A stretch of 64,000 bases of DNA, from positions 986-64,985 of the forward strand of contig JAITER010000020.1 in NCBI GenBank assembly GCA_031281945.1, read 5' to 3'. The translations under genes were made by a program, and so were the position numbers. Shown here piece after piece: positions 1 to 64,000 of this stretch (positions within the stretch are counted from its first letter, which is position 1; each line of letters starts with the position of its first letter). The notes beneath the pieces were generated by a model. That model saw only the letters and a list, made by a program, of their open reading frames with translations. It searched no databases and had not been told where the DNA came from. The stretch comes from Spirochaetaceae bacterium (lineage in GTDB: Bacteria; Spirochaetota; Spirochaetia; Treponematales; Breznakiellaceae).

Positions 1-52
1 GCGTAACGCCGCCTAAACGTGAGTCGCAACCGGAATGTGTTATGCGGCGGCA

Positions 53-1435
53 TTATTTTATGTTAAAATAAAATTTATTCAGGTATGCTATACGTTTTGC
101 GGCTTCTTCGTAGTATATGCTTTGGGGGAAATTGTTTGTGATTGACGAGTATGCGGCCATGCTTTTTTTTATATTTCTAAGCGGTCCGGCGGCTTCAAAA
201 GATTTACCTTGCAGGTACAAGGCTTTATCATTCCAGTCCGCCGTTTCGCCTAATTTTGCGAGAGATTCAAGCGCGCCTGATATATCTCCCGAATTATAGG
301 CCGCCTCCGCTTCTTTTAGAACGGCTTCTTCGTCCAACTCTTCCGTCTGCGGAAGCGAGTCTGTATTTTCATCCTCAAAAAAACGCTCCGTAGAGTAAGC
401 GTTCAAATCTCCTGAAGCGTTTACGCCCGAAGCGGCGGCGGGGGTGAAATCCGCTGTTTCGGGCGGGGCTGAGGCGGCGCCGCTGGGTTTCGCGGGAAGT
501 TGGGGCGGCGAGGAGGGGTTGTAATCGTTTGGCGGCCACCGTGGAGCGGCTGCAACCCGCGTTCCCGCGTCAAATTCGTTTTCGCTAGAGGGATATACAA
601 CCACTAAAACCGAGTCTTCAATTTCATAGCCGTTATAAAAATCATGTTTGGAGAAATTTAAAGTATAATTTCCGGGGCTTTCCGGTTTAAACAAGAAAGT
701 TTGTCCCAAAGAGTCCAGTTTGCGCGAATCAAAGTTTATGCCTTGTTTTAAGCCGTTTTCGCCCAAATACACCCAGCCGGTTCCTGTAAACGGCACTTCC
801 AGCATTTGCCCGGCGTGGAGCCGGACGGTTCGTGATGGCGCGGGTTTTTCGGCGCTTACCGTTTCCGCGGGCAATTTCGCCGCGCTTCTTTTGGTTAAAA
901 CCGCAGGTTGCGGGGGCTGATAATTCACGACTTTTTCAGAAGGCGTTACGTTAAGCGGCGGCGCCGGTCTTTGGGCTGGAGGCGCCGGCGGCGTAGTTGT
1001 TGGGGCGGTTGCGGGAACTTCTTTTGGAGTTGGATTTAAAGGAACGGCGGGCGGTTCTTCTTTTGTTGCTGGTTCTTCTTTTGGGGGCGGTTCTTCCGCG
1101 ACAACAGCGGGTTCTTCAACTTCCGTTTTTTCGACAACGGCTAGTTCGGGAGGGTTTTCCGTTTCAGGCGCTTCTTCGCCGGCATAATATGGCGGGTCGG
1201 GCAAGTTCAAGTCCAGCGGAGCGTCAATATAGGCGGTGGTTTCTTCGGCGGAAAGCGTTACGCCGGGAAAGTCTTCCGAAATCACCGTTAGGCTTGGTTC
1301 AGGCTGTTCGTTTTGCGCGGGGAGATGAGACGCCTCCGGCAGGCTTTTGCAGGAGGCCGCGCACAAAAAAACGCAGGTGCAGGCGCATAGAGCCGCCGTC
1401 AAATTTAACGCCTTACGAAAAAGCGTGAATTTCAC
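53..1435 (-). CDS. Putative lipoprotein with Pro/Glu-rich linker and C-terminal TPR-like region
   Basis: 460-aa ORF. N-terminal signal peptide ends in a lipobox-like LCAASC. A long P/E/A-rich low-complexity linker follows. The C-terminal ~90 aa looks TPR/YbgF-like (AEAAYNSGDISGALESL...ALYLQGKSFEAAG). Its start overlaps the stop of the upstream ORF by 4 nt. Confidence 0.6.
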   Translation of the reverse strand: MKFTLFRKALNLTAALCACTCVFLCAASCKSLPEASHLPAQNEQPEPSLTVISEDFPGVTLSAEETTAYIDAPLDLNLPDPPYYAGEEAPETENPPELAVVEKTEVEEPAVVAEEPPPKEEPATKEEPPAVPLNPTPKEVPATAPTTTPPAPPAQRPAPPLNVTPSEKVVNYQPPQPAVLTKRSAAKLPAETVSAEKPAPSRTVRLHAGQMLEVPFTGTGWVYLGENGLKQGINFDSRKLDSLGQTFLFKPESPGNYTLNFSKHDFYNGYEIEDSVLVVVYPSSENEFDAGTRVAAAPRWPPNDYNPSSPPQLPAKPSGAASAPPETADFTPAAASGVNASGDLNAYSTERFFEDENTDSLPQTEELDEEAVLKEAEAAYNSGDISGALESLAKLGETADWNDKALYLQGKSFEAAGPLRNIKKSMAAYSSITNNFPQSIYYEEAAKRIAYLNKFYFNIK

Positions 1436-1851
1436 GGCACGTTCTCCAAAAGTTTATCTATTGATTTTTCCACATTGTTAAGTAAAACTTCTTTATCTGT
1501 TTCCAGGGAAGGATCAATCCAGTATTCTTGGGCTTTTTCACTAGTCCATACAGCGGACGGCTCCCGTTTTAGAAGCGCTTTCGGCAAAAAATCAGGTTCT
1601 TCCAAAATAAAGATTTCAACATCTTCTATTTTTTTTGTTTCCGCTTTGGAAATTGCGGGGAGTTCGCGGGATTCTTTTTTATTTTGCGATATTTTTACAA
1701 AAAAGACAGTCGCCGCAGGCACGGCCGCCGAAAGGGCCGCGAACAATAAAACGCAAAAACGGACGGTTGGCAAGGCCCAAAATCGTTTTAATAAAGCCGC
1801 CGGAATAGAAAAAATATGCTGTAATTTTTTTGCCGCATCACGCAAGCCCAC
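1432..1851 (-). CDS. Hypothetical membrane-anchored protein
   Basis: 139-aa ORF with one hydrophobic helix (FCVLLFAALSAAVPAATVFFV). It is translationally coupled to the downstream lipoprotein gene. I recognise no family. Confidence 0.45.
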   Translation of the reverse strand: MGLRDAAKKLQHIFSIPAALLKRFWALPTVRFCVLLFAALSAAVPAATVFFVKISQNKKESRELPAISKAETKKIEDVEIFILEEPDFLPKALLKREPSAVWTSEKAQEYWIDPSLETDKEVLLNNVEKSIDKLLENVP

Positions 1852-1965
1852 AGGCGCATTTTAGCGGAAAACAGCTTTCTAATGCTAGATGAGGCTGTTT
1901 TAAGCAGGCGTACTTTAATCAAGCGGCGTTATTGGTTTATAATTTCAAGGTTTATTCAGGAGAAG

Positions 1966-2487
1966 ATGATGTTGATGAAAAAACACGTTTTAGCGGTTTT
2001 GGTGGAAAACCGCGCGGGCGCTCTTAGCAGAGTGTCCGGTCTTTTTAGCCGCCGCGGGTTTAACATAGACAGTCTTACCGTAGGGGAAACCGAAAATCCG
2101 GCTGTTTCCCGCATGACCATAGTGGCGGAGGGGGACGACGCCGCTTTGGAGCAAATAATCAAGCAGTTGGACAAGCTGGTGGATGTAATAGTTGTGCGGG
2201 GTCTTAGCGGCGCCTCATATATAAAACGCGAAATTATGCTGGTAAAGGTTCAAGCGGACGAAAAAAACCGGTCGAACATAGTGGAGATAGCCGCTATATT
2301 CCGTTCGCGTATTATAGACATATCGCCTACAACAATAACGATGGAGGCTACAGGCAGCATGGAAAAAATCGACAGTTTTCTGCAACTTTTGCGGCCTTAC
2401 GGCGTTTTGGAAACCGCGCGCACTGGTTCAGTTGCGCTGGAGCGCGGGAGCAGCGTACTGACCGTAGACGCGCCGCCTCAAAGTTAA
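1966..2487 (+). CDS. ilvN: Acetolactate synthase small (regulatory) subunit
   Basis: ACT-domain N-terminus HVLAVLVENRAGALSRVSGLFSRRGFNIDSLTVGETE is typical of IlvN/IlvH. AGGAG at 1958-1962. The start is ATG 1966, 1969 or 1975; the ORF-track start at 1882 is probably too far upstream. Confidence 0.85.
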   Translation: MMLMKKHVLAVLVENRAGALSRVSGLFSRRGFNIDSLTVGETENPAVSRMTIVAEGDDAALEQIIKQLDKLVDVIVVRGLSGASYIKREIMLVKVQADEKNRSNIVEIAAIFRSRIIDISPTTITMEATGSMEKIDSFLQLLRPYGVLETARTGSVALERGSSVLTVDAPPQS

Positions 2488-2548
2488 TGGGTGTTGCGCG
2501 TTGTAAAGTTTAAAGTTTTTTTCCGAATAATTAAAAAGAGAGGGCTTT

Positions 2549-3895
2549 GTGAATAACATTTCAAAACAACTGGAACTTTCCGCTCTTGCTGTGCCGGAAA
2601 TACTGCTTCCGGCGAAAAGCAACGACATAAAAACCTGGTCTGTTGTAGCTTGCGATCAGTTTACACAAAACCGTGATTTTTGGAGCAAACTCGAAAAATC
2701 CATCGCTAAAGCGCCGTCTACGCTTAATCTTATTTTTCCGGAAGTGTATCTGGAAGACGGGGATAAAGAAGAGCGCATCAAAAACATACACGAAACAATG
2801 AGGCAATATCTTTTTGATGAGCGCGAAACGGTGTTTTCCAAACCTTGGCGCGCGGGCGTCTTTGTTAAGCGGGCTACGCACAGCGGAACCCGGCTGGGCA
2901 TGGTCGCTTTAATAGACCTGGAAAAGTACGATTGGAATACCGGCGCCAAAACCATGATACGTCCCAGCGAGCGCACAATAGAGGAACGTCTGCCTGTGCG
3001 CATGGAAATTAGGCGCAACGCGCCGTTGGAACTGCCGCACATCATTTTGCTTATAGATGATGAAAACAACATGCTTTTTCCGTTGCTGGAAAAACTAACG
3101 CGGGGGCAAGAGTGCATCTACAATTGCGGTTTGCAGTCTGGCGGGGGCTCTATACAGGGGCATTTGCTGTGCCGCAATACTGATTGGTCTCTTATAGCCG
3201 GATTTTTTACATATTTTTACAGGCAGGCCGTAACAAAATACGGCGAGGAAGACGCTTTTTTATTCGCGGTGGGAGACGGCAACCATTCCTTGGCTTCGGC
3301 TAAAGCCGTGTGGGAAGAATATAAAAAAGCTCACAGTGAGGACCAGGATTTAATGGAGCATCCCGCGCGCTGGGCTATGGTGGAAATTGAAAACGTACAC
3401 GATGGAGCTATAGCTTTTGAGCCCATACACCGGTTGCTTTTGGGCGTAAAGCGTGAAAATTTGATAAACGCTCTAAAAAAGTTGCCGGATGCGGTTTGTA
3501 AAGAAGTTCAAAATCAGGAAGCCGCCCTTGCCCTGGTAAACGAAAAAGATTCAGGGGGCAACCGTTACGGGCTTATCACAAAAGACCAGACTTTTGTTTT
3601 TGAAACCTCGGATGTGAAAACAGCTACAGTCGCGCTTGATCCGTTGCTGGCCGAAGCTCTTGAACAAAGCGCGGGTGGAAAAATTGATTATGTTCACGAA
3701 TGGAAAGCCCTGTTGGAGGCTGTAAATAAAAATGAAGCGGAAGATGCGTCCGGCATTTTGTTGCCGCCGTTTAACAGGTACACGCTTTTTAAAACAATAT
3801 CAGAAAGCGGGCCTTTACCGCGTAAAAGTTTTTCTATGGGAGCCGCTTTGGAAAAACGGTATTACCTGGAAGCCCGCCGTCTTTTCGCGGTTTAA
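2549..3895 (+). CDS. DUF1015 family protein
   Basis: 448 aa with a GTG start after AGAGAGGG. WSVVACDQFTQ near the N-terminus matches the conserved ACDQ(Y/F)T motif I associate with DUF1015. The size is typical for that family. Confidence 0.65.
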   Translation: MNNISKQLELSALAVPEILLPAKSNDIKTWSVVACDQFTQNRDFWSKLEKSIAKAPSTLNLIFPEVYLEDGDKEERIKNIHETMRQYLFDERETVFSKPWRAGVFVKRATHSGTRLGMVALIDLEKYDWNTGAKTMIRPSERTIEERLPVRMEIRRNAPLELPHIILLIDDENNMLFPLLEKLTRGQECIYNCGLQSGGGSIQGHLLCRNTDWSLIAGFFTYFYRQAVTKYGEEDAFLFAVGDGNHSLASAKAVWEEYKKAHSEDQDLMEHPARWAMVEIENVHDGAIAFEPIHRLLLGVKRENLINALKKLPDAVCKEVQNQEAALALVNEKDSGGNRYGLITKDQTFVFETSDVKTATVALDPLLAEALEQSAGGKIDYVHEWKALLEAVNKNEAEDASGILLPPFNRYTLFKTISESGPLPRKSFSMGAALEKRYYLEARRLFAV

Positions 3896-3900
3896 CGGCG

Positions 3901-3951
3901 CTTTTTTCACGCGGCGCTAAATCGCGCTTTCTAAACGCCGCGTGAAAAAAG
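3901..3951. terminator. Bidirectional intrinsic terminator between the convergent DUF1015 and atpD genes
   Basis: Perfect 16-bp inverted repeat: cttttttcacgcggcg (3901-3916) pairs with cgccgcgtgaaaaaag (3936-3951). The arms carry T-runs on both strands. Confidence 0.65.
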
Positions 3952-3961
3952 CGTTTCTTTA

Positions 3962-5356
<1,395 letters not shown>

Positions 5357-5622
5357 TTAGAGAATTTGTAGAAAACTGCTTAAATTATTAAAGAGTAATT
5401 TTCCATACGATTATTATAATAGATGTAAGCGGGCCGCCTCTAGGTATGACGCATAAAAACAAAAGACTAATAAAAACATAATATTTATTTATAGTTATAT
5501 TTTTAGGCTTAAAAGTAGATTGCGGACGCATAGACGGGCGGTTTTAGTATTGTAAAATAAACGCTGTGAATCGCCGGACGTTGCGTAAAGTAGTGTGCTA
5601 TGGAAGAAATTGGGGATATAAA

Positions 5623-5670
5623 GCGTGGAAAGGCGAACAAGGCCGTTAAACCTTTTTCACCTTTCCACGC
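5623..5670 (-). terminator. Possible terminator hairpin downstream of the ABC transporter operon
   Basis: 11-bp inverted repeat gcgtggaaagg / cctttccacgc with a long loop, directly after the permease stop codon. On the minus strand it is followed by TTTAT. Confidence 0.35.
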
Positions 5671-5687
5671 ATAGTTAGCAAGTCTTA

Positions 5688-6539
5688 TTATTCTTTTACA
5701 CCGCCGGAGGCTACTCCGGAGATGATGTACCTGGACATTAGCGCGTAAAAAATGAGTATGGGTACAATGGAGACGGCTATACCTAAATATATGCCGCCGT
5801 ATTCAGTGCGGTAGATGTCGCCGCGCAAGGCCTGAACAAGCATGGGCAACGTGTATTTTTTTTGTGATGAAATCAATACGAAAGGCGTAAAAAAGTTGTT
5901 CCACGAAGCCACAAACGCGAAGATCGCCTGAGCGGAAAGCGCCGGAGTAAGAACCGGCAACACTATCATATTGAAGGTGCGCAGTTCTCCGGCTCCGTCC
6001 ATGCGGGAGGATTCAATTAATTCCTTTGGAAGCATAGATTGCATATACTGCCGTATGAACATAACCGTACTCGCCGCGCAAACTGCTGGAATGATAAGCG
6101 GAATAAAGTTGTCCAAAAGCCGCATACGGGACATAAACTGGTAAAATCCTATGAAAGAAAGAGACGCCGGCAACATCATAATTATTAAAATCGCCGACCA
6201 CAAAATCTTTTTTCCTTTAAAGTTGTAGATGTGTATACCGTAAGCCGTCATCGCGGAAAAATAAACGGTTAAAAATGTGGAAATCACGGCTATAAAGGCG
6301 CTGTTAAAAAAACCTTGTTTTATCTGAAAACCGCGGCTTGTAAGGGCGTTCCAGTTGTAACTTAGGTTGGATCCAGGAAAAAGCGAAATTCCGGCGTTTA
6401 TTTGCTCCGTGCTGCGAGTGGCGTTTATAATCATAAGATAAATAGGAACTACCGCAAGCAGAGTAAGAAAAGCCATCGCAATGTAAATAAAAAACCGCCG
6501 CGTATTTAAATACGCGCTGTATGTTTGCTGTTTTTTCAT
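5688..6539 (-). CDS. Carbohydrate ABC transporter permease (MalG-like)
   Basis: 283 aa with about 6 TM segments. EAA-type loop ESSRMDGAGELRTFNMIVLPVLTPAL. Overlaps the upstream permease gene by 4 nt. Confidence 0.85.
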   Translation of the reverse strand: MKKQQTYSAYLNTRRFFIYIAMAFLTLLAVVPIYLMIINATRSTEQINAGISLFPGSNLSYNWNALTSRGFQIKQGFFNSAFIAVISTFLTVYFSAMTAYGIHIYNFKGKKILWSAILIIMMLPASLSFIGFYQFMSRMRLLDNFIPLIIPAVCAASTVMFIRQYMQSMLPKELIESSRMDGAGELRTFNMIVLPVLTPALSAQAIFAFVASWNNFFTPFVLISSQKKYTLPMLVQALRGDIYRTEYGGIYLGIAVSIVPILIFYALMSRYIISGVASGGVKE

Positions 6540-7504
6540 TTAGCCGCCTCCTTTTTTAGTTCGTTTCTATCTTTCATAAACGAAAAAATCAGCAGCGCAA
6601 GCAATCCGGTTATTATGAATAAACCGATTGATATACAAGCCGCATAGGCGTAGTCGTTAGCCCCCTGAAAAGCCATGTTGTAGAGGTATACATTGGTGGT
6701 TCTTATGCTGTAATCGGGAGCGCCGCGCATATCGGTTAACAAGAACGGGACTTCCAGCATCTGCATACCGCCTATCATTGATGTAATCAAGGTGTACAGC
6801 ATGATTGGCTTTAACAGCGGCAACGTTATATGCCACGTGGTTTGCCTGCTGTTGGCGCCGTCTATAACAGCCGCCTCGTACAGGCTGGAGGGAATGCTCG
6901 TTATGCCGGCCATTAACAGAATCACCGTTTGCCCGTACCACATCCACCACTGAATAAACGAAACTATACTTCGTGAAGCCGTTACGCTTCTAAAGAAGTT
7001 GAACGCTTCTTTTATGGTTTCGCCGTCCCTGACTGTTTCCGCGAAAATTCCCAGCGACTGCAAAAACTGATTTACAGGCCCTACGGGGTAGTAAAACAAG
7101 CTGCGGAACAGCATGGCGACCGAAGCCGCGGTGAGCAGGTTGGGAAGATATATAAGGGCCCGCACCGGGTTTCTAAATTTAAGCTTTAACTGGACGTCGG
7201 AAAACCATATAGCAAGAACTAAAGCTATGCCCAATTGCGGCACAAAATTCATGCCCCATATAATAAAGGTGTTCTTAACCGCGCCCCAAAAGAATTTGTC
7301 GGTGACAAGCCTCTGGAAATTGGCCAAACCCACAAAAGCGGGATCAGTTTTAAAACCTTTTAGGTCGGTGAACGCTAAATACAGCGTGCTTAATGTTGGA
7401 TATAGATTGAAAAGGCAGTATACCACTATAAAAGGCAGAACGAAAAAATAGCCCCATTTTTGAAGCTTTGATTCGTTGCCGCCTATACGCGCCGGTTTTG
7501 CCAT
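6536..7504 (-). CDS. Carbohydrate ABC transporter permease (MalF-like)
   Basis: Multi-TM protein. N-terminus LQKWGYFFVLPFIVVYCLFNLYPTLSTLYLAFTD and loop YEAAVIDGANSRQTTWHITLPLLKP are typical. ATG at 7504 is preceded by AAGGAG, and I prefer it to the ORF-track start at 7552. Confidence 0.85.
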   Translation of the reverse strand: MAKPARIGGNESKLQKWGYFFVLPFIVVYCLFNLYPTLSTLYLAFTDLKGFKTDPAFVGLANFQRLVTDKFFWGAVKNTFIIWGMNFVPQLGIALVLAIWFSDVQLKLKFRNPVRALIYLPNLLTAASVAMLFRSLFYYPVGPVNQFLQSLGIFAETVRDGETIKEAFNFFRSVTASRSIVSFIQWWMWYGQTVILLMAGITSIPSSLYEAAVIDGANSRQTTWHITLPLLKPIMLYTLITSMIGGMQMLEVPFLLTDMRGAPDYSIRTTNVYLYNMAFQGANDYAYAACISIGLFIITGLLALLIFSFMKDRNELKKEAAK

Positions 7505-7565
7505 GTTTGTGCTCCTTTTACAAAAAAAAGCCGGACGCGCTTTTACGCGCAAACCGGCTTTTCGG

Positions 7566-8828
7566 TTACAAGCCGAGCTGGGCGTTTACCTGGTCTTTGA
7601 ACGCGGTAATAGCCTCGTCTCTTGTTTTTTCACCGTTTACGAATGAAGTGAACGTTTCTACAAAGATAGACTCAATCGCCTGGTCTGTGCCTTGCGTCTT
7701 GGTTCCGTCTATTTTAGGAGCCATTTCGGCGAACGCCGCATAGTGGTTTTGCCCGCCAAGGAAAGGTTCTGAAAAGTTATTTTTGATTTTTTCGATTACA
7801 TTGGTGTTGCCGACAAAATCACCTGAATCAGTAGCGTATTCTTCGATGACCTCATCGTCCGTGGTTAAAATCCTGATGAATTCTTTCGCGGCCTCTGGAT
7901 TCTTGGTTTTTTTCCAGGCCCCTATCCAGGTTCCGCCCCAGCGGTATGGAAGCGGGCCGGGTATCATAGCCCAGTCGCCGGCTGTGTCTTTAGCGTTTTC
8001 TTTAAGAACATAATGAAGGCCCCAGGTGGGAAGGAACACGGAGAAAACTTCTACGGGGTTTCCTTTTTCATCTTTAAGCGAGCCGTTCATGCCGGCGAAC
8101 CAGCCTTCCGACCACTGCCCTACGCGGCCTTCCTGCCCTTTGTCGTGAAGCGTTTTGGCTACGTCCATAAATTGATACATGGAATTGTCTATTACAAGTT
8201 TGCCGTCCACAACCCAGGGTTGCTGGCGCGCTCCCTGGAACGGCTTAAACAGGTCTTGAATCGCCGATATTACAACGCAAGCGCCATTTGAATCATTTTT
8301 TAATTTTTCCGCGGACGCCAAAAAAGCGTTTACATCGGTAAAATGTTTTTGGATTTCCGCCGGATCGTCCGTTCCGAAATATTTTTTGGCTAAACTACGC
8401 CGGTAGAACATCGCGCCCGGCGCGGCCTGCCAGGAAAAAGCGTACACTTTACCGTCCGCGCTTCCAATTTCCATTGGATACCCAAGCATTTTGTCCTTCA
8501 CTTCTAAGTAAAGGTCCGTGATGTCAAGCATCATGCCGGATTCTACGTATTTGCGGACGAAAGTGTCTTCCAGCGCAAAAACGTCCGGAGCGCCCTGACC
8601 TGATTGCAGAACAGGATCCAGTTTGTTTGGAAACTGCTCGGTTGGAGTGAGCGAATACTCCACGGTTATTTCAGGATGGCGGGGCTGGTAGTATTTTTCG
8701 TTCATTTTTCCTACTTCATCGGTAAACGACCATACTACAAGTTTGTTCCCGGCTTCTTCGTTTTTCTTTGTACACCCCGCGCTTAAAAGCACGCACGCGG
8801 CGGCGAACAACAACACAATCTTCTTCAT
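7566..8828 (-). CDS. ABC transporter sugar-binding lipoprotein
   Basis: 420 aa with lipoprotein signal MKKIVLLFAAACVLLSAGC. Family-1 solute-binding-protein-like sequence. It is the first gene of the SBP-permease-permease operon. No ATPase gene is adjacent. Confidence 0.85.
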   Translation of the reverse strand: MKKIVLLFAAACVLLSAGCTKKNEEAGNKLVVWSFTDEVGKMNEKYYQPRHPEITVEYSLTPTEQFPNKLDPVLQSGQGAPDVFALEDTFVRKYVESGMMLDITDLYLEVKDKMLGYPMEIGSADGKVYAFSWQAAPGAMFYRRSLAKKYFGTDDPAEIQKHFTDVNAFLASAEKLKNDSNGACVVISAIQDLFKPFQGARQQPWVVDGKLVIDNSMYQFMDVAKTLHDKGQEGRVGQWSEGWFAGMNGSLKDEKGNPVEVFSVFLPTWGLHYVLKENAKDTAGDWAMIPGPLPYRWGGTWIGAWKKTKNPEAAKEFIRILTTDDEVIEEYATDSGDFVGNTNVIEKIKNNFSEPFLGGQNHYAAFAEMAPKIDGTKTQGTDQAIESIFVETFTSFVNGEKTRDEAITAFKDQVNAQLGL

Positions 8829-9154
8829 TAGTTGACCTCCAGGTAATAATTAATGTAACTTTACTATTTTTAGTAAAAGCTTTCTAGTCTAAGCTCGTAT
8901 GACGTTAGGCGGCTGGGCCGGTTTTCGTGTTGAAAACCATGCAAAACCTTGAATTCCGGCGAATTCGCAAACCCTCTTTTTAGCGGCCGCTTTTTTAAGG
9001 TAGCATGATTTCGCCGTGAAGCCGCCCGTCTTCCGCGAAATTCTGTTCTTGCAATTGCAACAGGCTTCCCGCCGCGGGCCGCCGGCTTTTTGCGGCGTTT
9101 ACAAACGGTTTTGGTTGAAATAAAAACGCGATTGACGAATGATAGGAGGTTTCT

Positions 9155-9958
9155 GTGTTGGAATTGCCGGACGTCACCCTTGTGGCGTTGACCAGTATAA
9201 ATATTTTTGAAACGGTTTGCGCCATGAAGTATAGCATGAGAGAAATAGAATTCGGCGACAGAGTTTTTATTTCCCATAAAAAACCGTTTTATCTTCCAGA
9301 AAACATTAGATTTGAGAAAACCGGGAAATTAAAAACGATAGACGATTATAATTATAAAATGTTATTTGAGGTTTATAAATATATAAACACTAAATTTATA
9401 TTGATAGTGCATTACGATGGTTTTGTAATTCATCCTGAAATGTGGCGCCCTGAATTTTTAGATTTTGATTATGTTGGTTCGCCGTGGCCGCCCCTGGATT
9501 ATTTAAAAGACGATTACGGCGATTTTGTGCGTGTAGGCAACGGGGTGTCGTTGCGCTCGCGGAAGCTTCTTGAACTGCCGTCCAAATTAAACATACCGTT
9601 TAAGCGCGGAGAGGGGGCTGTAAATAACGAAGACTCGTTTATTTGCGTAAGGTTCAGGCGGACTATGCTTGAACACGGAATAAAGTACGCGCCGATTGAA
9701 ACGGCCGCGCGTTTTGGGCGTGAAGAGACGCTGCCGGAAACAAAAGACGCCGTTCCCTTTCTTTTTCATAAATGGAGCGGCCTTAATAAAAATTACAAAT
9801 GTTTTGGATTGCGCAGGATTTTTTATTTTTTTGAAACCACACAAGCTTTAATAGAGTCAAAAATAATAAATGTTAGGAACCGTGTCGGGCGGCGCGGGTG
9901 GAAAAAAGCGCTGGATCATTATTTTAATAAATACATAAAAAGTAAAATTAAAAAATAA
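9155..9958 (+). CDS. DUF5672-like protein (putative glycosyltransferase-related)
   Basis: 267 aa with a GTG start 5 nt after AGGAGG. ILIVHYDGFVIHPEMWRPEFLDFDYVGSPWPP resembles the DUF5672 signature (DG...W...DYIGAPW). The gene body is visibly AT-richer than its neighbours. Confidence 0.55.
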   Translation: MLELPDVTLVALTSINIFETVCAMKYSMREIEFGDRVFISHKKPFYLPENIRFEKTGKLKTIDDYNYKMLFEVYKYINTKFILIVHYDGFVIHPEMWRPEFLDFDYVGSPWPPLDYLKDDYGDFVRVGNGVSLRSRKLLELPSKLNIPFKRGEGAVNNEDSFICVRFRRTMLEHGIKYAPIETAARFGREETLPETKDAVPFLFHKWSGLNKNYKCFGLRRIFYFFETTQALIESKIINVRNRVGRRGWKKALDHYFNKYIKSKIKK

Positions 9959-10184
9959 TACGGCGCAAAACGGGCTGGCGGACAGCCCAATCTTTAGGCC
10001 GGGGTTAAAATCCCTTAACCGCCATGTTTTAAGGTTTAACGGCTGAATTCGCGGGGTTTGATAAACCTGTCGCGGCTAAAACAAGCCGTTAAAATCCCGC
10101 CAAACCTTGGTTTTTTCTAATTTGCGGGAACTTTTCGGGCCGGGCGTGTTGCGAATAGAGCTTAAAATCATTATCTTTTACGAT

Positions 10185-13100
10185 ATGTTTGAGGGCGGAT
10201 TGCGGCGCAAATGCGAAACCGGATTATCTAAAGCCAGGACGATTTTACAAAGAATTATTTTTTTAAAAATCGCGGGTTTTGCGTTTATTTTCTGTAGTTG
10301 CACCCAGCCGGAAGAATCGCCGCCGCCTTCTACACCCTCGCCGGCGCCGAAGCTCGAAATCCCGGCCCCCCCAAGCTCCATTCGGACGGCTTTTACCGGA
10401 GACGGCAGCGTAAGCCTTTATTGGGAACATATTTACAACGCTTTTTCGTACGAAATTGGAGTTTTTTTAGGGGGCGCCGCCGCGCCTTCGCCCGAAGAAA
10501 TACAAGTCTGGCCGGACGTCGCTTTCACCATAAATTCCAAAGGCGTAAACGCCCTGGTAAAAAAACTTGAAAACAACGCCGTATACTGGTTTTACGCCAG
10601 ATCGTTAAACCCGTCCGGCGAATACGGCGACTGGAGCCCGCCGGAACGGGCGGTTCCTCACTCCAGAGCGGTGGCGGTTTTGGACGAAAACGGCGTTGAA
10701 GAAGCGAATTTCGGCTTTATAATCCAGGCTATAGATTATGTTAATTCCATCTCCGCAGTTAAAAAATCTTACACCATAGCTGTAACTTCGGACAATCAAA
10801 AAATAAAAGAGGCGCAGTTGACCGCCGGAAAGGATTTAACTTTAACCAGCGACGGCAGGGAAGTTTTTCTGGACGGCGCGGACGGCTCCATGCTGGCCGT
10901 TTCTTCAGGAACGCTTAGGCTGGAAAACATTACGTTGACGGGCGTTCCGTCAAACACAAGCGCGTTAATAACGGTTTCCAGCGGCGCCGCTTTGACTCTG
11001 GACGGAGGGGCCGTTGTATGCAAAAACGGAACCGGAATATCCGCCGGGCTTGGCGGGGAGCTTTTTATTTTAGGCGGGGGCGGCCAGAGCGCCGGCCTCT
11101 CCGCGCCGGGCGGCAGGGTGACGGGTTGCGTGGACGGCGTTAAGGTTAACGGCGGGCTATGCCTGGTTGGGGAATTCGCCGAAATAGAGCGAAACACAGG
11201 CTCCGGCGTTTCAGTTTTGAGCGGCGGAATTGCGCGTATAAAGGGATTTTCAAAAATAAAAAACAACGGTTGCGGCGTGAATTTAACTAACGGAAAGGTT
11301 TCTTTAGAAGATGAAGCGCTTATAGAAGGCAATAACGCGCAGGCTGTTTATATTGGAATTGAAGGCGTTTCGTTTGAGATGAAAGGCGGAACCTTGAAAG
11401 GCGGCGCCGGCGCGTCCGGCGGCGTTCAAGTTGAAGGCGGCTGTTTTAAGGCGCTGGGCGGAAGCGTTTACCTGGAAATTGAACAAAACGGCGGAAGCGT
11501 GTCTGTGGAAGATGGAATTATTTACGGCGCGTTCACAGTTAAAAAAGAAACGGCCGTTGTAAAGGGCGGGCTTTTTAACGGCCCGGTTACGGTAAACGGG
11601 GACGGCGCCGCGCTGGAAATGACAGGCGGCGAGGCGTCTAAAGGGGTTGTGGTAGAAAACGGCCTTTTTAAGATGACCGGCGGAAATGTTTCGGGGGACG
11701 GCGTAATTGTAGGGGAAGGGGATGGCGCGGAAATACAGATGGGCGCCGATGCTAAAGTTGATTTATCCGGCGCTTCAAACTGCGTTTTTTTGCCGGCGGA
11801 CAAAAAAATAAAAATTATTTCGCAAATAACTAACGCTGTAGCCGCCGCCATAGCCCCCCGCGCCTCCGGCGACCAGGCGCTCTGGTACGTAACGGGCAGG
11901 GCGGTTTTGGAAGAGGAGCAAGGCGCCGGTCTTTTAGCGGCGGCTTCCGCTCATTTTAAAATACTTAAAAGCGCAGACGCCGCCGTCTGGAGTTTAAGCG
12001 GCGGCGCGCTAGCGCAGGCGGCTACGGTTTATGTGGCGTCAAACGGCGATGATGCGGGAGACGGGTCTCAAAGCGCCCCTTACGCCACGCTGGAAAAAGC
12101 TGTGGAGCAGACTGTTACAGGCGGCGTTATAATCATTTCGGGGTCTATTTCGCCGCAGTCAGGCTGGAGCGGCTCGCCGTTCAATATAGCCTGCGATAAA
12201 AAAATAACCCTGGAAGGCGTAAACGAGGCTGAACTTCGAGCGCCGCCCGGTGCGCCTTGCGACGCGACTTTAAAAATTGATGGAACCGCCATTGTTGAAA
12301 TAAACGGCGTCAAATTTAAAAACGATTCTTCAACTGGCAACGAAAAAATGTTGCTTATAAGCGGTTCAGCCGCCGTATTTTGCGGCGCCGGCGTTGTGTT
12401 TGAATCGGGAGGCGGGGTGTGGAGCGAATCTGCGGGCGGCGCCGCTTCAACAATTTCCTGCGCCGTATCCAGCGCCGTCCTGGAAGGAAGCTCAGGCGGC
12501 TCTTTAATAGTGTACGGCGCGGTGGCGAATGGCGCGCGCGTAAATGGAAGCGGTAAAATTACGCTAAAAGGCGAGGTTTTAGGCGGAATTACTGTTGAAG
12601 GCGGCGGAACCGCGGACTTGCAAAACACCGTCCGGGGGGACGCCGAGGTAAAAGACGGCTTGTTGATAATGAACGGCTCAGAATCAAAGGTTTTGGGCCA
12701 AGTGATACTTAACGATGATAACGCGGCGGCGGCTTCCAGCCCCAGCGCTGTTTTCGGCGCCCTTATAGTAAATAATTTAAAAGACGGCGCGCCGGATATA
12801 AACGCGCAAATAACAGGCGTTTTGGAAATGAACGCCGCGGGTAAAACTCTCGTTCTAGGATCCGCTGTAGGCGGCGAAAGCGAGGTTAAAGCCGGCTCGC
12901 TCGTTATGAAAGAAGGCGCCTCTTTCGCCAGGCGCCTTAAAATCTTATCGCGGGCGCAATTGCTTGGCGTGGTGGATTCTTTTGTAGCGGAAGGAAGCGC
13001 CGCGGCTCAAACAAGCGGCGATTTGCGGGTTCTAAACGGCGCTTCCATAACCGGAAACTCAACTTTTGAAATTGCAAGCAGGGTTTCGGGAAACATTGAT

Positions 13101-14273
13101 TTTAACGGCGCCCGCCTTTCTTTAGTTGGTCCTGGCGCCTCTTGCGGCGAGGGGGCGATAACGCTTTATGACGGCAAAACCATTGACGTGGAAGGAACGC
13201 TCAACGCGGCTTCCGCCGGAAAAATCAAAACTTTAAGCCCTCTGCCAAATTCCATAACCGGAAGCGCGGACGGCGTTCTTCAACTTATAAAAGAAGGCGC
13301 GGCGGAAAACTACACAAAATTTACAATTGATGAAACGAGCCCGTTTTACGACAAACGTCATTTTATAGACGCGCAAGGGCGCGCCAGGTTTAATTTTGCG
13401 AAAGGCGGGAATGTAAGTTATGTTACCGAAGCTAACGGTGAAGTTTTTGAAATCCATACTTTTTACGCCATTCCATACGATTCTCAAACTCAAACCCTGG
13501 AATTTTTCAAGAAGCCCCAGGGTTCGGCGGCGCGCGTTCTTGTAGCCGCCGGCGGCGGTTCCGGCGGTTATGGCGCCGGGAACGCTCTTGGCGGCGGCGG
13601 CGGCGCGGGCGGCGTTAGGGAAGACCCGGCTTACCCTTTAAAATCGTTGATATACACGATAACGGTTGGCGCCAGCGGAAAACCCGATTTTAACCCTGGC
13701 GGCATTAACGGAGGGGCTGGTCTTAACGGCGGCTCTTCCACCATTTCTACGGTTGACAATTTAGACCAGATTACAGCGGTTGGCGGCGGCGGGGGCGCTT
13801 CCGGTTTAAGCCCGCGTGAAGGCAAAAGCGGCGGCTCCGGCGGCGGGGCTTCCGGCGCGAACAGCATGGGAAAAGCAAATTCCGGCGGCGGTAAACAGGA
13901 CGGCTCCGTTATCGGCGAAACTTTTTATGGAACTTTTTACGGGAATCCTGGAGGCGGCGGGATTGATGATAAAACCGGCGTCGAAAATATATCCGCGGGC
14001 GGCGGAGGCGGGGCCGGAAGCGCCGGCAAGGCTGTGGCGGCGCCGGAAACAGGCCGTCTTTTGGGCGGCGGGAGCGGGCGCGAAATAAAAATATCGGTGC
14101 GTTCAGACCAAAACGGCGAGATTTACGCCATAGGCGGCCACGCCGCCAACCTAAAAGGAGACTGCCTATACGTCCCGGTTCCAAACACAGGCTCAGGGGG
14201 AATGGGCGGCTGGGGCGGGGCCGGCGGCGGCGGAGCTGACGGCGTGGTAATAGTGCGCTTTAAAGTGCGTTAA
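10185..14273 (+). CDS. Giant surface lipoprotein: Fn3-like domain, beta-helix-like repeats and a C-terminal glycine-rich domain
   Basis: Open frame 10107-14273. ATG 10185 precedes the lipobox FAFIFCSC. An Fn3-like segment is present (SVSLYWEHIYNAFSYEIG...YWFYARSLNPSGEYGDWSPP). Many G/A/V-rich turn repeats follow. The C-terminal ~250 aa carries GGGxGG blocks and ends GGGGADGVVIVRFKVR. Confidence 0.8.
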   Translation: MFEGGLRRKCETGLSKARTILQRIIFLKIAGFAFIFCSCTQPEESPPPSTPSPAPKLEIPAPPSSIRTAFTGDGSVSLYWEHIYNAFSYEIGVFLGGAAAPSPEEIQVWPDVAFTINSKGVNALVKKLENNAVYWFYARSLNPSGEYGDWSPPERAVPHSRAVAVLDENGVEEANFGFIIQAIDYVNSISAVKKSYTIAVTSDNQKIKEAQLTAGKDLTLTSDGREVFLDGADGSMLAVSSGTLRLENITLTGVPSNTSALITVSSGAALTLDGGAVVCKNGTGISAGLGGELFILGGGGQSAGLSAPGGRVTGCVDGVKVNGGLCLVGEFAEIERNTGSGVSVLSGGIARIKGFSKIKNNGCGVNLTNGKVSLEDEALIEGNNAQAVYIGIEGVSFEMKGGTLKGGAGASGGVQVEGGCFKALGGSVYLEIEQNGGSVSVEDGIIYGAFTVKKETAVVKGGLFNGPVTVNGDGAALEMTGGEASKGVVVENGLFKMTGGNVSGDGVIVGEGDGAEIQMGADAKVDLSGASNCVFLPADKKIKIISQITNAVAAAIAPRASGDQALWYVTGRAVLEEEQGAGLLAAASAHFKILKSADAAVWSLSGGALAQAATVYVASNGDDAGDGSQSAPYATLEKAVEQTVTGGVIIISGSISPQSGWSGSPFNIACDKKITLEGVNEAELRAPPGAPCDATLKIDGTAIVEINGVKFKNDSSTGNEKMLLISGSAAVFCGAGVVFESGGGVWSESAGGAASTISCAVSSAVLEGSSGGSLIVYGAVANGARVNGSGKITLKGEVLGGITVEGGGTADLQNTVRGDAEVKDGLLIMNGSESKVLGQVILNDDNAAAASSPSAVFGALIVNNLKDGAPDINAQITGVLEMNAAGKTLVLGSAVGGESEVKAGSLVMKEGASFARRLKILSRAQLLGVVDSFVAEGSAAAQTSGDLRVLNGASITGNSTFEIASRVSGNIDFNGARLSLVGPGASCGEGAITLYDGKTIDVEGTLNAASAGKIKTLSPLPNSITGSADGVLQLIKEGAAENYTKFTIDETSPFYDKRHFIDAQGRARFNFAKGGNVSYVTEANGEVFEIHTFYAIPYDSQTQTLEFFKKPQGSAARVLVAAGGGSGGYGAGNALGGGGGAGGVREDPAYPLKSLIYTITVGASGKPDFNPGGINGGAGLNGGSSTISTVDNLDQITAVGGGGGASGLSPREGKSGGSGGGASGANSMGKANSGGGKQDGSVIGETFYGTFYGNPGGGGIDDKTGVENISAGGGGGAGSAGKAVAAPETGRLLGGGSGREIKISVRSDQNGEIYAIGGHAANLKGDCLYVPVPNTGSGGMGGWGGAGGGGADGVVIVRFKVR

Positions 14274-14386
14274 AAACCCGCCGCTTCAATTACTGTCAGC
14301 TAAAATTGGACTTATTCAACAATACGGCCGGGCGAGCGAAATTAAATCTTGCAAAACGCTCCGTATTTTGCTGTTTTTTAACGGTT

Positions 14387-14416
14387 GTTGTTCAAAGACT
14401 AAAGTTTCTAAACAAC
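14387..14416 (+). repeat. Family-1 intergenic hairpin repeat copy
   Basis: gttgttcaaagac-taaa-gtttctaaacaac followed by tccattc. Same architecture as the copies at 33601, 44889 and 61131. Confidence 0.7.
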
Positions 14417-14455
14417 TCCATTCTGTAAAGTTTTACATAGAAAATTCGATTAAAA

Positions 14456-15664
14456 ATGAAAATAAAATTTATTATAAAAACGATTGTTTTTTTGTTTGCT
14501 GTTTTTGGTTTGTGCGCGTTTATTTTCCCAAAAATCTCAAGCCTTACGGTTCCGGTTTTACAGCCTGAAAAAGCGGCGGACGCGGAGGATGCGGAGGCGC
14601 GGACGGCTGAAAAAGCTGAAATTCCGGCCTCCATTCTGCTACAGGCGAAAGAGGCGGCCGCGGCTCTTGGCGTTGACGCGCTAGCCGCTCAGGTTATAAT
14701 GACCGGCGTGGACGCTAACGGTTTCCTGGGCGAGGCCGAAAAAGCCGTCCTTTCCGCCGTTCCAGCCGGAGCGGTGATGCTTTTTAGAAAAAATTTAACC
14801 GCGCCGGTTGACGGCATAATTCAAACAAATATGGAAATTAGCGCCGTTATAAGCGCTTCCTGCGGAATAAAGCCTTTTATAGCGGTGGATCACGAAGGCG
14901 GGGACGTCCAGCGCTTTACAAACGCCGCCGCCCTGCCGCCGCCGCTCTCGTATTGGGAAAAAGCGCAAACAGACGGCTGGGAGACGGCCATTCTTCAAAT
15001 TAAAACGGACGCCGCCTATTCCGGCGCCGAACTGCGTAAAATGGGCGTAAACTTGAACCTGGCGCCTGTGGCGGAAATTTTTACAGCCGAAAACGCCGGG
15101 TTCCTGAAATCCCGTTCCTACGGCCCTGCCGCCGCTTTTGTGGAAAAAGCCGCCGCGTCTTTCGCCGCCGGCATGGAAGAAAGCGGCGTTTTGTGCGTGG
15201 TAAAGCATTTTCCCGGAAATTCTTCGCAAGACCCGCACGTTTCCAAACCGGTCTGGAACGCGGATATAGATACTTTAAAAAGCCTCACTTCACCTTTCTC
15301 GTACTATTTTAAGACGTTTCCGGCGGGCGCCGTTATGATTTCGCACGTTATAGTAAGCGCGTGGGACGGTGAGCAAAACGCCAGCCTTTCGCCGCAAGTG
15401 ATAAAACGTTTGCGGGAGGAATACGGTTTTAACGGCCTAATCATCGCAGACGATTTCTCCATGGGAGCCGTCTCCGGGGGGCTTGCTACGGAAGAATACG
15501 CGGTGCGGGCCTTAAAAAGCGGCGTTGATATGGTGATGTCCTGGCCCGCGAATTACCGCTCGACTCACAACGCCATAGTCCGCGCCGTAGAAAATTCCGG
15601 TTTGCCGAAAGAACGCCTGCTGGAAGCCGCCGCCCGCGTGATAGCCGCCAAACATCTGTTGTAA
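14456..15664 (+). CDS. nagZ: Beta-N-acetylhexosaminidase, GH3 family (NagZ-like) with an N-terminal hydrophobic anchor or signal
   Basis: 402 aa. GH3 motifs FIAVDHEGGDVQRF and VVKHFPGNS are present. The N-terminal segment IVFLFAVFGLCAFIF suggests export or membrane anchoring. Confidence 0.85.
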   Translation: MKIKFIIKTIVFLFAVFGLCAFIFPKISSLTVPVLQPEKAADAEDAEARTAEKAEIPASILLQAKEAAAALGVDALAAQVIMTGVDANGFLGEAEKAVLSAVPAGAVMLFRKNLTAPVDGIIQTNMEISAVISASCGIKPFIAVDHEGGDVQRFTNAAALPPPLSYWEKAQTDGWETAILQIKTDAAYSGAELRKMGVNLNLAPVAEIFTAENAGFLKSRSYGPAAAFVEKAAASFAAGMEESGVLCVVKHFPGNSSQDPHVSKPVWNADIDTLKSLTSPFSYYFKTFPAGAVMISHVIVSAWDGEQNASLSPQVIKRLREEYGFNGLIIADDFSMGAVSGGLATEEYAVRALKSGVDMVMSWPANYRSTHNAIVRAVENSGLPKERLLEAAARVIAAKHLL

Positions 15665-15886
15665 AGCCGCGCGCAAAATTCCGGGGCCGGGCGCGGAACG
15701 CGGCTTCTTGTTTTTTTATTGCGGTTGTTTAAAAACCGCAAGTTTTTACAATCTGAACCAGGGCCGGGCTTGATTCAAGCCAACTTCCATTAAAAAACGC
15801 GGGTTTGCAAGACGACAGCCTGTGAAAACCGCGAGACGATGGCAAAGCTTAAGCCATCCGCGGGCGGGCTGGCGGGCGGCGGGTTG

Positions 15887-15916
15887 TTGAACAACTCGAT
15901 TGATTCAGTTTATAAT
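15887..15916 (+). promoter_or_regulatory. Candidate sigma70-type promoter for the Pmp-repeat lipoprotein gene
   Basis: TTGAAC (15887-15892), an 18-nt spacer, then TATAAT (15911-15916). The ATG at 15929 lies 13 nt downstream of the -10 box. Confidence 0.4.
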
Positions 15917-15950
15917 TATGACAAAAGTATGAAAACGAAATCCTATAGTA

Positions 15951-15966
15951 CCCCCCCCCCCCCCCC
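15951..15966 (+). repeat. Poly-C homopolymer (16 nt)
   Basis: Counted directly: C at 15951-15966, flanked by a at 15950 and ttg at 15967-15969. Confidence 0.97.
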
Positions 15967-18900
15967 TTGAAAGCCTTTTTGCTTTTTTGCGCTTTTATTT
16001 TAATTCTGGCTTTTTCAGGTTGCGGAGCGGAGATAAACCCCGACTTTGAGGGCTTTATAAAAAACGAGTTGCGCAAGGTGCATACCATGACGTACTCGGT
16101 GGTGGACGTAAAAATAACGCTTCCGCCATACCGCGATGTTTACGAAATGGGCGAGGCGTGGGCTCCCGTGAATCCGGATAATCCCGAAGATGGGATTGAG
16201 GCGGCTGTAACGATAGGGGGCGGCACGGTTTATCCGTATTATTTTGAAAGTTTTAATTCCCAGACGAATATTCTCACGATGAAGGGCGAAGACGGTAAAA
16301 GTCTGAGTTTTAGGCTGGACGGCTTTAACACGGCGTCAGAGGGCTCCAGGCGTCTGCGTCTTACGGCGCTGAACGGCGCGGGCGAGGATCTTAAAACGCC
16401 GGTTTTGCCGGCGGATTATCTGTGGAAGTTTGAGAGGGAAGGGGAGACGCTTTTTTGCGATCTTGACTACAAGGTTGTAAAGTTGGGCGGTCTTGACGGA
16501 GATATAGGCCTTTCGTTTTACCTCGGCGGTTTTGGCGGCGTGTACGCTAACGTGGAGCGTTTCGATATAGGGGAGGAGATTGGCGGCGTAGTTAGGGCGG
16601 CTCCGGGTTACAGGCTGAAAGACGGCGGTCTTAAATGCGTGGGCGCTTATCTGAGCGGAGGTATGGATATTTGGGTCGGGGAGGGCGTCTGGAAAAGCGA
16701 GGCGTCGTGGAACGGTCTGGAATATCCGTTTAGCTTCAAGATAAATGCGGAGAACATGAAGATGCTGTGCGATGTTGAGCTTTTCGCCGCGTTTGAGATG
16801 GAGGAGTACGCTATGACGCTTCCCGCCGCCGCAGAGGGCGGAAGGGTCATAGCGGTGGAAGTTAACGAGACGGCTTACGATGCGGGAGAGGGCGGCCTTT
16901 TTCCGGTTTCGTTGCGTATGGGCGACCGTGTAAGGCTTGTCATGAAAGCGGATTCCGGCTGGGTTTTGAGCAAAGACGGCGTCTCTTACGAGGCGGATCG
17001 TTTTGGAAGCTTTACTATACCTTCCGGCTACACGGACGCATCTAGCGGGGATTCCGCCGGCGAGTTTCTTTGCCCCGCTTCGAATATAAAGGTTAGGGTT
17101 GTGTTTGAGGACTTAACTATATCGTATATAACGGCGAGCGGTTATAAGAGTTCGTATGGTTTGTACGACCAGTTTGACGGCGGCGGGATAAGCGTTAACG
17201 GCGTTATGAGCGACCGGAATTCGCAGGTTGTCGATTTAACGGATGAAGCGGAATTTGAATCTGGCGGCTGGAACAATAACGCGGAGCGGCATTTTGACAA
17301 ACCCGGCAAATGGGAAGTGATTGTAAGGGCCCGCGGCAAGATGACGGTGTTTGTTGTGAATGTTTCTGGCGAAGACTTTGTCGCGGCGCGGACTGTGGGA
17401 GGCGCGCGTGTGTTTTACAAGAGCGTGCGGGCCGCTATAGACGCGGCCGCCGCATCTGGAGATGCCTCCTCCACCATATCGCTGGTTTCCGATGTAACGG
17501 TTAAAAACTCCGCCCCCTACGGGCCGAAAGAGGAGGCGCCGGTTTTAATAGGCGGCGGCGTGAATGTGGTGATTAACAGCTCTGGCGGCGAGCGAACCAT
17601 AAAGCTCGCGGACGAGTTTTCCGGGTTTATTTTTAAGGTTGAATCGGGCGCGAGCCTTACGCTGGAAGGCGGGGCGGGGTCGCTAACGCTTTCAGGCGGG
17701 GCGGTTTGGGGGCCGGAGGCGGGGGGCGGCGGCGCCGTGAACCAGGGCTTTTTGTCTTACGGCCCGCTTGTGAGAGTTGAAGGCGGCGTCTTTACATTAA
17801 AAGACGCCGTTGCGTTGCGAAACAATCAATATGCGGGCGGCGATGGCGGCGGAGTCGCCATATTGTATGGGACTTTTAATATGCTGGGCGGCGTCATAGA
17901 GTCCTGCGCGGCGCCCTCAGGCGGCGGGGTTTACTTGATCGACGGCGAATTTAATTTTTCCGGCGGTGAGATTTCCGGCAATTTCGCGGCGAACTCAGGC
18001 GGCGGCTTTTACTTGATCGACGGCGAATTTAACTTTTCCGGCGGTGAGATTTCCGGTAATTTCGCGCTCTCAGGCGGCGGCGTATATAATAGCGGCGGCT
18101 CTTTAAAAATGAACGGCGGCGTTATCTACGGCAATAAAGCGGGAACGGGAAGCGGGGTTTATAACGCCGGCGCTTTTACGGTTATGGGCGGTTCCGCTTT
18201 AATAGCGGCTAACAACGACTTTTACGCTAACGGCAATCACGGAATAAAAGTGGAAGCGCCTCTTGAGGCTCAAAAAGCGGCGGTAATCACGCCGGGAAAT
18301 TACAATGACGCCAATTCAGTTTTGGTGGATGTTGACTCGATTGCGGACGATTTCCAGGCCGCCGCGCAAATAAACAAGTTTTCTTTAACGCCCAATGCGA
18401 GCGGCGAAATCTACTTTTTAAAGAGTTCAAACCCCGGCCGCGGGAAAATCGTTTCCGCCGCATTCTCCCGCGGCTCGGCGGGCCTAACCTTATACTATCA
18501 AGATTTGCAAACGGCGCTTGCCGAAGCCGCTTACTCGGACGAGATTACGGTTCTTAAAAACGCGGAAGATGTCGGGGAGGATGTTTTCATTCAAAAGTTC
18601 ATCACATTAAAACCCGCCGCCGGAAAAAACATTAAACTAACGGCTTCTTTTACGGCGGAAAGCGGCGGCGCTCTGCGGCTTTCGGGGAACTCCGGCGGCG
18701 TTCTAACTTTAACGCCCAGCAACTCCTTCACAAGCGCGGTTTCGGTGGAAAACGGCGGCTCCTTTATACTAGCTGGCGGCGCCGTTATTTCAGGCGGCGC
18801 GGCGCAAAGGTCCGTCTCGCTTGCGCGGATAAACAGCGGCGGGGTTTTTAGAATGGACGGCGGGGAATTGAAAGAAGCCGATGTAGAAGGCTACGGCGGC

Positions 18901-20283
18901 GCCGTTTATAACGAGGCCGGCGGGACTTTTACCATAACAGGCGGCTCCATTTCCGGCGCCAAGGCGGATAGAGACGGCGGCGCGATTTACAACGCCGGGA
19001 CTTTTACAATGACGGGCGGCTCCATTTCCAACAACACCGCATATAGCAACGGCGGGGCGGTTTTCAACGACAATGGTGCGCTTACAATGACGGGCGGCTC
19101 CATTTCCGGCAACAATGCTAGCAGTGGAGGCGGGGCGGTTTACAACAAAAAAGGAACGTTCACAATAAGAAACGGAGAGGTTTCCGCTAACAAGGCCAGC
19201 AATGCCGGCGGGATGGTTTACAACGAAGGCGGGGCGATTGAAATAGCGGGCGGGGCGGTTTCCGGCAACGGAGCCGGCAATGCGGGCGGGGCGGTTTTCA
19301 ACGACAACGGTACGCTTGCAATTACAGGCGGCTCCATTTCCGGCAACACGGCGAATAGCAATGGCGGGGCGGTTTTCAATACTTTAAAATTTACAATGAC
19401 AGGCGGCGAAATCAGCGGGAATACGGCGTCCGTTCAAAACGGCGGCGCGGTTTACAACGCCGGGACTTTTACAATGTCAGACGGCGAAATCAGCGGCGGT
19501 AACAAGGCCAAAAAAAGCGGCGGCGCGATTTACAACGAGGGGACGCTTGAAATTACAGGCGGCTCCATTTCCGGCGCCAAGGCGGATCTAAACGGCGGGG
19601 CGGTTTACAACATCGGCATGTTTACAATGTCGGGCGGGAAGCTTGATAGCAACAGTACCGGAGAAGGCGGCGCGATTTACAACGCCGGGATGTTTACAAT
19701 GACGGGCGGTTTTATTTCCAACAACAACTCCACCAACGGCGGCGGGGTTTTCAACGAAGATGGGACGTTTACCATGGAAGGCGGCGAAATTTCCGGCAAC
19801 AATGCTGGTAGTGGAGGCGGGGGAGTTTACAACAAAAAAGGAACGTTCACAATAAGAAACGGAGACGTCTCCGCTAACAGAGCCAGCAATGCCGGCGGGG
19901 CGGTTTACAACGAAAAGGGTACGATTGAAATGACGGGCGGGGCGTTTTACGAAAACATGGCGTATAACAACGGCGGCGGGGTTTTCAACGAAGATGAGAC
20001 GTTTACCATGGAAGGCGGCTCCATTTTCGGCAACACGGGGTATAACAGCGGCGGGGCGGTTTTCAACACCGGGACTTTTACAATGACAGACGGCGAAGTC
20101 AGCGGCAACACGGCGTATCAAGCCGGCGGCGCGATTTACAACACCAAGACGTTTACAATGACAGGCGGCTACATTTCCGGTAACAGCGCCAGTATAGGCG
20201 GCGCGATTTGCAACAATAGTGGCGCTGAATGCGCCATTGCCGATTACAATTTTATAGCGCCCGACAACGATATTAAATTGTAA
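15967..20283 (+). CDS. Giant surface lipoprotein with polymorphic-outer-membrane-protein (Pmp)-type repeats; probably phase-variable
   Basis: 1438-codon open frame. Lipoprotein signal KAFLLFCAFILILAFSGC. The C-terminal ~600 aa holds more than 20 repeats of GGAIYN/GGAVFN...FTMTGGxISGN, matching Pmp repeat motifs. No C-terminal autotransporter barrel is evident. The only in-frame start is a TTG directly after C16, and the upstream ATG 15929 is out of frame at this tract length. Confidence 0.85.
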   Translation: MKAFLLFCAFILILAFSGCGAEINPDFEGFIKNELRKVHTMTYSVVDVKITLPPYRDVYEMGEAWAPVNPDNPEDGIEAAVTIGGGTVYPYYFESFNSQTNILTMKGEDGKSLSFRLDGFNTASEGSRRLRLTALNGAGEDLKTPVLPADYLWKFEREGETLFCDLDYKVVKLGGLDGDIGLSFYLGGFGGVYANVERFDIGEEIGGVVRAAPGYRLKDGGLKCVGAYLSGGMDIWVGEGVWKSEASWNGLEYPFSFKINAENMKMLCDVELFAAFEMEEYAMTLPAAAEGGRVIAVEVNETAYDAGEGGLFPVSLRMGDRVRLVMKADSGWVLSKDGVSYEADRFGSFTIPSGYTDASSGDSAGEFLCPASNIKVRVVFEDLTISYITASGYKSSYGLYDQFDGGGISVNGVMSDRNSQVVDLTDEAEFESGGWNNNAERHFDKPGKWEVIVRARGKMTVFVVNVSGEDFVAARTVGGARVFYKSVRAAIDAAAASGDASSTISLVSDVTVKNSAPYGPKEEAPVLIGGGVNVVINSSGGERTIKLADEFSGFIFKVESGASLTLEGGAGSLTLSGGAVWGPEAGGGGAVNQGFLSYGPLVRVEGGVFTLKDAVALRNNQYAGGDGGGVAILYGTFNMLGGVIESCAAPSGGGVYLIDGEFNFSGGEISGNFAANSGGGFYLIDGEFNFSGGEISGNFALSGGGVYNSGGSLKMNGGVIYGNKAGTGSGVYNAGAFTVMGGSALIAANNDFYANGNHGIKVEAPLEAQKAAVITPGNYNDANSVLVDVDSIADDFQAAAQINKFSLTPNASGEIYFLKSSNPGRGKIVSAAFSRGSAGLTLYYQDLQTALAEAAYSDEITVLKNAEDVGEDVFIQKFITLKPAAGKNIKLTASFTAESGGALRLSGNSGGVLTLTPSNSFTSAVSVENGGSFILAGGAVISGGAAQRSVSLARINSGGVFRMDGGELKEADVEGYGGAVYNEAGGTFTITGGSISGAKADRDGGAIYNAGTFTMTGGSISNNTAYSNGGAVFNDNGALTMTGGSISGNNASSGGGAVYNKKGTFTIRNGEVSANKASNAGGMVYNEGGAIEIAGGAVSGNGAGNAGGAVFNDNGTLAITGGSISGNTANSNGGAVFNTLKFTMTGGEISGNTASVQNGGAVYNAGTFTMSDGEISGGNKAKKSGGAIYNEGTLEITGGSISGAKADLNGGAVYNIGMFTMSGGKLDSNSTGEGGAIYNAGMFTMTGGFISNNNSTNGGGVFNEDGTFTMEGGEISGNNAGSGGGGVYNKKGTFTIRNGDVSANRASNAGGAVYNEKGTIEMTGGAFYENMAYNNGGGVFNEDETFTMEGGSIFGNTGYNSGGAVFNTGTFTMTDGEVSGNTAYQAGGAIYNTKTFTMTGGYISGNSASIGGAICNNSGAECAIADYNFIAPDNDIKL

Positions 20284-20474
20284 TCGTAGCGCTAATAATC
20301 CCATACACGCATAACGCCGGCTTTAGCTTGGGTTTTAAGCGTCTTTAAGTCTAATTGACGGGGGGCGGCGTTTAATCGCGTTAGTTTTTTAATGGCGCCG
20401 AAACCGTAAACGCCTGCGGCGCAAGCGTAAAGTAAAGTTGCGCAATCAAACGAAAGACTATAAGATTAAAATAA

Positions 20475-21596
20475 ATGAGAGTAGATTTTATTTTTAATTC
20501 GCGGCCTTCCTCCGCTTTTATTCAGCAGAATTTCCCGCTTCCGGACGAAGTTTTACGCGAATATGGCGCCGCGCCTAAAAACGTTATTGTTGTTTGCGAC
20601 TCGAACACCCGCGTTTACGCCGGCCCTTTTGAAAAAGCCGGTTGCAATTTATGCGTTATTGGCGCCGGGGAAGACGAAAAAAACTGGGATTCCGTTAATC
20701 TTATACTTCAGCGCGCTTTTGCTTCCGGCCTTGGCAGGGACTCCCTTTTCCTTGGCGTTGGCGGCGGCGTGATAACAGACCTAACGTCTTTCGCGGCGTC
20801 CATATACATGAGGTCTGTAAATCTCGCCTTAATTTCCACCACCCTCCTGGGCATGACGGATGCGGCTTTGGGCGGCAAAACCGGAATAGACGTTTTCGGC
20901 GTAAAAAACCTGGCCGGAACTTTTTACGGCGCAAGATTTATTTGGACGCCGCTTGACGCGCTAAAAACCCTGCCGGCGCGTGAATGGAAATCCGGCTTCG
21001 CCGAAATAATCAAAACCGCTATTTTGGACGAAACGAAAGCTTTTACAGACGCGGATGCGGACGCTGAAGCGGACGGCTGGATAAAAGATTTTTACGCGCT
21101 AAAACCTTTTTTTGACGCAAACGATTTTAAATGCGTAGACGGGCGGGGCTTAAAAAAAATAGTGAGCGCCGCGATAGAGGTAAAGGGCCGCATTGTAGAA
21201 GCCGATCCGTTGGAAAAAGGCGTTCTTAGGGCGAAATTGAATTTGGGGCATACTTTCGGCCACGCCCTGGAAAGCGCGGCGGGGCTGGGCGGCCTTTCTC
21301 ACGGCGAGGCCGTCGCCTGGGGAGTCGCAAAGGCCTGCGAACTGGGCGCGCGCCTTAAAATAACTCCGCCCGCCCGCGCCGCTGTTATAACCGGCCTGCT
21401 TAAAGACCTGGGCTACGAAACCGGCTCCCCGCACCCCCGGTTAAAAGATGAACGCGCTTTTATTACCGCCCTTATGGGAGACAAAAAGAAAAAAAACGGT
21501 TGTTTGCGTTTTATAACGCCCGGTGAAAAAGGCGCGCAAATTGTGGACGTTCACGATGAGGGCTTGGGCGAAATTAAAAAAATAACCGGAATATGA
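20475..21596 (+). CDS. aroB: 3-dehydroquinate synthase
   Basis: 373 aa. GVGGGVITDLTSFAASIYMRSVNLALISTTLLGMTDAALGGKTGID and NLGHTFGHALE are typical AroB motifs. Confidence 0.9.
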   Translation: MRVDFIFNSRPSSAFIQQNFPLPDEVLREYGAAPKNVIVVCDSNTRVYAGPFEKAGCNLCVIGAGEDEKNWDSVNLILQRAFASGLGRDSLFLGVGGGVITDLTSFAASIYMRSVNLALISTTLLGMTDAALGGKTGIDVFGVKNLAGTFYGARFIWTPLDALKTLPAREWKSGFAEIIKTAILDETKAFTDADADAEADGWIKDFYALKPFFDANDFKCVDGRGLKKIVSAAIEVKGRIVEADPLEKGVLRAKLNLGHTFGHALESAAGLGGLSHGEAVAWGVAKACELGARLKITPPARAAVITGLLKDLGYETGSPHPRLKDERAFITALMGDKKKKNGCLRFITPGEKGAQIVDVHDEGLGEIKKITGI

Positions 21597-23227
21597 ATCT
21601 GCGCGAAATCCTAAAAACAGGTTGCGCGGCGTTTTTTTTGATGTTCGCGCCTTTTGACGCCCTGCTTGCGGAAGACGCTCTGGAAGCTGGAAGCGTATTT
21701 CAAATACAGGAAATCGAATACCATATAAGCGGCAGGACTAAAGAATCGGCGTTAACCGAAGCGGCGGGTATAAAAAAAGGGGCCGTTTTTAAAAACGAAG
21801 AATCTTTGCTGGAATACCTAAACCAAAAAAAACAGGCGCTTGTCAACACCAGAATTTTTTCAACCGTAAATATTGAATACGCGCCGTTGGACGATTTCGC
21901 GGCGAGCGGCGCCGTTAAAGTTGACGTATATACAACCGATACATTGAATTTTTTGATAACGCCGTATCCAAAATACGATTCAAACACCGGCTTTTTGTTA
22001 AAGTTAAGAATGTACGACAGCAATATATTCGGTTTAATGTCGCTTTTAAAAGCTGATTTGGGCTGGTCTTATTCGCAGGACGTTCCAGGTTCCGGTTTTA
22101 AGAATTCAGCTCTCGCCGCGATAGACGCGGTTATTCCTTTTACAGCCGCCGGATTGCGTTGGGAAGCCTCCATTTTTAGCGACAACGTTTTTTCTTTTGA
22201 CAAAGAAACGCCTTTTCAGTCGGAAAACGTTGTCGGGATTTCCGCTAATTTTAACTTTGGACGTATGGTTTTAACGGCTGGTTTTAATGAAACCATCATA
22301 ACGCCGTCTTTAAATGAAGCGCGGCAAGTTGAGCGCGTAGACGGCGATTTTAAAATAGACGAACAATTAAACAAAGATGAATACATAATAAACAAAACAA
22401 AGCGCGTGCTGGACGAATGGCTATTGTCTTCCAATCCTTATGTAAACTTGAAGATTCCGGTTAAGCATGAATTTTTTGAACCTCTTGGAGCGGCTTTAAA
22501 AATGGGGCTTGGCGCCTCTTTTAATTACGCTCCATTCGTTCAAATATCAGATGAAAACGGCGGCGCGTCCATTATCGCCATGCAACAAATTGGATACACA
22601 AAAATAGACTGGCTTGGAAACATCAGGAACGGAAGCCTCGCGTACATACAAAACGATTCCGCTTATAATTTTATAAAAGGGGCCTTTAGCGGGTCTGTTT
22701 CCGCCGTCTTTACGCGCCACAAAAAAATTACGGATTTTTTTGGTTTTTCGGTTCGTTTAAAGTATAAACAATGGTTTAACAGCGATAAGAGCTACACTTT
22801 ACAAAGTTCAGGCGAAGGCGGGGCCGTTTTACGCGGGGTTAGGGACAAATCGATTTTATCTGATTTATCTTTTTCAGCAAACCTGGATTTTCCTTTTCTT
22901 TTGTTTGTTTTCACCCCCTCCGAATGGTTTGATAAAAAATCTTTAAGGTATTTTAATTTTGAGCTTTATTGCAGTCCAATTTTAGATTGCGCGTTTATAA
23001 AAGGGACGCAGTTTAATTCCATTTCAAATGAACAAAAAAATATAAATATAAATTTTAGCGATATGTTTATCACCGGAGGCATGGAATTTATTTTTTTCCC
23101 TCTTTCCTGGCGCAGTCTTTATTTAAGATTTAGCCTTGCTTTTAATATGCGCGAAATGATTTCTTTAGGCGCGGTTCCTTCTGCTGACGGGCGGGAAATT
23201 TTTATAGGAATAGGGAGTTATTATTAG
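21593..23227 (+). CDS. Omp85/BamA-TamA-like outer membrane protein (POTRA plus beta-barrel)
   Basis: 544 aa with an ATGA overlap with aroB. It has a signal peptide and a POTRA-like N-terminus (FQIQEIEYHISGRTKESALTEAAGIKKGAVFKNEESLLEYLNQKKQALVNTRIF). The rest is long, with alternating aromatic residues, and ends GIGSYY. Confidence 0.55.
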   Translation: MNLREILKTGCAAFFLMFAPFDALLAEDALEAGSVFQIQEIEYHISGRTKESALTEAAGIKKGAVFKNEESLLEYLNQKKQALVNTRIFSTVNIEYAPLDDFAASGAVKVDVYTTDTLNFLITPYPKYDSNTGFLLKLRMYDSNIFGLMSLLKADLGWSYSQDVPGSGFKNSALAAIDAVIPFTAAGLRWEASIFSDNVFSFDKETPFQSENVVGISANFNFGRMVLTAGFNETIITPSLNEARQVERVDGDFKIDEQLNKDEYIINKTKRVLDEWLLSSNPYVNLKIPVKHEFFEPLGAALKMGLGASFNYAPFVQISDENGGASIIAMQQIGYTKIDWLGNIRNGSLAYIQNDSAYNFIKGAFSGSVSAVFTRHKKITDFFGFSVRLKYKQWFNSDKSYTLQSSGEGGAVLRGVRDKSILSDLSFSANLDFPFLLFVFTPSEWFDKKSLRYFNFELYCSPILDCAFIKGTQFNSISNEQKNININFSDMFITGGMEFIFFPLSWRSLYLRFSLAFNMREMISLGAVPSADGREIFIGIGSYY

Positions 23228-23230
23228 AAT

Positions 23231-24340
23231 ATGAAGATGGCGATAGACTGCCGTGTGCTGGGTTCGAGCGGAATTGGAACGTTTTTAAAAGGCGTTCTGC
23301 CTTACTTTTTTAAAACCGGAATTTCTTTTTTAATTATTACAAATAAAAAAAACTACAATTTTATTTATGATTTATCGCAAAAAAACGCGGCGGAAGAAAA
23401 CTGCTTGCAAAGGCCCGAAAGAGAATTCTTTATTTGGAACGAAAAGCCTTTTTCATTATCCGAAATCTGCAAACCGCCGGCGGCGTTGATAAAAAAAATA
23501 AATTCCTGCAACGTTTACTGGTCTCCTTTTTTTAATATTCCGCGCGGAATTAAAATTAGTGTGTATACAACGATACACGACATTATTTTTCCTGATTTTC
23601 CCGGCATAACAAGCAGGGCCGGTCTCGCCGCGCGTATGTTTTTTTTTAACAGATGTTTTAAACTTTCCGCCCGCGTCTTTACGGTTTCCGGTTTTTCGGC
23701 GTCCCGTATAAGATTTTACAGCCAAAACATAAACAGGAACTTAAAAATAGTTGTGTGCGGAACCGCGGCGGACGAAGGCGTTAGAAGCGGCGGAGTGGTT
23801 GGAAACATAAAAAAAACAAAAACTATTCTTTTTGTCGGAAATATAAAAAAACACAAGGGCCTTTTTACGCTGATTAAAGCTTTTCAAAACGCCAAAAAAC
23901 AGGGGCTTACTCACAAGCTTATAATAGCCGGCGAAAAAGAAAATTTTAGAACAAAAGACGCCCGTGTTTTAGCCGCGTTAAAAGACTCAGGCGATGATAT
24001 TGTTTTTACAGGCTTTCTTGGAGAGGAAGAATTATCAGTTTTGTATAAAGAAGCCGCGCTTTTAGTCCAACCGTCTTTATACGAAGGTTTCGGGCTGCCT
24101 CCCATGGAAGCGATGTTGCATGGAACCTTGGCGCTCATATCTGACATTCCGGTTTTTAAGGAAGTATACGCCGGCTTTCCCGTCCATTTTTTTCAAGCCG
24201 GAAATGAAAAAAAACTTGAAGAACAACTTGTTTCCCTTTTGCGTAACAAAGAACCGCAAACGGTGGTTTTAACTCAAGCGCAAAAAGAAAAATATACATT
24301 CCAAAAGACGTCTTTACGCATACTGGGCGAAATCACTTAA
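23231..24340 (+). CDS. Glycosyltransferase, GT4 family (GT-B fold)
   Basis: 369 aa. The C-terminal signature LVQPSLYEGFGLPPMEAMLHGTLALISDIPVFKEV (E-x7-E type) is present. Confidence 0.85.
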   Translation: MKMAIDCRVLGSSGIGTFLKGVLPYFFKTGISFLIITNKKNYNFIYDLSQKNAAEENCLQRPEREFFIWNEKPFSLSEICKPPAALIKKINSCNVYWSPFFNIPRGIKISVYTTIHDIIFPDFPGITSRAGLAARMFFFNRCFKLSARVFTVSGFSASRIRFYSQNINRNLKIVVCGTAADEGVRSGGVVGNIKKTKTILFVGNIKKHKGLFTLIKAFQNAKKQGLTHKLIIAGEKENFRTKDARVLAALKDSGDDIVFTGFLGEEELSVLYKEAALLVQPSLYEGFGLPPMEAMLHGTLALISDIPVFKEVYAGFPVHFFQAGNEKKLEEQLVSLLRNKEPQTVVLTQAQKEKYTFQKTSLRILGEIT

Positions 24341-24577
24341 AAAACCTGCGTTTGCGCTTCTTTACAACATTTATTCTGGCTCTACGCCGCGCACGCCGCG
24401 ATATTTACGCCTCACGGGCGGCGCGCGAATTGTCCGGGTTTTTCAGCGCCCGGCTTTAATTGGGCGCAAAATGGTAAAGTCCAACCACAATTATTGCTTG
24501 CGGAAAAACGCGGGATAAAGCTTCAAATTTGGCTTAAAATAAAAAAATTAGGCGGAAGCGGAAGTTGCGGATGATTG

Positions 24578-25153
24578 TTAAGAAATGGATTTAGATTCGC
24601 CCTGCGAATCGGTTTGGGTCAAACGTTCCGGTTCCGGGCTGTTTTGGGGGAGGCCGGCGCGGCTTTGACTGCCGCTTGTTTTTTTTACAGACGAAGCGGT
24701 TTTTAGTTTTTTTCCGGCGGAAGGCGCGGATTTTTGTTGTTGTTTAATAGCCTCGTGTACGCTTTCGGCGTCGTGGTGTTCCGCGAGCGCCGATTGCCAT
24801 TTTTCATCATCCTTGCAAACCACGATTTTGCCATGAACTATGCCGCCATTGTCTATTTGAATACGGCGGGTGATAATGTCGCCAATTATAAGGCTTGTAG
24901 AAAGAAGGGTGAGGCGATCCGCCGCTATTACGTTTCCGTAGACGATTCCGCCTATAGTTATGGCCGTGCCGCTTATACTGCTTTTAAGGCAGGCTTTCTC
25001 GCCTATGACGATGCGCCCTTTGGCGGTAACGTCTCCGTGAACAGCCCCGTCGACACGGGCGAAACCGGCCACTTCAACATCGCCCCACACGCTTGTGTTT
25101 GGGCCTATAATCGTATTAATGAAATAATCGGAGCGATTAACTTTTTGCGCCAT
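24578..25153 (-). CDS. Bactofilin (polymer-forming cytoskeletal protein)
   Basis: 191 aa. Bactofilin beta-helix repeats are present (GDVEVAGFARVDGAVHGDVTAKGRIVIGEKACLKSSISGTAITIGGIVYGNVIA...). The C-terminal tail is low complexity. Confidence 0.85.
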   Translation of the reverse strand: MAQKVNRSDYFINTIIGPNTSVWGDVEVAGFARVDGAVHGDVTAKGRIVIGEKACLKSSISGTAITIGGIVYGNVIAADRLTLLSTSLIIGDIITRRIQIDNGGIVHGKIVVCKDDEKWQSALAEHHDAESVHEAIKQQQKSAPSAGKKLKTASSVKKTSGSQSRAGLPQNSPEPERLTQTDSQGESKSIS

Positions 25154-26159
25154 TTAAATTCACGCGACCTACCGTAGAACGAATATTCAGGAATTTGTAT
25201 GGATCAACGACGTCGGAGCCTATGTGCACTTCGTAATGAAGATGGGGGCCGGTGGAGCGGCCTGTGTTGCCTATGTAGCCTATGGTTTCACCTTGCTGAA
25301 CCCACTGTCCGGTGCGCACGGCGAATTGCATAAGATGCCCGTAACGGGTGTAAAACCCGTGTTTATGGCGTATTATTATGTAGTTTCCGAAACCGCTATC
25401 GGCGTCAACCGTTACGATCTGCCCGTCGGCGGTGGCGACTATAGGATCGCCTTGGCGGTATGTGGAAAGGTCTATGCCTTTGTGAACGTACAACTGTCCG
25501 GTGAAAGGGTCGGCGTTTTCGCCGAAAAACATGGAAATATGGCCGATTCCGCCTTTAATGGGCCAAATATTTGGCACTTCGGAAAGCAAAGCGCTTTGTG
25601 ATTCCAGAAGCGTTCCCATTTCTTTAATTGGTTTTACGGCGCGGGAAAGGTAGTTGGCGAAATTTTTAATTTCGTCTGTTTCGCGCAATCTGCCGTCCGC
25701 TGTTTCGTGCGTGTCGAAGAAAGATGAAAGGTCGCCGGAAGTAGCCTGGGTTTCGGGGTCGCGGACGGGGTCTATGCCTAGAGTGTTAAACACTCCCGAA
25801 AGAACCGTTTGAAAGTTTCTTGTTTCCTGCCATAATGAAGCCATCTCGTCCCGCAATTGGTCTAAACTTGCCTGCGCGTTCTTTAACTGGGCGTCTTTAT
25901 CCGAATAGGCGTTTTTGTGGGATCTGTACGAAGCGCCGTACCATAAAAACGAACCGGCCACGCCGCTAAGAAGAACCGCTAAAATACAAATTGAAAAAAA
26001 TGTAACATGAAAATTGTAAACCTTGCGCTCTGAATGAGGCACGAATACAATAGTATAGCGGCGTTTGAATAGGCTATAAATAGCTTTGAAAAAATTAGCC
26101 GCTGATCGCGCAAAGGAAACGGCCAGAGTTTTAACTTTTTTTACAAAGTTATTCTCCAT
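25137..26159 (-). CDS. M23 family metallopeptidase with N-terminal TM and coiled-coil region
   Basis: HKGIDLS, GNYIIIRHKHGFYTRYGHL and GNTGRSTGPHLHYEVH motifs are present. The stop overlaps the bactofilin start by 17 nt. The start is uncertain: ATG 26159 or TTG 26201. Confidence 0.85.
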   Translation of the reverse strand: MENNFVKKVKTLAVSFARSAANFFKAIYSLFKRRYTIVFVPHSERKVYNFHVTFFSICILAVLLSGVAGSFLWYGASYRSHKNAYSDKDAQLKNAQASLDQLRDEMASLWQETRNFQTVLSGVFNTLGIDPVRDPETQATSGDLSSFFDTHETADGRLRETDEIKNFANYLSRAVKPIKEMGTLLESQSALLSEVPNIWPIKGGIGHISMFFGENADPFTGQLYVHKGIDLSTYRQGDPIVATADGQIVTVDADSGFGNYIIIRHKHGFYTRYGHLMQFAVRTGQWVQQGETIGYIGNTGRSTGPHLHYEVHIGSDVVDPYKFLNIRSTVGRVNLNGAKS

Positions 26160-26398
26160 TCGTTTATAATCATGTACTTTTACCACAATTTTCCATCCCA
26201 AGATATTTTCGGCATTTTTTTACCGAAACTTTAGAAGTTTTTTTAGATTACACCCGCGATAGAAAAAAGTCAACGCCTAAGTTTTGTTATGGAGCCGGCG
26301 CCTGTGTTGGCCGGAAGCCGCGCCCCGCGAAAGCGGGCGCGGGATTGGAGTAAAACCGCGCCTGGCAATGAAGAACGCCGTTTGAAACAAAGCGGCGC

Positions 26399-27045
26399 GG
26401 AAAACTTTTGGTGGGTCTGGGAGGCCTAGGCCTCCCAGCGGGGGGGGGGGGGTGGCGGAACGTGCTCAAAGTATCGTGCGCACTCACGCCCAGCGGCGCC
26501 GCAAACTTGTGGGGGGTCTGGGAGGCCTAGGCCTCCCAGCGGGGCCGTCCGCCTTTTCTACGGCTGGGGCCATTATCGGGCCCCACGCTGGGCCGCCTGA
26601 TACGGTGGGACGCGCTCAAAGTATCGTGCGCATTCACGCCCAGCGGCGGGGCCGGTCGCCTTCTTTACAGCGGGGGCCATTATCGGGCCACGCGCTGTGC
26701 CGCCTGGGTTGGCGGGCCGCGCTCAAAGTATCGCGCGCATTCACGCCCAGCGGGGGAACTGGGGGCGGAGCCCCCAGCGGCAACCAAGACGCGAGCCGCT
26801 ATCGGCCCCACGCTGTGCCGCCTGGGGTGGGGGCCGCGCTCAAAGTATCGTGCGCACTCACGTCCAGCGGGGCCGGTCGCCTTCTTTACAGCGGGGGCCA
26901 TTATCGAGCCCCCGCTGTGCCGCCTGATACGGTGGGACGCGCTCAAAGTATCGCGCGCACTCACGCCCAGCGGGGGAACTGGGGGCGGAGCCCCCAGCGG
27001 CAACCAAGACGCGAGCCGTCGCCCTGGGTTAGCCGGACGCGGCGC
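26399..27045. repeat. GC-rich mosaic tandem repeat cluster (BIME-like), non-coding
   Basis: A ~37-bp core, GCTCAAAGTATCG(T/C)GCGCA(C/T)TCACG(C/T)CCAGCGG, starts at 26464, 26614, 26721, 26838 and 26941. It is interleaved with three recurring modules. These include the palindromes ctgggaggcctaggcctcccag (twice) and ctgggggcggagcccccag (twice). A G13 tract lies at 26440-26452. Confidence 0.9.
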
Positions 27046-27161
27046 CGCTAGAAAGCGCAAGCGATTGAAATGGAAATCCCGCAGAAAGCCGCTTGCGGCT
27101 TTTGAGGAATTGGAATGAAAAGCGCGGTTTTTGCGTAGCAAAAATGCGTCGGGCGGCGTTG

Positions 27162-28283
27162 TTATTGATCTTTTTGATTTTCGTTTTTGACAAGCCGGCT
27201 CCCTCTGCGCATGGAAAAACGGCTTTGCAGTCTAAGTTTTTTTACGGTGAGGCCTTGTTTTGTAAAAATGGCGCGTATTGCGCCTTCCAGTTCGGCTCTG
27301 GGGGGGTTCATGGGCTGTATAAAAGCGCGTATTTTTTTGAACGTTTCTTTATAAAAATCCTGCGCTGTTTTTTCGGTGAAAAGAGACCAGTCTGTGGCGA
27401 GTTCCAAATAATCTTCTATAAGACCGTTAAGATACGAGACGACCCGCCCATCTTTTTCCTTCCCTTCCGTAGGGGCCGCAAGGGACGTGAAATATTTTTC
27501 GGCGAAGGCTTTATCGCTTTTAATTAACGCGGAAGCGGCGGGTTGCAAGTACTTAAAAAGGTTTAAATCTTCCAGACTTTTTATAATTTCCGGGGCGCTG
27601 GAAGATTTGATTATTTTTGTTATTTCTTCGGTAAGGCGGGAAGGGGAAACGGTTTCCAGCAACGGGGCCTGGGAGCGTATTTTTGAATACAAAGCCGCGG
27701 GAAGCGTCCAACCGGCCATAGCGCAGTATTTTACGGCGCGTATCATGCGGACTGGGTCTTCCTTAAAAATTACGCCCGCCGGAATGATGGGTTTAACCGT
27801 TTTGGCGCGTATATCGTTTACGCCGCCTACATAATCAAGCAACAACTGTTTTACCGGGTCGTAAAACAGGGCGTTCATCGTAAAATCGCGCCGCATGACG
27901 TCTTCTTCTATTTTACCGAAGGTGTTGCCTATGGTGCCGTCTTTAATTGAACGAAAAGTTGAAACTTCTATTATTTTTTGCCCGAAAAAAACATGAACCA
28001 GTTTGAACCGGCGGCCTATAAGCCTTGAATTGCGTATCACCCGTTTTATTTCCGGCGGGCGGGCTTCCGTCGCTATATCAAAATCTTTAGGCTTGCGTTT
28101 TAGCAAAAGGTCGCGCACCGCGCCGCCTACGATGTAAGTTTCGTAACCGACTTTTTGAAGCATGGAGCATACGCTGAAAGCTGAACCGTCTATATCGGAA
28201 AATTGTATATGGTGCTCGTCCTGGGAATAAATGACGGCTTGTTTTTCGGCCCGTCCGTTTTTTTGAGAATACCGGTATCTCAC
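27162..28283 (-). CDS. tRNA nucleotidyltransferase / poly(A) polymerase family protein
   Basis: 373 aa. YIVGGAVRDLLLKRKPKDFDIAT and the downstream RRDFTMNALFYD are head-domain motifs of the CCA-adding / PcnB family. Confidence 0.85.
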   Translation of the reverse strand: MRYRYSQKNGRAEKQAVIYSQDEHHIQFSDIDGSAFSVCSMLQKVGYETYIVGGAVRDLLLKRKPKDFDIATEARPPEIKRVIRNSRLIGRRFKLVHVFFGQKIIEVSTFRSIKDGTIGNTFGKIEEDVMRRDFTMNALFYDPVKQLLLDYVGGVNDIRAKTVKPIIPAGVIFKEDPVRMIRAVKYCAMAGWTLPAALYSKIRSQAPLLETVSPSRLTEEITKIIKSSSAPEIIKSLEDLNLFKYLQPAASALIKSDKAFAEKYFTSLAAPTEGKEKDGRVVSYLNGLIEDYLELATDWSLFTEKTAQDFYKETFKKIRAFIQPMNPPRAELEGAIRAIFTKQGLTVKKLRLQSRFSMRRGSRLVKNENQKDQ

Positions 28284-28768
28284 AACAATACTCCAAATAG
28301 ATTAATTTACCAGATATTACAGGCCAACCGGCTGGCGTCCGTCTGAATCACAGCGCAAAAATGATTCATTGCGCCTTCGTTAAACTTTTGAGCCCGTTTT
28401 TAAACGGGGAACGCCTGTTTTAATGCCCGCGCCGGGGTTGAGCCGCCGCCCGTCTATTGGACTTGCCCGCCAACCCGGTTTGCCGCCCGCCAACTTGCGG
28501 AAACTGAAGTTTCCAAACAACTCTATTATAATAAACCTTTTTCCAGCTTAGGTAAACCGGACGGCGCCCTGTTTTTCTGGCTTTACGGCGAATAGATTTA
28601 AACCGGACGCAACTAATGTTCTTTGCATATAAATTAAAGTTATTTTTTTTACTGCCGATATTGAAAAAGAATGTGTCTATATCAGGCTTCGGCTTTATTA
28701 CTTAATAGGGCGAGACGGCTTTTTTTTCACATTAAAATTCCGTTAAAAGTTTTTAGGAGAGACTTTTT

Positions 28769-29314
28769 GTGAAAAAAGCTTTTTTTTTCTTCTTGTTAGC
28801 GACTTTCACTAGTCTTTTATATGCTCAGGAATCTTTTTCTGCGGGCGCCGGATTCCAGATCAACAATTATTCTTCCGCTATGTTTGGAGCTGGCGGTCTT
28901 GTAACGACTGATTTTCGTTTTAACGAATTAATTTCGCTTGGAAGCGGATTTTTGTTTTCTTACGATGCAGGAAACGGGTCCCGCGCTTCATGGGAAAAGC
29001 CGATGACGGTGATGGAGTTGTCTGTAAACGCGCGCTGGTATTTTTTGCGGTTTAAATCGCTCGTAGACTGGTTTTTTGAATGGCAGAATTATCTTCACTG
29101 GTTCGTTCAGTTCGAAACCGGCTTTTCTGTAATAGGGGTGGACGGGAAAAACATGGTCACCTCGCAGAATAATATACCTTTTATGCTGGGAGTTTCGGCT
29201 GGAGTTCGTATAATGATAGGAAATATGTATGTGGAGCCGTATATACGCGGCGGCGAGCCTTATATGTGGGGCGCCGGCCTTATTGTAGGCGGGCGCATCA
29301 CTGGAAAAGAATAA
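28769..29314 (+). CDS. Small outer-membrane beta-barrel protein
   Basis: 181 aa with a GTG start after AGGAGAG. Signal peptide MKKAFFFFLLATFTSLLYAQ. Alternating hydrophobic strands with G/Y-rich turns. Confidence 0.5.
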   Translation: MKKAFFFFLLATFTSLLYAQESFSAGAGFQINNYSSAMFGAGGLVTTDFRFNELISLGSGFLFSYDAGNGSRASWEKPMTVMELSVNARWYFLRFKSLVDWFFEWQNYLHWFVQFETGFSVIGVDGKNMVTSQNNIPFMLGVSAGVRIMIGNMYVEPYIRGGEPYMWGAGLIVGGRITGKE

Positions 29315-29331
29315 ACAAACGGGTAAATTAA

Positions 29332-30438
29332 ATGAGATTCAAATATACAACAGGCGTTTTCAATTTTATTTTTATATTATTTTCAGTTTTTTTGGTTTTT
29401 ATTTCGTGCGGAAACCCAATGATAGCCGATGAATACGAAAAAGTGAACGGAATGGGCGACGTCGGCGTTTTTTATATAAACAGCCAAGAGGACGTAGCTA
29501 AAATACAAGCCCATTTAGACGGAACTTTTATAATCGGAGCCGCTGATACAGTGGAAGTTTCCCCTATAAAAGGAAAATTCACCGGAAAAATAATAGGAGC
29601 GGGGTCGGGCGGCGTACTTCTTACAAGCGCCCCGTTGTTTGCGGAAACGGAAAACGCGGAAATAAAAAATTTAAGGCTTAGTCTTCAGGGTTCAGCGGAA
29701 AGAGAGGCGGCCTACGTAGGTTTTATAACCGGAAAAGCGGTGAACACAAAGTTTGAAAACGTCCGGGTGGAAGGTTCTATAGCCGCGCAGGGAACCGCCG
29801 GCCTTGACGTGTATATAGGCGCCATAGCCGGAAGTATAGATGAAAAATCCGTAATAACGCGATGTTCATCCTCGGCGGCGGTGACTGTAACCAAGTCCGC
29901 CAGCTTGTTTTGCGGCGGCCTTGTTGGGTTTAACGGCGGCGTTATAAGTTATTCTTACGTTCACGCCGGCATAGCCGCGACTTCTTCCGGCGAAGCCAAT
30001 GTAGGCGGCCTTGCCGGAGCCGTAGGCCCGGCCGCTAAAATCTTTGATTCTTACTACACCTCCAAGGCCAGTTTTACGGCGGTTAGCGACGACGCTACGC
30101 TTGTAAAATTTGGCGGAATCGCCGGAAAAAACGATGGCCTTGTGGGATATTCTTATTTTTACGCGGCTGGAGCGGATCCGGAGCTAACGGTAGTGGTGGG
30201 CTCCGGATCCCAAGATGGTTGCCTTCCCGGAGACAAAATTGCAAGTGATTTTGGAACCACCATTAATGTGGCGCGGGACAACAAGGAACTGCTGGATAAA
30301 TACGGGGAGGCGCTTCAAAATAATTACTGGTATGATGTGGCTGGCAAACCCCGCCTTTCTAACAACCCGGATCCGCCCATTTATATAAACCCGGACACCG
30401 GCAAAAGCCCCGCGCTTGGAGACGAAGACTGGTGGTAA
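29332..30438 (+). CDS. Lipoprotein with GLUG-motif repeats
   Basis: 368 aa with lipobox FISCGN. Repeated GGL(V/A)G...G.I..SY segments (CGGLVGFNGGVISYSYV, VGGLAGAVG, FGGIAGKNDGLVGYSYF) match the GLUG motif seen in adhesin and IgA-protease-type proteins. Confidence 0.6.
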   Translation: MRFKYTTGVFNFIFILFSVFLVFISCGNPMIADEYEKVNGMGDVGVFYINSQEDVAKIQAHLDGTFIIGAADTVEVSPIKGKFTGKIIGAGSGGVLLTSAPLFAETENAEIKNLRLSLQGSAEREAAYVGFITGKAVNTKFENVRVEGSIAAQGTAGLDVYIGAIAGSIDEKSVITRCSSSAAVTVTKSASLFCGGLVGFNGGVISYSYVHAGIAATSSGEANVGGLAGAVGPAAKIFDSYYTSKASFTAVSDDATLVKFGGIAGKNDGLVGYSYFYAAGADPELTVVVGSGSQDGCLPGDKIASDFGTTINVARDNKELLDKYGEALQNNYWYDVAGKPRLSNNPDPPIYINPDTGKSPALGDEDWW

Positions 30439-30466
30439 TAGACCGGCGGGCTTTTAATCCACAAAT

Positions 30467-31618
30467 ATGCGGCGAATATACCTTGTAAAAATAGGCGAAT
30501 TATCGCTAAAAGGGGCGAACCGCCCGTTTTTTGAACAAGTCCTTGTACGCAACCTTTCCGCCATGCTTAAAAACTCCAGCGCTTGCGTCAACAGGCGAAA
30601 CGGGCGCCTGTATGTTAGTTGCGAAGACGCCGCCGCACCTGTTGTGGAAGACGCTTTATCCCGCCTCGCCGGAATCACCGGCTGGGCGCAGGCCAGGAAA
30701 ACGGAAAAAACGCCGCCCGCCGTGATTAAGGCCGCGGTGGAAGAGGTTGCGGCGTACGCCGCTTCCGGCGCCAAGACGTTCAAAATAGAGACGCGCCGTA
30801 CGGACAAAAGTTTTCCGTTAAATTCTTACGCGATATGTTGCGCGGCGGCTGACGCGGCGCTCGCCCAATTCAACAATTTAAAAGTGGACGTTCATAAACC
30901 GGACGCCGTTATTAACATAGAAATACGCGAAAACGCCTACGTTTACGGGGTTGAGCGGGCCGGTCTAAAAGGCTTGCCCGTTGGAACCGCCGGCCGCGGC
31001 CTTTTGTTGCTTTCGGGCGGCATAGATTCGCCTGTGGCCGGGTATATGATGGCCCTGCGCGGAATGAAATGCCGCGCGGTGTACTTTCACGCTCATCCGT
31101 ATACTTCGCTGGAAGCGAAAGAAAAGGTGATGCGGCTGTCTCAAATTGTAGGACGTTATACGATGGGCTTGCCTCTGCGAGTCGTAAGTTTTACAAAGGT
31201 TCAACAGGCTATAAAAGAAAAGGCTCAAACGGCCTGGAGAACCGTGCTTTTGCGCATGGCCATGATGGATTGCGCCAGCGCGCTTGCGCGTTACGAAAAA
31301 TGCAAATGCCTTGTTACCGGCGAAAGTTTGTCGCAGGTGGCCAGTCAAACGGTGGAAAATATAACTTGCACCGGAAGCCGCAGCCGCCTGCCGGTTTTTC
31401 GCCCGCTTATAGGCATGGATAAGGAAGCCATAATCCGCCTGTCCGTCTCCATAGGCGCGTACGAGACGTCCATACTGCCTTACGAAGACTGTTGCGTTCT
31501 GTTCAGCCCGCCGCACCCGGTTTTACGCGCCAATCTTGAGGAAGCTGGCGCCATATACGAAAGCCTAAATCTTCAACCGCTAATAAAAGAAGCGATTTTG
31601 GGCGCGGAAAAGTATTAG
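30467..31618 (+). CDS. thiI: tRNA 4-thiouridine(8) synthase
   Basis: 383 aa. THUMP-type N-terminus and PP-loop LLLLSGGIDSPVAGYMM are present. LVTGESLSQVASQT is also present. Confidence 0.9.
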   Translation: MRRIYLVKIGELSLKGANRPFFEQVLVRNLSAMLKNSSACVNRRNGRLYVSCEDAAAPVVEDALSRLAGITGWAQARKTEKTPPAVIKAAVEEVAAYAASGAKTFKIETRRTDKSFPLNSYAICCAAADAALAQFNNLKVDVHKPDAVINIEIRENAYVYGVERAGLKGLPVGTAGRGLLLLSGGIDSPVAGYMMALRGMKCRAVYFHAHPYTSLEAKEKVMRLSQIVGRYTMGLPLRVVSFTKVQQAIKEKAQTAWRTVLLRMAMMDCASALARYEKCKCLVTGESLSQVASQTVENITCTGSRSRLPVFRPLIGMDKEAIIRLSVSIGAYETSILPYEDCCVLFSPPHPVLRANLEEAGAIYESLNLQPLIKEAILGAEKY

Positions 31619-31758
31619 GACGTCCAGAAACTTCAGTTTTAACCGGCTCATTACCTAGACAGGGCGCCGCTTTTTCCTTTACGGTTAGTTAAGCGGGTTT
31701 TTGGAAGTAAAATCCGCGTTCAAATAATGTAAGATGTTTAGTAAGGAGAGAATTAACG

Positions 31759-33585
31759 ATGCAAATTAGTGATTTAAAGCACCCAAAACTGAAAAAATGG
31801 GTGGAAGAAGCGGCGGCTCTTATGCAGCCGGATTCTATTGAAATTTGTGATGGAAGCAAAGACGAATACAACCGGATGATTAAGCTTAACATTGATTCAG
31901 GGCTCGCCGTGGAACTTAACCCGCAAAAAAAACCGGGTTGTGTTTTGTTCCGTTCCGATCCGTCCGATGTGGCCCGCGTGGAAGCCCGTACGTATATCGC
32001 CGCGAAAAGCAAGGACGACGCCGGCCCCACAAACAACTGGGTGGATCCGTCCGAATTAAAAAAGACCATGACCGGCTTGTTTAACGGCTCCATGAAAGGG
32101 CGCGTTATGTATGTGATACCGTTTTCCATGGGCCCCATAGGTTCGGAGATAGCGAAAATAGGCGTGGAGATTACGGATTCGCCTTACGTGGTCGCGAATA
32201 TGCATATTATGGCGCGGGTGGGGGCGAAAGTTTTGGATGTGCTGGGAACGGAAGGGTTTTTTGTTCCATGTTTCCATTCGGTGGGAAAGCCGCTTGCGAG
32301 CGGTGAAAAAGACGCGGGCGTTTGGCCCTGCGCTCCCATGGATAAAAAATACATCTCCCATTTTCCGGAAACCCGCGAAATTTGGAGTTTTGGTTCAGGT
32401 TACGGCGGCAACGCGCTTCTCGGCAAAAAATGCCTGGCTTTGCGCATAGCTTCGGTTTTGGCCAGGGACGAAGGCTGGCTGGCTGAACACATGCTCATAT
32501 TAAAAATAACCAACCCGGAAGGTTCGGTAAAATATATAGCCGGCGCTTTTCCTTCAGCCTGCGGTAAAACAAATCTCGCCATGCTTATTCCCACGCTTCC
32601 GGGCTGGAAAGTGGAAACGGTGGGCGACGACATCGCCTGGATGAAATTCGGCGCGGACGGGCGCCTGTACGCGATTAACCCGGAAGCGGGTTTTTTTGGC
32701 GTAGCTCCCGGCACAAACAACGAATCTAACAAAAACGCTATGGAGACCATCAAAAAAAATACGATTTACACAAACGTAGCGCTTACCGAAGACAAGGATA
32801 TATGGTGGGAAGGTATAGGCTACGACGCCCCCGGCCCTCTTACGGATTGGAAAGGGAAAAAGTGGGTTCAGGATAAAAGCGACAAGAAACAGGAGCCGGC
32901 GGCTCACCCGAACAGCAGATTTACAGGGCCGGCCAAACAATGCCCGGCTGTAGCAAGCGAGTGGGAAGATCCAAAAGGCGTGCCTATCAGCGCCATACTG
33001 TTCGGCGGGCGCCGTCCAAAAACGATACCGCTTGTAAACCAGGCTAAAGACTGGGCTCACGGCGTGTTTATGGGTTCTATTGTCGGTTCGGAGGTTACGG
33101 CGGCGGCTTTGGACGTAAAAGCCGGCGTAATACGCCGCGATCCTTTCGCCATGCTTCCGTTCTGCGGATACCACATGGGCGATTATTTTAACCACTGGCT
33201 TAAAATAGGGGAAAGCGCCAAAGACCCTTCCAAACTTCCAAAAATCTTTTTTGTAAACTGGTTCCGCAAGAACGACGCCGGTAAATTTATATGGCCCGGC
33301 TACGGTGAAAACAGCCGCGTTTTGGCCTGGATTTTTGACCGTTGCGATGATAAAGGCGATGCGATGGATACGGCTATAGGCGTTTTGCCAAAAGCTTCCG
33401 CGATTTCGCGTCCGCAGGGCGTTAGCGAGGAGGATTTAAAAGAAATCCTAAAAGTGGATGTTGAAGGCTGGAAAGCTGAAATTGCGGATGTAAGGGCGAA
33501 TCATTACCCGAAATTTGGCGATAAATTGCCAAAAGAGCTGGAGAATCAGCTTGAAGCTATAGAAAAAAGGCTTGCTTCAAGTTAA
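31759..33585 (+). CDS. pckG: Phosphoenolpyruvate carboxykinase (GTP)
   Basis: 608 aa. The kinase-1a loop [13 protein letters not shown] and [22 protein letters not shown] are classic GTP-PEPCK motifs. SD AAGGAGAG. Confidence 0.95.
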
Positions 33586-33600
33586 AAACCTTAGGCGGAA

Positions 33601-33630
33601 GTTGTTCAGAAACTGAAGTTTCCGAACAAC
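33601..33630 (+). repeat. Family-1 intergenic hairpin repeat (type copy)
   Basis: gttgttcagaaac-tgaa-gtttccgaacaac forms a 13-bp stem with one mismatch and a 4-nt loop, 16 nt after the pckG stop. It is flanked by ggaa on the left and tctattcc on the right. Confidence 0.8.
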
Positions 33631-33722
33631 TCTATTCCATAAATTAAAAACCGGCGCAAAACAAACGTCTTTTTTTTCGGGTTGTTTTACGCCGGGATTT
33701 TTTATTGCGGGAGGGCGCATCT

Positions 33723-34280
33723 ATGTCTGATTCTGAAGATGTTGATTTAGGCGAGGGCGGCGAAAGCAACCCCCAGGGCGAGAAAAAGAAAGGCGCCGCT
33801 TTAGGCGGCGTTATGCCGAATATTCTTAAATTTGTGGCTATAGGCCTGGCCGCGCTTATTTTTATAGTTACGGTGGCCGTAATTACATTTAGCATTATGA
33901 ATAAAAGCGGTAAATCGCAGACTGTGGCGCCGCAGACCGAGGCTTATGTAGCCGTAAAACCGGTTTATTCCATGTTTACCATGATTGGCGACGTTATTAC
34001 GCGCACAAAAGACGCAACGCCCTGGAACGTGCTTGTTAACATGATAATAGCGTATGATCTTGACGATACGGCGACTTCAGCCGAACTTATAGCCCGCCAG
34101 TACGAGTTGCGCGATTTTGTGCGCCGCTTTTTTAGCAGTAAAACCGTACAGGAATTGCAGCCGGAAAATGAATTTAAACTAAAACAGGAAATACGCGAAC
34201 AATTGAACACGCAAATTCTGGATAAAGCGCGGGCGCGGGAAATTTTATTTGACAAACTAGACTTAATGGAAACCAATTAG
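33723..34280 (+). CDS. fliL: Flagellar basal-body-associated protein FliL
   Basis: Single TM segment (FVAIGLAALIFIVTVAVITF) followed by FliL-like ...LVNMIIAYDLDD...RDFVRRFFSSKTVQEL...LKQEIREQLN. ATG 33723 lies 7 nt after GGAGG. Confidence 0.8.
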   Translation: MSDSEDVDLGEGGESNPQGEKKKGAALGGVMPNILKFVAIGLAALIFIVTVAVITFSIMNKSGKSQTVAPQTEAYVAVKPVYSMFTMIGDVITRTKDATPWNVLVNMIIAYDLDDTATSAELIARQYELRDFVRRFFSSKTVQELQPENEFKLKQEIREQLNTQILDKARAREILFDKLDLMETN

Positions 34281-34469
34281 TTTTTTTAACAAACCTTGTT
34301 TTGCGGGTTTTAGGCTTGCGAAAGCGAAAATTTTTGGAGCCGCGCAAAAATAAACTGTTACACGGTTCCAGCGCGGCTCCTTAAAAAATTACGGCTTTAA
34401 GGCGAAGAAGCCCGCGTTATTAAAATCTGGCGCCGCGCTTCTTGTTTTTGCGGCGCTTGTTTATAAAAA

Positions 34470-35369
34470 ATGAAAAAATCAAATATACATATACATACTT
34501 TTTTTTGCGACGGCGAGGGATCGCCTGAAGATTTTTGCAAGGCGGCTTTTGCGCGGGGGCTTGTTTCCATAGGGTTTAGCGCCCACGCGCCGCTAAAAAA
34601 AAATCTGGGCGTCTGTACAAACTGGCATTTAAAAGAAGAACGCTTTGATGCTTACAAAGAAGCGGTTTTGAACTGCAAAAAAGAGTGGCGGGGTAAACTG
34701 GACGTGTTTTTGGGCCTGGAAGCCGATTATGTGGCCGGTTTCCAGACGCCCGCTGATTTTGGCGCTTACGGCCTTGATTATATTATAGGCTCGGCGCATT
34801 GCCCGGTTCCGCCCCAAGCGGATGGTTTTTTTGACGGCGGCGCCTTTCTTTGCGTGGACGGGAGCGCGGACGATTGGTCTCGGCTTGTGGACGTCTTTTT
34901 TAACGGAGAGGTTGCGGCTCTTGTAAACTGTTATTGGGAGCGTCTGGAAGAAATGATAAATTCCGGCGGTTTTGACGTGCTGGCCCATGCGGATTTGTTA
35001 AAAAAGAACAACAAAGCCGGCGTTTTGCCTTCGCGGTATCTTTTTGACGAAGCCGCGCCGGCGTACACGCGCAATTTTGAGCGTATAGCCGCCGCTTGCG
35101 CCAAAACAGGGCTTGTAGTGGAGATAAACACCGGCGGGCTTAACAGGGGGCGCATAAGCGAAACCTACCCTTCCATCGCTTTTTTAAAGGTTTTGCGGGC
35201 GTATAAAATTCCGGTCGCGATTAACGGCGATTCCCACAACACAGCCCACATAGACGGGCATTACGAAAAGGCCGTAAATTCGGCGCTGGCGGCCGGTTAC
35301 CGCGAAATAATGATTTTTAACGGAAGAAAAGACGGAAAAGCGCTTTGGGCGGCGGAATGTTTGCCGTAG
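34470..35369 (+). CDS. PHP-family histidinol-phosphatase-like hydrolase
   Basis: 299 aa. IHIHTFFCDGEGSPEDF, GFSAHAP and the later HADL / GDSHN metal-ligand motifs are typical of PHP (HisK/HisJ-type) phosphatases. Confidence 0.75.
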   Translation: MKKSNIHIHTFFCDGEGSPEDFCKAAFARGLVSIGFSAHAPLKKNLGVCTNWHLKEERFDAYKEAVLNCKKEWRGKLDVFLGLEADYVAGFQTPADFGAYGLDYIIGSAHCPVPPQADGFFDGGAFLCVDGSADDWSRLVDVFFNGEVAALVNCYWERLEEMINSGGFDVLAHADLLKKNNKAGVLPSRYLFDEAAPAYTRNFERIAAACAKTGLVVEINTGGLNRGRISETYPSIAFLKVLRAYKIPVAINGDSHNTAHIDGHYEKAVNSALAAGYREIMIFNGRKDGKALWAAECLP

Positions 35370-35557
35370 TTTTTGGGGCGCGGCGCATTGCTCTTAAACA
35401 AATTAAGAAGACCGGCTTTGGAAAACGATGCGCCGGTTGCGCCCCAATGGAAAAACCTTAACCTTGTTTGACAACCTTGAACTTATGGAAAGGAAGCCGG
35501 CGCGGGGATGAAGCCGCGCCGGCAAGGGGCGCGCCGTGTGGAACAACGGCGCTTTTT

Positions 35558-36952
35558 TTAGAAGTTATAGTTAAGGATGATGGGGAAGAAAAGTTGGGGT
35601 TTTGCGCCTTCGTGCGCTTCGCCGCCAGGAAGCTTTACTGTGGCTCCAAAACGGACGTCGCCGCCCGCGAAGTTGTGGCGAACAAAAAGGCCTATTCCGT
35701 TGTCAATGTAGTTGTTCTTTAGTTCAGCGGCTTTCTTCGCATCGTCACCACCATTTTTTGTTTTTTCTGCCCAGTATTCAAGGTACTGCTTATCCACATC
35801 GCCGCCGACTGCGCCAGTGGAGCTGCGCGCTGCAACATCGCTGCCGAACTGGACGTCCAGCATATATTCCAGGCCTATAATCCAGCCCGGGCTTACCGTG
35901 TACATTGGCGTGAAGGAGAACAGGACGTTGTCGCCCTTTTTTACTTTAACGGTTTTTTCAACAGTAGGATCGTTTATCCTAGTGTAATAATCGTCCGTAA
36001 GGGTTGTTTCATCATAGGCGCCGAGCTTGCCGCTAAGCCTGCCGTAAAAGCGCAAAGGAATGGTTGGCAGGGTTGTGTCAAAGCCAAGGCCTATAATGTA
36101 GGGACGCTGTTCGGTCAAGTTGGCTATTACAACTTCTGGCGTACTATACTGTTTGTATTCGTATGGGAGCGGGATTTGTCCGGCAAGGTCTATGTTAAGC
36201 CCTTTGACAGCCGTAAGCTGGAAGCCAACTTGAAATGTGGGGCTTCTGCCGGTGGCTTCGGCCCCTGTGGCTTTGAAGCCCTCGACGTCGCTGCCGTCTT
36301 CGTTTGTGGGTTTGGGGCCGTTAAACAGCGCACGCACAAAGCCTACGTTGTCTATTTTGTAGCCTATGCCGGCCTGTATGTTCGCCCATGCATCCAAGGC
36401 GCCGTCTTCCCGCAACTCTTTTACGGAACGTTTGTCAAAATCGCTGCCTATAGCCGCCCCAATGTAAAGGTTGCCCGGCGTAAAGGCTACGTGGGTTCCG
36501 AAGCCGGTTGTTTTAAATCTGGAGAAAAACGCGCTTTCGTCAAGATTGTCGCCGCGGATGTAAAGCAGGTAATTGTGGAAACCGCCGCCGCTCACTCCAA
36601 TTTTGAAGCGCAGGTCGTCTTCTATAAACTTGCCGAGCGTAACTTTGAAGACGCTTGACGGTTTAAGCCAAACTTTCGCGTTGTCGTCTATCGCTAAACC
36701 GTGACCGTCGGCGTTGAGGGCCACCACAGCCCCAATGGTGCCGGCCTCGTTTTGGCCGTTTGCGACCAACTGAACGCGGGGCCCGTCGTCGCCCCAGCGA
36801 ACCTCGGAGCTCGTAACCGTTTCGGCCGGGTCGCCGAAGCGTACGCCGAAAGGCACAATAGTCGCGCTTCCGTTTCCGCTAAAATTAATTTCGGCGAAAA
36901 CCGCCGCTGCCGCGACCGTAAAAGTCAAAGCGGCTAAGAAAAGTCTCTTCAT
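35558..36952 (-). CDS. Outer-membrane beta-barrel porin-like protein
   Basis: 464 aa. SD GGAGG. Signal peptide MKRLFLAALTFTVAAAAVFA. The sequence has a beta-strand alternation pattern throughout and a C-terminal ...PIILNYNF aromatic terminus. Confidence 0.6.
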   Translation of the reverse strand: MKRLFLAALTFTVAAAAVFAEINFSGNGSATIVPFGVRFGDPAETVTSSEVRWGDDGPRVQLVANGQNEAGTIGAVVALNADGHGLAIDDNAKVWLKPSSVFKVTLGKFIEDDLRFKIGVSGGGFHNYLLYIRGDNLDESAFFSRFKTTGFGTHVAFTPGNLYIGAAIGSDFDKRSVKELREDGALDAWANIQAGIGYKIDNVGFVRALFNGPKPTNEDGSDVEGFKATGAEATGRSPTFQVGFQLTAVKGLNIDLAGQIPLPYEYKQYSTPEVVIANLTEQRPYIIGLGFDTTLPTIPLRFYGRLSGKLGAYDETTLTDDYYTRINDPTVEKTVKVKKGDNVLFSFTPMYTVSPGWIIGLEYMLDVQFGSDVAARSSTGAVGGDVDKQYLEYWAEKTKNGGDDAKKAAELKNNYIDNGIGLFVRHNFAGGDVRFGATVKLPGGEAHEGAKPQLFFPIILNYNF

Positions 36953-37141
36953 AACAAAGTTCCTCCATTACACACAATTATATAACATTACTTTTGTAAT
37001 TTGCAACTATTTTTTTTATTGATTGTTTTATGTTTCTCTTAAGGAAGCTTGCGGCGCTGTTACAGGCATGGAGGGGGTGAATAAATCGCCCGCGAAATAT
37101 CGCAAACGATTTAATTCTTTATGCTATAAGGAATTGTAAAT

Positions 37142-37723
37142 TTATAACGCGATCTTCGCGCCTTGCGCACGGTATTGTTTAGAGGGCGAAAGCAACCTGA
37201 AGCGCCACAGGCGTTTGCGGTCTTCTTCCCGCGCGTAGTCTACGCCCACCCGTTCCAGTTCTTCGTATTCTGGGTTCGCCCCGTCGTCTTCAATCCACAG
37301 GCGTTTTGAGGACGTCAAATCTTCGCAATTTAGGCTTTTGTCTATGGCGAGAGCGCGGGTGAGTTTTCCGGGGCCGTCATAGCCTTCGACGCCGCGTATT
37401 AGAACGGCTTGCGGAAAATCTTTTGGGCCGGAAACTACGTTAAACATCCAGTGTACGCCGTAACACAGGTATATGTAGGCGCAACCGCCAGGGTTGTACA
37501 TCACTTTGGTTCGTTCCGTGCGGCCCTTGCTGGCGTGGCAGGCGCTGTCCTGCTCGCCGTAGTAAGCCTCGGTTTCCGTTATGCGGGACCGGACGGCCGC
37601 CGCGCCCTCTTTTTGGCGGCAAATGATTTTTCCTATAAGCCGCGGGGCGAGCGTGGTGGAGGGCGCGCTGTAATCTTCCCAGGAAAGCCGGCGCGGCTCC
37701 GTTAATTTTTTTTTATCCGGCAT
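37142..37723 (-). CDS. DNA-3-methyladenine glycosylase (AAG/Mpg family)
   Basis: 193 aa. TETEAYYGEQDSACHASKGRTERTKVMYNPGGCAYIYLCYGVHWMFNVV is the hallmark AAG-family core. Confidence 0.88.
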   Translation of the reverse strand: MPDKKKLTEPRRLSWEDYSAPSTTLAPRLIGKIICRQKEGAAAVRSRITETEAYYGEQDSACHASKGRTERTKVMYNPGGCAYIYLCYGVHWMFNVVSGPKDFPQAVLIRGVEGYDGPGKLTRALAIDKSLNCEDLTSSKRLWIEDDGANPEYEELERVGVDYAREEDRKRLWRFRLLSPSKQYRAQGAKIAL

Positions 37724-37829
37724 TTCACCCCCTTACAACCGCCCGGTTTTGGCGAACAAGTTCAATAAACCTGTAAATTTTACAGTAAAAGTATTGCTTT
37801 TATAAGTGTTTCCCGCTTGTTTTTGCAGG

Positions 37830-37960
37830 CCGGCGGGGGGTCCGGGGGGCCGCTCGGCCCCCCGGCGGGGTTTTAGGGGCGGCGCCCCTAGGAGAGGGGG
37901 TAGCGTAAGACTTGCCGCGCGGCGGCGAGGCTGGAGCGAGGGGGAGGCTTCCCCCCTTAA
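37830..37960. repeat. Cluster of GC-rich palindromes in the divergent mpg / clpS intergenic region
   Basis: ggggggccgctcggcccccc, aggggcggcgcccct and gggggaggcttcccccc occur in series. The architecture resembles the palindromes in the 26.4-27.0 kb repeat cluster. Confidence 0.6.
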
Positions 37961-38073
37961 CACATACACCGCGTTATTTTCATCACTAAAGCGGTATATC
38001 TAAAAAAGGCTGTTCCAAAACGCGGTTGGTTTTGACGGCCTAAAAAGACTAAAAGCATTATTTGGGGAACAGT

Positions 38074-38409
38074 ATGTGCAAAATGGCGTTTTTTTGGTAT
38101 ATTTTTTGTGTGGATCACTTTTTTGATTTTGCGACGAAAAAAAAGAAAGCCTTAAAGAAGCCCGGCGATTTTTTCGTCGTTTTGTTCAACGATAATTACA
38201 CCCCGATGGATTTCGTAGTCGATGTTTTGGTCGTGATTTTTCATAAAAACAGCGCGGAAGCCACACAGCTTATGCTTGAAATTCACAACAAGGGGAAAGG
38301 GGCCGCCGGGCGTTACACGGAAGACATAGCTTTAACAAAGCGGCGGGAAGTGCTTTGTTTGGCGGCGCAAAACGGTTTTCCGCTAAAATGCGATTTGGAG
38401 AAAGCTTAA
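38074..38409 (+). CDS. clpS: ATP-dependent Clp protease adaptor ClpS
   Basis: The core FFVVLFNDNYTPMDFVVDVLVVIFHKNSAEATQLMLEIHNKGKGAAG is typical ClpS. The start is uncertain (ATG 38074 or 38083, TTG 38062). The stop overlaps the clpA start (TAATG). Confidence 0.85.
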   Translation: MCKMAFFWYIFCVDHFFDFATKKKKALKKPGDFFVVLFNDNYTPMDFVVDVLVVIFHKNSAEATQLMLEIHNKGKGAAGRYTEDIALTKRREVLCLAAQNGFPLKCDLEKA

Positions 38410-40847
38410 TGGAATTGACCAAGCAGGCGCAGAATATTATTCACACCGCGTATACAGAGGCGAGAATGCGCAAACACGAGTATATCTTGCCGGAACATCT
38501 GTTGTACGCCGCTTTAAATTTTGACGAAATTCAAAATCTTTTGACTTTTTGCGGCGCGGATTTAACTTTTATCAGGTCTAACATTGAAAGGTTTTTTACC
38601 GAAAAGGTTCCGGTTTTTGAATGCGAGCCCAAACAGACGGAAAAGTTTCAGAGCATAATAAACAACGCCGTTTACAAAGTTAATAACGGGCAAAAAGAAA
38701 GGCTGGATGTTTCGGATATAATCGTGTCGCTTTATGACGCGAAACAAAATTTTTGCGGGTTTTTTATGCAAGAATCCGGCCTGGACAGGGATAAACTGCT
38801 TCAGGCTTTGTATCGCGGTTATGAGGGCGAAGACGACAAGTCGCAGAAATTTTTTAGGGAAGGCAGGCAGAACGGGGCGGCGGGCGCCGGCGCTATGGAG
38901 ACGGACGGCGCGGCCGGAAGCCAGAGCGCCGGGCGGGAAAAACGCAGCGCTTTGGAAAGGTACGCCTTGGAGCTTGTTTCCATCGCTAAAGAAGGCGCTT
39001 TGGAGCCTGTGATAGGGCGCGAAAAAGAAATTGAACGCACTATACAGGTGCTTTGCCGGCGCCTTAAAAACAACCCGATTCATGTGGGGGATTCCGGAGT
39101 TGGAAAAACGGCTGTTACGGAAGGTATAGCCCAGCGCATAGCGGATGGAAACGTGCCGCCGGTTTTAAAGGGCTTTAGCGTTTATTCGCTGGATATGGGC
39201 GCTCTTTTGGCGGGAACCCGGTACAGAGGCGATTTTGAGGATCGCGTTAAAAAAATAGTTGAGGAAATTCAAAAAAAACAAAAGGCGATATTGTTTATCG
39301 ATGAAATACACACCCTGGTTGGAGCCGGTTCGGCTTCAGGCGGCGCGTTGGACGCTTCAAATATGCTTAAACCGGCGCTGGCCTCCGGAAAATTGCGGTG
39401 TATAGGCTCCACAACCCACGAGGAATACAAAAAATATTTTGTCAAAGACCAGGCGCTTTCCAGAAGATTTCAAAAAATTGATATTGACGAGCCGAGCGAA
39501 GAAGATTCGATTAAAATACTAAACGGCATAAAACCAAAATACGAAGAATATCATCATGTGCGGTATACGGACGACGCCGTAAACGCCGCCGTGCGCCTTT
39601 CCGCCCAGTACATAACGGAACGCCGCCTGCCGGACAAAGCGATAGACGTTTTGGACGAAGCGGGAGCTTACGCCCATATTTGCGCCTGGAAAACTGCCGG
39701 CGCCGCCGGTTCCAGTGAAGACGCTGGCGGCGGGCGTGTGGAAAACGGCGCGGCGGCGGGCGGGGAAGGCGTTTTTAAAAACGCGGTGGAAGGCGCCGCC
39801 AAGACGCAGCAAAAAGCGGAAATGCTGGAAATAGGTTTGCCGCAGATAGAAACCGTAGTCGCCCGCATAGCCAAGATCCCTGAGAAATCCGTGGGCGGGG
39901 ACGAAAAAGACAGGCTGCGCGTTTTGGAGGCCGGCCTAAAAAAGAGCGTTTTTGGGCAGGATGAGGCCGTCAAAGCGGTGGTAAGAGCCGTAAAACGTTC
40001 CAGGGCGGGCTTCCGCTCGCCGCAAAAGACAGTCGCTAACTTTTTGTTCGCCGGGCCTACCGGGGTGGGCAAGACGGAGCTTGCGAAAAACCTGGCCTCT
40101 CTTTTAGGGCTTTCCCTCCATCGTTTTGACATGAGCGAGTACCAGGAAAAACATTCGGTTTCGCGGCTTATAGGCTCCCCGCCCGGCTATGTAGGTTACG
40201 AAGAAGGCGGTTTGTTAACGGACGCCGTTAGAAAACAGCCGCATTGCGTTCTTTTGCTGGACGAAATTGAAAAAGCGCACGTTGATATTTACAACATCCT
40301 GTTGCAGGTTATGGATTACGCGACACTTACCGACAACAACGGGCGCAAGGCGGATTTCCGCAACGTTTTTTTAATTATGACAAGCAACGCCGGAGCGCGG
40401 GAAATAGGCAAAAATCTTATAGGTTTTGGCGAAAGAACCCTTGAACAGGACGGCGCCGTAACTGAAGCCGTGGAAAAAATATTCACCCCGGAGTTTCGAA
40501 ACCGCCTGGACGCCGTGGTTAAGTTTAACCGGCTTTCGCGGGACGTTATGCTTTCCATCGCGGGTAAAGAAATTTCGGAATTTGCGGCGCAGTTGATGGA
40601 AAAAGGCGTGTTTTTGACTGTAACGGACGCCTGCCGCGAGCAGATAGCCCGCGAAGGCTATTCCCTGGAGTTTGGGGCGAGGAACGTTGGGCGCGTTATA
40701 GAAGAAAAAATAAAATCATTTTTTGTGGACGAAGTTTTATTCGGCTCTTTAAGTTCCGGCGGGAACGCCGTGGTTGACTGGGACGGCGAATACCGTTTTT
40801 CCGTGAAAAGCCCGGAAAAATCCCTTTTGGAAGAACTGGATTCTTGA
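38409..40847 (+). CDS. clpA: ATP-dependent Clp protease ATP-binding subunit ClpA
   Basis: Clp N-domain. Two AAA+ modules are present (GDSGVGKT ... ILFIDEIH; [12 protein letters not shown] ... [11 protein letters not shown]). It lacks the ClpB-type middle domain. The ATG at 38409 gives [15 protein letters not shown]. Confidence 0.93.
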
Positions 40848-40973
40848 TCCTCGCGCTTTAAAGCCGGGTTTTTAAACCGCCAGCCTTAAATTTTAGGACG
40901 GGCGCCCAAAAGCCGGCCTTGCGGAAAGACGCCTTCGTTTTAAACAGAAAGTAAATAAATGTAAGGGACGTGT

Positions 40974-41633
40974 ATGCTTTTTGGAATTCCAGGGCGCGTT
41001 AAACGGTTCGTGTTTCTTGCGGCGCGTTTTCCGCAGGTTTTTACGAAAGTGGAGCGTATAGAAAACGCCCTGATACATCAACACGCGGCGGTTAGCGGGG
41101 CGGCGGCTGTTACTGTAGAGCGCGGCGGGGCGCGGATTGATTTTTTTAGTTCAGCCTTTCCAAAAAACGTCCCGTTAAATATAAAAAAAATGGACGCGCA
41201 TAAAGTTTTATACAAAAATACGGAAACTCTTACACATAAAAATATTGACGAATTACGGGCGGGGGGGGGGGGGGGCTGTTCCCTTATCGTTGTAGGCGGC
41301 CCGTTTGGCGGCCCCCGGTATTCACGTTCTTTAATTATACATATTGTAAAATGCGGCGTTCCAAAACAGTTTTGTATATTTTTGGATGATGCGGAGAGGC
41401 GCGGCGAAAAAGAGACTATCGCCGAAATTTGCGAGGCGCTGGAATGCGCGGGCGTAAATTTTCTAAAAGCTGAATACAAGGGCGAAAAAAAACAGGCGTA
41501 CGGTTATTTGCTCCCAAGACCTGCGGTTTTTAACGCCGCTCCGTTAGCCGCCGGCAAGCGCCGGCGTTATAAAAAATGTAAATTATTCTTATTCTTATAT
41601 GCGGGCCCGGCTTGCGGCGCAAGTAATTTTTGA
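40974..41633 (+). CDS. Hypothetical protein with an internal poly-G tract
   Basis: 219-codon open frame. AAGGGA lies 6 nt before ATG 40974, and an alternative ATG is at 41190. G15 at 41261-41275 encodes AGGGGG. I recognise no family. It sits immediately upstream of the GT8-like gene. Confidence 0.35.
   Translation: MLFGIPGRVKRFVFLAARFPQVFTKVERIENALIHQHAAVSGAAAVTVERGGARIDFFSSAFPKNVPLNIKKMDAHKVLYKNTETLTHKNIDELRAGGGGGCSLIVVGGPFGGPRYSRSLIIHIVKCGVPKQFCIFLDDAERRGEKETIAEICEALECAGVNFLKAEYKGEKKQAYGYLLPRPAVFNAAPLAAGKRRRYKKCKLFLFLYAGPACGASNF
41261..41275 (+). repeat. Poly-G homopolymer (15 nt) inside ORF 40974-41633
   Basis: Counted directly: G at 41261-41275, flanked by c at 41260 and c at 41276. Confidence 0.97.
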
Positions 41634-41654
41634 CGGATTAAAGGAGCGTGATTT

Positions 41655-42458
41655 ATGGCTTTTAAGTATTTATATGTGCTGGTGAGCGCGGATGCGGATT
41701 TTTATTACGAGCAATTTTACATCTCCGCATTTTCGCTTAAAATGAGGGTTCCGGGGGCCTTTGTTTCGGTTTTAACGGACGACTCTACGGCCCCCCGTTT
41801 GAGCGAACTCCGTGTTGCGGGGGGGGGGGGGGGCGATCCTTTAATAGACGAAATAGTCGTTCCAGACATACCGGCGGACGTTCCGCAAATGATTAGATCG
41901 CGTTTTTTGAAGACGTCCATGCGCAAACATATAGCGGGCGATTTTTTGTATATAGACGCTGATACAGTTGTGGCGGAAGATTTGTCGTGTATAGAGGATA
42001 TAAACGCGGATTTGGCGATGGCTTTGGATATGCACGGCGCGGACGACGAAAAGTGGCTTATAAACGTGAATGAAAAAAAGTATTCGTTTTATAATTCTTT
42101 GGAAGCTCCGCTTGGCGAGTATTATAACAGCGGCGTTATATTGTGCCGGGACGTCCCGCGAAATCATGTTTTTTTTAAAGACTGGCACAAAAACTGGCTG
42201 GACTCTGTTTCCATGGGTGTGCCTATTGATCAGCCTTCTTTGCACAAAACAAACGCCGGCGCCGGGTTCGTTATTAAAGAATTGGACGGAATATGGAACT
42301 GCCAAATAAAAAGATCCCACATTTTAGCGTATCTGGCCGCCGCTAAAATAATTCATTATTTTGGAAGCTGGGGGGGGGGTTTCCGTTGTATAAACTGGCT
42401 TCGGAAGAAAATTTTAACTTCGTTAAAAAAACAAACTCGCTCTCCGCCGAATGTTTAA
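41655..42458 (+). CDS. GT8-like glycosyltransferase (nucleotide-diphospho-sugar transferase fold), phase-variable
   Basis: SD AAGGAG lies 8 nt upstream. YVLVSADADFYY, a DxD motif in FLYIDADTVV and YNSGVILCRD resemble LPS/LOS GT8 enzymes. It contains G15 (in frame) and G10 near the 3' end. At G10 the frame ends at 42458. At G11 it would continue to 42673. Confidence 0.75.
   Translation: MAFKYLYVLVSADADFYYEQFYISAFSLKMRVPGAFVSVLTDDSTAPRLSELRVAGGGGGDPLIDEIVVPDIPADVPQMIRSRFLKTSMRKHIAGDFLYIDADTVVAEDLSCIEDINADLAMALDMHGADDEKWLINVNEKKYSFYNSLEAPLGEYYNSGVILCRDVPRNHVFFKDWHKNWLDSVSMGVPIDQPSLHKTNAGAGFVIKELDGIWNCQIKRSHILAYLAAAKIIHYFGSWGGGFRCINWLRKKILTSLKKQTRSPPNV
41819..41833 (+). repeat. Poly-G homopolymer (15 nt) in the 5' third of the GT8-like gene
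   Basis: Counted directly: G at 41819-41833. It is read as GCG GGG GGG GGG GGG GGC (AGGGGG). Confidence 0.97.
42370..42379 (+). repeat. Poly-G homopolymer (10 nt) near the 3' end of the GT8-like gene
   Basis: Counted directly: G at 42370-42379. Confidence 0.97.
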
Positions 42459-42720
42459 AACTGCTGGAAGAACCTAAAAGAGCTTTTGCGGACGTTATGG
42501 TTTTCCCTGTGGAAAAGACAAAGCGCGAAAGAAAAAAAAAGGAAAAAATTTTAATGTTATGCCTAAAGAGTATAATGCCCCACGGTCTTTATCTTTTGTA
42601 TGTGAATATAATGGAAAACATAAGAGATAAAGCAAGGACTAAAAAAACGATTGAGAGCTTGGGGGCGCGATAAAAGCGCCCGTTGCATTACGCCGGCAAG
42701 CGCCGGAACCCACGATGAAA

Positions 42721-44688
42721 TCAACCGCCCGGCTTTATCCACCAGGAGTCGCGGCCTATGGCGTATCTGGGCGGCGCCGCCGGTTTTTCAAACTTGTTTT
42801 TGTAGGCTATGCGGAACTTGGCTATGTGCCATTGCGGAATAGCGTAAAAATTCCAGGTAAGAACCCTGTCCAAAGCGCGGCCCAGCGCAAGGAGCCGCTC
42901 GCCGTCTTCCTGGGAAAGCGCTATTTGCTCGCACAGGTAATCTACGGCCTCATCGGAGACGCCGGCTGTGTTCCATGTGGAATCTATGTATTTGGAATGC
43001 CATAAAATCAACACGTCGGAAGAAGGGTAGGGCATGGCGGGCGCGGCGGATGAAATCATATCAAAGTCGCGGGAACGCAGACGGTTTATAAATTGACTTG
43101 TATCCACAAGCCGTATATTCATTGTAATCCCGAATTTTTCCATGTTGCGCCGCAAAGGAACCGCGATTCGCTCGGAAGATACGTCGTATATCAGCAGTTC
43201 GAATATAAACGGCTCGCCTTTTTCGTTTACAAGGCGCCCGTTTTTTAAATTCCAGCCCGCCTGTGAAAAAAACTTTAACGCAAGCCGCGCCTGGTCGCGT
43301 ATATATCCGCCGCCGTCTGTTTCCGGCGGGTTGTATTCGCTTGTAAACACTTCGTCCGGCGCCTTGCCGCGCAGAACCTCCAGCTCCCGCAACTCCGAAG
43401 CTGAAGGAAGGCCGGACGCCTCATACTCCGTGTTTTGAAAATAACTGCGCGTCCTTTTATACTGCCCGTAGAAAAGGTTTTTGTTCATCCAATTAAAATC
43501 TAGAAAATAATTCAAAGCCCGCCGCACGCGCCTGTCGGAAAAAATAGGACGCTGTGTGTTGAAAACGAAACCTTGCATGGGTTGCGCAATTTGGTTCGGC
43601 TGTTCTTCCCGCACTATGGCGCCGTTTTTAAACGCCGCGCCCGTGTAGCCGAGAGCCCAGTTTGAAGCTGAGTTTTCTTCCCTAAAATCGTATTCCCCGG
43701 CCTTAAACGCCTCAAAAGCGACGTTCGCGTCCCGGTAGTAGTCGTAACGGATGGAATCAAAATTAAACAGCCCTTTGTTAACCGGCAAATCAGCCGCCCA
43801 GTAGTCCTTTATTCGCGAAAGTTTTACATACTGGCCCATGCGGTAATCCGTTATGCGATACGGCCCGGTTCCCACGGGAGGCGTTGAAAGCGGCTGGGAA
43901 AAATCATGCAACATAACGCCGTTTTCGTCCTGCCAAAAACGCTTGGGAAAAATGGTGAACGAAGCGACCGACAGCATTTTTTCTTTGTCGCCTCCGCCTT
44001 TTAAATCAAAACGGACGCGGCTTTTGGAGAGAACGGTCGCGGTTACATTGGAATAATACGCCTTAAACTGCGGAACGCCGTGTTCAAATATAACCTGAAA
44101 TGAAAAAGCGGCGTCCTCCGCATCTATCTTTTCACCTTCCTGGTCTTTCGCGTCCGGGTTTATGTTAAAAATGATGTACGAATAATCAGAAGCGTATTCA
44201 ACGCTTTCGGCTATAAGCGGATGCAACGCGTCCGTTTCATCGTCCGAGCCTTTCATCAGCGTGTCATAAAAATATTCGCTTCCGGCTGAACAATTTCCGC
44301 GTAGCGCGTAACGGTTAAAGTTGTCGAAAGTCCCAAGCGAATAAAGCGTAATGTCTCCGCCTTTGGGAGCGTTTGGGTTTACATAGTTAAAATGGGTGAA
44401 GCCTTCTTTGTAAACCGGCTCGCCGCGCAAGACTAAACTTTTGGCGTAAATAACGGATGCGGCCTCTTTTTTTTCTTGCGGAAATGTTTGGTAGGATACG
44501 AAAATTAGCGCTAAAACAAAAATAACGGCGGCCTCGGCTGGCGTTTTGCGGCGCCCGGATTCTCGGGCGCGACCGGGCGGGAGAGGCGGCGAATGGTTTG
44601 ACTCCCCGCAACTTGCCGCGTAAGCCGCCTGCGTCGGCTGGCGAGGGGTTCGCCGCGCGGCGCCGGCGCGATTTATTGACAAAAACAT
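42721..44688 (-). CDS. ABC transporter substrate-binding protein, family 5 (peptide/opine type, YejA-like)
   Basis: 655 aa. The length and motifs (FNYVNPNAPKGGDITL, GTGPYRITDY, WHIAKFRIAY) fit YejA/OppA-type binding proteins. Hydrophobic signal AAVIFVLALIFVSY follows a long basic N-region. No permease or ATPase gene is adjacent. Confidence 0.8.
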   Translation of the reverse strand: MFLSINRAGAARRTPRQPTQAAYAASCGESNHSPPLPPGRARESGRRKTPAEAAVIFVLALIFVSYQTFPQEKKEAASVIYAKSLVLRGEPVYKEGFTHFNYVNPNAPKGGDITLYSLGTFDNFNRYALRGNCSAGSEYFYDTLMKGSDDETDALHPLIAESVEYASDYSYIIFNINPDAKDQEGEKIDAEDAAFSFQVIFEHGVPQFKAYYSNVTATVLSKSRVRFDLKGGGDKEKMLSVASFTIFPKRFWQDENGVMLHDFSQPLSTPPVGTGPYRITDYRMGQYVKLSRIKDYWAADLPVNKGLFNFDSIRYDYYRDANVAFEAFKAGEYDFREENSASNWALGYTGAAFKNGAIVREEQPNQIAQPMQGFVFNTQRPIFSDRRVRRALNYFLDFNWMNKNLFYGQYKRTRSYFQNTEYEASGLPSASELRELEVLRGKAPDEVFTSEYNPPETDGGGYIRDQARLALKFFSQAGWNLKNGRLVNEKGEPFIFELLIYDVSSERIAVPLRRNMEKFGITMNIRLVDTSQFINRLRSRDFDMISSAAPAMPYPSSDVLILWHSKYIDSTWNTAGVSDEAVDYLCEQIALSQEDGERLLALGRALDRVLTWNFYAIPQWHIAKFRIAYKNKFEKPAAPPRYAIGRDSWWIKPGG

Positions 44689-44888
44689 ATATCAAATTAT
44701 AGGGCGCCGCCGTTAAGCCGCATAGCGGTTGTAAAAAACCGTTTGCGGCTCTTAACGGGCGCTGGAAAAGGGATGCGTCATTTTAGATGCAAAAAACACG
44801 GCCTTTTCGCGCGGGCGGGAAAGCTGCAAAAACTGAAATTTGACGGCTGAGGCGGTCAAACGCCGCCTTTTCTTTTAAATATAAGGTT

Positions 44889-44918
44889 GTTGTTCCAAAA
44901 TTGAAGTTTTGAAACAAC
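44889..44918 (+). repeat. Family-1 intergenic hairpin repeat copy
   Basis: gttgttccaaaat-tgaa-gttttgaaacaac lies immediately beyond the selB stop codon. Confidence 0.7.
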
Positions 44919-44928
44919 TTGGGTCTTC

Positions 44929-46917
44929 TTAATTCATGTTTTTTAGCAGTATGCGTTTATCGCCGGTTCTTTTTGTAACCCCCTGCGCGTCAAAAAAATC
45001 CAGTATGGCCACGCTGTGTTTTCTGTTGATTCCAGCCGCGGAGCGCAGAGACGCCGCCGTAACGGCGCCTTCCGTTTTTTCCAGCGACGCCATCAGTTTA
45101 ACCGCTTCTTCCCGGACGCGGGGCGGGAAAAGCGCGCCGCCTTCCAGCGTTTTTAAATTTAGATTTTCGTGTAAATAGTCCAGCGCGCTTTTAATTTGCG
45201 CCGGCGAAACGGAAACGCCCGCTTCGCTTAGTTTTTCCCGCAGGTCGTCCGCTTTTAAAAAATTAAAACCGGCTTTTTCGCAGGCGTTTTGTATAAATTC
45301 TACAATAAACATAAATTTTTTATCTATGTGCGGCGTAAAACCGGCCGCCCTGTAACAGGTTTTTCCCCGCGCTTCCACTTCTTCCAGGCCGCCTGAGGCC
45401 GCTATTGTGTGCAATAAGTCTTTAAAATCCGGCGCGGCGGCCTTCTCCGCCCCGCGCCCTTCGTAAACTTTCGCGTATAACTTTTCGCCTTCCGCGCCGG
45501 CGGCTTCGGGGTTTTTTTTGTGAAATTCCAGCAAAAAGCCCCGCAGGGAAGACGTTATTCTTTCAAGTTCGTCTTTGCATATAAAATTGCGCCCCGCGCC
45601 AAAGGCCGTAATCCCGTAAAAATTCAAATTCGCGCGCAACGCTTTTAGGCCCGCTTCGAAAGCGCCTTCCTCCATTTGAGAGAGCTTGAACAAAACGGCT
45701 GAGTTTAACGCGCCCCTGTCGTGTATAATCGCCGCAAGCAGGGCTTGGGGGCTGGAGTCGCGGGCGAGTTTTTCCGTTATTCCGGCCTTTTTTTTCCGCG
45801 AAACGCGGCCTTTGGCGGCGACCGCGTTTGGCAAAAGAATTCGCCCACCGCCTATGGTGGCCGGAGGGCTGTAAAAACGTATTACAAAATGCTGGCCCGC
45901 CTGAGCTACGGCGTCTTCTTCCAGCAAAAGTTGCGCCGGCGCTTCTTCGCCCGGGGCTATAACGGCGTTTTTTTTGCCGTCTTCCATTTTTAGCAAAGAG
46001 ACCCTCGCGTTAATTTCAGCCGTTCCCGCGTAAAGGTGAACCCTCTGCCAGTGGGCTACGCCTTTTGGCGCTTGAGCCAGCGCCCTGAGGCTCACATTCA
46101 TGCAACGCGACGGGGTAAAGGCGCCCCTGGCGCATACGGCGCCGCCTCTTTTTATTTGGGAAACAGAAACCCCGGAAAGATTAACCGCCGCCCTCTGGCC
46201 CGCCGACACCGTTTTAACCTCCGCGCCGTGCGTTTGCAAAGAACGCGCTTTCGCCGCTATTCCCGCGCACATAATTTCCACCTCGCCGCCGGATGCGAGT
46301 TTCCCCGCGTAACAGGTTCCGGTCGCAACGGCGCCCAGGCCTTTTTTGGCAAAAACCCTGTCTATGGGCATAAAAAAAGGGCCTTCGGCTTTTCGCGGCG
46401 GAAATCCGGCGGTTAATTCTTCCATTTTGCGAAGTAAAAGTTGAATTCCCTCGCCGCTAACCGCAGACGCCGGAATTATTGAAGAACCTTCAAGGCAGGA
46501 GCCGCGTATTATTTCGGAGGCTTCTTCCAGCGCCAGGCTTAGTGTTTCCGCATCTACCAAATCTGTTTTTGTAACCACCGCAACGCCGGCCCTCACTCCA
46601 AGCAGGCCAAGCACGTCCAAATGTTCCCTGGTTTGCGGCATGACGCCTTCGGTGGCCGCTATCACCAAAATCGCCGCGTCCACGCCGCAGGCCCCAGCCG
46701 CCATCCGCCGTATAAAACGCTCGTGGCCTGGAACGTCCACTATGCTCACGGTTTTTCCGCAGGGCAAAGTTAACGGCGCAAAACCCAGTTCTATCGTTAT
46801 GCCCCGCCTTTTTTCTTCTTCCAGGCGGTCGCAGTCTATTCCCGTCAAAGCCCGTACAAGGGCCGTTTTGCCGTGGTCTATATGCCCGGCGGTTCCAAAT
46901 ACAAACGGATGCTCCAT
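44929..46917 (-). CDS. selB: Selenocysteine-specific translation elongation factor
   Basis: GTPase N-terminus FGTAGHIDHGKTALVRALTGIDCDRLEEEKRRGITIELGF, plus a long winged-helix C-terminal extension. ATG 46917 is preceded by GAGGG; the ORF-track TTG at 46962 is less likely. Confidence 0.9.
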   Translation of the reverse strand: MEHPFVFGTAGHIDHGKTALVRALTGIDCDRLEEEKRRGITIELGFAPLTLPCGKTVSIVDVPGHERFIRRMAAGACGVDAAILVIAATEGVMPQTREHLDVLGLLGVRAGVAVVTKTDLVDAETLSLALEEASEIIRGSCLEGSSIIPASAVSGEGIQLLLRKMEELTAGFPPRKAEGPFFMPIDRVFAKKGLGAVATGTCYAGKLASGGEVEIMCAGIAAKARSLQTHGAEVKTVSAGQRAAVNLSGVSVSQIKRGGAVCARGAFTPSRCMNVSLRALAQAPKGVAHWQRVHLYAGTAEINARVSLLKMEDGKKNAVIAPGEEAPAQLLLEEDAVAQAGQHFVIRFYSPPATIGGGRILLPNAVAAKGRVSRKKKAGITEKLARDSSPQALLAAIIHDRGALNSAVLFKLSQMEEGAFEAGLKALRANLNFYGITAFGAGRNFICKDELERITSSLRGFLLEFHKKNPEAAGAEGEKLYAKVYEGRGAEKAAAPDFKDLLHTIAASGGLEEVEARGKTCYRAAGFTPHIDKKFMFIVEFIQNACEKAGFNFLKADDLREKLSEAGVSVSPAQIKSALDYLHENLNLKTLEGGALFPPRVREEAVKLMASLEKTEGAVTAASLRSAAGINRKHSVAILDFFDAQGVTKRTGDKRILLKNMN

Positions 46918-47148
46918 AAAACCCTCAAAATCTGTTTTAACAGGGCGCATTTTGAATTTCAAGACGAGCCCAAATTCATCTTAAAAATTATCCCGGTTAA
47001 TAAAGCGGATTCGCGGCTTTCTTGTCCGGGCGCCAAAGCTGGCGGGCTTGGCTGGAGCGCCTTTTCGCCTGAAGCCGGCGGCCGTTGCAAACGCCAGGCG
47101 TTTTGCGGGTCCCAAAGCGCCAGGCAAGGTTGGCGAAACAAGCCGGCG

Positions 47149-47273
47149 TTAAAGCCGTTTTAGCGCGGTTGCGAATGCCGCCGCCGCGTATTTTTCATCG
47201 CCGGCCGTCATGGCGCGGACGTGCAACACAACGGCTCCATCGTGAACCGCCGTTATCACTGGAACAGGCGCCA
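47149..47273 (-). pseudogene. Duplicated 3' fragment of selA (last ~40 codons plus stop)
   Basis: 125 bp differ at a single position from 47390-47514, the genuine selA 3' end. They lie 241 bp downstream of it, in the selA-selB spacer. Confidence 0.9.
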
Positions 47274-47389
47274 AAGCTGGCGGGCTTGGCTGGAGCGCCG
47301 TTTCGCCTGAAGCCGGCGGCCGCTGCAAACGCCAGGCGTTTTGCGGGCCTCAAAGCGCGGCCCGCAGGGGTGGCGAAACAAGCCCTGCG

Positions 47390-48829
47390 TTAAAGCCGTT
47401 TTAGCGCGGTTGCGAATGCCGCCGCCGCGTATTTTTCATCGCCGGCCGTCATGGCGCGGACGTGCAACACAACGGCTCCATCGTGAACCGCCGTTATCAC
47501 CGGAACAGGCGCCAGCCTAAAAGAGCGCGCGAGAGCTTCCTCGCCGCCCGCCGCCGCCGGCCTTATTTCCACGCCAAATCCTGGGAGGCATTCAGTTGGG
47601 TAAGAGCCTCCGCCTGAGGCGTCCCTGGTTTCCACCACCGAAATTTTAAAACCTTCAGGCGCCGCCCCGTGTTCCCGCGCCGCGTTTTTCAAAACCCGGC
47701 GGAGGAGCCGCGCTTTTTTAAGCAGAAGTTCCGGGCTTTCTTCCATCATTTTGATTACCGGTATTTTCGATTGTTCGCCGCGAAGGTACAGCCTAAGCGT
47801 AGCTTCAAGCGCCGCAAGCGTCATTTTATCCACGCGGAGCGCCCGCAAAAGTTGATGTTTTTTTAGTTTGTCAATCAGATTTTTTGAGCCCGCTATTACG
47901 CCGGCCTGAGGCCCGCCGGCCAGTTTGTCGCCGGAAAAAGTAACAATATCGCAACCGTCTTTTATGGAGCCGGAAACAGGATGCTCACGGTTTGCAAACG
48001 AAAGATTAAGGCCGCATAAAAGGCCGCTGCCAAGGTCTTCCATAAAAACGAGGCCGCATTCACGGGCGAGGGCGGCGAGTTCTTTTCGCGAGGTTTCTTT
48101 TACAAAGCCTTCCATTCTGTAATTTGAAGGGTGGACTTTAAGCAAAACCGCCGTGTTTTCTGTAATGACGCGGCGGTAATCTTCTATTACAGTTGAATTT
48201 GTGCAACCCGCGATAATTAGTTTCGCGCCGGAAAACGCTAGAATCTCAGGGATTCTAAAAGACCCGCCTATTTCCACCAGCTCCCCGCAAGAGACCGCGA
48301 CTTCACGGCCCGCGGCTAAAGCGGAGAGGGCGAGCAGAACCGCCGCCGCGTTGTTGTTTACGACCAGAGCCGCTTCCGCCCCCGTTAAAGCGCAAACCGC
48401 CCATTCAACATGGCTGTTGCGCTCCGTCCGGGCGCCTTCTTGCGGCGAGTATTCCAGCGCACTGTAGGCTTCTCCCGCTTGCGCCGCGGCGCGAACAGCC
48501 TCGCCCGCGAGCGGGGCGCGCCCAAGATTCGTGTGAATAACTACGCCGGTGGCGTTGACCACCCGTTTAAGGCTGCTTTCCGCCCTTTTAGACAGCGCTT
48601 CCTTTATTCCAAGGATGATTAGGCTTTTTTCGGGAGGCACGGCGGCGCCGCCTTTAATAAATTCATCCCTGTAGCCGTTGAGCGTTTGCACAATTATGGT
48701 TTTTACGGTTTCCCGCCCCAGCTGTTTGCAAAACCCCTCCGCCCAGCTCTCTTCCATCAACGCCCCTACGGCTGGAAGAGAACGCAATAAGCCTTTTGTT
48801 CCGGTATACAAAGCCGCGCCCCCCTGCAT
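47390..48829 (-). CDS. selA: L-seryl-tRNA(Sec) selenium transferase
   Basis: 479 aa. VVNATGVVIHTNLGRAPL and FSGDKLAGGPQAGVIAG (PLP-lysine region) are typical of SelA. It is directly upstream of selB on the same strand. Confidence 0.9.
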   Translation of the reverse strand: MQGGAALYTGTKGLLRSLPAVGALMEESWAEGFCKQLGRETVKTIIVQTLNGYRDEFIKGGAAVPPEKSLIILGIKEALSKRAESSLKRVVNATGVVIHTNLGRAPLAGEAVRAAAQAGEAYSALEYSPQEGARTERNSHVEWAVCALTGAEAALVVNNNAAAVLLALSALAAGREVAVSCGELVEIGGSFRIPEILAFSGAKLIIAGCTNSTVIEDYRRVITENTAVLLKVHPSNYRMEGFVKETSRKELAALARECGLVFMEDLGSGLLCGLNLSFANREHPVSGSIKDGCDIVTFSGDKLAGGPQAGVIAGSKNLIDKLKKHQLLRALRVDKMTLAALEATLRLYLRGEQSKIPVIKMMEESPELLLKKARLLRRVLKNAAREHGAAPEGFKISVVETRDASGGGSYPTECLPGFGVEIRPAAAGGEEALARSFRLAPVPVITAVHDGAVVLHVRAMTAGDEKYAAAAFATALKRL

Positions 48830-48950
48830 CCGGCGGGCCGCCCGGCGCCCGCCTTAAATTGAGTTTGTCCGGTTGTTCGCTTCAGTTTCCGCGAGCGCAA
48901 GCCAAACGGCGGCCATGCTTGGCCCGGCTTGCGCCGGCAACCGCTAAAAA

Positions 48951-49043
48951 CAGCAACCTTTAAAAACTTAAGTTTCGCAAAGCTTATAGCCTTTCAAAAC
49001 CGCAAAAGCCTGTCAAAACCAACCGTGTTTTGGAACAGGCTCA
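48951..49043 (+). repeat. ~92-bp intergenic repeat, copy 1
   Basis: By eye it aligns at roughly 80 percent identity with 56076-56166. The shared core is gtttcgcaaagcttatagc...gcctgt(c/a)aaaac...gttttggaa(c/t)aggctca. Confidence 0.75.
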
Positions 49044-49498
49044 AACGCCCGTCATTTTGCAAAAACTTGTCCGGCGGGGCCGGCTGGTTGTTGAACAAGT
49101 CCGATAAACAAGCGGATTCGCCGTCTAAACAGCCGCAAAACGCGGGTTGTGCAGGCGGATTTTTATTGCCGCCCGCCCGCGCAACCGGCGGGTGCAGGGC
49201 TTGCCCTGCGGTATTAATACCCTTTATTAGCCGGCCCTGTTCCAAAAACCTGTTGGTTTTAAAGGCCGCCCGCAAACTTGAAGTTTTTGGAACAAGCTCA
49301 GTGTATACGGTTTTAAACCGTAAATTATAGACTTCACAACTGCGTTCCGCCTGTTTTTTAGCAAGATGAGATGCGGGGCGGGCGGTTTTTGGCGAAAGGT
49401 TTCCTTAGATTGATGTTTTCTTATAAAAACGATAATATGTCTCGATACTTGTTACTCCGCAAAAACACTGCGGTAAAAATCAATGCAAGGGGTTTACT

Positions 49499-51049
49499 AT
49501 GAAGTGGGCGCTATTAATTATCCTTCCTCTTGCCGGGTTTGTCTTGGGCTGGCTCATACGATGGCTTTATGCAAAATTTCAACTTACGGCGACGGAGAAC
49601 CGTGCCGAGCAAATTAGGAATGACGCAAGAAAAGAAGCGGAATCTATTAAAAAAGAGTTGCTTCTTGAAGCAAAAGAAAAATTAATTAGTGAACGCAACC
49701 AGCAAGAACGGGAGACCCGGGAGCGAAGGGCCGAGTTGCAGCGGTATGAAAATCGCGTGGCTCAAAAAGAAGACGGTTTAGACCGCAAAGCCAAACAAAT
49801 TGAGCGTTTGGAACAGCAAATTGCGGAAAAAGAGAAGTCTTTAACTGAAAGAAACGCGGCGTTGGCCAAAAAAGAAAACGATATATCGAACAAGGAGGAG
49901 CTGTACCGCAGCGAGCTTGTGCGAATTTCAGGCCTTTCCGCCGAGGAGGCTAAAGCCCTCATCATCCGCGACATGGAGAATGAGGCGCGGCATGACGCGC
50001 AAACAATAATTAACAAGATAGAAAGCGAAACCACCATCGTAGCCGAAAAAAAGGCGCGGGACGTCGTTATAGCGGCGATTCAGCGCATAGGGCGCGATAT
50101 TGTAAGCGAGGTTACGGTTTCAACGGTAAGTCTTCCCAACGATGAAATGAAGGGCCGCATCATAGGGCGCGAGGGGAGGAACATCCGGTCTTTTGAGACT
50201 GTAACCGGCGCGGACATTATTATTGACGATACGCCGGAAGCCGTGGTTATTTCGTGTTTCGACCCTGTGCGGCGCGAAATAGCGAAAGTGGCTTTGGAGC
50301 GGCTTGTTACGGACGGGCGCATACATCCGGCCCGCATAGAAGAGGTTGTAAACAGGGTTTCCAAAGAAATTTCCCAGCGGGTTTTTGAGGAAGGCGAAAA
50401 AGTTTTATACGATCTTGGAATACACAACATAAGCAATGACGCCATCCGCGCCCTGGGCAGGTTGTATTTTAGAACCAGCTACGGGCAGAATGTTCTTACT
50501 CACTCTAAAGAGGTGGCGCAAATCGCCGCTTTGCTCGCTTCCGAAGTGGGCGCCAACCGCGAAATAGCCAAGCGCGGCGCTTTATTGCATGATATAGGCA
50601 AGGGCGCGGACGCGGATTCCGACCTAAACCACGCCGAAATAGGCATGGATATGGCGCGGAAGATGGGCGAGGATTCGCGCATAATCAACGCTATAGGCAG
50701 TCATCACGATGACATAGCGCCAACCTGTATAGAATCCGTCATTGTGCAGATAGCCGACGCGCTTTCCGCGGCGCGGCCAGGCGCCAGGAAAGAGACGATG
50801 GACGCCTATGTAAAGCGCCTAAAAAACCTGGAAGACATAGCTAACGGTTTTAACGGGGTTGAAAAATCATTCGCAATACAGGCGGGCAGGGAATTACGCA
50901 TCGTCGTGCGGGGGGAATCGGTGAACGACGAGCAGGCTTTAGATTTAAGTAAAGACGTGGCGAAAAAAATAGAAAACGACCTCCGGTATCCGGGCCGTAT
51001 AAAAGTCACCGTGATACGCGAAACCAGAATTGTAGAATACGCGCGCTAA
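49499..51049 (+). CDS. rny: Ribonuclease Y
   Basis: 516 aa with an N-terminal TM helix, a long K/E-rich coiled coil, a KH domain (GRIIGREGRNIRSFE) and an HD domain (LHDIGK ... GSHHDD). Confidence 0.93.
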   Translation: MKWALLIILPLAGFVLGWLIRWLYAKFQLTATENRAEQIRNDARKEAESIKKELLLEAKEKLISERNQQERETRERRAELQRYENRVAQKEDGLDRKAKQIERLEQQIAEKEKSLTERNAALAKKENDISNKEELYRSELVRISGLSAEEAKALIIRDMENEARHDAQTIINKIESETTIVAEKKARDVVIAAIQRIGRDIVSEVTVSTVSLPNDEMKGRIIGREGRNIRSFETVTGADIIIDDTPEAVVISCFDPVRREIAKVALERLVTDGRIHPARIEEVVNRVSKEISQRVFEEGEKVLYDLGIHNISNDAIRALGRLYFRTSYGQNVLTHSKEVAQIAALLASEVGANREIAKRGALLHDIGKGADADSDLNHAEIGMDMARKMGEDSRIINAIGSHHDDIAPTCIESVIVQIADALSAARPGARKETMDAYVKRLKNLEDIANGFNGVEKSFAIQAGRELRIVVRGESVNDEQALDLSKDVAKKIENDLRYPGRIKVTVIRETRIVEYAR

Positions 51050-51321
51050 CCGCTTTTCGCCGCCGGAGGGGAAACAAGGGTTTGTTGGCGGCGTTTTTTG
51101 GATATGTTTATTAAAAAATAAAGATTTTAAAAAGACGCTTAACTTTTAAAGTTCAAGAATTATTTAACGGTTTTGCGGCTAAAATAATGGATTTACAGAC
51201 GAGATGCGTAGTTTTCGCCGGCTTTAGAGCGCTAAAATTAGAAGTGTTTTATTTTGTAAAAAGTATGTATAAAAATATAAGCCTTGACAGAATACGGGCG
51301 TTTTTGCATACTTTCCAGTAC

Positions 51322-51394
51322 GCCCTTGTAGCTCAGTCGGCAGAGCATATCCATGGTAAGGATAAGGTCAACGGTTCGATTCCGTTCGAGGGCT
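51322..51394 (+). tRNA. tRNA-Thr (anticodon GGT)
   Basis: Hand-folded cloverleaf. Acceptor gcccttg/cgagggc, D stem gctc/gagc, anticodon stem tatcc/ggata with loop atGGTaa, and T arm aacgg-ttcgatt-ccgtt. Length 73 nt. Confidence 0.9.
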
Positions 51395-51449
51395 TAACGG
51401 ATATAACCGTTTGTAAGCTTCCGGTTAAAAGCGGATTTTAGGAGTAGTT

Positions 51450-51623
51450 ATGGCGAGCAAAAAAACGGCGGTGGAGCTTATCGCGCTTCAATGCACCGAA
51501 TGTAAACGAAAAAATTACACCACGAAAAAGAATAAACGCAACACCCAGGAAAAACTGGAGTTCAGCAAGTATTGTCCTTTCGACCGTAAGCACACCCTTC
51601 ACAAGGAAACTAAAATCAAATAA
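51450..51623 (+). CDS. rpmG: 50S ribosomal protein L33
   Basis: 57-aa ORF, below the ORF-track cutoff: [62 protein letters not shown] lies upstream. The CxxC...C zinc-ribbon pattern and position match rpmG. Confidence 0.9.
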
Positions 51624-51693
51624 TGCCGTCAATTAACATTTTATGTTTTCTTTTTGTTTTAGATTCAAATTCCGGCCTTAAAAGGGCCGTATT

Positions 51694-51766
<73 letters not shown>

Positions 51767-51864
51767 TAAACAAGAAAAAACAGCCGCGTTGCGGTTTTAA
51801 GGGTTGTTATCCGGCTTTTTGCGCGGAATATTTCAACTGTTTACGGTCTTGTTAGAGGTGAGCC

Positions 51865-52041
51865 TTGAAAATTATTCAGTTTATAAAAGAATCCCGCGCC
51901 GAGCTAAGAAAAGTTATTTGGCCGAGTCGCGACGATGTAATTAGTTCTGTTAAGGTTGTTGTTATTTCAACCGCGATTATCGCCGCCGCGCTTGGTCTTG
52001 TGGACGTATTGCTTATGCTGGGCGTACAGGTTGTTTTTTAG
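51865..52041 (+). CDS. secE: Preprotein translocase subunit SecE
   Basis: 58-aa ORF with a TTG start after AGAGGTGAG: KIIQFIKESRAELRKVIWPSRDDVISSVKVVVISTAIIAAALGLVDVLLMLGVQVVF. It has the SecE signature and a single TM helix, directly upstream of nusG. Confidence 0.85.
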   Translation: MKIIQFIKESRAELRKVIWPSRDDVISSVKVVVISTAIIAAALGLVDVLLMLGVQVVF

Positions 52042-52053
52042 GATAGGTTATAT

Positions 52054-52611
52054 ATGTCAACGGCGTGGTATGTTTTACAGGTTTATTCAAATAGAGAGCG
52101 TAAAGTTGAAAAGCTTATACGCCAAAAGATCGCTTCCGGCGATATTCCAAAAGATGTGGTTAGAGACATAAAGTTGCCTATCGAGGATGTTGTTGAAATA
52201 AAAGAAGGCAAAAAACGTTTCTCAAAAAAAATATTTCTTCCAGGTTATGTTCTAATCGAAATGGATCTGCCGGAAAAAGACTGGAAGAGCGTTTGTTCTC
52301 ACATCATAAAACTCGACGGTGTAAGCGGTTTTGTGGGCACAAAACACAATATCAGGCCCAGCCCTCTTTCCAATAACGAAGCGAGGGACATTTTACAGCG
52401 CGCGGGCGAAATAAAAGGCGAAAAACCCAATCGTTCCCGCCAGGCTTTCGCTTCAGGCGAGCAGGTGAAAATAACGGACGGCCCTTTCGAGTCGTTTACC
52501 GGGACTATAGAAGAAGTGAACGCCGAAAAAAACAAGTTAAAGGTAATGGTCGGTATTTTTGGACGGAACACCCCGGTGGAAGTGGACGTCGCTCAGGTGG
52601 AAAAAGTATAA
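52054..52611 (+). CDS. nusG: Transcription termination/antitermination factor NusG
   Basis: 185 aa. WYVLQVYSNRERKV (NGN domain) and a C-terminal KOW motif (GEQVKITDGPFESFTGTIEEV). Confidence 0.93.
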   Translation: MSTAWYVLQVYSNRERKVEKLIRQKIASGDIPKDVVRDIKLPIEDVVEIKEGKKRFSKKIFLPGYVLIEMDLPEKDWKSVCSHIIKLDGVSGFVGTKHNIRPSPLSNNEARDILQRAGEIKGEKPNRSRQAFASGEQVKITDGPFESFTGTIEEVNAEKNKLKVMVGIFGRNTPVEVDVAQVEKV

Positions 52612-52713
52612 ACCCGCGTTTTTTGCGGTTAAAGCGTGAAGGCGAGATTCGTCCCGCGCATAGTGGGAGGGCGTTTTTTAAAATGCGCCCGTCAACACCA
52701 CAAAGGAGTTTTT

Positions 52714-53145
52714 ATGGCTAAAAAAAAGGTTGCCGCCTACATCAAGCTTCAATGTCCGGCGGGAAGCGCTACGCCGGCGCCGCCTGTAGGCCCGGCGCTG
52801 GGGCCTCACGGGGTTAGCGCCCCTCAATTTGTTCAGCAATTTAACGATAGAACAAAAACAATGGAAAAAGGGCTTGTTATTCCGGTTGTAATAACTGTTT
52901 ATCAAGACAAGTCGTTTACGTTTATTCTAAAAACGCCGCCCGCCGCGGTTTTAATTAAAAAGGCGGCGGGAGTGGAAAAAGGGTCGGCCCAGTCGCATAA
53001 AATTAAAGTTGGAGTTCTTTCAAAAGCTAAGTTGGAAGAAATCGCGAAGTTGAAAGAGCCGGATCTTTCCGCCGTAGACTTGGCTGGCGCCTGTAAAATT
53101 ATCGCGGGGACGGCTCGTTCCATGGGTGTAGAGGTGGAAAAATGA
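52714..53145 (+). CDS. rplK: 50S ribosomal protein L11
   Basis: [34 protein letters not shown] is present. AAAGGAG lies 6 nt upstream of ATG 52714. Confidence 0.95.
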
Positions 53146-53816
53146 AGCACGGAAAAAAATACCGCGAAGCTATAAAAAAGTTTGATAAAACGGCGCTTTT
53201 CAATTTGAAAGACGCTTGTGATCTGGCTAAAAGCCTTAGTTTCGCTAAATTTGACGAAACGCTGGATCTTACGATAAAACTTAACCTAAAAAAAAGCCAA
53301 TCGGTGCGTGATACGGTTGTTTTGCCAAACCAGTTTCGCGGCGAGAAGCGCGTGTTGGTTTTTTGCCCGCCGGAGCGTGAAAAAGAGGCTAAAGAAAACG
53401 GCGCGACATTCGCCGGATCAACCGACCTTGTAGAAAAAATCAAGGGCGGCTGGCTCGATTTTGACGTGGCGGTTGCGACTCCGGACATGATGCGCGAGGT
53501 TGGAAAGCTTGGCATGATACTTGGACGCAAAGGGCTTATGCCCAACCCCAAAACAGGCACTGTCACCGCAGACCTAAAATCGGCTCTAAATGAATTAAGA
53601 AAAGGGCGTGTTGAATTTCGCGCGGACAAAACGGGCGTAGTTCATATCGCGGTTGGCAAAGTCTCAATGGATGCCGACAAAGTGGCCGAAAACATCAACA
53701 CGATTGTAGCGGAGGTTAAGCGGAAGAAGCCCGCTGACGCGAAAGGCGATTTTGTTCAAACGGTTTCGGTTTCATCAACAATGGGGCCTGGAGTTTGGGT
53801 CAACATTAAAGATTAG
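53142..53816 (+). CDS. rplA: 50S ribosomal protein L1
   Basis: 224 aa with an ATGA overlap with rplK and a typical L1 sequence (KHGKKYREA...FDETLDL...[14 protein letters not shown]). Confidence 0.95.
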
Positions 53817-53825
53817 GAGTAGAAA

Positions 53826-54374
53826 ATGGCGATAAAAGCAAAAAAGTTGCAGAGCGCGAAGGTTGAAGCGATAAAACAGGTAAAAGAGCTTTTTCAAAGC
53901 GGCGGTTCTCCTGATTTTATTTTTACGGAATATCGCGGGCTTACTGTTGGACAGCTTACCAGTTTGCGTAAACAGCTTCGTGAGAAAGGCGGCTCCTATA
54001 AAGTTGTAAAAAATAATTTCGCGCGCATCGCTTTCCAGGAGCTTTCGGCGCCGGACGTTTCAGATTATCTAACCGGCCCCACGGCTATAGCCATAGCCCC
54101 GAAAGATTCAAATGAGGCCGCTAAAATACTTGTGGAATTCGCCAGAGAAGCGCCTGTTTTACAGGTAAAGGGCGGAATTGTTGCGGGTTCAGTGTATAAC
54201 GCTAATCAGATGGAGGCTTTTTCCAAGCTTCCGGGCAGAAATCAACTTATTTCTATGCTTATGTCTGTAATGAACGGGCCGGCTCGCAACCTTGCCGCCG
54301 CATTAAACGATGTGCCTGCGCGTCTTGTGCGAACCGTAAAAGCGGTTGCGGATCAAAAAGCCGGCGCGGCTTAA
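53826..54374 (+). CDS. rplJ: 50S ribosomal protein L10
   Basis: 182 aa with an L10-like sequence (FTEYRGLTVGQLTSLRKQLRE...YKVVKNNFARIA). It sits between rplA and rplL. Confidence 0.93.
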   Translation: MAIKAKKLQSAKVEAIKQVKELFQSGGSPDFIFTEYRGLTVGQLTSLRKQLREKGGSYKVVKNNFARIAFQELSAPDVSDYLTGPTAIAIAPKDSNEAAKILVEFAREAPVLQVKGGIVAGSVYNANQMEAFSKLPGRNQLISMLMSVMNGPARNLAAALNDVPARLVRTVKAVADQKAGAA

Positions 54375-54453
54375 ATTTTTGTGTAAACCCGGCAGGCTTC
54401 GTAAGCTGCTGACTTCCGGGTTAAAATAAGATTTGTTTTTTAAGGAGAAGATA

Positions 54454-54840
54454 ATGGCGGCATTAACAACAGACCAGATTTTGGACGCTATAGCGTCAAT
54501 GACTGTTCTTGAGGTTTCCGAGCTTGTAAAAGCGATGGAAGAAAAATTCGGCGTTTCCGCGGCGGCTCCAGTGGCTGTAGCGGCGGTTGCGGCGGGCGGG
54601 CCCGCGGCGGCTCCGGTTGAAGAAAAAACTGAGTTTACCGTGATTCTTAAGGCTTACGATGAAACAAAAAAAATCGCGGTTATTAAAGAAGTGCGCGCGG
54701 TTACGGGCTTGGGCCTTAAAGAAGCGAAAGATTTGGTTGAGGGTTCTCCCAAACCGTTAAAAGAAAGCGTGAACAAAGAAGAAGCCGAAAAAATAAAGAA
54801 AGCGGTTTCAGCCGCCGGCGGTACGGTGGAAGTTCAGTAG
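54454..54840 (+). CDS. rplL: 50S ribosomal protein L7/L12
   Basis: [34 protein letters not shown], an Ala-rich hinge and a C-terminal [21 protein letters not shown] are present. AAGGAG lies upstream of ATG 54454. Confidence 0.95.
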
Positions 54841-54847
54841 TTTTTGC

Positions 54848-54882
54848 AACCCCGGTTGTTTTAAATAGCCGGGGTTTGTTTT
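54848..54882 (+). terminator. Intrinsic terminator after rplL
   Basis: An 8-bp stem, aaccccgg (54848-54855) pairing with ccggggtt (54869-54876), is followed by tgtttt. Confidence 0.6.
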
Positions 54883-55122
54883 GGCGTTAAAAAAATTATC
54901 CCTTCCCAAAAATTTCAATTTTTGTAAAACTGGCTTTTAGTCTAAAAACTGTAAAGTCCGGCTGAAATCGCTTGAATTTTGGAATGGATTTATGTTTTTG
55001 ATTGTTTTTAACGCAGGCGTTATTGGCGCAAACAATTTGTTGGGTGAGCGAGGCTGTTCCAAAGCCCGATATTTTGGAACAGGCGCAAGTTATATGTATA
55101 TTCCGGCGGTTTTCAGATTTTT

Positions 55123-55983
55123 ATGATAAGAAAACTTTTTTTTGCGCTTTCTCTATTTTTTTGTGTTTTTTCACAGGTTTTTTCGCAAGAACCGCTTTCT
55201 GTTTTAGGCTCTGACGACAGTTACGCTTTTGGCGTTGTTATAGGCAGCCAGCTTTCCGAAATGAATGTTTCCATTAATTTTGAGCAATTTTCGCAAGGCT
55301 TTTACGGCGTAATGACGGATTCAGGCGATTTAAATGGCGAAACCGCGATGACGGCCGTGATAAACGCTCTTTCAAACAAAGGGGAAGATCCTTTCGTATT
55401 GGACGCCGAAATGAGCTACGCTTTTGGCGCGGCTATTTCTTTTCAGCTTAAAGGCGCCGGAGCGCACCTTTCTTTTGAAACCGGCCGTTTTACGGAAGGT
55501 TTAGAGGCTTCGATAAACGGCTCCCCCGCTATTCCGCCGGATGAGGCTGTAGAAAAAATTGAAGGCATAATATCAACGGTCTCCGAGTTAAAGGCTCAGG
55601 AAAATTTGGATAGGTCGGAAGAGTTTATGACCGCTAACGCAAAAAAAAGCAATGTGGAAACATTGCCTAGCGGTCTGCAATATTCTGTAATTTCAATGGG
55701 TTCCGGTGAAAAACCAAATGAAGAAAGCGTTGTAACCGTTAATTACGAGGGCCGTTTGCTGGACGGCAGCGTGTTTGACAGCTCTTACGAGCGCGGTGAG
55801 CCGGCCCAATTTCCGCTGGAAGACGTCATCGCCGGCTGGGTGGAGGGTATACAGCTTATGAATGTAGGCAGTAAATTCACATTTTTTATTCCGCCCAAAC
55901 TCGGTTACGGCGATATGGCTGGTATCCCTATTCCCCCAAACTCCGTTTTGATTTTTGATGTTGAACTTTTGTCTATAGATTGA
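55123..55983 (+). CDS. FKBP-type peptidyl-prolyl cis-trans isomerase (FkpA/Mip-like, exported)
   Basis: 286 aa with a signal peptide. C-terminal FKBP domain: LPSGLQYSVISMGSGEKP...VNYEGRLLDGSVFDSSYERGEPAQFPL..VIAGWVEGIQLM..GSKFTFFIPP.LGYG. Confidence 0.85.
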   Translation: MIRKLFFALSLFFCVFSQVFSQEPLSVLGSDDSYAFGVVIGSQLSEMNVSINFEQFSQGFYGVMTDSGDLNGETAMTAVINALSNKGEDPFVLDAEMSYAFGAAISFQLKGAGAHLSFETGRFTEGLEASINGSPAIPPDEAVEKIEGIISTVSELKAQENLDRSEEFMTANAKKSNVETLPSGLQYSVISMGSGEKPNEESVVTVNYEGRLLDGSVFDSSYERGEPAQFPLEDVIAGWVEGIQLMNVGSKFTFFIPPKLGYGDMAGIPIPPNSVLIFDVELLSID

Positions 55984-56075
55984 GCTTTTCGTCTAAAATT
56001 TCCATTTAACATCCGCATTCAAAAAAAATTAAGCTATTGTAATGTGAGGCTGTTTCAAAACCTCAAGTTTTGGGA

Positions 56076-56166
56076 CGGCAACCTTGAAAATGCGGTTTCG
56101 CAAAGCTTATAGCTTTTAGAAACTGCAAGAGCCTGTAAAAACTAACCTGGTTTTGGAATAGGCTCA
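56076..56166 (+). repeat. ~92-bp intergenic repeat, copy 2
   Basis: Aligns with 48951-49043 (see that feature). It lies in the FKBP-fliS intergenic region. Confidence 0.75.
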
Positions 56167-56329
56167 TGTTATTGCGGCTTTTTGGGAAAAACGCCAACTA
56201 GACTTTCCACATTATAAGCGCTTAAACTGGGTGTCGTTATTCCGATAATTGACTAAGGGCGTGTTATCTGTGTCTGGCGTCCTTAATGATTAACGCTTGT
56301 TAATCAGCATTAAATTTTAGGAGTTTAAT

Positions 56330-56776
56330 TTGGCTTACAAAAACGCGCTTTCGGCTTACAGGGAAACAAGGATTAAGACGGCGGGGCAGGGACAGCTTAT
56401 TATAATGCTATACGATGCTGCGGTTCAGCATCTTGATGCGGCGCTGGAACATTTGCAGCTTAATTCCGCTGGGAAAAGAGACCCTTCCAGAATTGAAAAG
56501 ACCGGCAAAGCGGTGTTGAAAACTCAAGAAATTATCACCGAGCTTATGGTTTCGTTGAATATGGAAGCCGGCGGCGAAATCGCGGCGAATCTTTTCTCGT
56601 TGTATACATGGTTTAACCGGGAGCTTTTGGAGGCGAGCATCTCTTTAGACGCGGTTAGAATATCTACAGTGCGCGGTATGATAGCGGATTTACGCGGAGC
56701 GTGGCGCGAGGTGGCGGCTAAAACCGCAAGCGCTTCCAATACAGATGTAGTTTCTGGCGTAAGCATAGCCGGATAA
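56330..56776 (+). CDS. fliS: Flagellar export chaperone FliS
   Basis: 148 aa with a TTG start 5 nt after AGGAG. YRETRIKTAGQGQLIIMLYDAAVQHLDAA and IAANLFSLYTWFNRELLEA match the FliS four-helix pattern. Confidence 0.85.
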   Translation: MAYKNALSAYRETRIKTAGQGQLIIMLYDAAVQHLDAALEHLQLNSAGKRDPSRIEKTGKAVLKTQEIITELMVSLNMEAGGEIAANLFSLYTWFNRELLEASISLDAVRISTVRGMIADLRGAWREVAAKTASASNTDVVSGVSIAG

Positions 56777-56787
56777 ATTGATAAATT

Positions 56788-57258
56788 ATGGAAGAGTTAT
56801 CCCGCGAAGAAGAAAACGAAAGAATCGCCATATTAAAACGTTTCCGCCAGTTGCTTGTCTTGCAGCGGGATAGATTCCGGACTTATTTAGAATCGCTAGA
56901 TTATCAAAAAGAGCTTATAGAACACGGCAATATCGAAGACTTTAGCGAACACGTTAAACTTGAAGAAAAAATCGCCGGCGACATTCTGGCTTTGCAAAAA
57001 GTTATAGAACCAATGCAGGTTTTATATGAGTTCTCGTGGCGGGAAAAAGAGCCGGCTGAGATGCCGCAAATAAAAACAGCTCTGGAAAACCTTAGAATTG
57101 ACGCAAAAAAACGTTGGGACAGAAACAAAGAATTGTTGCAGGAGCGTATGCTTCGTATAAGCAATGAAATAAAAAATATGCGCTCAAACCCATTCTCAAA
57201 ACGGCAGTCCCCGTACGCCGCGACGCCGGCCCCCTCAATAATTGATATTACCGGATGA
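56788..57258 (+). CDS. Hypothetical coiled-coil protein, possibly a FlgN-like flagellar chaperone
   Basis: 156 aa, predicted helical, directly downstream of fliS. The assignment rests only on position and weak FlgN-like heptad character. Confidence 0.4.
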   Translation: MEELSREEENERIAILKRFRQLLVLQRDRFRTYLESLDYQKELIEHGNIEDFSEHVKLEEKIAGDILALQKVIEPMQVLYEFSWREKEPAEMPQIKTALENLRIDAKKRWDRNKELLQERMLRISNEIKNMRSNPFSKRQSPYAATPAPSIIDITG

Positions 57259-57821
57259 CGGCTCTTGTTATTACGGGCTCGCCCAGAAAAAACGGCGTTT
57301 CGTCCATTATGACAAAGTGTTTTGAGGATTTGTGGCGTGAAGCCTCCGGTGAAAATCAAATAATCCTTATCGACTCATACAAGACGGCCGCAAAACCGTG
57401 CATCCATTGCGGAGAGTGTAAGAAAAAGAATTCCTGTATATATAATGATTTAGACGTACTTGACGCGGCTTTAAAAACCGCCGGCGCCCTTGTGGTTTCT
57501 TCTCCGGTTTATGTGCAAAGCTTTCCCGCCCCGTTTAAAGCTATTTTAGACAGAATGCAAAGGTATTTTGAAGAAAAATACGCGCTGGGCGTTTCCAACC
57601 CAATACCAAAACATAAACGCGCTCTTTTTATGACCGCCCAGGGCTCCCAGGAAAGGCCGCTTCTTATGGAAGAACAACTGCGCCTCTCTTTGCGCCTTAT
57701 GAACGCCACCCTTGAACGCTCTATAGCCGTGCTTGGAACGGATTTCCGCGAGCCGGATTTTGACTTTATACGCAAAGAAATTCGCCTTTTTATCGACCTG
57801 TTTACAAACAATCCAGCTTAA
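57255..57821 (+). CDS. Iron-sulfur flavoprotein-like NAD(P)H-dependent FMN reductase
   Basis: 188 aa. ITGSPRKNG and VVSSPVY flavodoxin-fold motifs are present, plus a compact CIHCGECKKKNSC cysteine cluster (CxxCxxCx5C). ATGA overlap with the preceding ORF. Confidence 0.7.
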   Translation: MTALVITGSPRKNGVSSIMTKCFEDLWREASGENQIILIDSYKTAAKPCIHCGECKKKNSCIYNDLDVLDAALKTAGALVVSSPVYVQSFPAPFKAILDRMQRYFEEKYALGVSNPIPKHKRALFMTAQGSQERPLLMEEQLRLSLRLMNATLERSIAVLGTDFREPDFDFIRKEIRLFIDLFTNNPA

Positions 57822-58241
57822 AACCCGGTTGCGGCGGGCCTTTTTGTATACGCGGCGCTTAAAAACCGCGCCTTTTTTACAATAGGCTTGTTCGAAAACT
57901 TCAGTTTCAGCCAAGCTGAACCAAGCCCAGGATTGATTACTAAGCCTTCTCTCTTGATTCAGCCAACTTCCGCTTAAAACGATTTGGGCGGCAACCAAAT
58001 CAGGGATAGCGAAATAAGCAATAACAAGCCTTTCGCCTTGTAAAGGCCGCTCAGAAACAGCAAATTCCTAACCCCAAGCAAAGCAAAATTCGCCGGTTTA
58101 CGCTAAAAGACGCGGTTCAAAACACAAAAAGCGCTTTTGCGCCGGATTTTAAGCCCGCCAAGCGTAAAACTTAAATGAACAAATAACAGGGCGTTTAGCA
58201 AGTTAATTTACACAAATTGTAAAAATCCCGATAATAGCCTT

Positions 58242-59630
58242 ATGGTGCAATTAAAAAGATTGTTATTGCTTTTTTTAACTGTCGTTTTGTTTTATTCGTG
58301 TAAAACCACGCCGCCTAAACAGGCCGTGAGAAACGACTTTTTTCAGAGGGTGGCCGTTTTGTTGGAAACGGACGACTTTGACGGGGCTCTGGCTCTGTTT
58401 GACGCTTTACCGGAGGCTGAAGCGGCTTTGCCGGAAGTTAAAGTGGCTAAATCCAGCATACTTTTATCGGCGGGTAAAGTTTCCGCGGCGCGCGCCGTTG
58501 TGGAAGACCTTATAAAACAAGACGCGGGAAATATTGAAGCGCGTTATGTGTTATCTGTGGTGGAATCGAGGCAGAAGAAACTCCGCCAGCAGAGGATAGT
58601 GCTTGAAGACATTGTAAAAGAAAGCCCGAATTATGTACCCGCCCTAAACGACCTTGGGCGCATATCAATAGAAAATTCAAAAAATTTAAAAAAGGCGGCT
58701 TCTTATTATGACGCGGCCCTTAACGCCGATCCCGCCAACGAAGATTCGATAATAGGCAGGGCGCGTGTATACAAACTCGCGAAAAAATATGATGAGGCTA
58801 TAGGAGTTCTTACAAAAGGAATTCAGTTGCGGCCCAGATCCGCTTCGATGTACAACGAGCGTGGCAGAATTTACAGAACGATTGGGAATTTAGACGAAGC
58901 TATGGCCGATATGAATGAAGCGGTTAAATTTGATCCAAACGATTATTGGTTTTCATACGACCGGGCTTTGGCTTTGCTGGCGCAGAATCAAAAAAAGGAG
59001 GCGCTGGAAGAATTTAAACGCGCTTCATCAATAGACCCGAGTATATTTATAGCGTATGTATATACGGCTGGAATAAGCGACGAACTTGGTTTTGACGATG
59101 AAGCGATAAAAAACTATAAAAAAATAATATCAATAAAACCAGATTATTATTTTGGATTTGAAGGGCTGGGCGTTCAAAGTTTGAAAAAAGGCGATTATGC
59201 GCAAGCGGCGGATTCTTTTCTTCAGGCCTGGGGCAAGGCTCCTTCGGAAATAAATTACGCGCTTTTATCCGCGTATTGCCGCCTTAAAGCCGCGAAAGGC
59301 TCAAAAGAGGGGCGAAACGCAATTAAACCATTCTTAAATGAGGCTATAAAACAGGTTAAACGCGATTCCATTGATTACTACGTACTGCGCCTTTACGCGG
59401 AAGGGGCCGGAGATTCGGATGTGGCCCTTAGAGTGGAAAAAGAGCCGAACACAATCGCCAAATTTCGCGCCGTGTTTTATTTGGCCTGCTATTATGATAC
59501 AACCGGAATTCCTACGCTTTCGCAAAAATACGCCGAAGATTTTAGGGAGTTCAACCGGCGCGACTTGATAGAATATCGCATAAACGATTTCTTGCACCCC
59601 GTTTCCAGCGGGGTAGCCTCCAAAAATTAA
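58242..59630 (+). CDS. TPR-repeat lipoprotein
   Basis: 462 aa with lipobox VLFYSC. It has multiple 34-residue TPR-like repeats (for example YNERGRIYRTIGNLDEAMADMNEAVKFDPND). Confidence 0.7.
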   Translation: MVQLKRLLLLFLTVVLFYSCKTTPPKQAVRNDFFQRVAVLLETDDFDGALALFDALPEAEAALPEVKVAKSSILLSAGKVSAARAVVEDLIKQDAGNIEARYVLSVVESRQKKLRQQRIVLEDIVKESPNYVPALNDLGRISIENSKNLKKAASYYDAALNADPANEDSIIGRARVYKLAKKYDEAIGVLTKGIQLRPRSASMYNERGRIYRTIGNLDEAMADMNEAVKFDPNDYWFSYDRALALLAQNQKKEALEEFKRASSIDPSIFIAYVYTAGISDELGFDDEAIKNYKKIISIKPDYYFGFEGLGVQSLKKGDYAQAADSFLQAWGKAPSEINYALLSAYCRLKAAKGSKEGRNAIKPFLNEAIKQVKRDSIDYYVLRLYAEGAGDSDVALRVEKEPNTIAKFRAVFYLACYYDTTGIPTLSQKYAEDFREFNRRDLIEYRINDFLHPVSSGVASKN

Positions 59631-59636
59631 CCGAAT

Positions 59637-60857
59637 ATGGAAAATACGGAAACACGTGTTGTTTTTAAACACAATGAAAAAGAACTTATTTTACTGGGAA
59701 CGGCTCATGTATCAAAAGAAAGCGTTGAAGAAGCCGTTAGCCTTGTAAATACCGAAAAACCGGATGTCGTGTGTGTTGAGCTGGATGAAGGACGTTATGC
59801 CTCATTGTCGCAAAAAGACGTCTGGGAAAAACTTGACGTAGTAAAAGTAATACGCTCCGGCAGAGGTTTTCTGCTGGCGGCGAATCTTGTTCTTGCGGGT
59901 TTTCAGCGCAGACTGGGCGACGGACTGGGCGTTAAACCAGGCGAGGAAATGAAATCGGCTGTTTGCGCGGCGCGGGAAAACGGCGTCCCGTTTGTGTTAT
60001 GCGACAGGGAAGTTCATGTTACTTTGCGCCGCGCCTGGGGAAGTTGCGGTTTTTGGGGAAAATGCAAACTGGCGGCGTCTCTTTTTTCCAGCGCGTTTAG
60101 CAGAGAAAAATTAAACAAGCAAGAAATAGAAAATTTAAAACGTAAAAGCGAGCTGGACGGCATGATGAACGAATTGTCTTCCTACCTGCCTTCCATAAAA
60201 AAAGTTTTTATAGATGAACGCGATCATTATTTAGCCTCAAAAATTTGGGAGGCTTTTTCCCGCGAAAACGTAAACAGAGCCGCCGCCATTGTAGGCGCCG
60301 GCCACCTTTCGGGGCTCGCGGCCCGTTTGGAAGAGTTTGCGTCCGCGGAAGATGCGGGCGAAAAAGAAAAACTCGCGGCCCTTTCAGACGTTTCCAGTTT
60401 AAATGAAATACCGCCGCCAGGTTTTTTGGCCCGCGCCCTGCCGTGGATGCTCCCAGCCGTTATAGCGGCGCTTATAACCGCTGGTTTTCTTCGTTTTGGC
60501 GTTCAAACCGGCTTGGAAAGCCTTCTCCGCTGGTTTTTATGGAACGGCTCCCTCGCCGCGGCGGGCGCGGTTTTGGCGGCGGCCCATCCTATCGCCGTTT
60601 TAGCCGCATTTGTCGGGGCTCCCATAGGCACAATAAGCCCTTTTTTAAGCGTGGGCCTTTTTTCCGGCGCGGCGCAGGCTTTCGCGCACCGCCCGCGCGT
60701 GTCGGACGCGGAAAACCTAAACGAGGACGCGGCCAGCCTTAAAGGGCTTTATAAAAACAGAATAACGCATATCCTGGTTGTGTTTTTTTTATCCTCCCTG
60801 GGAGGGGCGGCGGGTAATATTATTTCTATACCGGCGCTGGCTAAAATCTTGTTTTAG
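59637..60857 (+). CDS. TraB/GumN family protein
   Basis: 406 aa. LILLGTAHVSKESVEE, VCVELDEGR and IVGAGHLSGL motifs are present, and the C-terminal part is multi-TM. Confidence 0.8.
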   Translation: MENTETRVVFKHNEKELILLGTAHVSKESVEEAVSLVNTEKPDVVCVELDEGRYASLSQKDVWEKLDVVKVIRSGRGFLLAANLVLAGFQRRLGDGLGVKPGEEMKSAVCAARENGVPFVLCDREVHVTLRRAWGSCGFWGKCKLAASLFSSAFSREKLNKQEIENLKRKSELDGMMNELSSYLPSIKKVFIDERDHYLASKIWEAFSRENVNRAAAIVGAGHLSGLAARLEEFASAEDAGEKEKLAALSDVSSLNEIPPPGFLARALPWMLPAVIAALITAGFLRFGVQTGLESLLRWFLWNGSLAAAGAVLAAAHPIAVLAAFVGAPIGTISPFLSVGLFSGAAQAFAHRPRVSDAENLNEDAASLKGLYKNRITHILVVFFLSSLGGAAGNIISIPALAKILF

Positions 60858-61056
60858 ATTTAAGGCGCGTTTAACGCGGACGGCGCTGGTGTTGTTAGAA
60901 CACGAAATAACGAAAGCGCTTTTCCGCATTCGCGGGCGCAAGCTTCCATAAAAATATGCGGCGTGTTGTTTAATAGGCTTTAAGTTATAACGGCGTGTTG
61001 TTTCTTGTTTTATAAAAACTGTTTCTGTTCATAAACAGGAACTTCTAAATAATTGG

Positions 61057-61160
61057 CCTTGTTTAAGAACCCGGTTGGTTCTTAAACAAGGCTTGCAAAA
61101 TGCATGGCATTTTGCTGTTTTTAAGCGGAAGTTGTTTAAAAACTGAGGTTTTTAAACAAC
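61057..61160 (+). repeat. Array of three consecutive perfect hairpins (the last is a family-1 repeat)
   Basis: A 15-bp stem, ccttgtttaagaacc/ggttcttaaacaagg (61057-61091). A 9-bp stem, gcaaaatgc/gcattttgc (61095-61115). A 13-bp stem, gttgtttaaaaac/gtttttaaacaac (61131-61160). Confidence 0.85.
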
Positions 61161-61172
61161 TCTATTATATTT

Positions 61173-61994
61173 ATGCGAAATCAGAATGTGTATATTTTTT
61201 TAAAATATGATTTGCTCATTCCGCCGGGCGTTGAAGATTCCGCGGTTTTTGCGGGCGTACCGGAAAAAGAGGCGCGTCCTTTGCCGGAAGACGCTGATTT
61301 TTTTGAAACGCCGCTATTCCCCCCGTTAAACGCTGAGGGCGCCGGAGAAAAAAAAACTATGCGTTGCTATTTGGTTTCAGGCGATGCGGCGCCCGCCTCC
61401 TGGAGGCGCGTTCCCTTACGTTCCGTTATCGCCAAAGCGGAAGGGACGGCGGACGGGAAAAACGCGGCGGATCTTCTTCGCGCTTGCCACATAATGCACT
61501 GGCGCAAAGTTTCGCGTTTTTGCGGTTCTTGCGGCGCGCCAAACTTCGATTCCGCAATTGAAACCGCTCGCGTTTGCGCTGTTTGCGGCAGAATTGAATA
61601 CCCGCGTATATGCCCCGCCGTTATAACAGCCGTTACAAACGCAAATGGCGAAATTTTGCTGTCGCATAACAAAGAATTTCCGGACGGCTTATACAGCCTT
61701 ACGGCCGGTTTTAACGAAGCCGGAGAATCGCTTGAAGATACGGTTAGACGGGAAGTTTACGAAGAAGCCGGCGTTTTTGTAAAAAACATCCAGTATATAA
61801 CAAGCCAAAGCTGGCCGTTTCCATCCTCGTTGATGGCGGGCTTTAAAGCCGAATACGCCGGCGGAAAAATAGTCTGCGACGGAATAGAAATAACAGACGC
61901 CGCTTTTTTTAAAAAAGAAAACCTGCCTAATATTCCAGCCGCCGGCTCCATAGCCCGTCATATCATCAACCTGTATATTTCAGGGGCCCTTTAA
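61173..61994 (+). CDS. nudC: NAD(+) diphosphatase (NudC-type Nudix hydrolase)
   Basis: 273 aa. Zinc ribbon CGSCGAP...CAVCGRIEYPR, then a Nudix box GFNEAGESLEDTVRREVYEEAGV and SQSWPFPSSLM. Confidence 0.85.
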   Translation: MRNQNVYIFLKYDLLIPPGVEDSAVFAGVPEKEARPLPEDADFFETPLFPPLNAEGAGEKKTMRCYLVSGDAAPASWRRVPLRSVIAKAEGTADGKNAADLLRACHIMHWRKVSRFCGSCGAPNFDSAIETARVCAVCGRIEYPRICPAVITAVTNANGEILLSHNKEFPDGLYSLTAGFNEAGESLEDTVRREVYEEAGVFVKNIQYITSQSWPFPSSLMAGFKAEYAGGKIVCDGIEITDAAFFKKENLPNIPAAGSIARHIINLYISGAL

Positions 61995-62494
61995 GCTTCT
62001 TGCTTTTTCCGCCTAAACCGTATTGAACAGCAGTCGTCGCCGCGAGCTATGGTTTTTGGCAAATCAAGTTCGCAACCAAAAGCTTCGGCTATACCCCTGT
62101 CGCCGCACATAGCGAAATCACACATTGAGCTGACGTCTTTGTCTTCACAACCCATAGCAAGCCAAGCGGCCGCAAGCGGGCAGTAGTGAAAATCAACATC
62201 AAATGAATCGTCCGTACAGCGCAAGAACTTCATTTCAAAAACCAACTTGCCGGGGAATTTAAAAAGTTTTCGTTTTAAAACTTTAAGGCTTAAATCGCCT
62301 CCGCTCGCCGCCGCGCCGCCATGATGTAAACCGCAACGCTTTATAGCCTGCGGAGCGAAATCACCGGGCTCAAGCCCTTTCTTTTTCGCTTCGTCCAGTA
62401 AAAAATACATCCATAACGCGCGATGCTCGTAGAATTTTCTAAAAAAACCGGCTACAGCGGATTTGTTATGCGCTATATTCTTAATCTCGCCCAT
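61991..62494 (-). CDS. L-2-amino-thiazoline-4-carboxylic acid hydrolase family protein
   Basis: 167 aa. FHYCPLAAAWLAMGCEDKDVSSMCDFAMCGDRGIAEAFG...DDCCSIRF resembles the Cys-rich ATC-hydrolase family pattern. Its stop overlaps the nudC stop (TTAA). Confidence 0.6.
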   Translation of the reverse strand: MGEIKNIAHNKSAVAGFFRKFYEHRALWMYFLLDEAKKKGLEPGDFAPQAIKRCGLHHGGAAASGGDLSLKVLKRKLFKFPGKLVFEMKFLRCTDDSFDVDFHYCPLAAAWLAMGCEDKDVSSMCDFAMCGDRGIAEAFGCELDLPKTIARGDDCCSIRFRRKKQEA

Positions 62495-62887
62495 ATTCTA
62501 TTTTCCTCCTTTCTATGCGCCGCCGGAATCAGTTGATTGCAATTCAGCGGTATAAAACCGGTTGCTTAGAGGTTGGTCCCGCGCCGCCGCCAGTTTCTTT
62601 GCATATATGTTGTATAGCATGGATTATGGCGGATTGCGATTGTTTTTTGAAGGCGGCGTTGCGCCCGCAAAAAGTTCCAAAACGCCCGGAATTTGGCGAT
62701 AAAGCGGCGAAAAAAAAATCCGCCTTTAACGCAAAACGTTTGGGTTGTGCGCGCTCTGGTGTAAAATCAAAAACACGGTGTATGTGATTTTGAATCCGCT
62801 CCTATTTAATTTTCAGAAAATTTAATCTGTTTAAAATATCGCATAACTTAAAAGCTGGAATTGTTGTATGGAAATATATTAGATTTG

Positions 62888-63208
62888 TTAAATAAGTCCA
62901 TTGTCGCGGGGAATGCGTCCATAATTAATTTTTGTTAATTTGCGGTTCTTTTTAACGACTGTTGTTTCATTAAAATCACCGCCGCTTGTCAAAATGTCAT
63001 AATTCTTTGTTGAAATTAAAATTACATTGGTTTTGTCTGTTATATACGCCGGCGCCTTATTCCAATTGTTTAGCATCATCCGCCCAACATGATGCTTTGG
63101 CAACCCAATGCCATTTGTTTTGATTTTTATGCTATAGTCCCTTTTGTCGTTGTTTAAATTCAAGCGCTTTATTCCGCTTACGTTTATTTTTTTAATAATT
63201 TTAAACAA
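62888..63208 (-). CDS. Small hypothetical protein, possibly a bacterial PH-like domain
   Basis: 106-aa ORF in a visibly AT-rich islet, with an AT-rich TATAT-containing upstream region. The segment GIGLPKHHVGRMMLNNWNKAPAYITDKTNVILISTKNYDILTSGGD loosely resembles bPH-type domains. This is a weak call. Confidence 0.35.
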   Translation of the reverse strand: MFKIIKKINVSGIKRLNLNNDKRDYSIKIKTNGIGLPKHHVGRMMLNNWNKAPAYITDKTNVILISTKNYDILTSGGDFNETTVVKKNRKLTKINYGRIPRDNGLI

Positions 63209-64000
63209 ATATTATTATATATGACGCATAACAGACGTGTATATATTTCGCGGCCTAAAGACTGCTGGTTTCAGGCTGTCGGGGAGCCGTCCTTCGTTTT
63301 TTGCGCCTGATTGCGGACGCAATTCCGCCGGTTGTTAATTGGCTTATGTTTTGCAACAGGAACTTAACGGTTTTTACAAACGCCTCCGCCAAGGCAAGAG
63401 CCGTTATTAGAACCAATTTGGCATATTTTTTACGACCGATAAATTTAGGCGTTATATTTTTTCCATCAAGTTTGTATGAAAGACGCAAGCGCGTTTCTCG
63501 CCATAACACGGCTCTCGCCTGGAGCGGGGACGTCTTAATTCCGGGCGGGCTTCTTTGGCGTAAGAGGCGGGGCGGCGTTTGACGGCGCGCCGCGAAGCCG
63601 CCGCGTTTTGTTTTCAACAAGCAAAATTGCGGCGGGTGTATTTATAAGTATAATATAGAAATTATTTTTTTGAAGTTAAACCGCAATTAGCGGCGGAAGG
63701 AGTCGCGCGCGAAATTCGCCGTTGTTTTATCTTCGCTCATGGTTGCTTGCGGGGTTTGTGGATGAGGTTGTTGAATTTGACCGCAAGCTGAACCAAGCCA
63801 AGGCTTAAAAACGGCGGCGGGCGGCGGCGCCTTCTAAGCGCCGCCAGCCGGAAACGCGGCGCAAACCGCTTTCGTTTGCGAAAAAGCCTCCGGAAAATCC
63901 GTCCGGCTCCGGGCTTTAGCGGGTTGCGGCGGGGTAATAACTGGTTGTGCATTTAAATCAAATTCAATTTACAAAAGGTCTAAATTTATGTATATTTTTA

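What the first reader, a model, noticed from the sequence alone, without database searches (positions are those of the whole stretch)
15929..15970. C16 tract between an ATG and the open frame of the giant Pmp-repeat lipoprotein gene: a likely slipped-strand ON/OFF switch
What the sequence shows:
- A candidate promoter (TTGAAC, 18 nt, TATAAT at 15887-15916) is followed by an ATG at 15929.
- With the 16 C present (15951-15966), that frame reads MKTKSYSTPPPPP and hits TGA at 15968-15970.
- One extra C, or two fewer, fuses this ATG in frame to LKAFLLFCAFILILAFSGC..., a lipoprotein signal peptide, and then to the 1438-codon Pmp-repeat frame.
- At C16 the only in-frame start is a TTG at 15967. It is preceded by poly-C rather than any Shine-Dalgarno sequence.

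A homopolymer a few codons after the start of a surface protein gene is the classic layout of contingency loci in Neisseria, Haemophilus and Campylobacter. In Treponema pallidum, poly-G tracts control tpr genes.

Inference: the gene is phase-variable and is OFF, or only weakly translated, in this assembly.
Basis: partly seen in the sequence, partly recalled or inferred. Interest (0 to 1): 0.75.

Follow-up and report, generated by a model that had tools for sequence, protein, structure and literature searches.

The report
Poly-C frameshift switch in spirochaete lipoprotein gene
A run of 16 C's sits between a start codon and the export signal of a giant adhesin-like lipoprotein gene in an uncultured spirochaete, so gaining or losing C's during replication should switch the protein on or off; this kind of switch is well known, and here the layout is shown but the switching is not.

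Summary
ATG 15929 is followed by C16 (15951-15966) and TGA 15968-70. C14, C17 or C20 fuse that ATG to a lipoprotein signal peptide and a 1438-codon open frame.

The tract is not chance. About 6e-6 C runs of 16 or more are expected. The window holds five G/C runs of 10-16 and none of 8-9.

The gene is LBC53_01895 of a 'Spirochaetaceae bacterium' MAG. It encodes an adhesin-like beta-solenoid with Chlam_PMP repeats and no autotransporter barrel.

Support is indirect:
- The only promoter-like site lies upstream of the ATG.
- The ATG has the A/T-rich context of this genome's real starts. TTG 15967 has poly-C.
- An independent assembly of the same run breaks inside the tract.
- A nearby GT8 glycosyltransferase gene carries G15 and G10 tracts. 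G10 is out of frame relative to 320-340 aa homologues.

Tract-length variation could not be shown, because the organism occurs in one sample only. TTG 15967 alone gives a normal-length signal peptide (Cys19), so "OFF" may mean "low".

Verdict: a credible slipped-strand translational switch, a new member of a known kind, of moderate interest.

The parts
15719..15741 (+). Terminator-like hairpin plus T-run after the upstream GH3 gene (14456-15664). It makes the lipoprotein gene its own transcription unit.
   Evidence: Scan; GH3 identified by Pfam.
15887..15916 (+). Sigma-70-like promoter, TTGAAC-18 nt-TATAAT. The predicted transcription start is near 15923, which leaves a leader of only about 6 nt before the ATG (inferred).
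   Evidence: 10 of 12 matches; the only promoter-like site in 15500-16200 (listed in two registers), against 0.6 expected.
15929..15931 (+). Candidate true start codon (ATG). It is in frame with the long ORF only when the tract is C14, C17 or C20.
   Evidence: The upstream 20 nt are 85% A+T, at the top of the range for 27 confident gene starts (mean 63%).
15929..15970 (+). The 13-codon reading MKTKSYSTPPPPP* seen in the assembled C16 state. Its TGA overlaps TTG 15967 (TTGA).
15951..15966 (+). C16 homopolymer, the proposed slipped-strand switch. It encodes 4-6 prolines in the n-region of the signal peptide when in frame.
   Evidence: Expected number of C runs of 16 or more is 6e-6. Logan contig L001 from the same run ends after 15 C's.
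15967..16023 (+). Lipoprotein signal peptide, (M/L)KAFLLFCAFILILAFSG-C. TTG 15967 is a possible tract-independent weak start. TTG 15979 is the start chosen by the public annotation. The Cys codon is 16021-16023.
   Evidence: The Cys followed by GAEINPDF is conserved in paralogue P0012, and a lipobox Cys is present in P0013 and P0014.
15967..20283 (+). Giant lipoprotein gene (LBC53_01895, MDR2601195.1). It has a rare N-terminal domain of about 600 aa, then beta-solenoid repeats with Chlam_PMP motifs, and no autotransporter barrel.
41819..41833 (+). Context: G15 tract inside the GT8 glycosyltransferase gene (41655-42458). It is in frame and encodes a GGGG insertion that is absent from homologues.
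   Evidence: Logan contig L005 shows the same length.
42370..42379 (+). Context: G10 tract in the same GT8 gene, out of frame in the assembly. G11 or G8 restores a 339-aa frame that aligns with 320-340 aa homologues to the end.
   Evidence: invariant L248, K258, L271 and P274 lie after the tract.
41261..41275 (+). Context: G15 tract inside the annotated 219-aa hypothetical ORF (40974-41633). An ATG at 41191 lies 23 codons before it.
   Evidence: No Pfam hit.
26440..26452 (+). Context: G13 tract at the edge of an intergenic GC-rich tandem array. It is not at the 5' end of a gene.

Best explanation
The C16 tract is a simple-sequence contingency switch acting on translation.

Proposed mechanism:
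- Transcription starts at the promoter-like site 15887-15916. This gives an mRNA with a very short, A/T-rich and unstructured leader.
- Ribosomes start at ATG 15929 and read MKTKSYST and then the tract as prolines.
- With C14, C17 or C20 they continue into LKAFLLFCAFILILAFSG-C. The product is a pre-lipoprotein with a long, positively charged n-region. It would be exported, lipidated at Cys and displayed as a beta-solenoid, adhesin-like protein of about 1420 aa.
- With C13, C16 or C19 they stop at TGA 15968, which overlaps TTG 15967.
- With C12, C15 or C18 they run about 27 codons out of frame across the signal-peptide region.
- Slipped-strand mispairing at replication changes the tract length reversibly. 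A population would then hold ON and OFF cells.
- In the assembled state (C16) the gene is OFF. At most it is expressed at a low level from TTG 15967, possibly by termination-reinitiation at TTGA.

Shown: the anatomy, the frames, the non-random tract, the gene class and the presence of further tracts nearby, one of them out of frame.

Inferred: the transcription start, use of ATG 15929, hypermutability in this organism and surface exposure.
For: - Frames and fusion arithmetic were verified for C11 to C21.
- The tract is far beyond chance: 6e-6 expected. The window has five G/C runs of 10, 13, 15, 15 and 16. No G/C runs of 8-9 occur, and no A/T run exceeds 9.
- The only promoter-like site lies upstream of the ATG. 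Terminator-like hairpins separate the gene from the GH3 gene.
- ATG 15929 has 85% A+T in its upstream 20 nt, like the confident starts of this genome (mean 63%). TTG 15967 has 15% A+T and 80% C. That is outside the range of all 27 starts but one, which is probably mis-set.
- The predicted 5' end folds no better than shuffles (z = +1.6).
- The gene class fits. It has a lipobox Cys conserved with the paralogue and homologues and Chlam_PMP repeats. The model is a regular 3-stranded beta-solenoid (pTM 0.79). Its nearest, weak, PDB matches are autotransporter adhesin passengers: Ag43, Vag8, pertactin and Fap2.
- The same window has a GT8 gene with two G tracts. The G10 tract is out of frame against 464 homologues of about 320-340 aa. 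Frame-breaking tracts in surface-structure genes are therefore a feature of this genome.
- Logan contig L001, an independent k-mer assembly of run SRR14710905, ends after exactly 15 C's. A 16-nt tract is shorter than the assembly word size as I understand it (k = 31, from my own knowledge, not stated by the tool). The break therefore suggests a branch between C15 and longer tracts, or a loss of read quality there.
Against: - No tract-length polymorphism was observed. The species occurs in one sample only. Pattern and protein scans of genome and metagenome collections found nothing.
- The contig break can be a sequencing artefact. Another Logan contig starts with an obviously artefactual C25 at the G15 tract near 41261.
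- TTG 15967 alone gives MKAFLLFCAFILILAFSGC with Cys19. That is the same length as other lipoprotein signal peptides here (MKKIVLLFAAACVLLSAGC and MVQLKRLLLLFLTVVLFYSC). The paralogue P0012 has an ordinary signal peptide without prolines. The ATG-led extension is therefore not needed for export.
- There is no Shine-Dalgarno sequence before ATG 15929. Many genes here lack one too.
- The leader peptide before the tract is only 8 codons. Its openness carries little statistical weight.
- All experimentally studied Treponema poly-G switches act on transcription, not translation (PMC7864442).
Confidence: 0.6

Rival explanations
1. The gene starts at TTG 15967 (or 15979), and the poly-C lies in the 5' untranslated region. 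Tract length then tunes expression without changing the protein. It could do so transcriptionally, as in Treponema pallidum tpr, tp0126 and tprL. It could also do so through the short upstream ORF, whose stop overlaps the TTG only at C13, C16 or C19 (translational coupling). In that reading C16 would be an expressing state.
For: - The TTG-started signal peptide has the typical length for this organism (Cys19).
- The public annotation starts the gene after the tract (TTG 15979).
- The TTGA overlap of stop and start is visible in the sequence.
- Known Treponema switches are transcriptional (PMC7864442).
Against: - The tract is 35 nt downstream of the -10 box of the only promoter-like site. No -35/-10 pair brackets it.
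- A TATAGT at 15944-15949 has no acceptable -35 (read directly).
- Sixteen C's directly before a TTG is unlike any confident start context here.
- TTG without a Shine-Dalgarno sequence is a weak start (general knowledge).
- Starting at 15979 leaves a signal peptide with no positive charge.
Confidence: 0.17
2. There is no working switch. The tract length in the assembly is simply mis-called or fixed. The real sequence might be C17 or C14, with a constitutively in-frame ATG. Alternatively the gene is a decaying pseudogene, and its paralogue LBC53_01585 does the job.
For: - Short-read assemblies are unreliable by one base or more at 16-nt homopolymers.
- The Logan assembly breaks at this tract and shows a garbled C25 junction at the G15 tract near 41261.
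- No population data are available.
- A 69%-identical paralogue with a normal signal peptide exists in the same MAG.
Against: - The 1438-codon frame is fully open and keeps its repeats and lipobox.
- Five long G/C tracts in 64 kb, with none of intermediate length, argue for selection for long tracts rather than neutral accident.
- Two independent assemblies agree on G15 and G10 in the GT8 gene, so homopolymer calls in this data set are not random.
- A 16-nt homopolymer is expected to slip at high frequency in any bacterium (general knowledge). Even a 'fixed' C17 would therefore behave as a switch.
Confidence: 0.18
3. The tract is an assembly chimera. It would be created by poly-G/poly-C artefact reads of two-colour Illumina chemistry, which join two unrelated pieces.
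For: Logan contig L005 begins with an artefactual C25 run.
Against: - Both flanks form one coherent gene start: promoter and ATG on the left, signal peptide and ORF on the right.
- The upstream flank plus 15 C's is reproduced in an independent assembly.
- The G15 and G10 tracts inside the GT8 gene are spanned by both assemblies, with homologous protein sequence on both sides.
Confidence: 0.03

Closest known systems
Homopolymer or dinucleotide repeats in the signal-peptide-coding region of surface protein genes. Examples are Neisseria gonorrhoeae pilC (poly-G) and Helicobacter pylori hopZ, oipA and sabA (CT repeats). Cited from my own knowledge, not checked in a paper here.
   Same: The repeat lies a few codons after the ATG, inside the export signal. 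A change of one unit shifts the frame and gives ON/OFF translation of a surface adhesin. The repeat-encoded residues are tolerated because the signal peptide is cleaved off.
   Different: - The phylum differs (Spirochaetota), and the organism is uncultured and probably non-pathogenic.
- The tract is poly-C and encodes prolines.
- A second possible start (TTG) sits directly after the tract, overlapping the OFF-state stop.
- No switching has been shown experimentally.
Treponema pallidum poly-G phase variation of tprE/G/J, tprF/I, tp0126 and tprL (PMC7864442 and the references in it)
   Same: The bacterial family is the same, and G/C homopolymers are associated with putative surface proteins. Many tracts of 8 nt or more are scattered over the genome. 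Start codons near such tracts have been mis-annotated and signal peptides hidden.
   Different: - In T. pallidum the tracts lie within promoters and change transcription. Eight or fewer G's are permissive for tprE/G/J, and tp0126 needs optimal -35/-10 spacing.
- Here the tract lies downstream of the promoter-like site and inside the reading frame.
- The tracts here are longer (13-16, against 7-12).
Campylobacter jejuni, Haemophilus influenzae and Neisseria 'phasomes' (PMC6321876, PMC5084427)
   Same: Several long poly-G/C tracts are concentrated in glycosyltransferase and surface-protein genes. In a given genome some are in frame and some out of frame.
   Different: Only 64 kb of one MAG could be examined. 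No multi-strain comparison is possible.
Haemophilus influenzae lic1A: 5' repeats with alternative start codons that give several expression levels (from my own knowledge)
   Same: A repeat near the 5' end combines with more than one possible start codon, so the three frames need not be simply ON, OFF and OFF.
   Different: lic1A uses a CAAT tetranucleotide repeat and ATG starts. Here the repeat is a homopolymer and the second start is a TTG after the tract. This is untested.
Chlamydial polymorphic membrane proteins (Pmp) and other beta-helix autotransporter adhesins (Ag43, pertactin, Fap2)
   Same: GGA(I/V)YN and FTM-type repeats match PF02415. The predicted fold is a right-handed beta-solenoid with weak structural matches to autotransporter passengers.
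   Different: There is no C-terminal autotransporter barrel. The protein ends right after the repeats. It would be anchored by an N-terminal lipid instead. The N-terminal domain of about 600 aa has only five detectable relatives among 1.84 billion representative proteins.

Membership tests
SSR-mediated translational phase variation (contingency locus) | A simple-sequence repeat long enough to be hypermutable (homopolymer of about 8 or more) | tested here: met
   C16 at 15951-15966; 6e-6 expected by chance.
SSR-mediated translational phase variation (contingency locus) | The repeat lies inside the translated region, so a change of one unit alters the frame | tested here: inconclusive
   This is true if ATG 15929 is the start, and its context favours that. 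TTG 15967 after the tract is a possible alternative start.
SSR-mediated translational phase variation (contingency locus) | Repeat length differs within or between populations | tested here: inconclusive
   The only hint is that Logan contig L001 ends after 15 C's. No other sample or strain was found.
SSR-mediated translational phase variation (contingency locus) | Expression changes with repeat length | not testable with these tools
   This needs reporters, proteomics or a metatranscriptome.
SSR-mediated translational phase variation (contingency locus) | The genome carries several such repeats, enriched in surface-structure genes | tested here: met
   Five G/C tracts of 10 or more lie in 64 kb. 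Two are in a GT8 glycosyltransferase gene, one of them out of frame against homologues.
Treponema pallidum-type promoter poly-G switch (transcriptional) | The tract lies within the promoter, either between -35 and -10 or just upstream of the transcription start | tested here: not met
   The tract begins 35 nt after the -10 box of the only promoter-like site. No promoter-like pair brackets it. The transcription start is predicted, not measured.
Chlamydial Pmp / type V autotransporter | Pmp repeats (GGA[ILV], FxxN) | tested here: met
   PF02415 scores 25.0 bits against a gathering score of 20.6, with 7 stretches, on the C-terminal 527 aa. It was not detected on the full-length protein.
Chlamydial Pmp / type V autotransporter | C-terminal autotransporter beta-barrel | tested here: not met
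   No such Pfam or NCBIfam domain was found. The protein ends about 25 residues after the last repeat. The model is solenoid to the end.
Bacterial lipoprotein (signal peptidase II substrate) | A hydrophobic h-region followed by a lipobox with an invariant Cys | tested here: met
   AFLLFCAFILILAF-SG-C. The Cys followed by GAEINPDF is conserved in paralogue P0012, and a lipobox Cys is present in P0013 and P0014. F at position -3 is atypical for E. coli but accepted in spirochaetes (own knowledge). No predictor was available.

The most novel reading that the evidence does not exclude
The locus may be a three-level switch rather than a two-state one.
- C14, C17 or C20 fuse the ATG to the gene, giving high expression of a protein with a proline-bearing, extended signal peptide.
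- C13, C16 or C19 end a 12-14 codon leader peptide at a TGA that overlaps TTG 15967 (TTGA). Terminating ribosomes could re-initiate there and give low expression of the normal-length pre-lipoprotein.
- C12, C15 or C18 send ribosomes about 27 codons out of frame across the TTG and the signal-peptide region. This would occlude the TTG and silence the gene.

Together with the GT8 tracts, this would point to a large poly-G/C 'phasome' in a non-pathogenic gut spirochaete. The selective pressure might then be phage or a protist or insect host, rather than adaptive immunity.
Probability: 0.15. Interest if true: 0.5.

Novelty: new member of a known kind. Interest (0 to 1): 0.35.

Why it matters
If the switch works, an uncultured Spirochaetaceae lineage uses the stochastic ON/OFF strategy known from Neisseria, Helicobacter, Campylobacter and T. 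pallidum. Its nearest relatives by the neighbouring GH3 gene are Treponema MAGs, which I believe come from termite guts. The switch would control a giant adhesin-like lipoprotein and, nearby, a glycan-building enzyme.

That would extend SSR contingency loci to commensal or symbiotic spirochaetes. It would also show a translational variant in a family where only promoter-located switches have been demonstrated.

In practice:
- It flags a probable start-codon mis-annotation: PGAP starts the gene at TTG 15979.
- It warns that MAG gene calls and contig breaks at such tracts reflect population heterogeneity.

It is not a new principle.

Tried and rejected
Searches that found nothing useful:
- Other strains or samples, to compare tract length. 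Exact-protein look-ups of both neighbouring genes returned only Logan contigs of the same run, SRR14710905.
- A flank-gap-flank pattern in GTDB genomes gave 0 hits.
- The upstream flank plus C8 in JGI metagenomes gave 0 hits.
- A profile of the N-terminal domain in JGI metagenomes gave 0 relatives.
- Synteny in relatives through the GH3 gene gave only two Treponema MAGs at 41-46% identity. They have no giant gene downstream and no long G/C runs.

- A word-indexed homologue search with the fused N-terminus returned nothing, not even the gene itself. I judge this a candidate-list artefact, because the exhaustive search found the gene itself plus five relatives.
- DNA of the paralogue LBC53_01585 is not on record.

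Ideas tested and dropped:
- RNA structure that hides either start codon, or pairs the C tract with the upstream G-rich block. Folding energies are no better than shuffles.
- Rfam families at the tract: none. The window has only two tRNAs.
- A repeated promoter or leader cassette elsewhere in the window: the sequence is unique.
- Sequence relatives with solved structures: none.
- A gene on the minus strand across the tract: only a 79-aa ORF with no support.
- ATG 15839 as the start: it lies upstream of the promoter-like site and would put the hydrophobic core about 45 residues from the N-terminus.
Full report
**1. The observation**

Reading 15600-16300 and a script confirm the finding base for base.
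- ATG lies at 15929-15931.
- Sixteen C's occupy 15951-15966.
- The frame reads MKTKSYSTPPPPP and ends at TGA 15968-15970.
- TTG 15967 opens the 1438-codon ORF 15967-20283. It begins LKAFLLFCAFILILAFSG-C.
- In the long frame a TAG at 15946-15948 sits just before the tract. At C16 nothing upstream of TTG 15967 can start the protein.

Rebuilding the region with 11 to 21 C's gives three classes.
- 11, 14, 17 or 20 C's join the ATG to the long frame (1449-1452 aa).
- 13, 16 or 19 C's give a 12-14 aa peptide.
- 12, 15, 18 or 21 C's give a 38-41 aa out-of-frame peptide.

The promoter-like site TTGAAC-18-TATAAT (15887-15916) scores 10 of 12. It is the only promoter-like site in 15500-16200, listed by the scan in two registers (17- and 18-nt spacer, same -10). 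Shuffles average 0.6 sites. A terminator-like hairpin follows the upstream GH3 gene.

**2. More than chance**

- C runs in the window fall off smoothly to length 7 and then jump to 16.
- G runs fall off to 7 and then show 10, 13, 15 and 15.
- A and T runs never exceed 9.
- A first-order model expects 6e-6 C runs of 16 or more, and about 0.19 G or C runs of 10 or more in total. Five are seen.
- Long G/C homopolymers are therefore a selected feature of this genome.

**3. What the gene is and where it comes from**

Source:
- Exact look-ups place the window in a 68,925-bp contig of an NCBI MAG named 'Spirochaetaceae bacterium' (locus tags LBC53_*). Logan also assembled it from run SRR14710905.
- The gene is LBC53_01895 (MDR2601195.1), annotated as a hypothetical protein. 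PGAP starts it at the second TTG (15979), giving 1434 aa.
- The nearest genomes by the neighbouring GH3 protein are two Treponema MAGs at 41-46% identity. They show no synteny and no long tracts.

Protein:
- The C-terminal 527 aa pass the Pfam gathering score for Chlam_PMP repeats.
- That segment folds, even without an alignment, into a regular three-stranded beta-solenoid (pTM 0.79).
- Its best PDB matches are weak (none at E of 0.001 or below). They are autotransporter adhesin passengers and tailspikes.
- There is no autotransporter barrel.
- An exhaustive search of 1.84 billion representative proteins found the gene itself plus five relatives of the N-terminal 578 aa. The three that align from the N-terminus (P0012, P0013 and P0014) have a lipoprotein-type signal peptide.
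- One relative, P0012, is a 69%-identical paralogue in the same MAG (LBC53_01585). Its signal peptide is ordinary (MNFFIRGAFFSSVIFAVAVVSFFSG-C), and its mature N-terminus is identical (CGAEINPDF).
- The product is therefore a lipid-anchored, adhesin-like beta-helix protein. Surface exposure is inferred.

**4. Which start codon?**

This decides whether C16 means OFF.

For ATG 15929:
- It follows the only promoter-like site. The predicted leader is very short.
- Its upstream 20 nt are 85% A+T, as in the confident genes of this window (mean 63%). Many of those genes also lack a Shine-Dalgarno sequence.
- The predicted 5' end is unstructured.
- MKTK is a typical signal-peptide beginning.

Against TTG 15967:
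- It is preceded by 16 C's (15% A+T). No other confident start looks like that.
- TTG 15979, the PGAP choice, leaves a signal peptide with no positive charge.

For TTG 15967:
- MKAFLLFCAFILILAFSGC puts the Cys at residue 19.
- Other lipoproteins in the window are the same length: MKKIVLLFAAACVLLSAGC and MVQLKRLLLLFLTVVLFYSC.
- The stop of the short peptide overlaps it (TTGA). That is a layout compatible with re-initiation.

I weigh this as roughly 3:1 for the ATG as the main start. Leaky TTG use is possible.

**5. Evidence for actual variation**

This could not be obtained.
- The organism is present in one run only.
- DNA-pattern scans of GTDB genomes and JGI metagenomes, and a protein-profile scan of JGI metagenomes, found nothing.
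- The one hint is that Logan contig L001 ends after exactly 15 C's. The tract is shorter than the assembler's word size as I understand it (k = 31, from my own knowledge). The break would then imply a branch (C15 against longer) or a collapse of read quality there.
- Another Logan contig begins with an artefactual C25 at the G15 tract near 41261. The artefact reading cannot be dismissed.

**6. Context that strengthens the switch reading**

The GT8-family glycosyltransferase gene 41655-42458 carries two tracts, G15 and G10.
- Both assemblies agree on both lengths.
- Against 464 homologues of about 320-340 aa, the G15 tract encodes a GGGG insertion that none of the eight aligned homologues has.
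- The G10 tract breaks the frame. One more G restores a 339-aa protein that aligns to the end of the homologues. Invariant residues (L248, K258, L271, P274) lie after the tract.
- This genome therefore holds at least one tract-bearing surface-structure gene caught out of frame. Contingency loci look just like this.

A further G15 lies 23 codons after an ATG in a small hypothetical ORF. A G13 lies at the edge of an intergenic tandem array.

**7. Mechanism proposed**

The proposal is slipped-strand mispairing at the C tract during replication. It would toggle translation that starts at ATG 15929 between in-frame and out-of-frame states.
- In-frame states (C14, C17, C20) yield an exported, lipidated protein.
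- Out-of-frame states yield a short peptide.
- The C16 state may allow weak coupled initiation at TTG 15967. The C15 and C18 states would sweep ribosomes across it.
- Confidence in the basic switch is about 0.6.

**8. Rivals**

- (a) Start at TTG, with the tract in the untranslated leader, tuning expression (0.17). The T. pallidum-type promoter mechanism is not supported, because the tract lies 35 nt downstream of the -10 box.
- (b) No working switch: a mis-called or fixed length, or gene decay (0.18).
- (c) Assembly chimera (0.03). Coherent flanks and the second assembly contradict this.

**9. Comparison with known systems**

In function, the closest systems are repeats inside signal-peptide-coding regions (Neisseria pilC, H. 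pylori hopZ, oipA and sabA; own knowledge). The Campylobacter and Neisseria phasomes are also close (PMC6321876, PMC5084427).

T. pallidum is the closest by taxonomy. Its tracts sit in promoters (PMC7864442).

The protein has Pmp-type repeats but fails the autotransporter criterion. It is Pmp-like, not a Pmp.

**10. Verdict**

- The finding is real, non-random and sensibly interpreted.
- It is a new member of a known kind, in an unusual host lineage.
- Its key prediction, tract-length heterogeneity, remains untested.
- Interest is 0.35.

Noticed in passing
window 41655-42458 (tracts at 41819-41833 and 42370-42379): A GT8-family glycosyltransferase gene carries two G tracts. G15 is in frame and encodes a GGGG insertion absent from homologues. 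G10 truncates the protein to 267 aa, whereas G11 restores a conserved 339-aa frame. It is probably a second, better-supported phase-variable gene.
   Followed up: yes
window 41191-41633 (tract at 41261-41275): A G15 tract lies 23 codons after an ATG in the small annotated hypothetical ORF LBC53_01980. The layout matches the main finding. There is no Pfam hit, and the segment after the tract (IIHIVKCG...FCIFLDD) looks like the start of a glycosyltransferase fold. It is unclear whether this is a live gene or a remnant.
   Followed up: partly
window 26400-27050: This is a GC-rich intergenic tandem array (periods of about 107 and 220 nt, 2-4 copies). A G13 tract lies at its left edge. Two copies of the 18-nt palindrome GGGAGGCCTAGGCCTCCC are present. 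There is no Rfam match and no annotated gene.
   Followed up: partly
window 15861-15884: A G-rich block, GCGGGCGGGCTGGCGGGCGGCGGG (four G3 runs, quadruplex-like), lies immediately upstream of the -35 box of the lipoprotein gene. It is complementary in composition to the C tract. RNA folding of the region is no better than shuffles.
   Followed up: partly
L001 11496-11510; L005 1-40: Logan contigs of run SRR14710905 break at the long tracts. L001 stops after 15 C's. L005 starts with a spurious C25 and a one-base deletion next to the G15 tract at 41261. Such tracts fragment k-mer assemblies and can leave artefactual homopolymer tips.
   Followed up: yes
window 15979 (annotation MDR2601195.1): The public annotation starts the giant gene at the second TTG. 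That gives a signal peptide, MLFCAFILILAFSGC, with no charged n-region. It is probably a start-codon mis-call caused by the tract.
   Followed up: yes
window 10107-14273: A second giant gene (1388 aa, with a Gly_rich_2 domain at its C-terminus) lies two genes upstream. Its N-terminus as listed is not signal-peptide-like, and the gene callers disagree on the start (1388 aa against 1375 aa).
   Followed up: no
paralogue LBC53_01585 (P0012; a different, 11,759-bp contig of the same MAG): This is a 69%-identical paralogue of the N-terminal domain, with an ordinary signal peptide. It is cut off at a contig end. Its DNA could not be retrieved, so it is unknown whether it also carries a tract.
   Followed up: partly

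What the first reader, a model, noticed from the sequence alone, without database searches (positions are those of the whole stretch)
41261..42673. Three poly-G tracts within 1.1 kb of a glycosyltransferase locus, including a 3' tract that toggles between two alternative C-termini
What the sequence shows:
- G15 at 41261-41275 lies inside the hypothetical ORF 40974-41633.
- G15 at 41819-41833 spans codons 55-60 of the GT8-like gene and is currently in frame. G14 would give a stop after 3 codons. G16 would give a stop after about 20 codons.
- G10 at 42370-42379 lies near the 3' end of the same gene. At G10 the protein ends ...SWGGGFRCINWLRKKILTSLKKQTRSPPNV (267 aa).
- At G11 or G8 it would instead read ...SWGGGFPLYKLASEENFNFVKK... 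through the separately listed ORF 42386-42673. That gives about 339 aa with a basic and hydrophobic tail.
- The longer frame ends inside a hairpin, gggcgcgataaaagcgccc (42663-42681).
- Both G15 tracts have the same codon context (GCG GGG x4 GGC) and a similar upstream peptide: ELRA versus ELRVA.

Established knowledge: poly-G tracts in LOS or capsule glycosyltransferases such as lgtA, lgtC, lgtG and cgtA drive phase-variable glycan structures.

Inference: this is a multi-switch contingency locus able to produce OFF, short and long enzyme forms. I do not know of a C-terminal isoform switch by a second tract in the same gene being commonly described.
Basis: partly seen in the sequence, partly recalled or inferred. 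Interest (0 to 1): 0.8.

Follow-up and report, generated by a model that had tools for sequence, protein, structure and literature searches.

The report
Poly-G switches in a glycosyltransferase gene
An uncultured gut spirochaete carries a sugar-transferase gene with two long runs of G that probably let it switch the enzyme on, off or to a shortened form by slippage, which is a well-known bacterial trick seen here in a new organism.

Summary
All three poly-G runs are real and lie at the stated coordinates: G15 at 41261-41275, G15 at 41819-41833 and G10 at 42370-42379.

The gene 41655-42458 is a true GT8-fold glycosyltransferase. Its relatives are 320-340 aa long. The frame reached with G11 or G8 (ORF 42386-42673) aligns with the conserved family C-terminus. 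So the 339-aa "long form" is simply the ancestral full-length enzyme. The assembled 267-aa product is a frameshift truncation that keeps the catalytic domain but loses a conserved helical subdomain and the tail.

The 5' G15 encodes a four-glycine insertion that none of the 20 aligned homologues has.

ORF 40974-41633 is not a sound gene. It is a decayed remnant of a methyltransferase-like family: it lacks the 5' part, lacks motif I, and is frameshifted at an A8 run.

Tract-length variation could not be tested, because no reads or close relatives were available.

Verdict: this is a plausible slipped-strand contingency locus of a known kind. The closest parallels are poly-G lgtC in Neisseria and the "C-terminal phase variation" described in Helicobacter canadensis. 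It is a new member of that kind, not a new mechanism.

The parts
40974..41633 (+). Annotated ORF (LBC53_01980, 219 aa). It is a decayed remnant of a methyltransferase-like gene family.
   Evidence: phmmer over 1.84e9 representative proteins gives 233 hits. ORF residues 31-174 match the C-terminal ~140 aa of ~245-aa proteins, and C-terminal domains of GT1/GT2/GT8/TupA fusion proteins. Alignment A2 shows that the first ~90 aa and motif ILEFGLGQSS are missing, and that G replaces the nearly invariant D of VDGPFG.
41261..41275 (+). Poly-G tract 1 (G15). It encodes GGGGG in a variable linker of the remnant gene.
   Evidence: Homology continues in one frame on both sides of the tract. The Logan contig L002 reads G15 plus C and then ends.
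41485..41492 (+). A8 run at which the remnant gene is frameshifted relative to its family.
   Evidence: tblastn places the body of the gene in frame 2 (41070-41492). The family C-terminus TVICSQDLRFLTPLR followed by a stop is in frame 3 (41500-41547), with 80% identity to P0123.
41549..41564 (+). 16-nt palindromic element CGCCGGCAAGCGCCGG, copy 1. It lies just after the family-frame stop (TAG 41545-41547) of the remnant.
   Evidence: Only two copies occur in the window.
41655..42458 (+). GT8 glycosyltransferase CDS as assembled (LBC53_01985, 267 aa). AAGGAG lies 8 nt upstream of the ATG, and the DxD motif is at 41955-41963.
   Evidence: Pfam PF01501 scores 27.5 bits against a cut-off of 24.3. 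464 homologues were found. The AlphaFold2 model has pLDDT 82.9. Foldseek matches glycogenin, LgtC 1g9r and GlyE.
41819..41833 (+). Poly-G tract 2 (G15), codons 55-60, currently in frame. It is the predicted 5' ON/OFF switch.
   Evidence: One search gives the frame effects. In alignment A1 the tract is a 4-residue glycine insertion absent from all 20 homologues. The local model confidence dips to pLDDT 62, consistent with a loop.
42370..42379 (+). Poly-G tract 3 (G10), codons 247-250, in a variable loop just past the end of the Pfam GT8 domain. It is currently out of frame with the family C-terminus.
42380..42673 (+). Frameshifted 3' part of the GT8 gene (listed separately as ORF 42386-42673). 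It encodes the conserved C-terminal helical subdomain and an amphipathic tail.
   Evidence: K258 is invariant and L271 and P274 are nearly invariant in A1. The family HMM scores it at 22.8 bits against at most 7.3 bits for shuffles. Residues 251-280 have pLDDT of about 89-94. The frame stays open for 97 codons.
42663..42681 (+). Hairpin GGGCGC-GATAAAA-GCGCCC, with the full-length stop TAA (42671-42673) in its loop.
   Evidence: Read from the sequence. No T-run follows it, and the terminator scan does not list it.
42691..42706 (+). 16-nt palindromic element CGCCGGCAAGCGCCGG, copy 2. It lies 18 nt after the full-length stop of the GT8 gene.

Best explanation
The locus is a small two-gene glycan-modification islet. 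It lies between clpA and a convergent ABC-transporter binding-protein gene, in an uncultured Spirochaetaceae genome.

Its GT8 glycosyltransferase gene has acquired two lineage-specific poly-G runs in surface loops. Slipped-strand mispairing during replication is expected to change their lengths (inferred).

- The 5' run (G15) acts as a classical translational ON/OFF switch.
- The 3' run (G10) sits at the junction between the catalytic domain and a conserved C-terminal helical and amphipathic region. It decides whether that region is attached (G11, G8 or G14, the ancestral full-length 339 aa) or replaced by a short out-of-frame tail (G10, 267 aa; G9 or G12, about 245 aa).
- In the sampled population the majority allele is 5'-ON but 3'-truncated. 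Because the lost region contains invariant residues, I judge this most likely a null or strongly impaired state rather than an equal alternative isoform.

The upstream ORF with the third G15 is a decayed methyltransferase-like gene. Its tract is a relic, not a working switch.

Shown: the tracts, the frames, the homology, the GT8 fold and the decay of ORF1. Inferred: hypermutability, reversibility and the phenotypic effect.
For: - The tracts are real and non-random, and a second assembler reproduces their lengths.
- GT8 identity is supported by Pfam, by an invariant DxD motif and by fold matches to LgtC and glycogenin.
- The homologues are 320-340 aa long and align through the shifted frame.
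- The window protein keeps all 36 invariant family columns on both sides of tract 3, and the shifted frame stays open for 97 codons. So the only lesion is the tract length, as expected for a reversible or recent switch.
- Both coding tracts sit in loops of variable length, and tract 2 is an insertion that no homologue has.
- A C16 run in the same window sits at the 5' end of a large lipoprotein gene and is also out of frame with its ATG.
- Poly-G runs interrupt GT2, Wzy, MBOAT and acyltransferase genes next to family homologues in other gut bacteria.
- Published precedents exist for 3' poly-G tracts that switch C-termini and fuse adjacent ORFs (PMC2823697; PMC5084427).
Against: - No tract-length variation has been observed. 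Only one sample carries this sequence, and the nearest relative is 47% identical.
- The Logan assembly reads through tracts 2 and 3 without a break, so there is no sign of heterogeneity there.
- The neighbouring gene is clearly decaying, so the G10 frameshift could be part of the same decay.
- The function and surface target of the enzyme are unknown.
- The islet is not part of a larger glycan cluster.
Confidence: 0.6

Rival explanations
1. Decaying islet. Both genes are pseudogenes in the making. The G10 frameshift is a fixed inactivating mutation at a mutational hotspot, not a switch in use, and the G runs have no adaptive role.
For: ORF1 has lost its 5' part and motif I, carries a substitution of the nearly invariant Asp, and is frameshifted at an A8 run. 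The GT8 gene is out of frame with its conserved C-terminus. The islet is isolated between housekeeping genes. The ORF1 family is not a conserved neighbour of this GT8 family.
Against: Apart from the tract length, the GT8 gene is intact. All invariant residues are kept, the shifted frame has no stop in 97 codons, and the 5' tract is in frame. Uninterrupted G15 runs are not expected to persist long without turnover (inference).
Confidence: 0.2
2. True isoform switch. The 267-aa product is a functional enzyme with a different basic amphipathic tail (WLRKKILTSLKK). The 3' tract would then toggle localisation or acceptor use rather than ON/OFF.
For: Tract 3 lies 8 residues past the end of the Pfam GT8 match, so the whole catalytic domain is retained. 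The out-of-frame tail is basic and amphipathic (sequence). From my own knowledge, not tested here: LgtC tolerates deletion of its C-terminal membrane-association tail. C-terminal phase variation is a proposed mechanism elsewhere.
Against: The lost segment includes invariant K258, nearly invariant L271 and P274, and helices 251-272 modelled at pLDDT of about 93, so it appears to be part of the fold. No homologue among the 120 listed ends near residue 267. The alternative tail has no relatives against which to test conservation.
Confidence: 0.13
3. Assembly or sequencing artefact. The homopolymer lengths are mis-called, and the real gene is a fixed, in-frame, full-length one.
For: The source is a metagenome-assembled genome built from short reads. 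The Logan assembly breaks right after tract 1 and inside the C16 run, and one contig begins with an unexplained C25.
Against: Two different assemblers give identical G15, G15 and G10. The flanks align continuously with homologues, so the tracts are not chimeric joins. A one-base consensus error at a G10 run would be unusual for Illumina data (own knowledge).
Confidence: 0.05

Closest known systems
Neisseria lgtC (and lgtA, lgtG), the poly-G phase-variable LOS glycosyltransferases. LgtC is a GT8 enzyme (PDB 1g9r).
   Same: It shares the GT8 fold; 1g9r is among the top fold matches. It has a DxD motif. It has a coding-region poly-G run whose length sets the reading frame. It has a C-terminal helical subdomain followed by a basic and hydrophobic tail (the lgtC biology is from my own knowledge).
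   Different: Sequence identity is only about 18% in the structural alignment. The host is an uncultured Spirochaetaceae genome, not a pathogen. This gene has two tracts rather than one. The acceptor glycan is unknown. Switching has not been demonstrated.
C-terminal phase variation in Helicobacter canadensis, for example HCAN_0660/0661 (Snyder et al. 2010, PMC2823697).
   Same: A 3' poly-G tract of G10 or longer gives three alternative C-termini. In one frame the CDS fuses with the next annotated ORF: 104 aa against 14 or 25 aa there, and 89 aa against 17 or 4 aa after the tract here.
   Different: In H. canadensis the tract lengths were seen to vary in the reads. Here, homology shows that the fused frame is the ancestral full-length protein, so the "switch" is better read as intact versus truncated.
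Neisseria meningitidis repeats in the 3' part of genes (NMB1998, NMB0039; PMC5084427).
   Same: A repeat in the 3' part of a gene puts the C-terminal peptide out of frame while most of the protein is still translated.
   Different: The protein families are different, and each gene has a single repeat.
Helicobacter pylori futC and futA/B fucosyltransferases, and Campylobacter jejuni poly-G LOS and capsule genes (own knowledge, not checked here).
   Same: These are glycosyltransferase genes split into two annotated ORFs by hypermutable repeats. futC carries more than one hypermutable element in a single gene.
   Different: They belong to different GT families and organisms, and they are experimentally verified.

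Membership tests
Glycosyltransferase family 8 (Pfam PF01501, GT-A fold, retaining) | A significant match to the family profile above the curated threshold. | tested here: met
   PF01501 scores 27.5 bits against a cut-off of 24.3, E 2.8e-6, residues 98-238. Most of the listed homologues also carry PF01501.
Glycosyltransferase family 8 (Pfam PF01501, GT-A fold, retaining) | A DxD metal and nucleotide-sugar binding motif. | tested here: met
   D101 and D103 (IDADT) are invariant across 21 sequences.
Glycosyltransferase family 8 (Pfam PF01501, GT-A fold, retaining) | A GT-A fold similar to solved GT8 structures. | tested here: met
   The AlphaFold2 model has pLDDT 82.9 and pTM 0.80. Foldseek matches glycogenin, LgtC 1g9r, GlyE and the A. 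prevotii GT8 3tzt with probability 1.00 and E of 1e-7 to 1e-8.
Glycosyltransferase family 8 (Pfam PF01501, GT-A fold, retaining) | Sugar-transfer activity, with identified donor and acceptor. | not testable with these tools
   Requires biochemistry.
Simple-sequence-repeat contingency (phase-variable) locus | An uninterrupted repeat, long enough to be hypermutable, located in the ORF or promoter. | tested here: met
   G15 and G10 lie inside the GT8 coding sequence. Published phase-variable tracts are typically G8 or longer (Table 2, gives ranges of G8-G17).
Simple-sequence-repeat contingency (phase-variable) locus | A change in repeat length switches the reading frame between intact and truncated products. 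| tested here: met
   Conceptual translations of all lengths, together with homology of the shifted frame.
Simple-sequence-repeat contingency (phase-variable) locus | Repeat length varies within a population or between close strains. | tested here: inconclusive
   No close relative exists in the protein, metagenome or genome collections; the best is 45-47% identical. Only one sample holds the sequence. The Logan assembly reads through tracts 2 and 3 unchanged, but breaks at tract 1 and at the C16 run. No reads were available.
Simple-sequence-repeat contingency (phase-variable) locus | The repeat is a lineage-specific addition rather than a conserved coding feature. | tested here: met
   Tract 2 is a 4-residue insertion absent from 20 homologues. 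Tract 3 lies in a loop of variable length.
Simple-sequence-repeat contingency (phase-variable) locus | A reversible phenotypic switch, such as a change in a surface glycan. | not testable with these tools
   The organism is uncultured.
Class I SAM-dependent methyltransferase-like family (for ORF 40974-41633) | An intact glycine-rich SAM-binding motif I and a full-length domain. | tested here: not met
   Motif ILEFGLGQSS and the ~90 residues before it are missing. The nearly invariant D of VDGPFG is G. The family C-terminus is in another frame. The family itself links to O-methyltransferases only weakly (3ntv at E 0.0015; sub-threshold Pfam hits).

The most novel reading that the evidence does not exclude
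The two tracts form a combinatorial switch within one GT8 gene. The 5' run sets ON or OFF. The 3' run lies exactly at the boundary between the catalytic domain and the C-terminal subdomain. It would toggle between a full-length enzyme and a still-active catalytic core carrying a different basic amphipathic tail. That would change where the enzyme acts or what it glycosylates. This would be a domain-boundary isoform switch in a non-pathogenic gut symbiont, rather than simple gene inactivation.
Probability: 0.12. Interest if true: 0.55.

Novelty: new member of a known kind. Interest (0 to 1): 0.3.

Why it matters
If the tracts do vary, an uncultured gut spirochaete uses the same stochastic glycan-switching strategy as Neisseria, Campylobacter and Helicobacter. 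From the relatives and the accession series, it is probably a termite-gut symbiont. In such a host the likely selective pressures are phages, protists or host immunity rather than human adaptive immunity.

There is also a practical lesson for annotation. The two "hypothetical" ORFs 41655-42458 and 42386-42673 are one gene split at a homopolymer, and ORF 40974-41633 is a pseudogene remnant.

The mechanism itself is textbook, so the conceptual gain is small.

Tried and rejected
- **Close relatives for tract-length comparison.** I searched 5.8e9 proteins, metagenome contigs and GTDB genomes. Nothing is closer than 45-47% identity, so no comparison is possible.
- **ORF1 as an orphan.** The word-indexed search found only the protein itself. 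The exhaustive phmmer search overturned this with 233 relatives.
- **ORF1 as a duplicate of the GT8 N-terminus.** I reject this, because each peptide context is inherited from its own family: NIDEL in the methyltransferase-like family and the conserved R53 in GT8.
- **ORF1 family as a conserved neighbour of this GT8 family.** tblastn found no hits in 145 homologue loci.
- **Poly-G tracts inside the GT8 homologues themselves.** None were found. The tracts in those loci lie in neighbouring genes.
- **Intrinsic terminators and promoters.** The scan found nothing above the shuffle expectation, and the 42663-42681 hairpin lacks a T-run.
- **Literature on two tracts in one gene.** The phrase search returned only G-quadruplex papers.
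- **Source of the run.** A literature search for SRR14710905 found nothing. The link to the termite-gut MAG project (PMC9137090) is inferred only from locus-tag and accession series.
- **Logan contig carrying the gene next to the G13 run.** The exact protein is not on record.

Full report
**Observation**

A first-order Markov model of the window expects 0.15 G-runs of 10 or more, and 3e-4 of 15 or more, in 64 kb. Three such runs within 1.1 kb is therefore not chance. The only other long G/C runs in the window are C16 at 15951-15966 and G13 at 26440-26452.

All frame predictions were reproduced.
- Tract 2 is in frame at G15, G12 and G18. G14 gives AIL then a stop. G16 gives 20 codons then a stop.
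- Tract 3 gives 267 aa at G10. It gives 339, 338 and 340 aa at G11, G8 and G14, and 245 and 246 aa at G9 and G12.

The window matches an NCBI metagenome-assembled genome labelled Spirochaetaceae bacterium. The locus tags are LBC53_01980 and LBC53_01985, and the proteins are MDR2601212.1 and MDR2601213.1.

An independent k-mer assembly of run SRR14710905 (Logan) gives identical G15 and G10 at tracts 2 and 3. It also gives G15 at tract 1.

**The glycosyltransferase**

ORF 41655-42458 passes the Pfam GT8 threshold, at 27.5 bits against a cut-off of 24.3. It has 464 relatives in the protein collection, nearly all 300-350 aa long. They come mostly from termite-gut and rumen Treponema, Bacteroidales, Fibrobacter and Lachnospiraceae, and the closest is only 45% identical.

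I aligned the conceptual G11 protein (339 aa) with 20 relatives. This gave three results.
- The DxD motif (D101, D103) and 34 other columns are invariant.
- Tract 2 corresponds to a four-residue glycine insertion that none of the 20 relatives has.
- The frame entered after tract 3 at G11 or G8 aligns with the family C-terminus. K258 is invariant there, and L271 and P274 are nearly invariant.

An HMM built from the 20 relatives alone scores the separately listed ORF 42386-42673 at 22.8 bits. The match is at the correct profile positions (249-328). The best of 200 shuffles scores 7.3 bits.

An AlphaFold2 model has mean pLDDT 82.9. Residues 251-280, which hold helices 251-260 and 265-272, have pLDDT of about 89-94. 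A low-confidence long helical tail follows. The glycine insertion lies in a loop with pLDDT 62. Foldseek matches glycogenin, LgtC (1g9r), GlyE and other GT8 structures.

So the "long form" is the ancestral full-length enzyme. The assembled 267-aa product keeps the whole Pfam catalytic domain, which ends at residue 238. It replaces a conserved C-terminal subdomain and the tail with 17 out-of-frame residues.

**The upstream ORF**

ORF 40974-41633 looked like an orphan in the word-indexed search. The exhaustive phmmer search found 233 relatives. Residues 31-174 match the C-terminal ~140 aa of ~245-aa proteins. They also match C-terminal domains of large GT1, GT2, GT8 and TupA fusion proteins.

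The family has no Pfam model. It gives only weak methyltransferase signals: Methyltransf_24, IRX15/GXM and Cons_hypoth95 below threshold, and the O-methyltransferases 3ntv and 5zw3 at E 0.0015 and 0.059.

The window copy departs from the family in four ways.
- It lacks the first ~90 residues.
- It lacks the motif ILEFGLGQSS.
- It has Gly in place of the nearly invariant Asp of VDGPFG.
- Its family C-terminus, TVICSQDLRFLTPLR followed by a stop, lies in a different frame (41500-41547). This implies a frameshift at the A8 run 41485-41492.

It is therefore a decayed gene. Tract 1 lies in a variable linker and keeps the homologous frame on both sides. However, it is unlikely to control anything functional. 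The family is not a conserved neighbour of this GT8 family, with 0 hits in 145 loci.

**Mechanism**

The best-supported reading is a slipped-strand contingency gene with two tracts. The 5' G15 gives classical translational ON/OFF. The 3' G10 lies at the boundary between the catalytic domain and the C-terminal subdomain, and decides whether the conserved C-terminus is attached.

The sampled majority allele is 5'-ON and 3'-truncated. The gene is otherwise undamaged: all invariant residues are kept and the shifted frame stays open for 97 codons. The frameshift is therefore recent or reversible.

Whether the truncated protein is null or an altered isoform cannot be settled here. The conservation of the lost segment makes loss of function more likely.

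Supporting context:
- The C16 run in the same window lies between an ATG and the lipoprotein signal peptide of a 1438-aa glycine-rich repeat protein. It is out of frame with that ATG, and C14 or C17 would restore the frame.
- In loci of family homologues from other gut bacteria, G runs of 9 or more lie 16 of 16 times on the coding strand of the GT gene. They interrupt GT2, Wzy_C, MBOAT and Acyl_transf_3 genes.

**What is missing**

No tract-length variation has been seen. Only one sample holds this sequence, and no relative is closer than 47% identity.

The Logan assembly reads through tracts 2 and 3. It breaks one base after tract 1 and inside the C16 run. One contig begins with an unexplained C25 followed by slightly divergent sequence. 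This could reflect length heterogeneity or merely poor reads, so I treat it as inconclusive.

**Rivals**
- A decaying islet with a fixed frameshift (confidence 0.2). The state of ORF1 favours this. The otherwise intact GT8 gene argues against it.
- A true isoform switch with a functional short form (0.13).
- An assembly artefact (0.05). Two concordant assemblers, and flanks that align continuously with homologues, argue against it.

**Comparison with what is known**

Poly-G control of a GT8 enzyme is the textbook case of Neisseria lgtC (own knowledge), and its structure is among the fold matches.

C-terminal switching by 3' poly-G tracts has been described in Helicobacter canadensis, including fusion of a CDS with the next ORF at HCAN_0660/0661 (PMC2823697). 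It has also been noted for N. meningitidis NMB1998 and NMB0039 (PMC5084427).

What is new is the host, an uncultured and probably termite-gut spirochaete, and the presence of two tracts in one GT8 gene.

**Verdict**

This is a new member of a known kind, of modest interest (0.3).

Noticed in passing
window 15929-16030 (C16 at 15951-15966): A C16 run lies between an ATG (15929) and the lipoprotein signal peptide LKAFLLFCAFILILAFSGC of a 1438-aa glycine-rich repeat protein (15967-20283). At C16 the ATG frame stops immediately. C14 or C17 would give an in-frame MKTKSYSTPPPP-lipoprotein. The Logan contig ends inside this run. This is probably a second contingency gene.
   Followed up: partly
window 26400-27100 (G13 at 26440-26452): A G13 run lies in non-coding DNA beside a tandem array of about 107 bp in 4 copies (26539-26973). 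The array has GGGAGGCCTAGGCCTCCC palindromes. Its function is unknown.
   Followed up: no
window 41549-41564 and 42691-42706: The 16-nt palindromic element CGCCGGCAAGCGCCGG occurs only twice in 64 kb. Each copy lies just after the family-frame stop codon of one of the two islet genes. It may be a shared 3' hairpin or a cassette boundary.
   Followed up: partly
L001 1-36 (Logan SRR14710905_1199), equal to window 41254-41289: This independent contig begins with C25 followed by GTCCCTTATCG, where the window has G15 followed by CTGTTCCCTTATCG. The upstream contig L002 stops at window 41276. This is unexplained. It could be read artefacts at the homopolymer or heterogeneity.
   Followed up: partly
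L081 2418-2428; L095 1284-1296; L133 6377-6388; L054 1446-1455; L075 1005-1017: In flanks of GT8-family homologues from other gut bacteria (Treponema, Lachnospiraceae, Acidobacteriota and an unnamed metagenome contig), G10-G13 runs occur in five neighbouring genes. They frameshift a GT2, a Wzy_C and an MBOAT gene. One sits near the 5' end of an Acyl_transf_3 gene, and one lies in frame in a Methyltransf_11 gene. All 16 runs of G9 or longer lie on the coding strand of the GT gene.
   Followed up: partly
window 41070-41547; proteins P0122-P0270: The ORF1-related domain family has 233 hits and no Pfam model. It occurs alone (~245 aa) or as the C-terminal domain of GT1, GT2, GT8 and TupA multidomain proteins. 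Conserved motifs are ILEFGLGQSS and VDGPFGxxHYSR. It shows weak similarity to O-methyltransferases. It appears to be an uncharacterised glycan-modifying domain.
   Followed up: partly
window 41485-41492: An A8 run marks a frameshift in the methyltransferase-like remnant. With A7 the frame would read EYKGEKNRRTVICSQDLRFLTPLR then a stop, matching the family C-terminus.
   Followed up: yes
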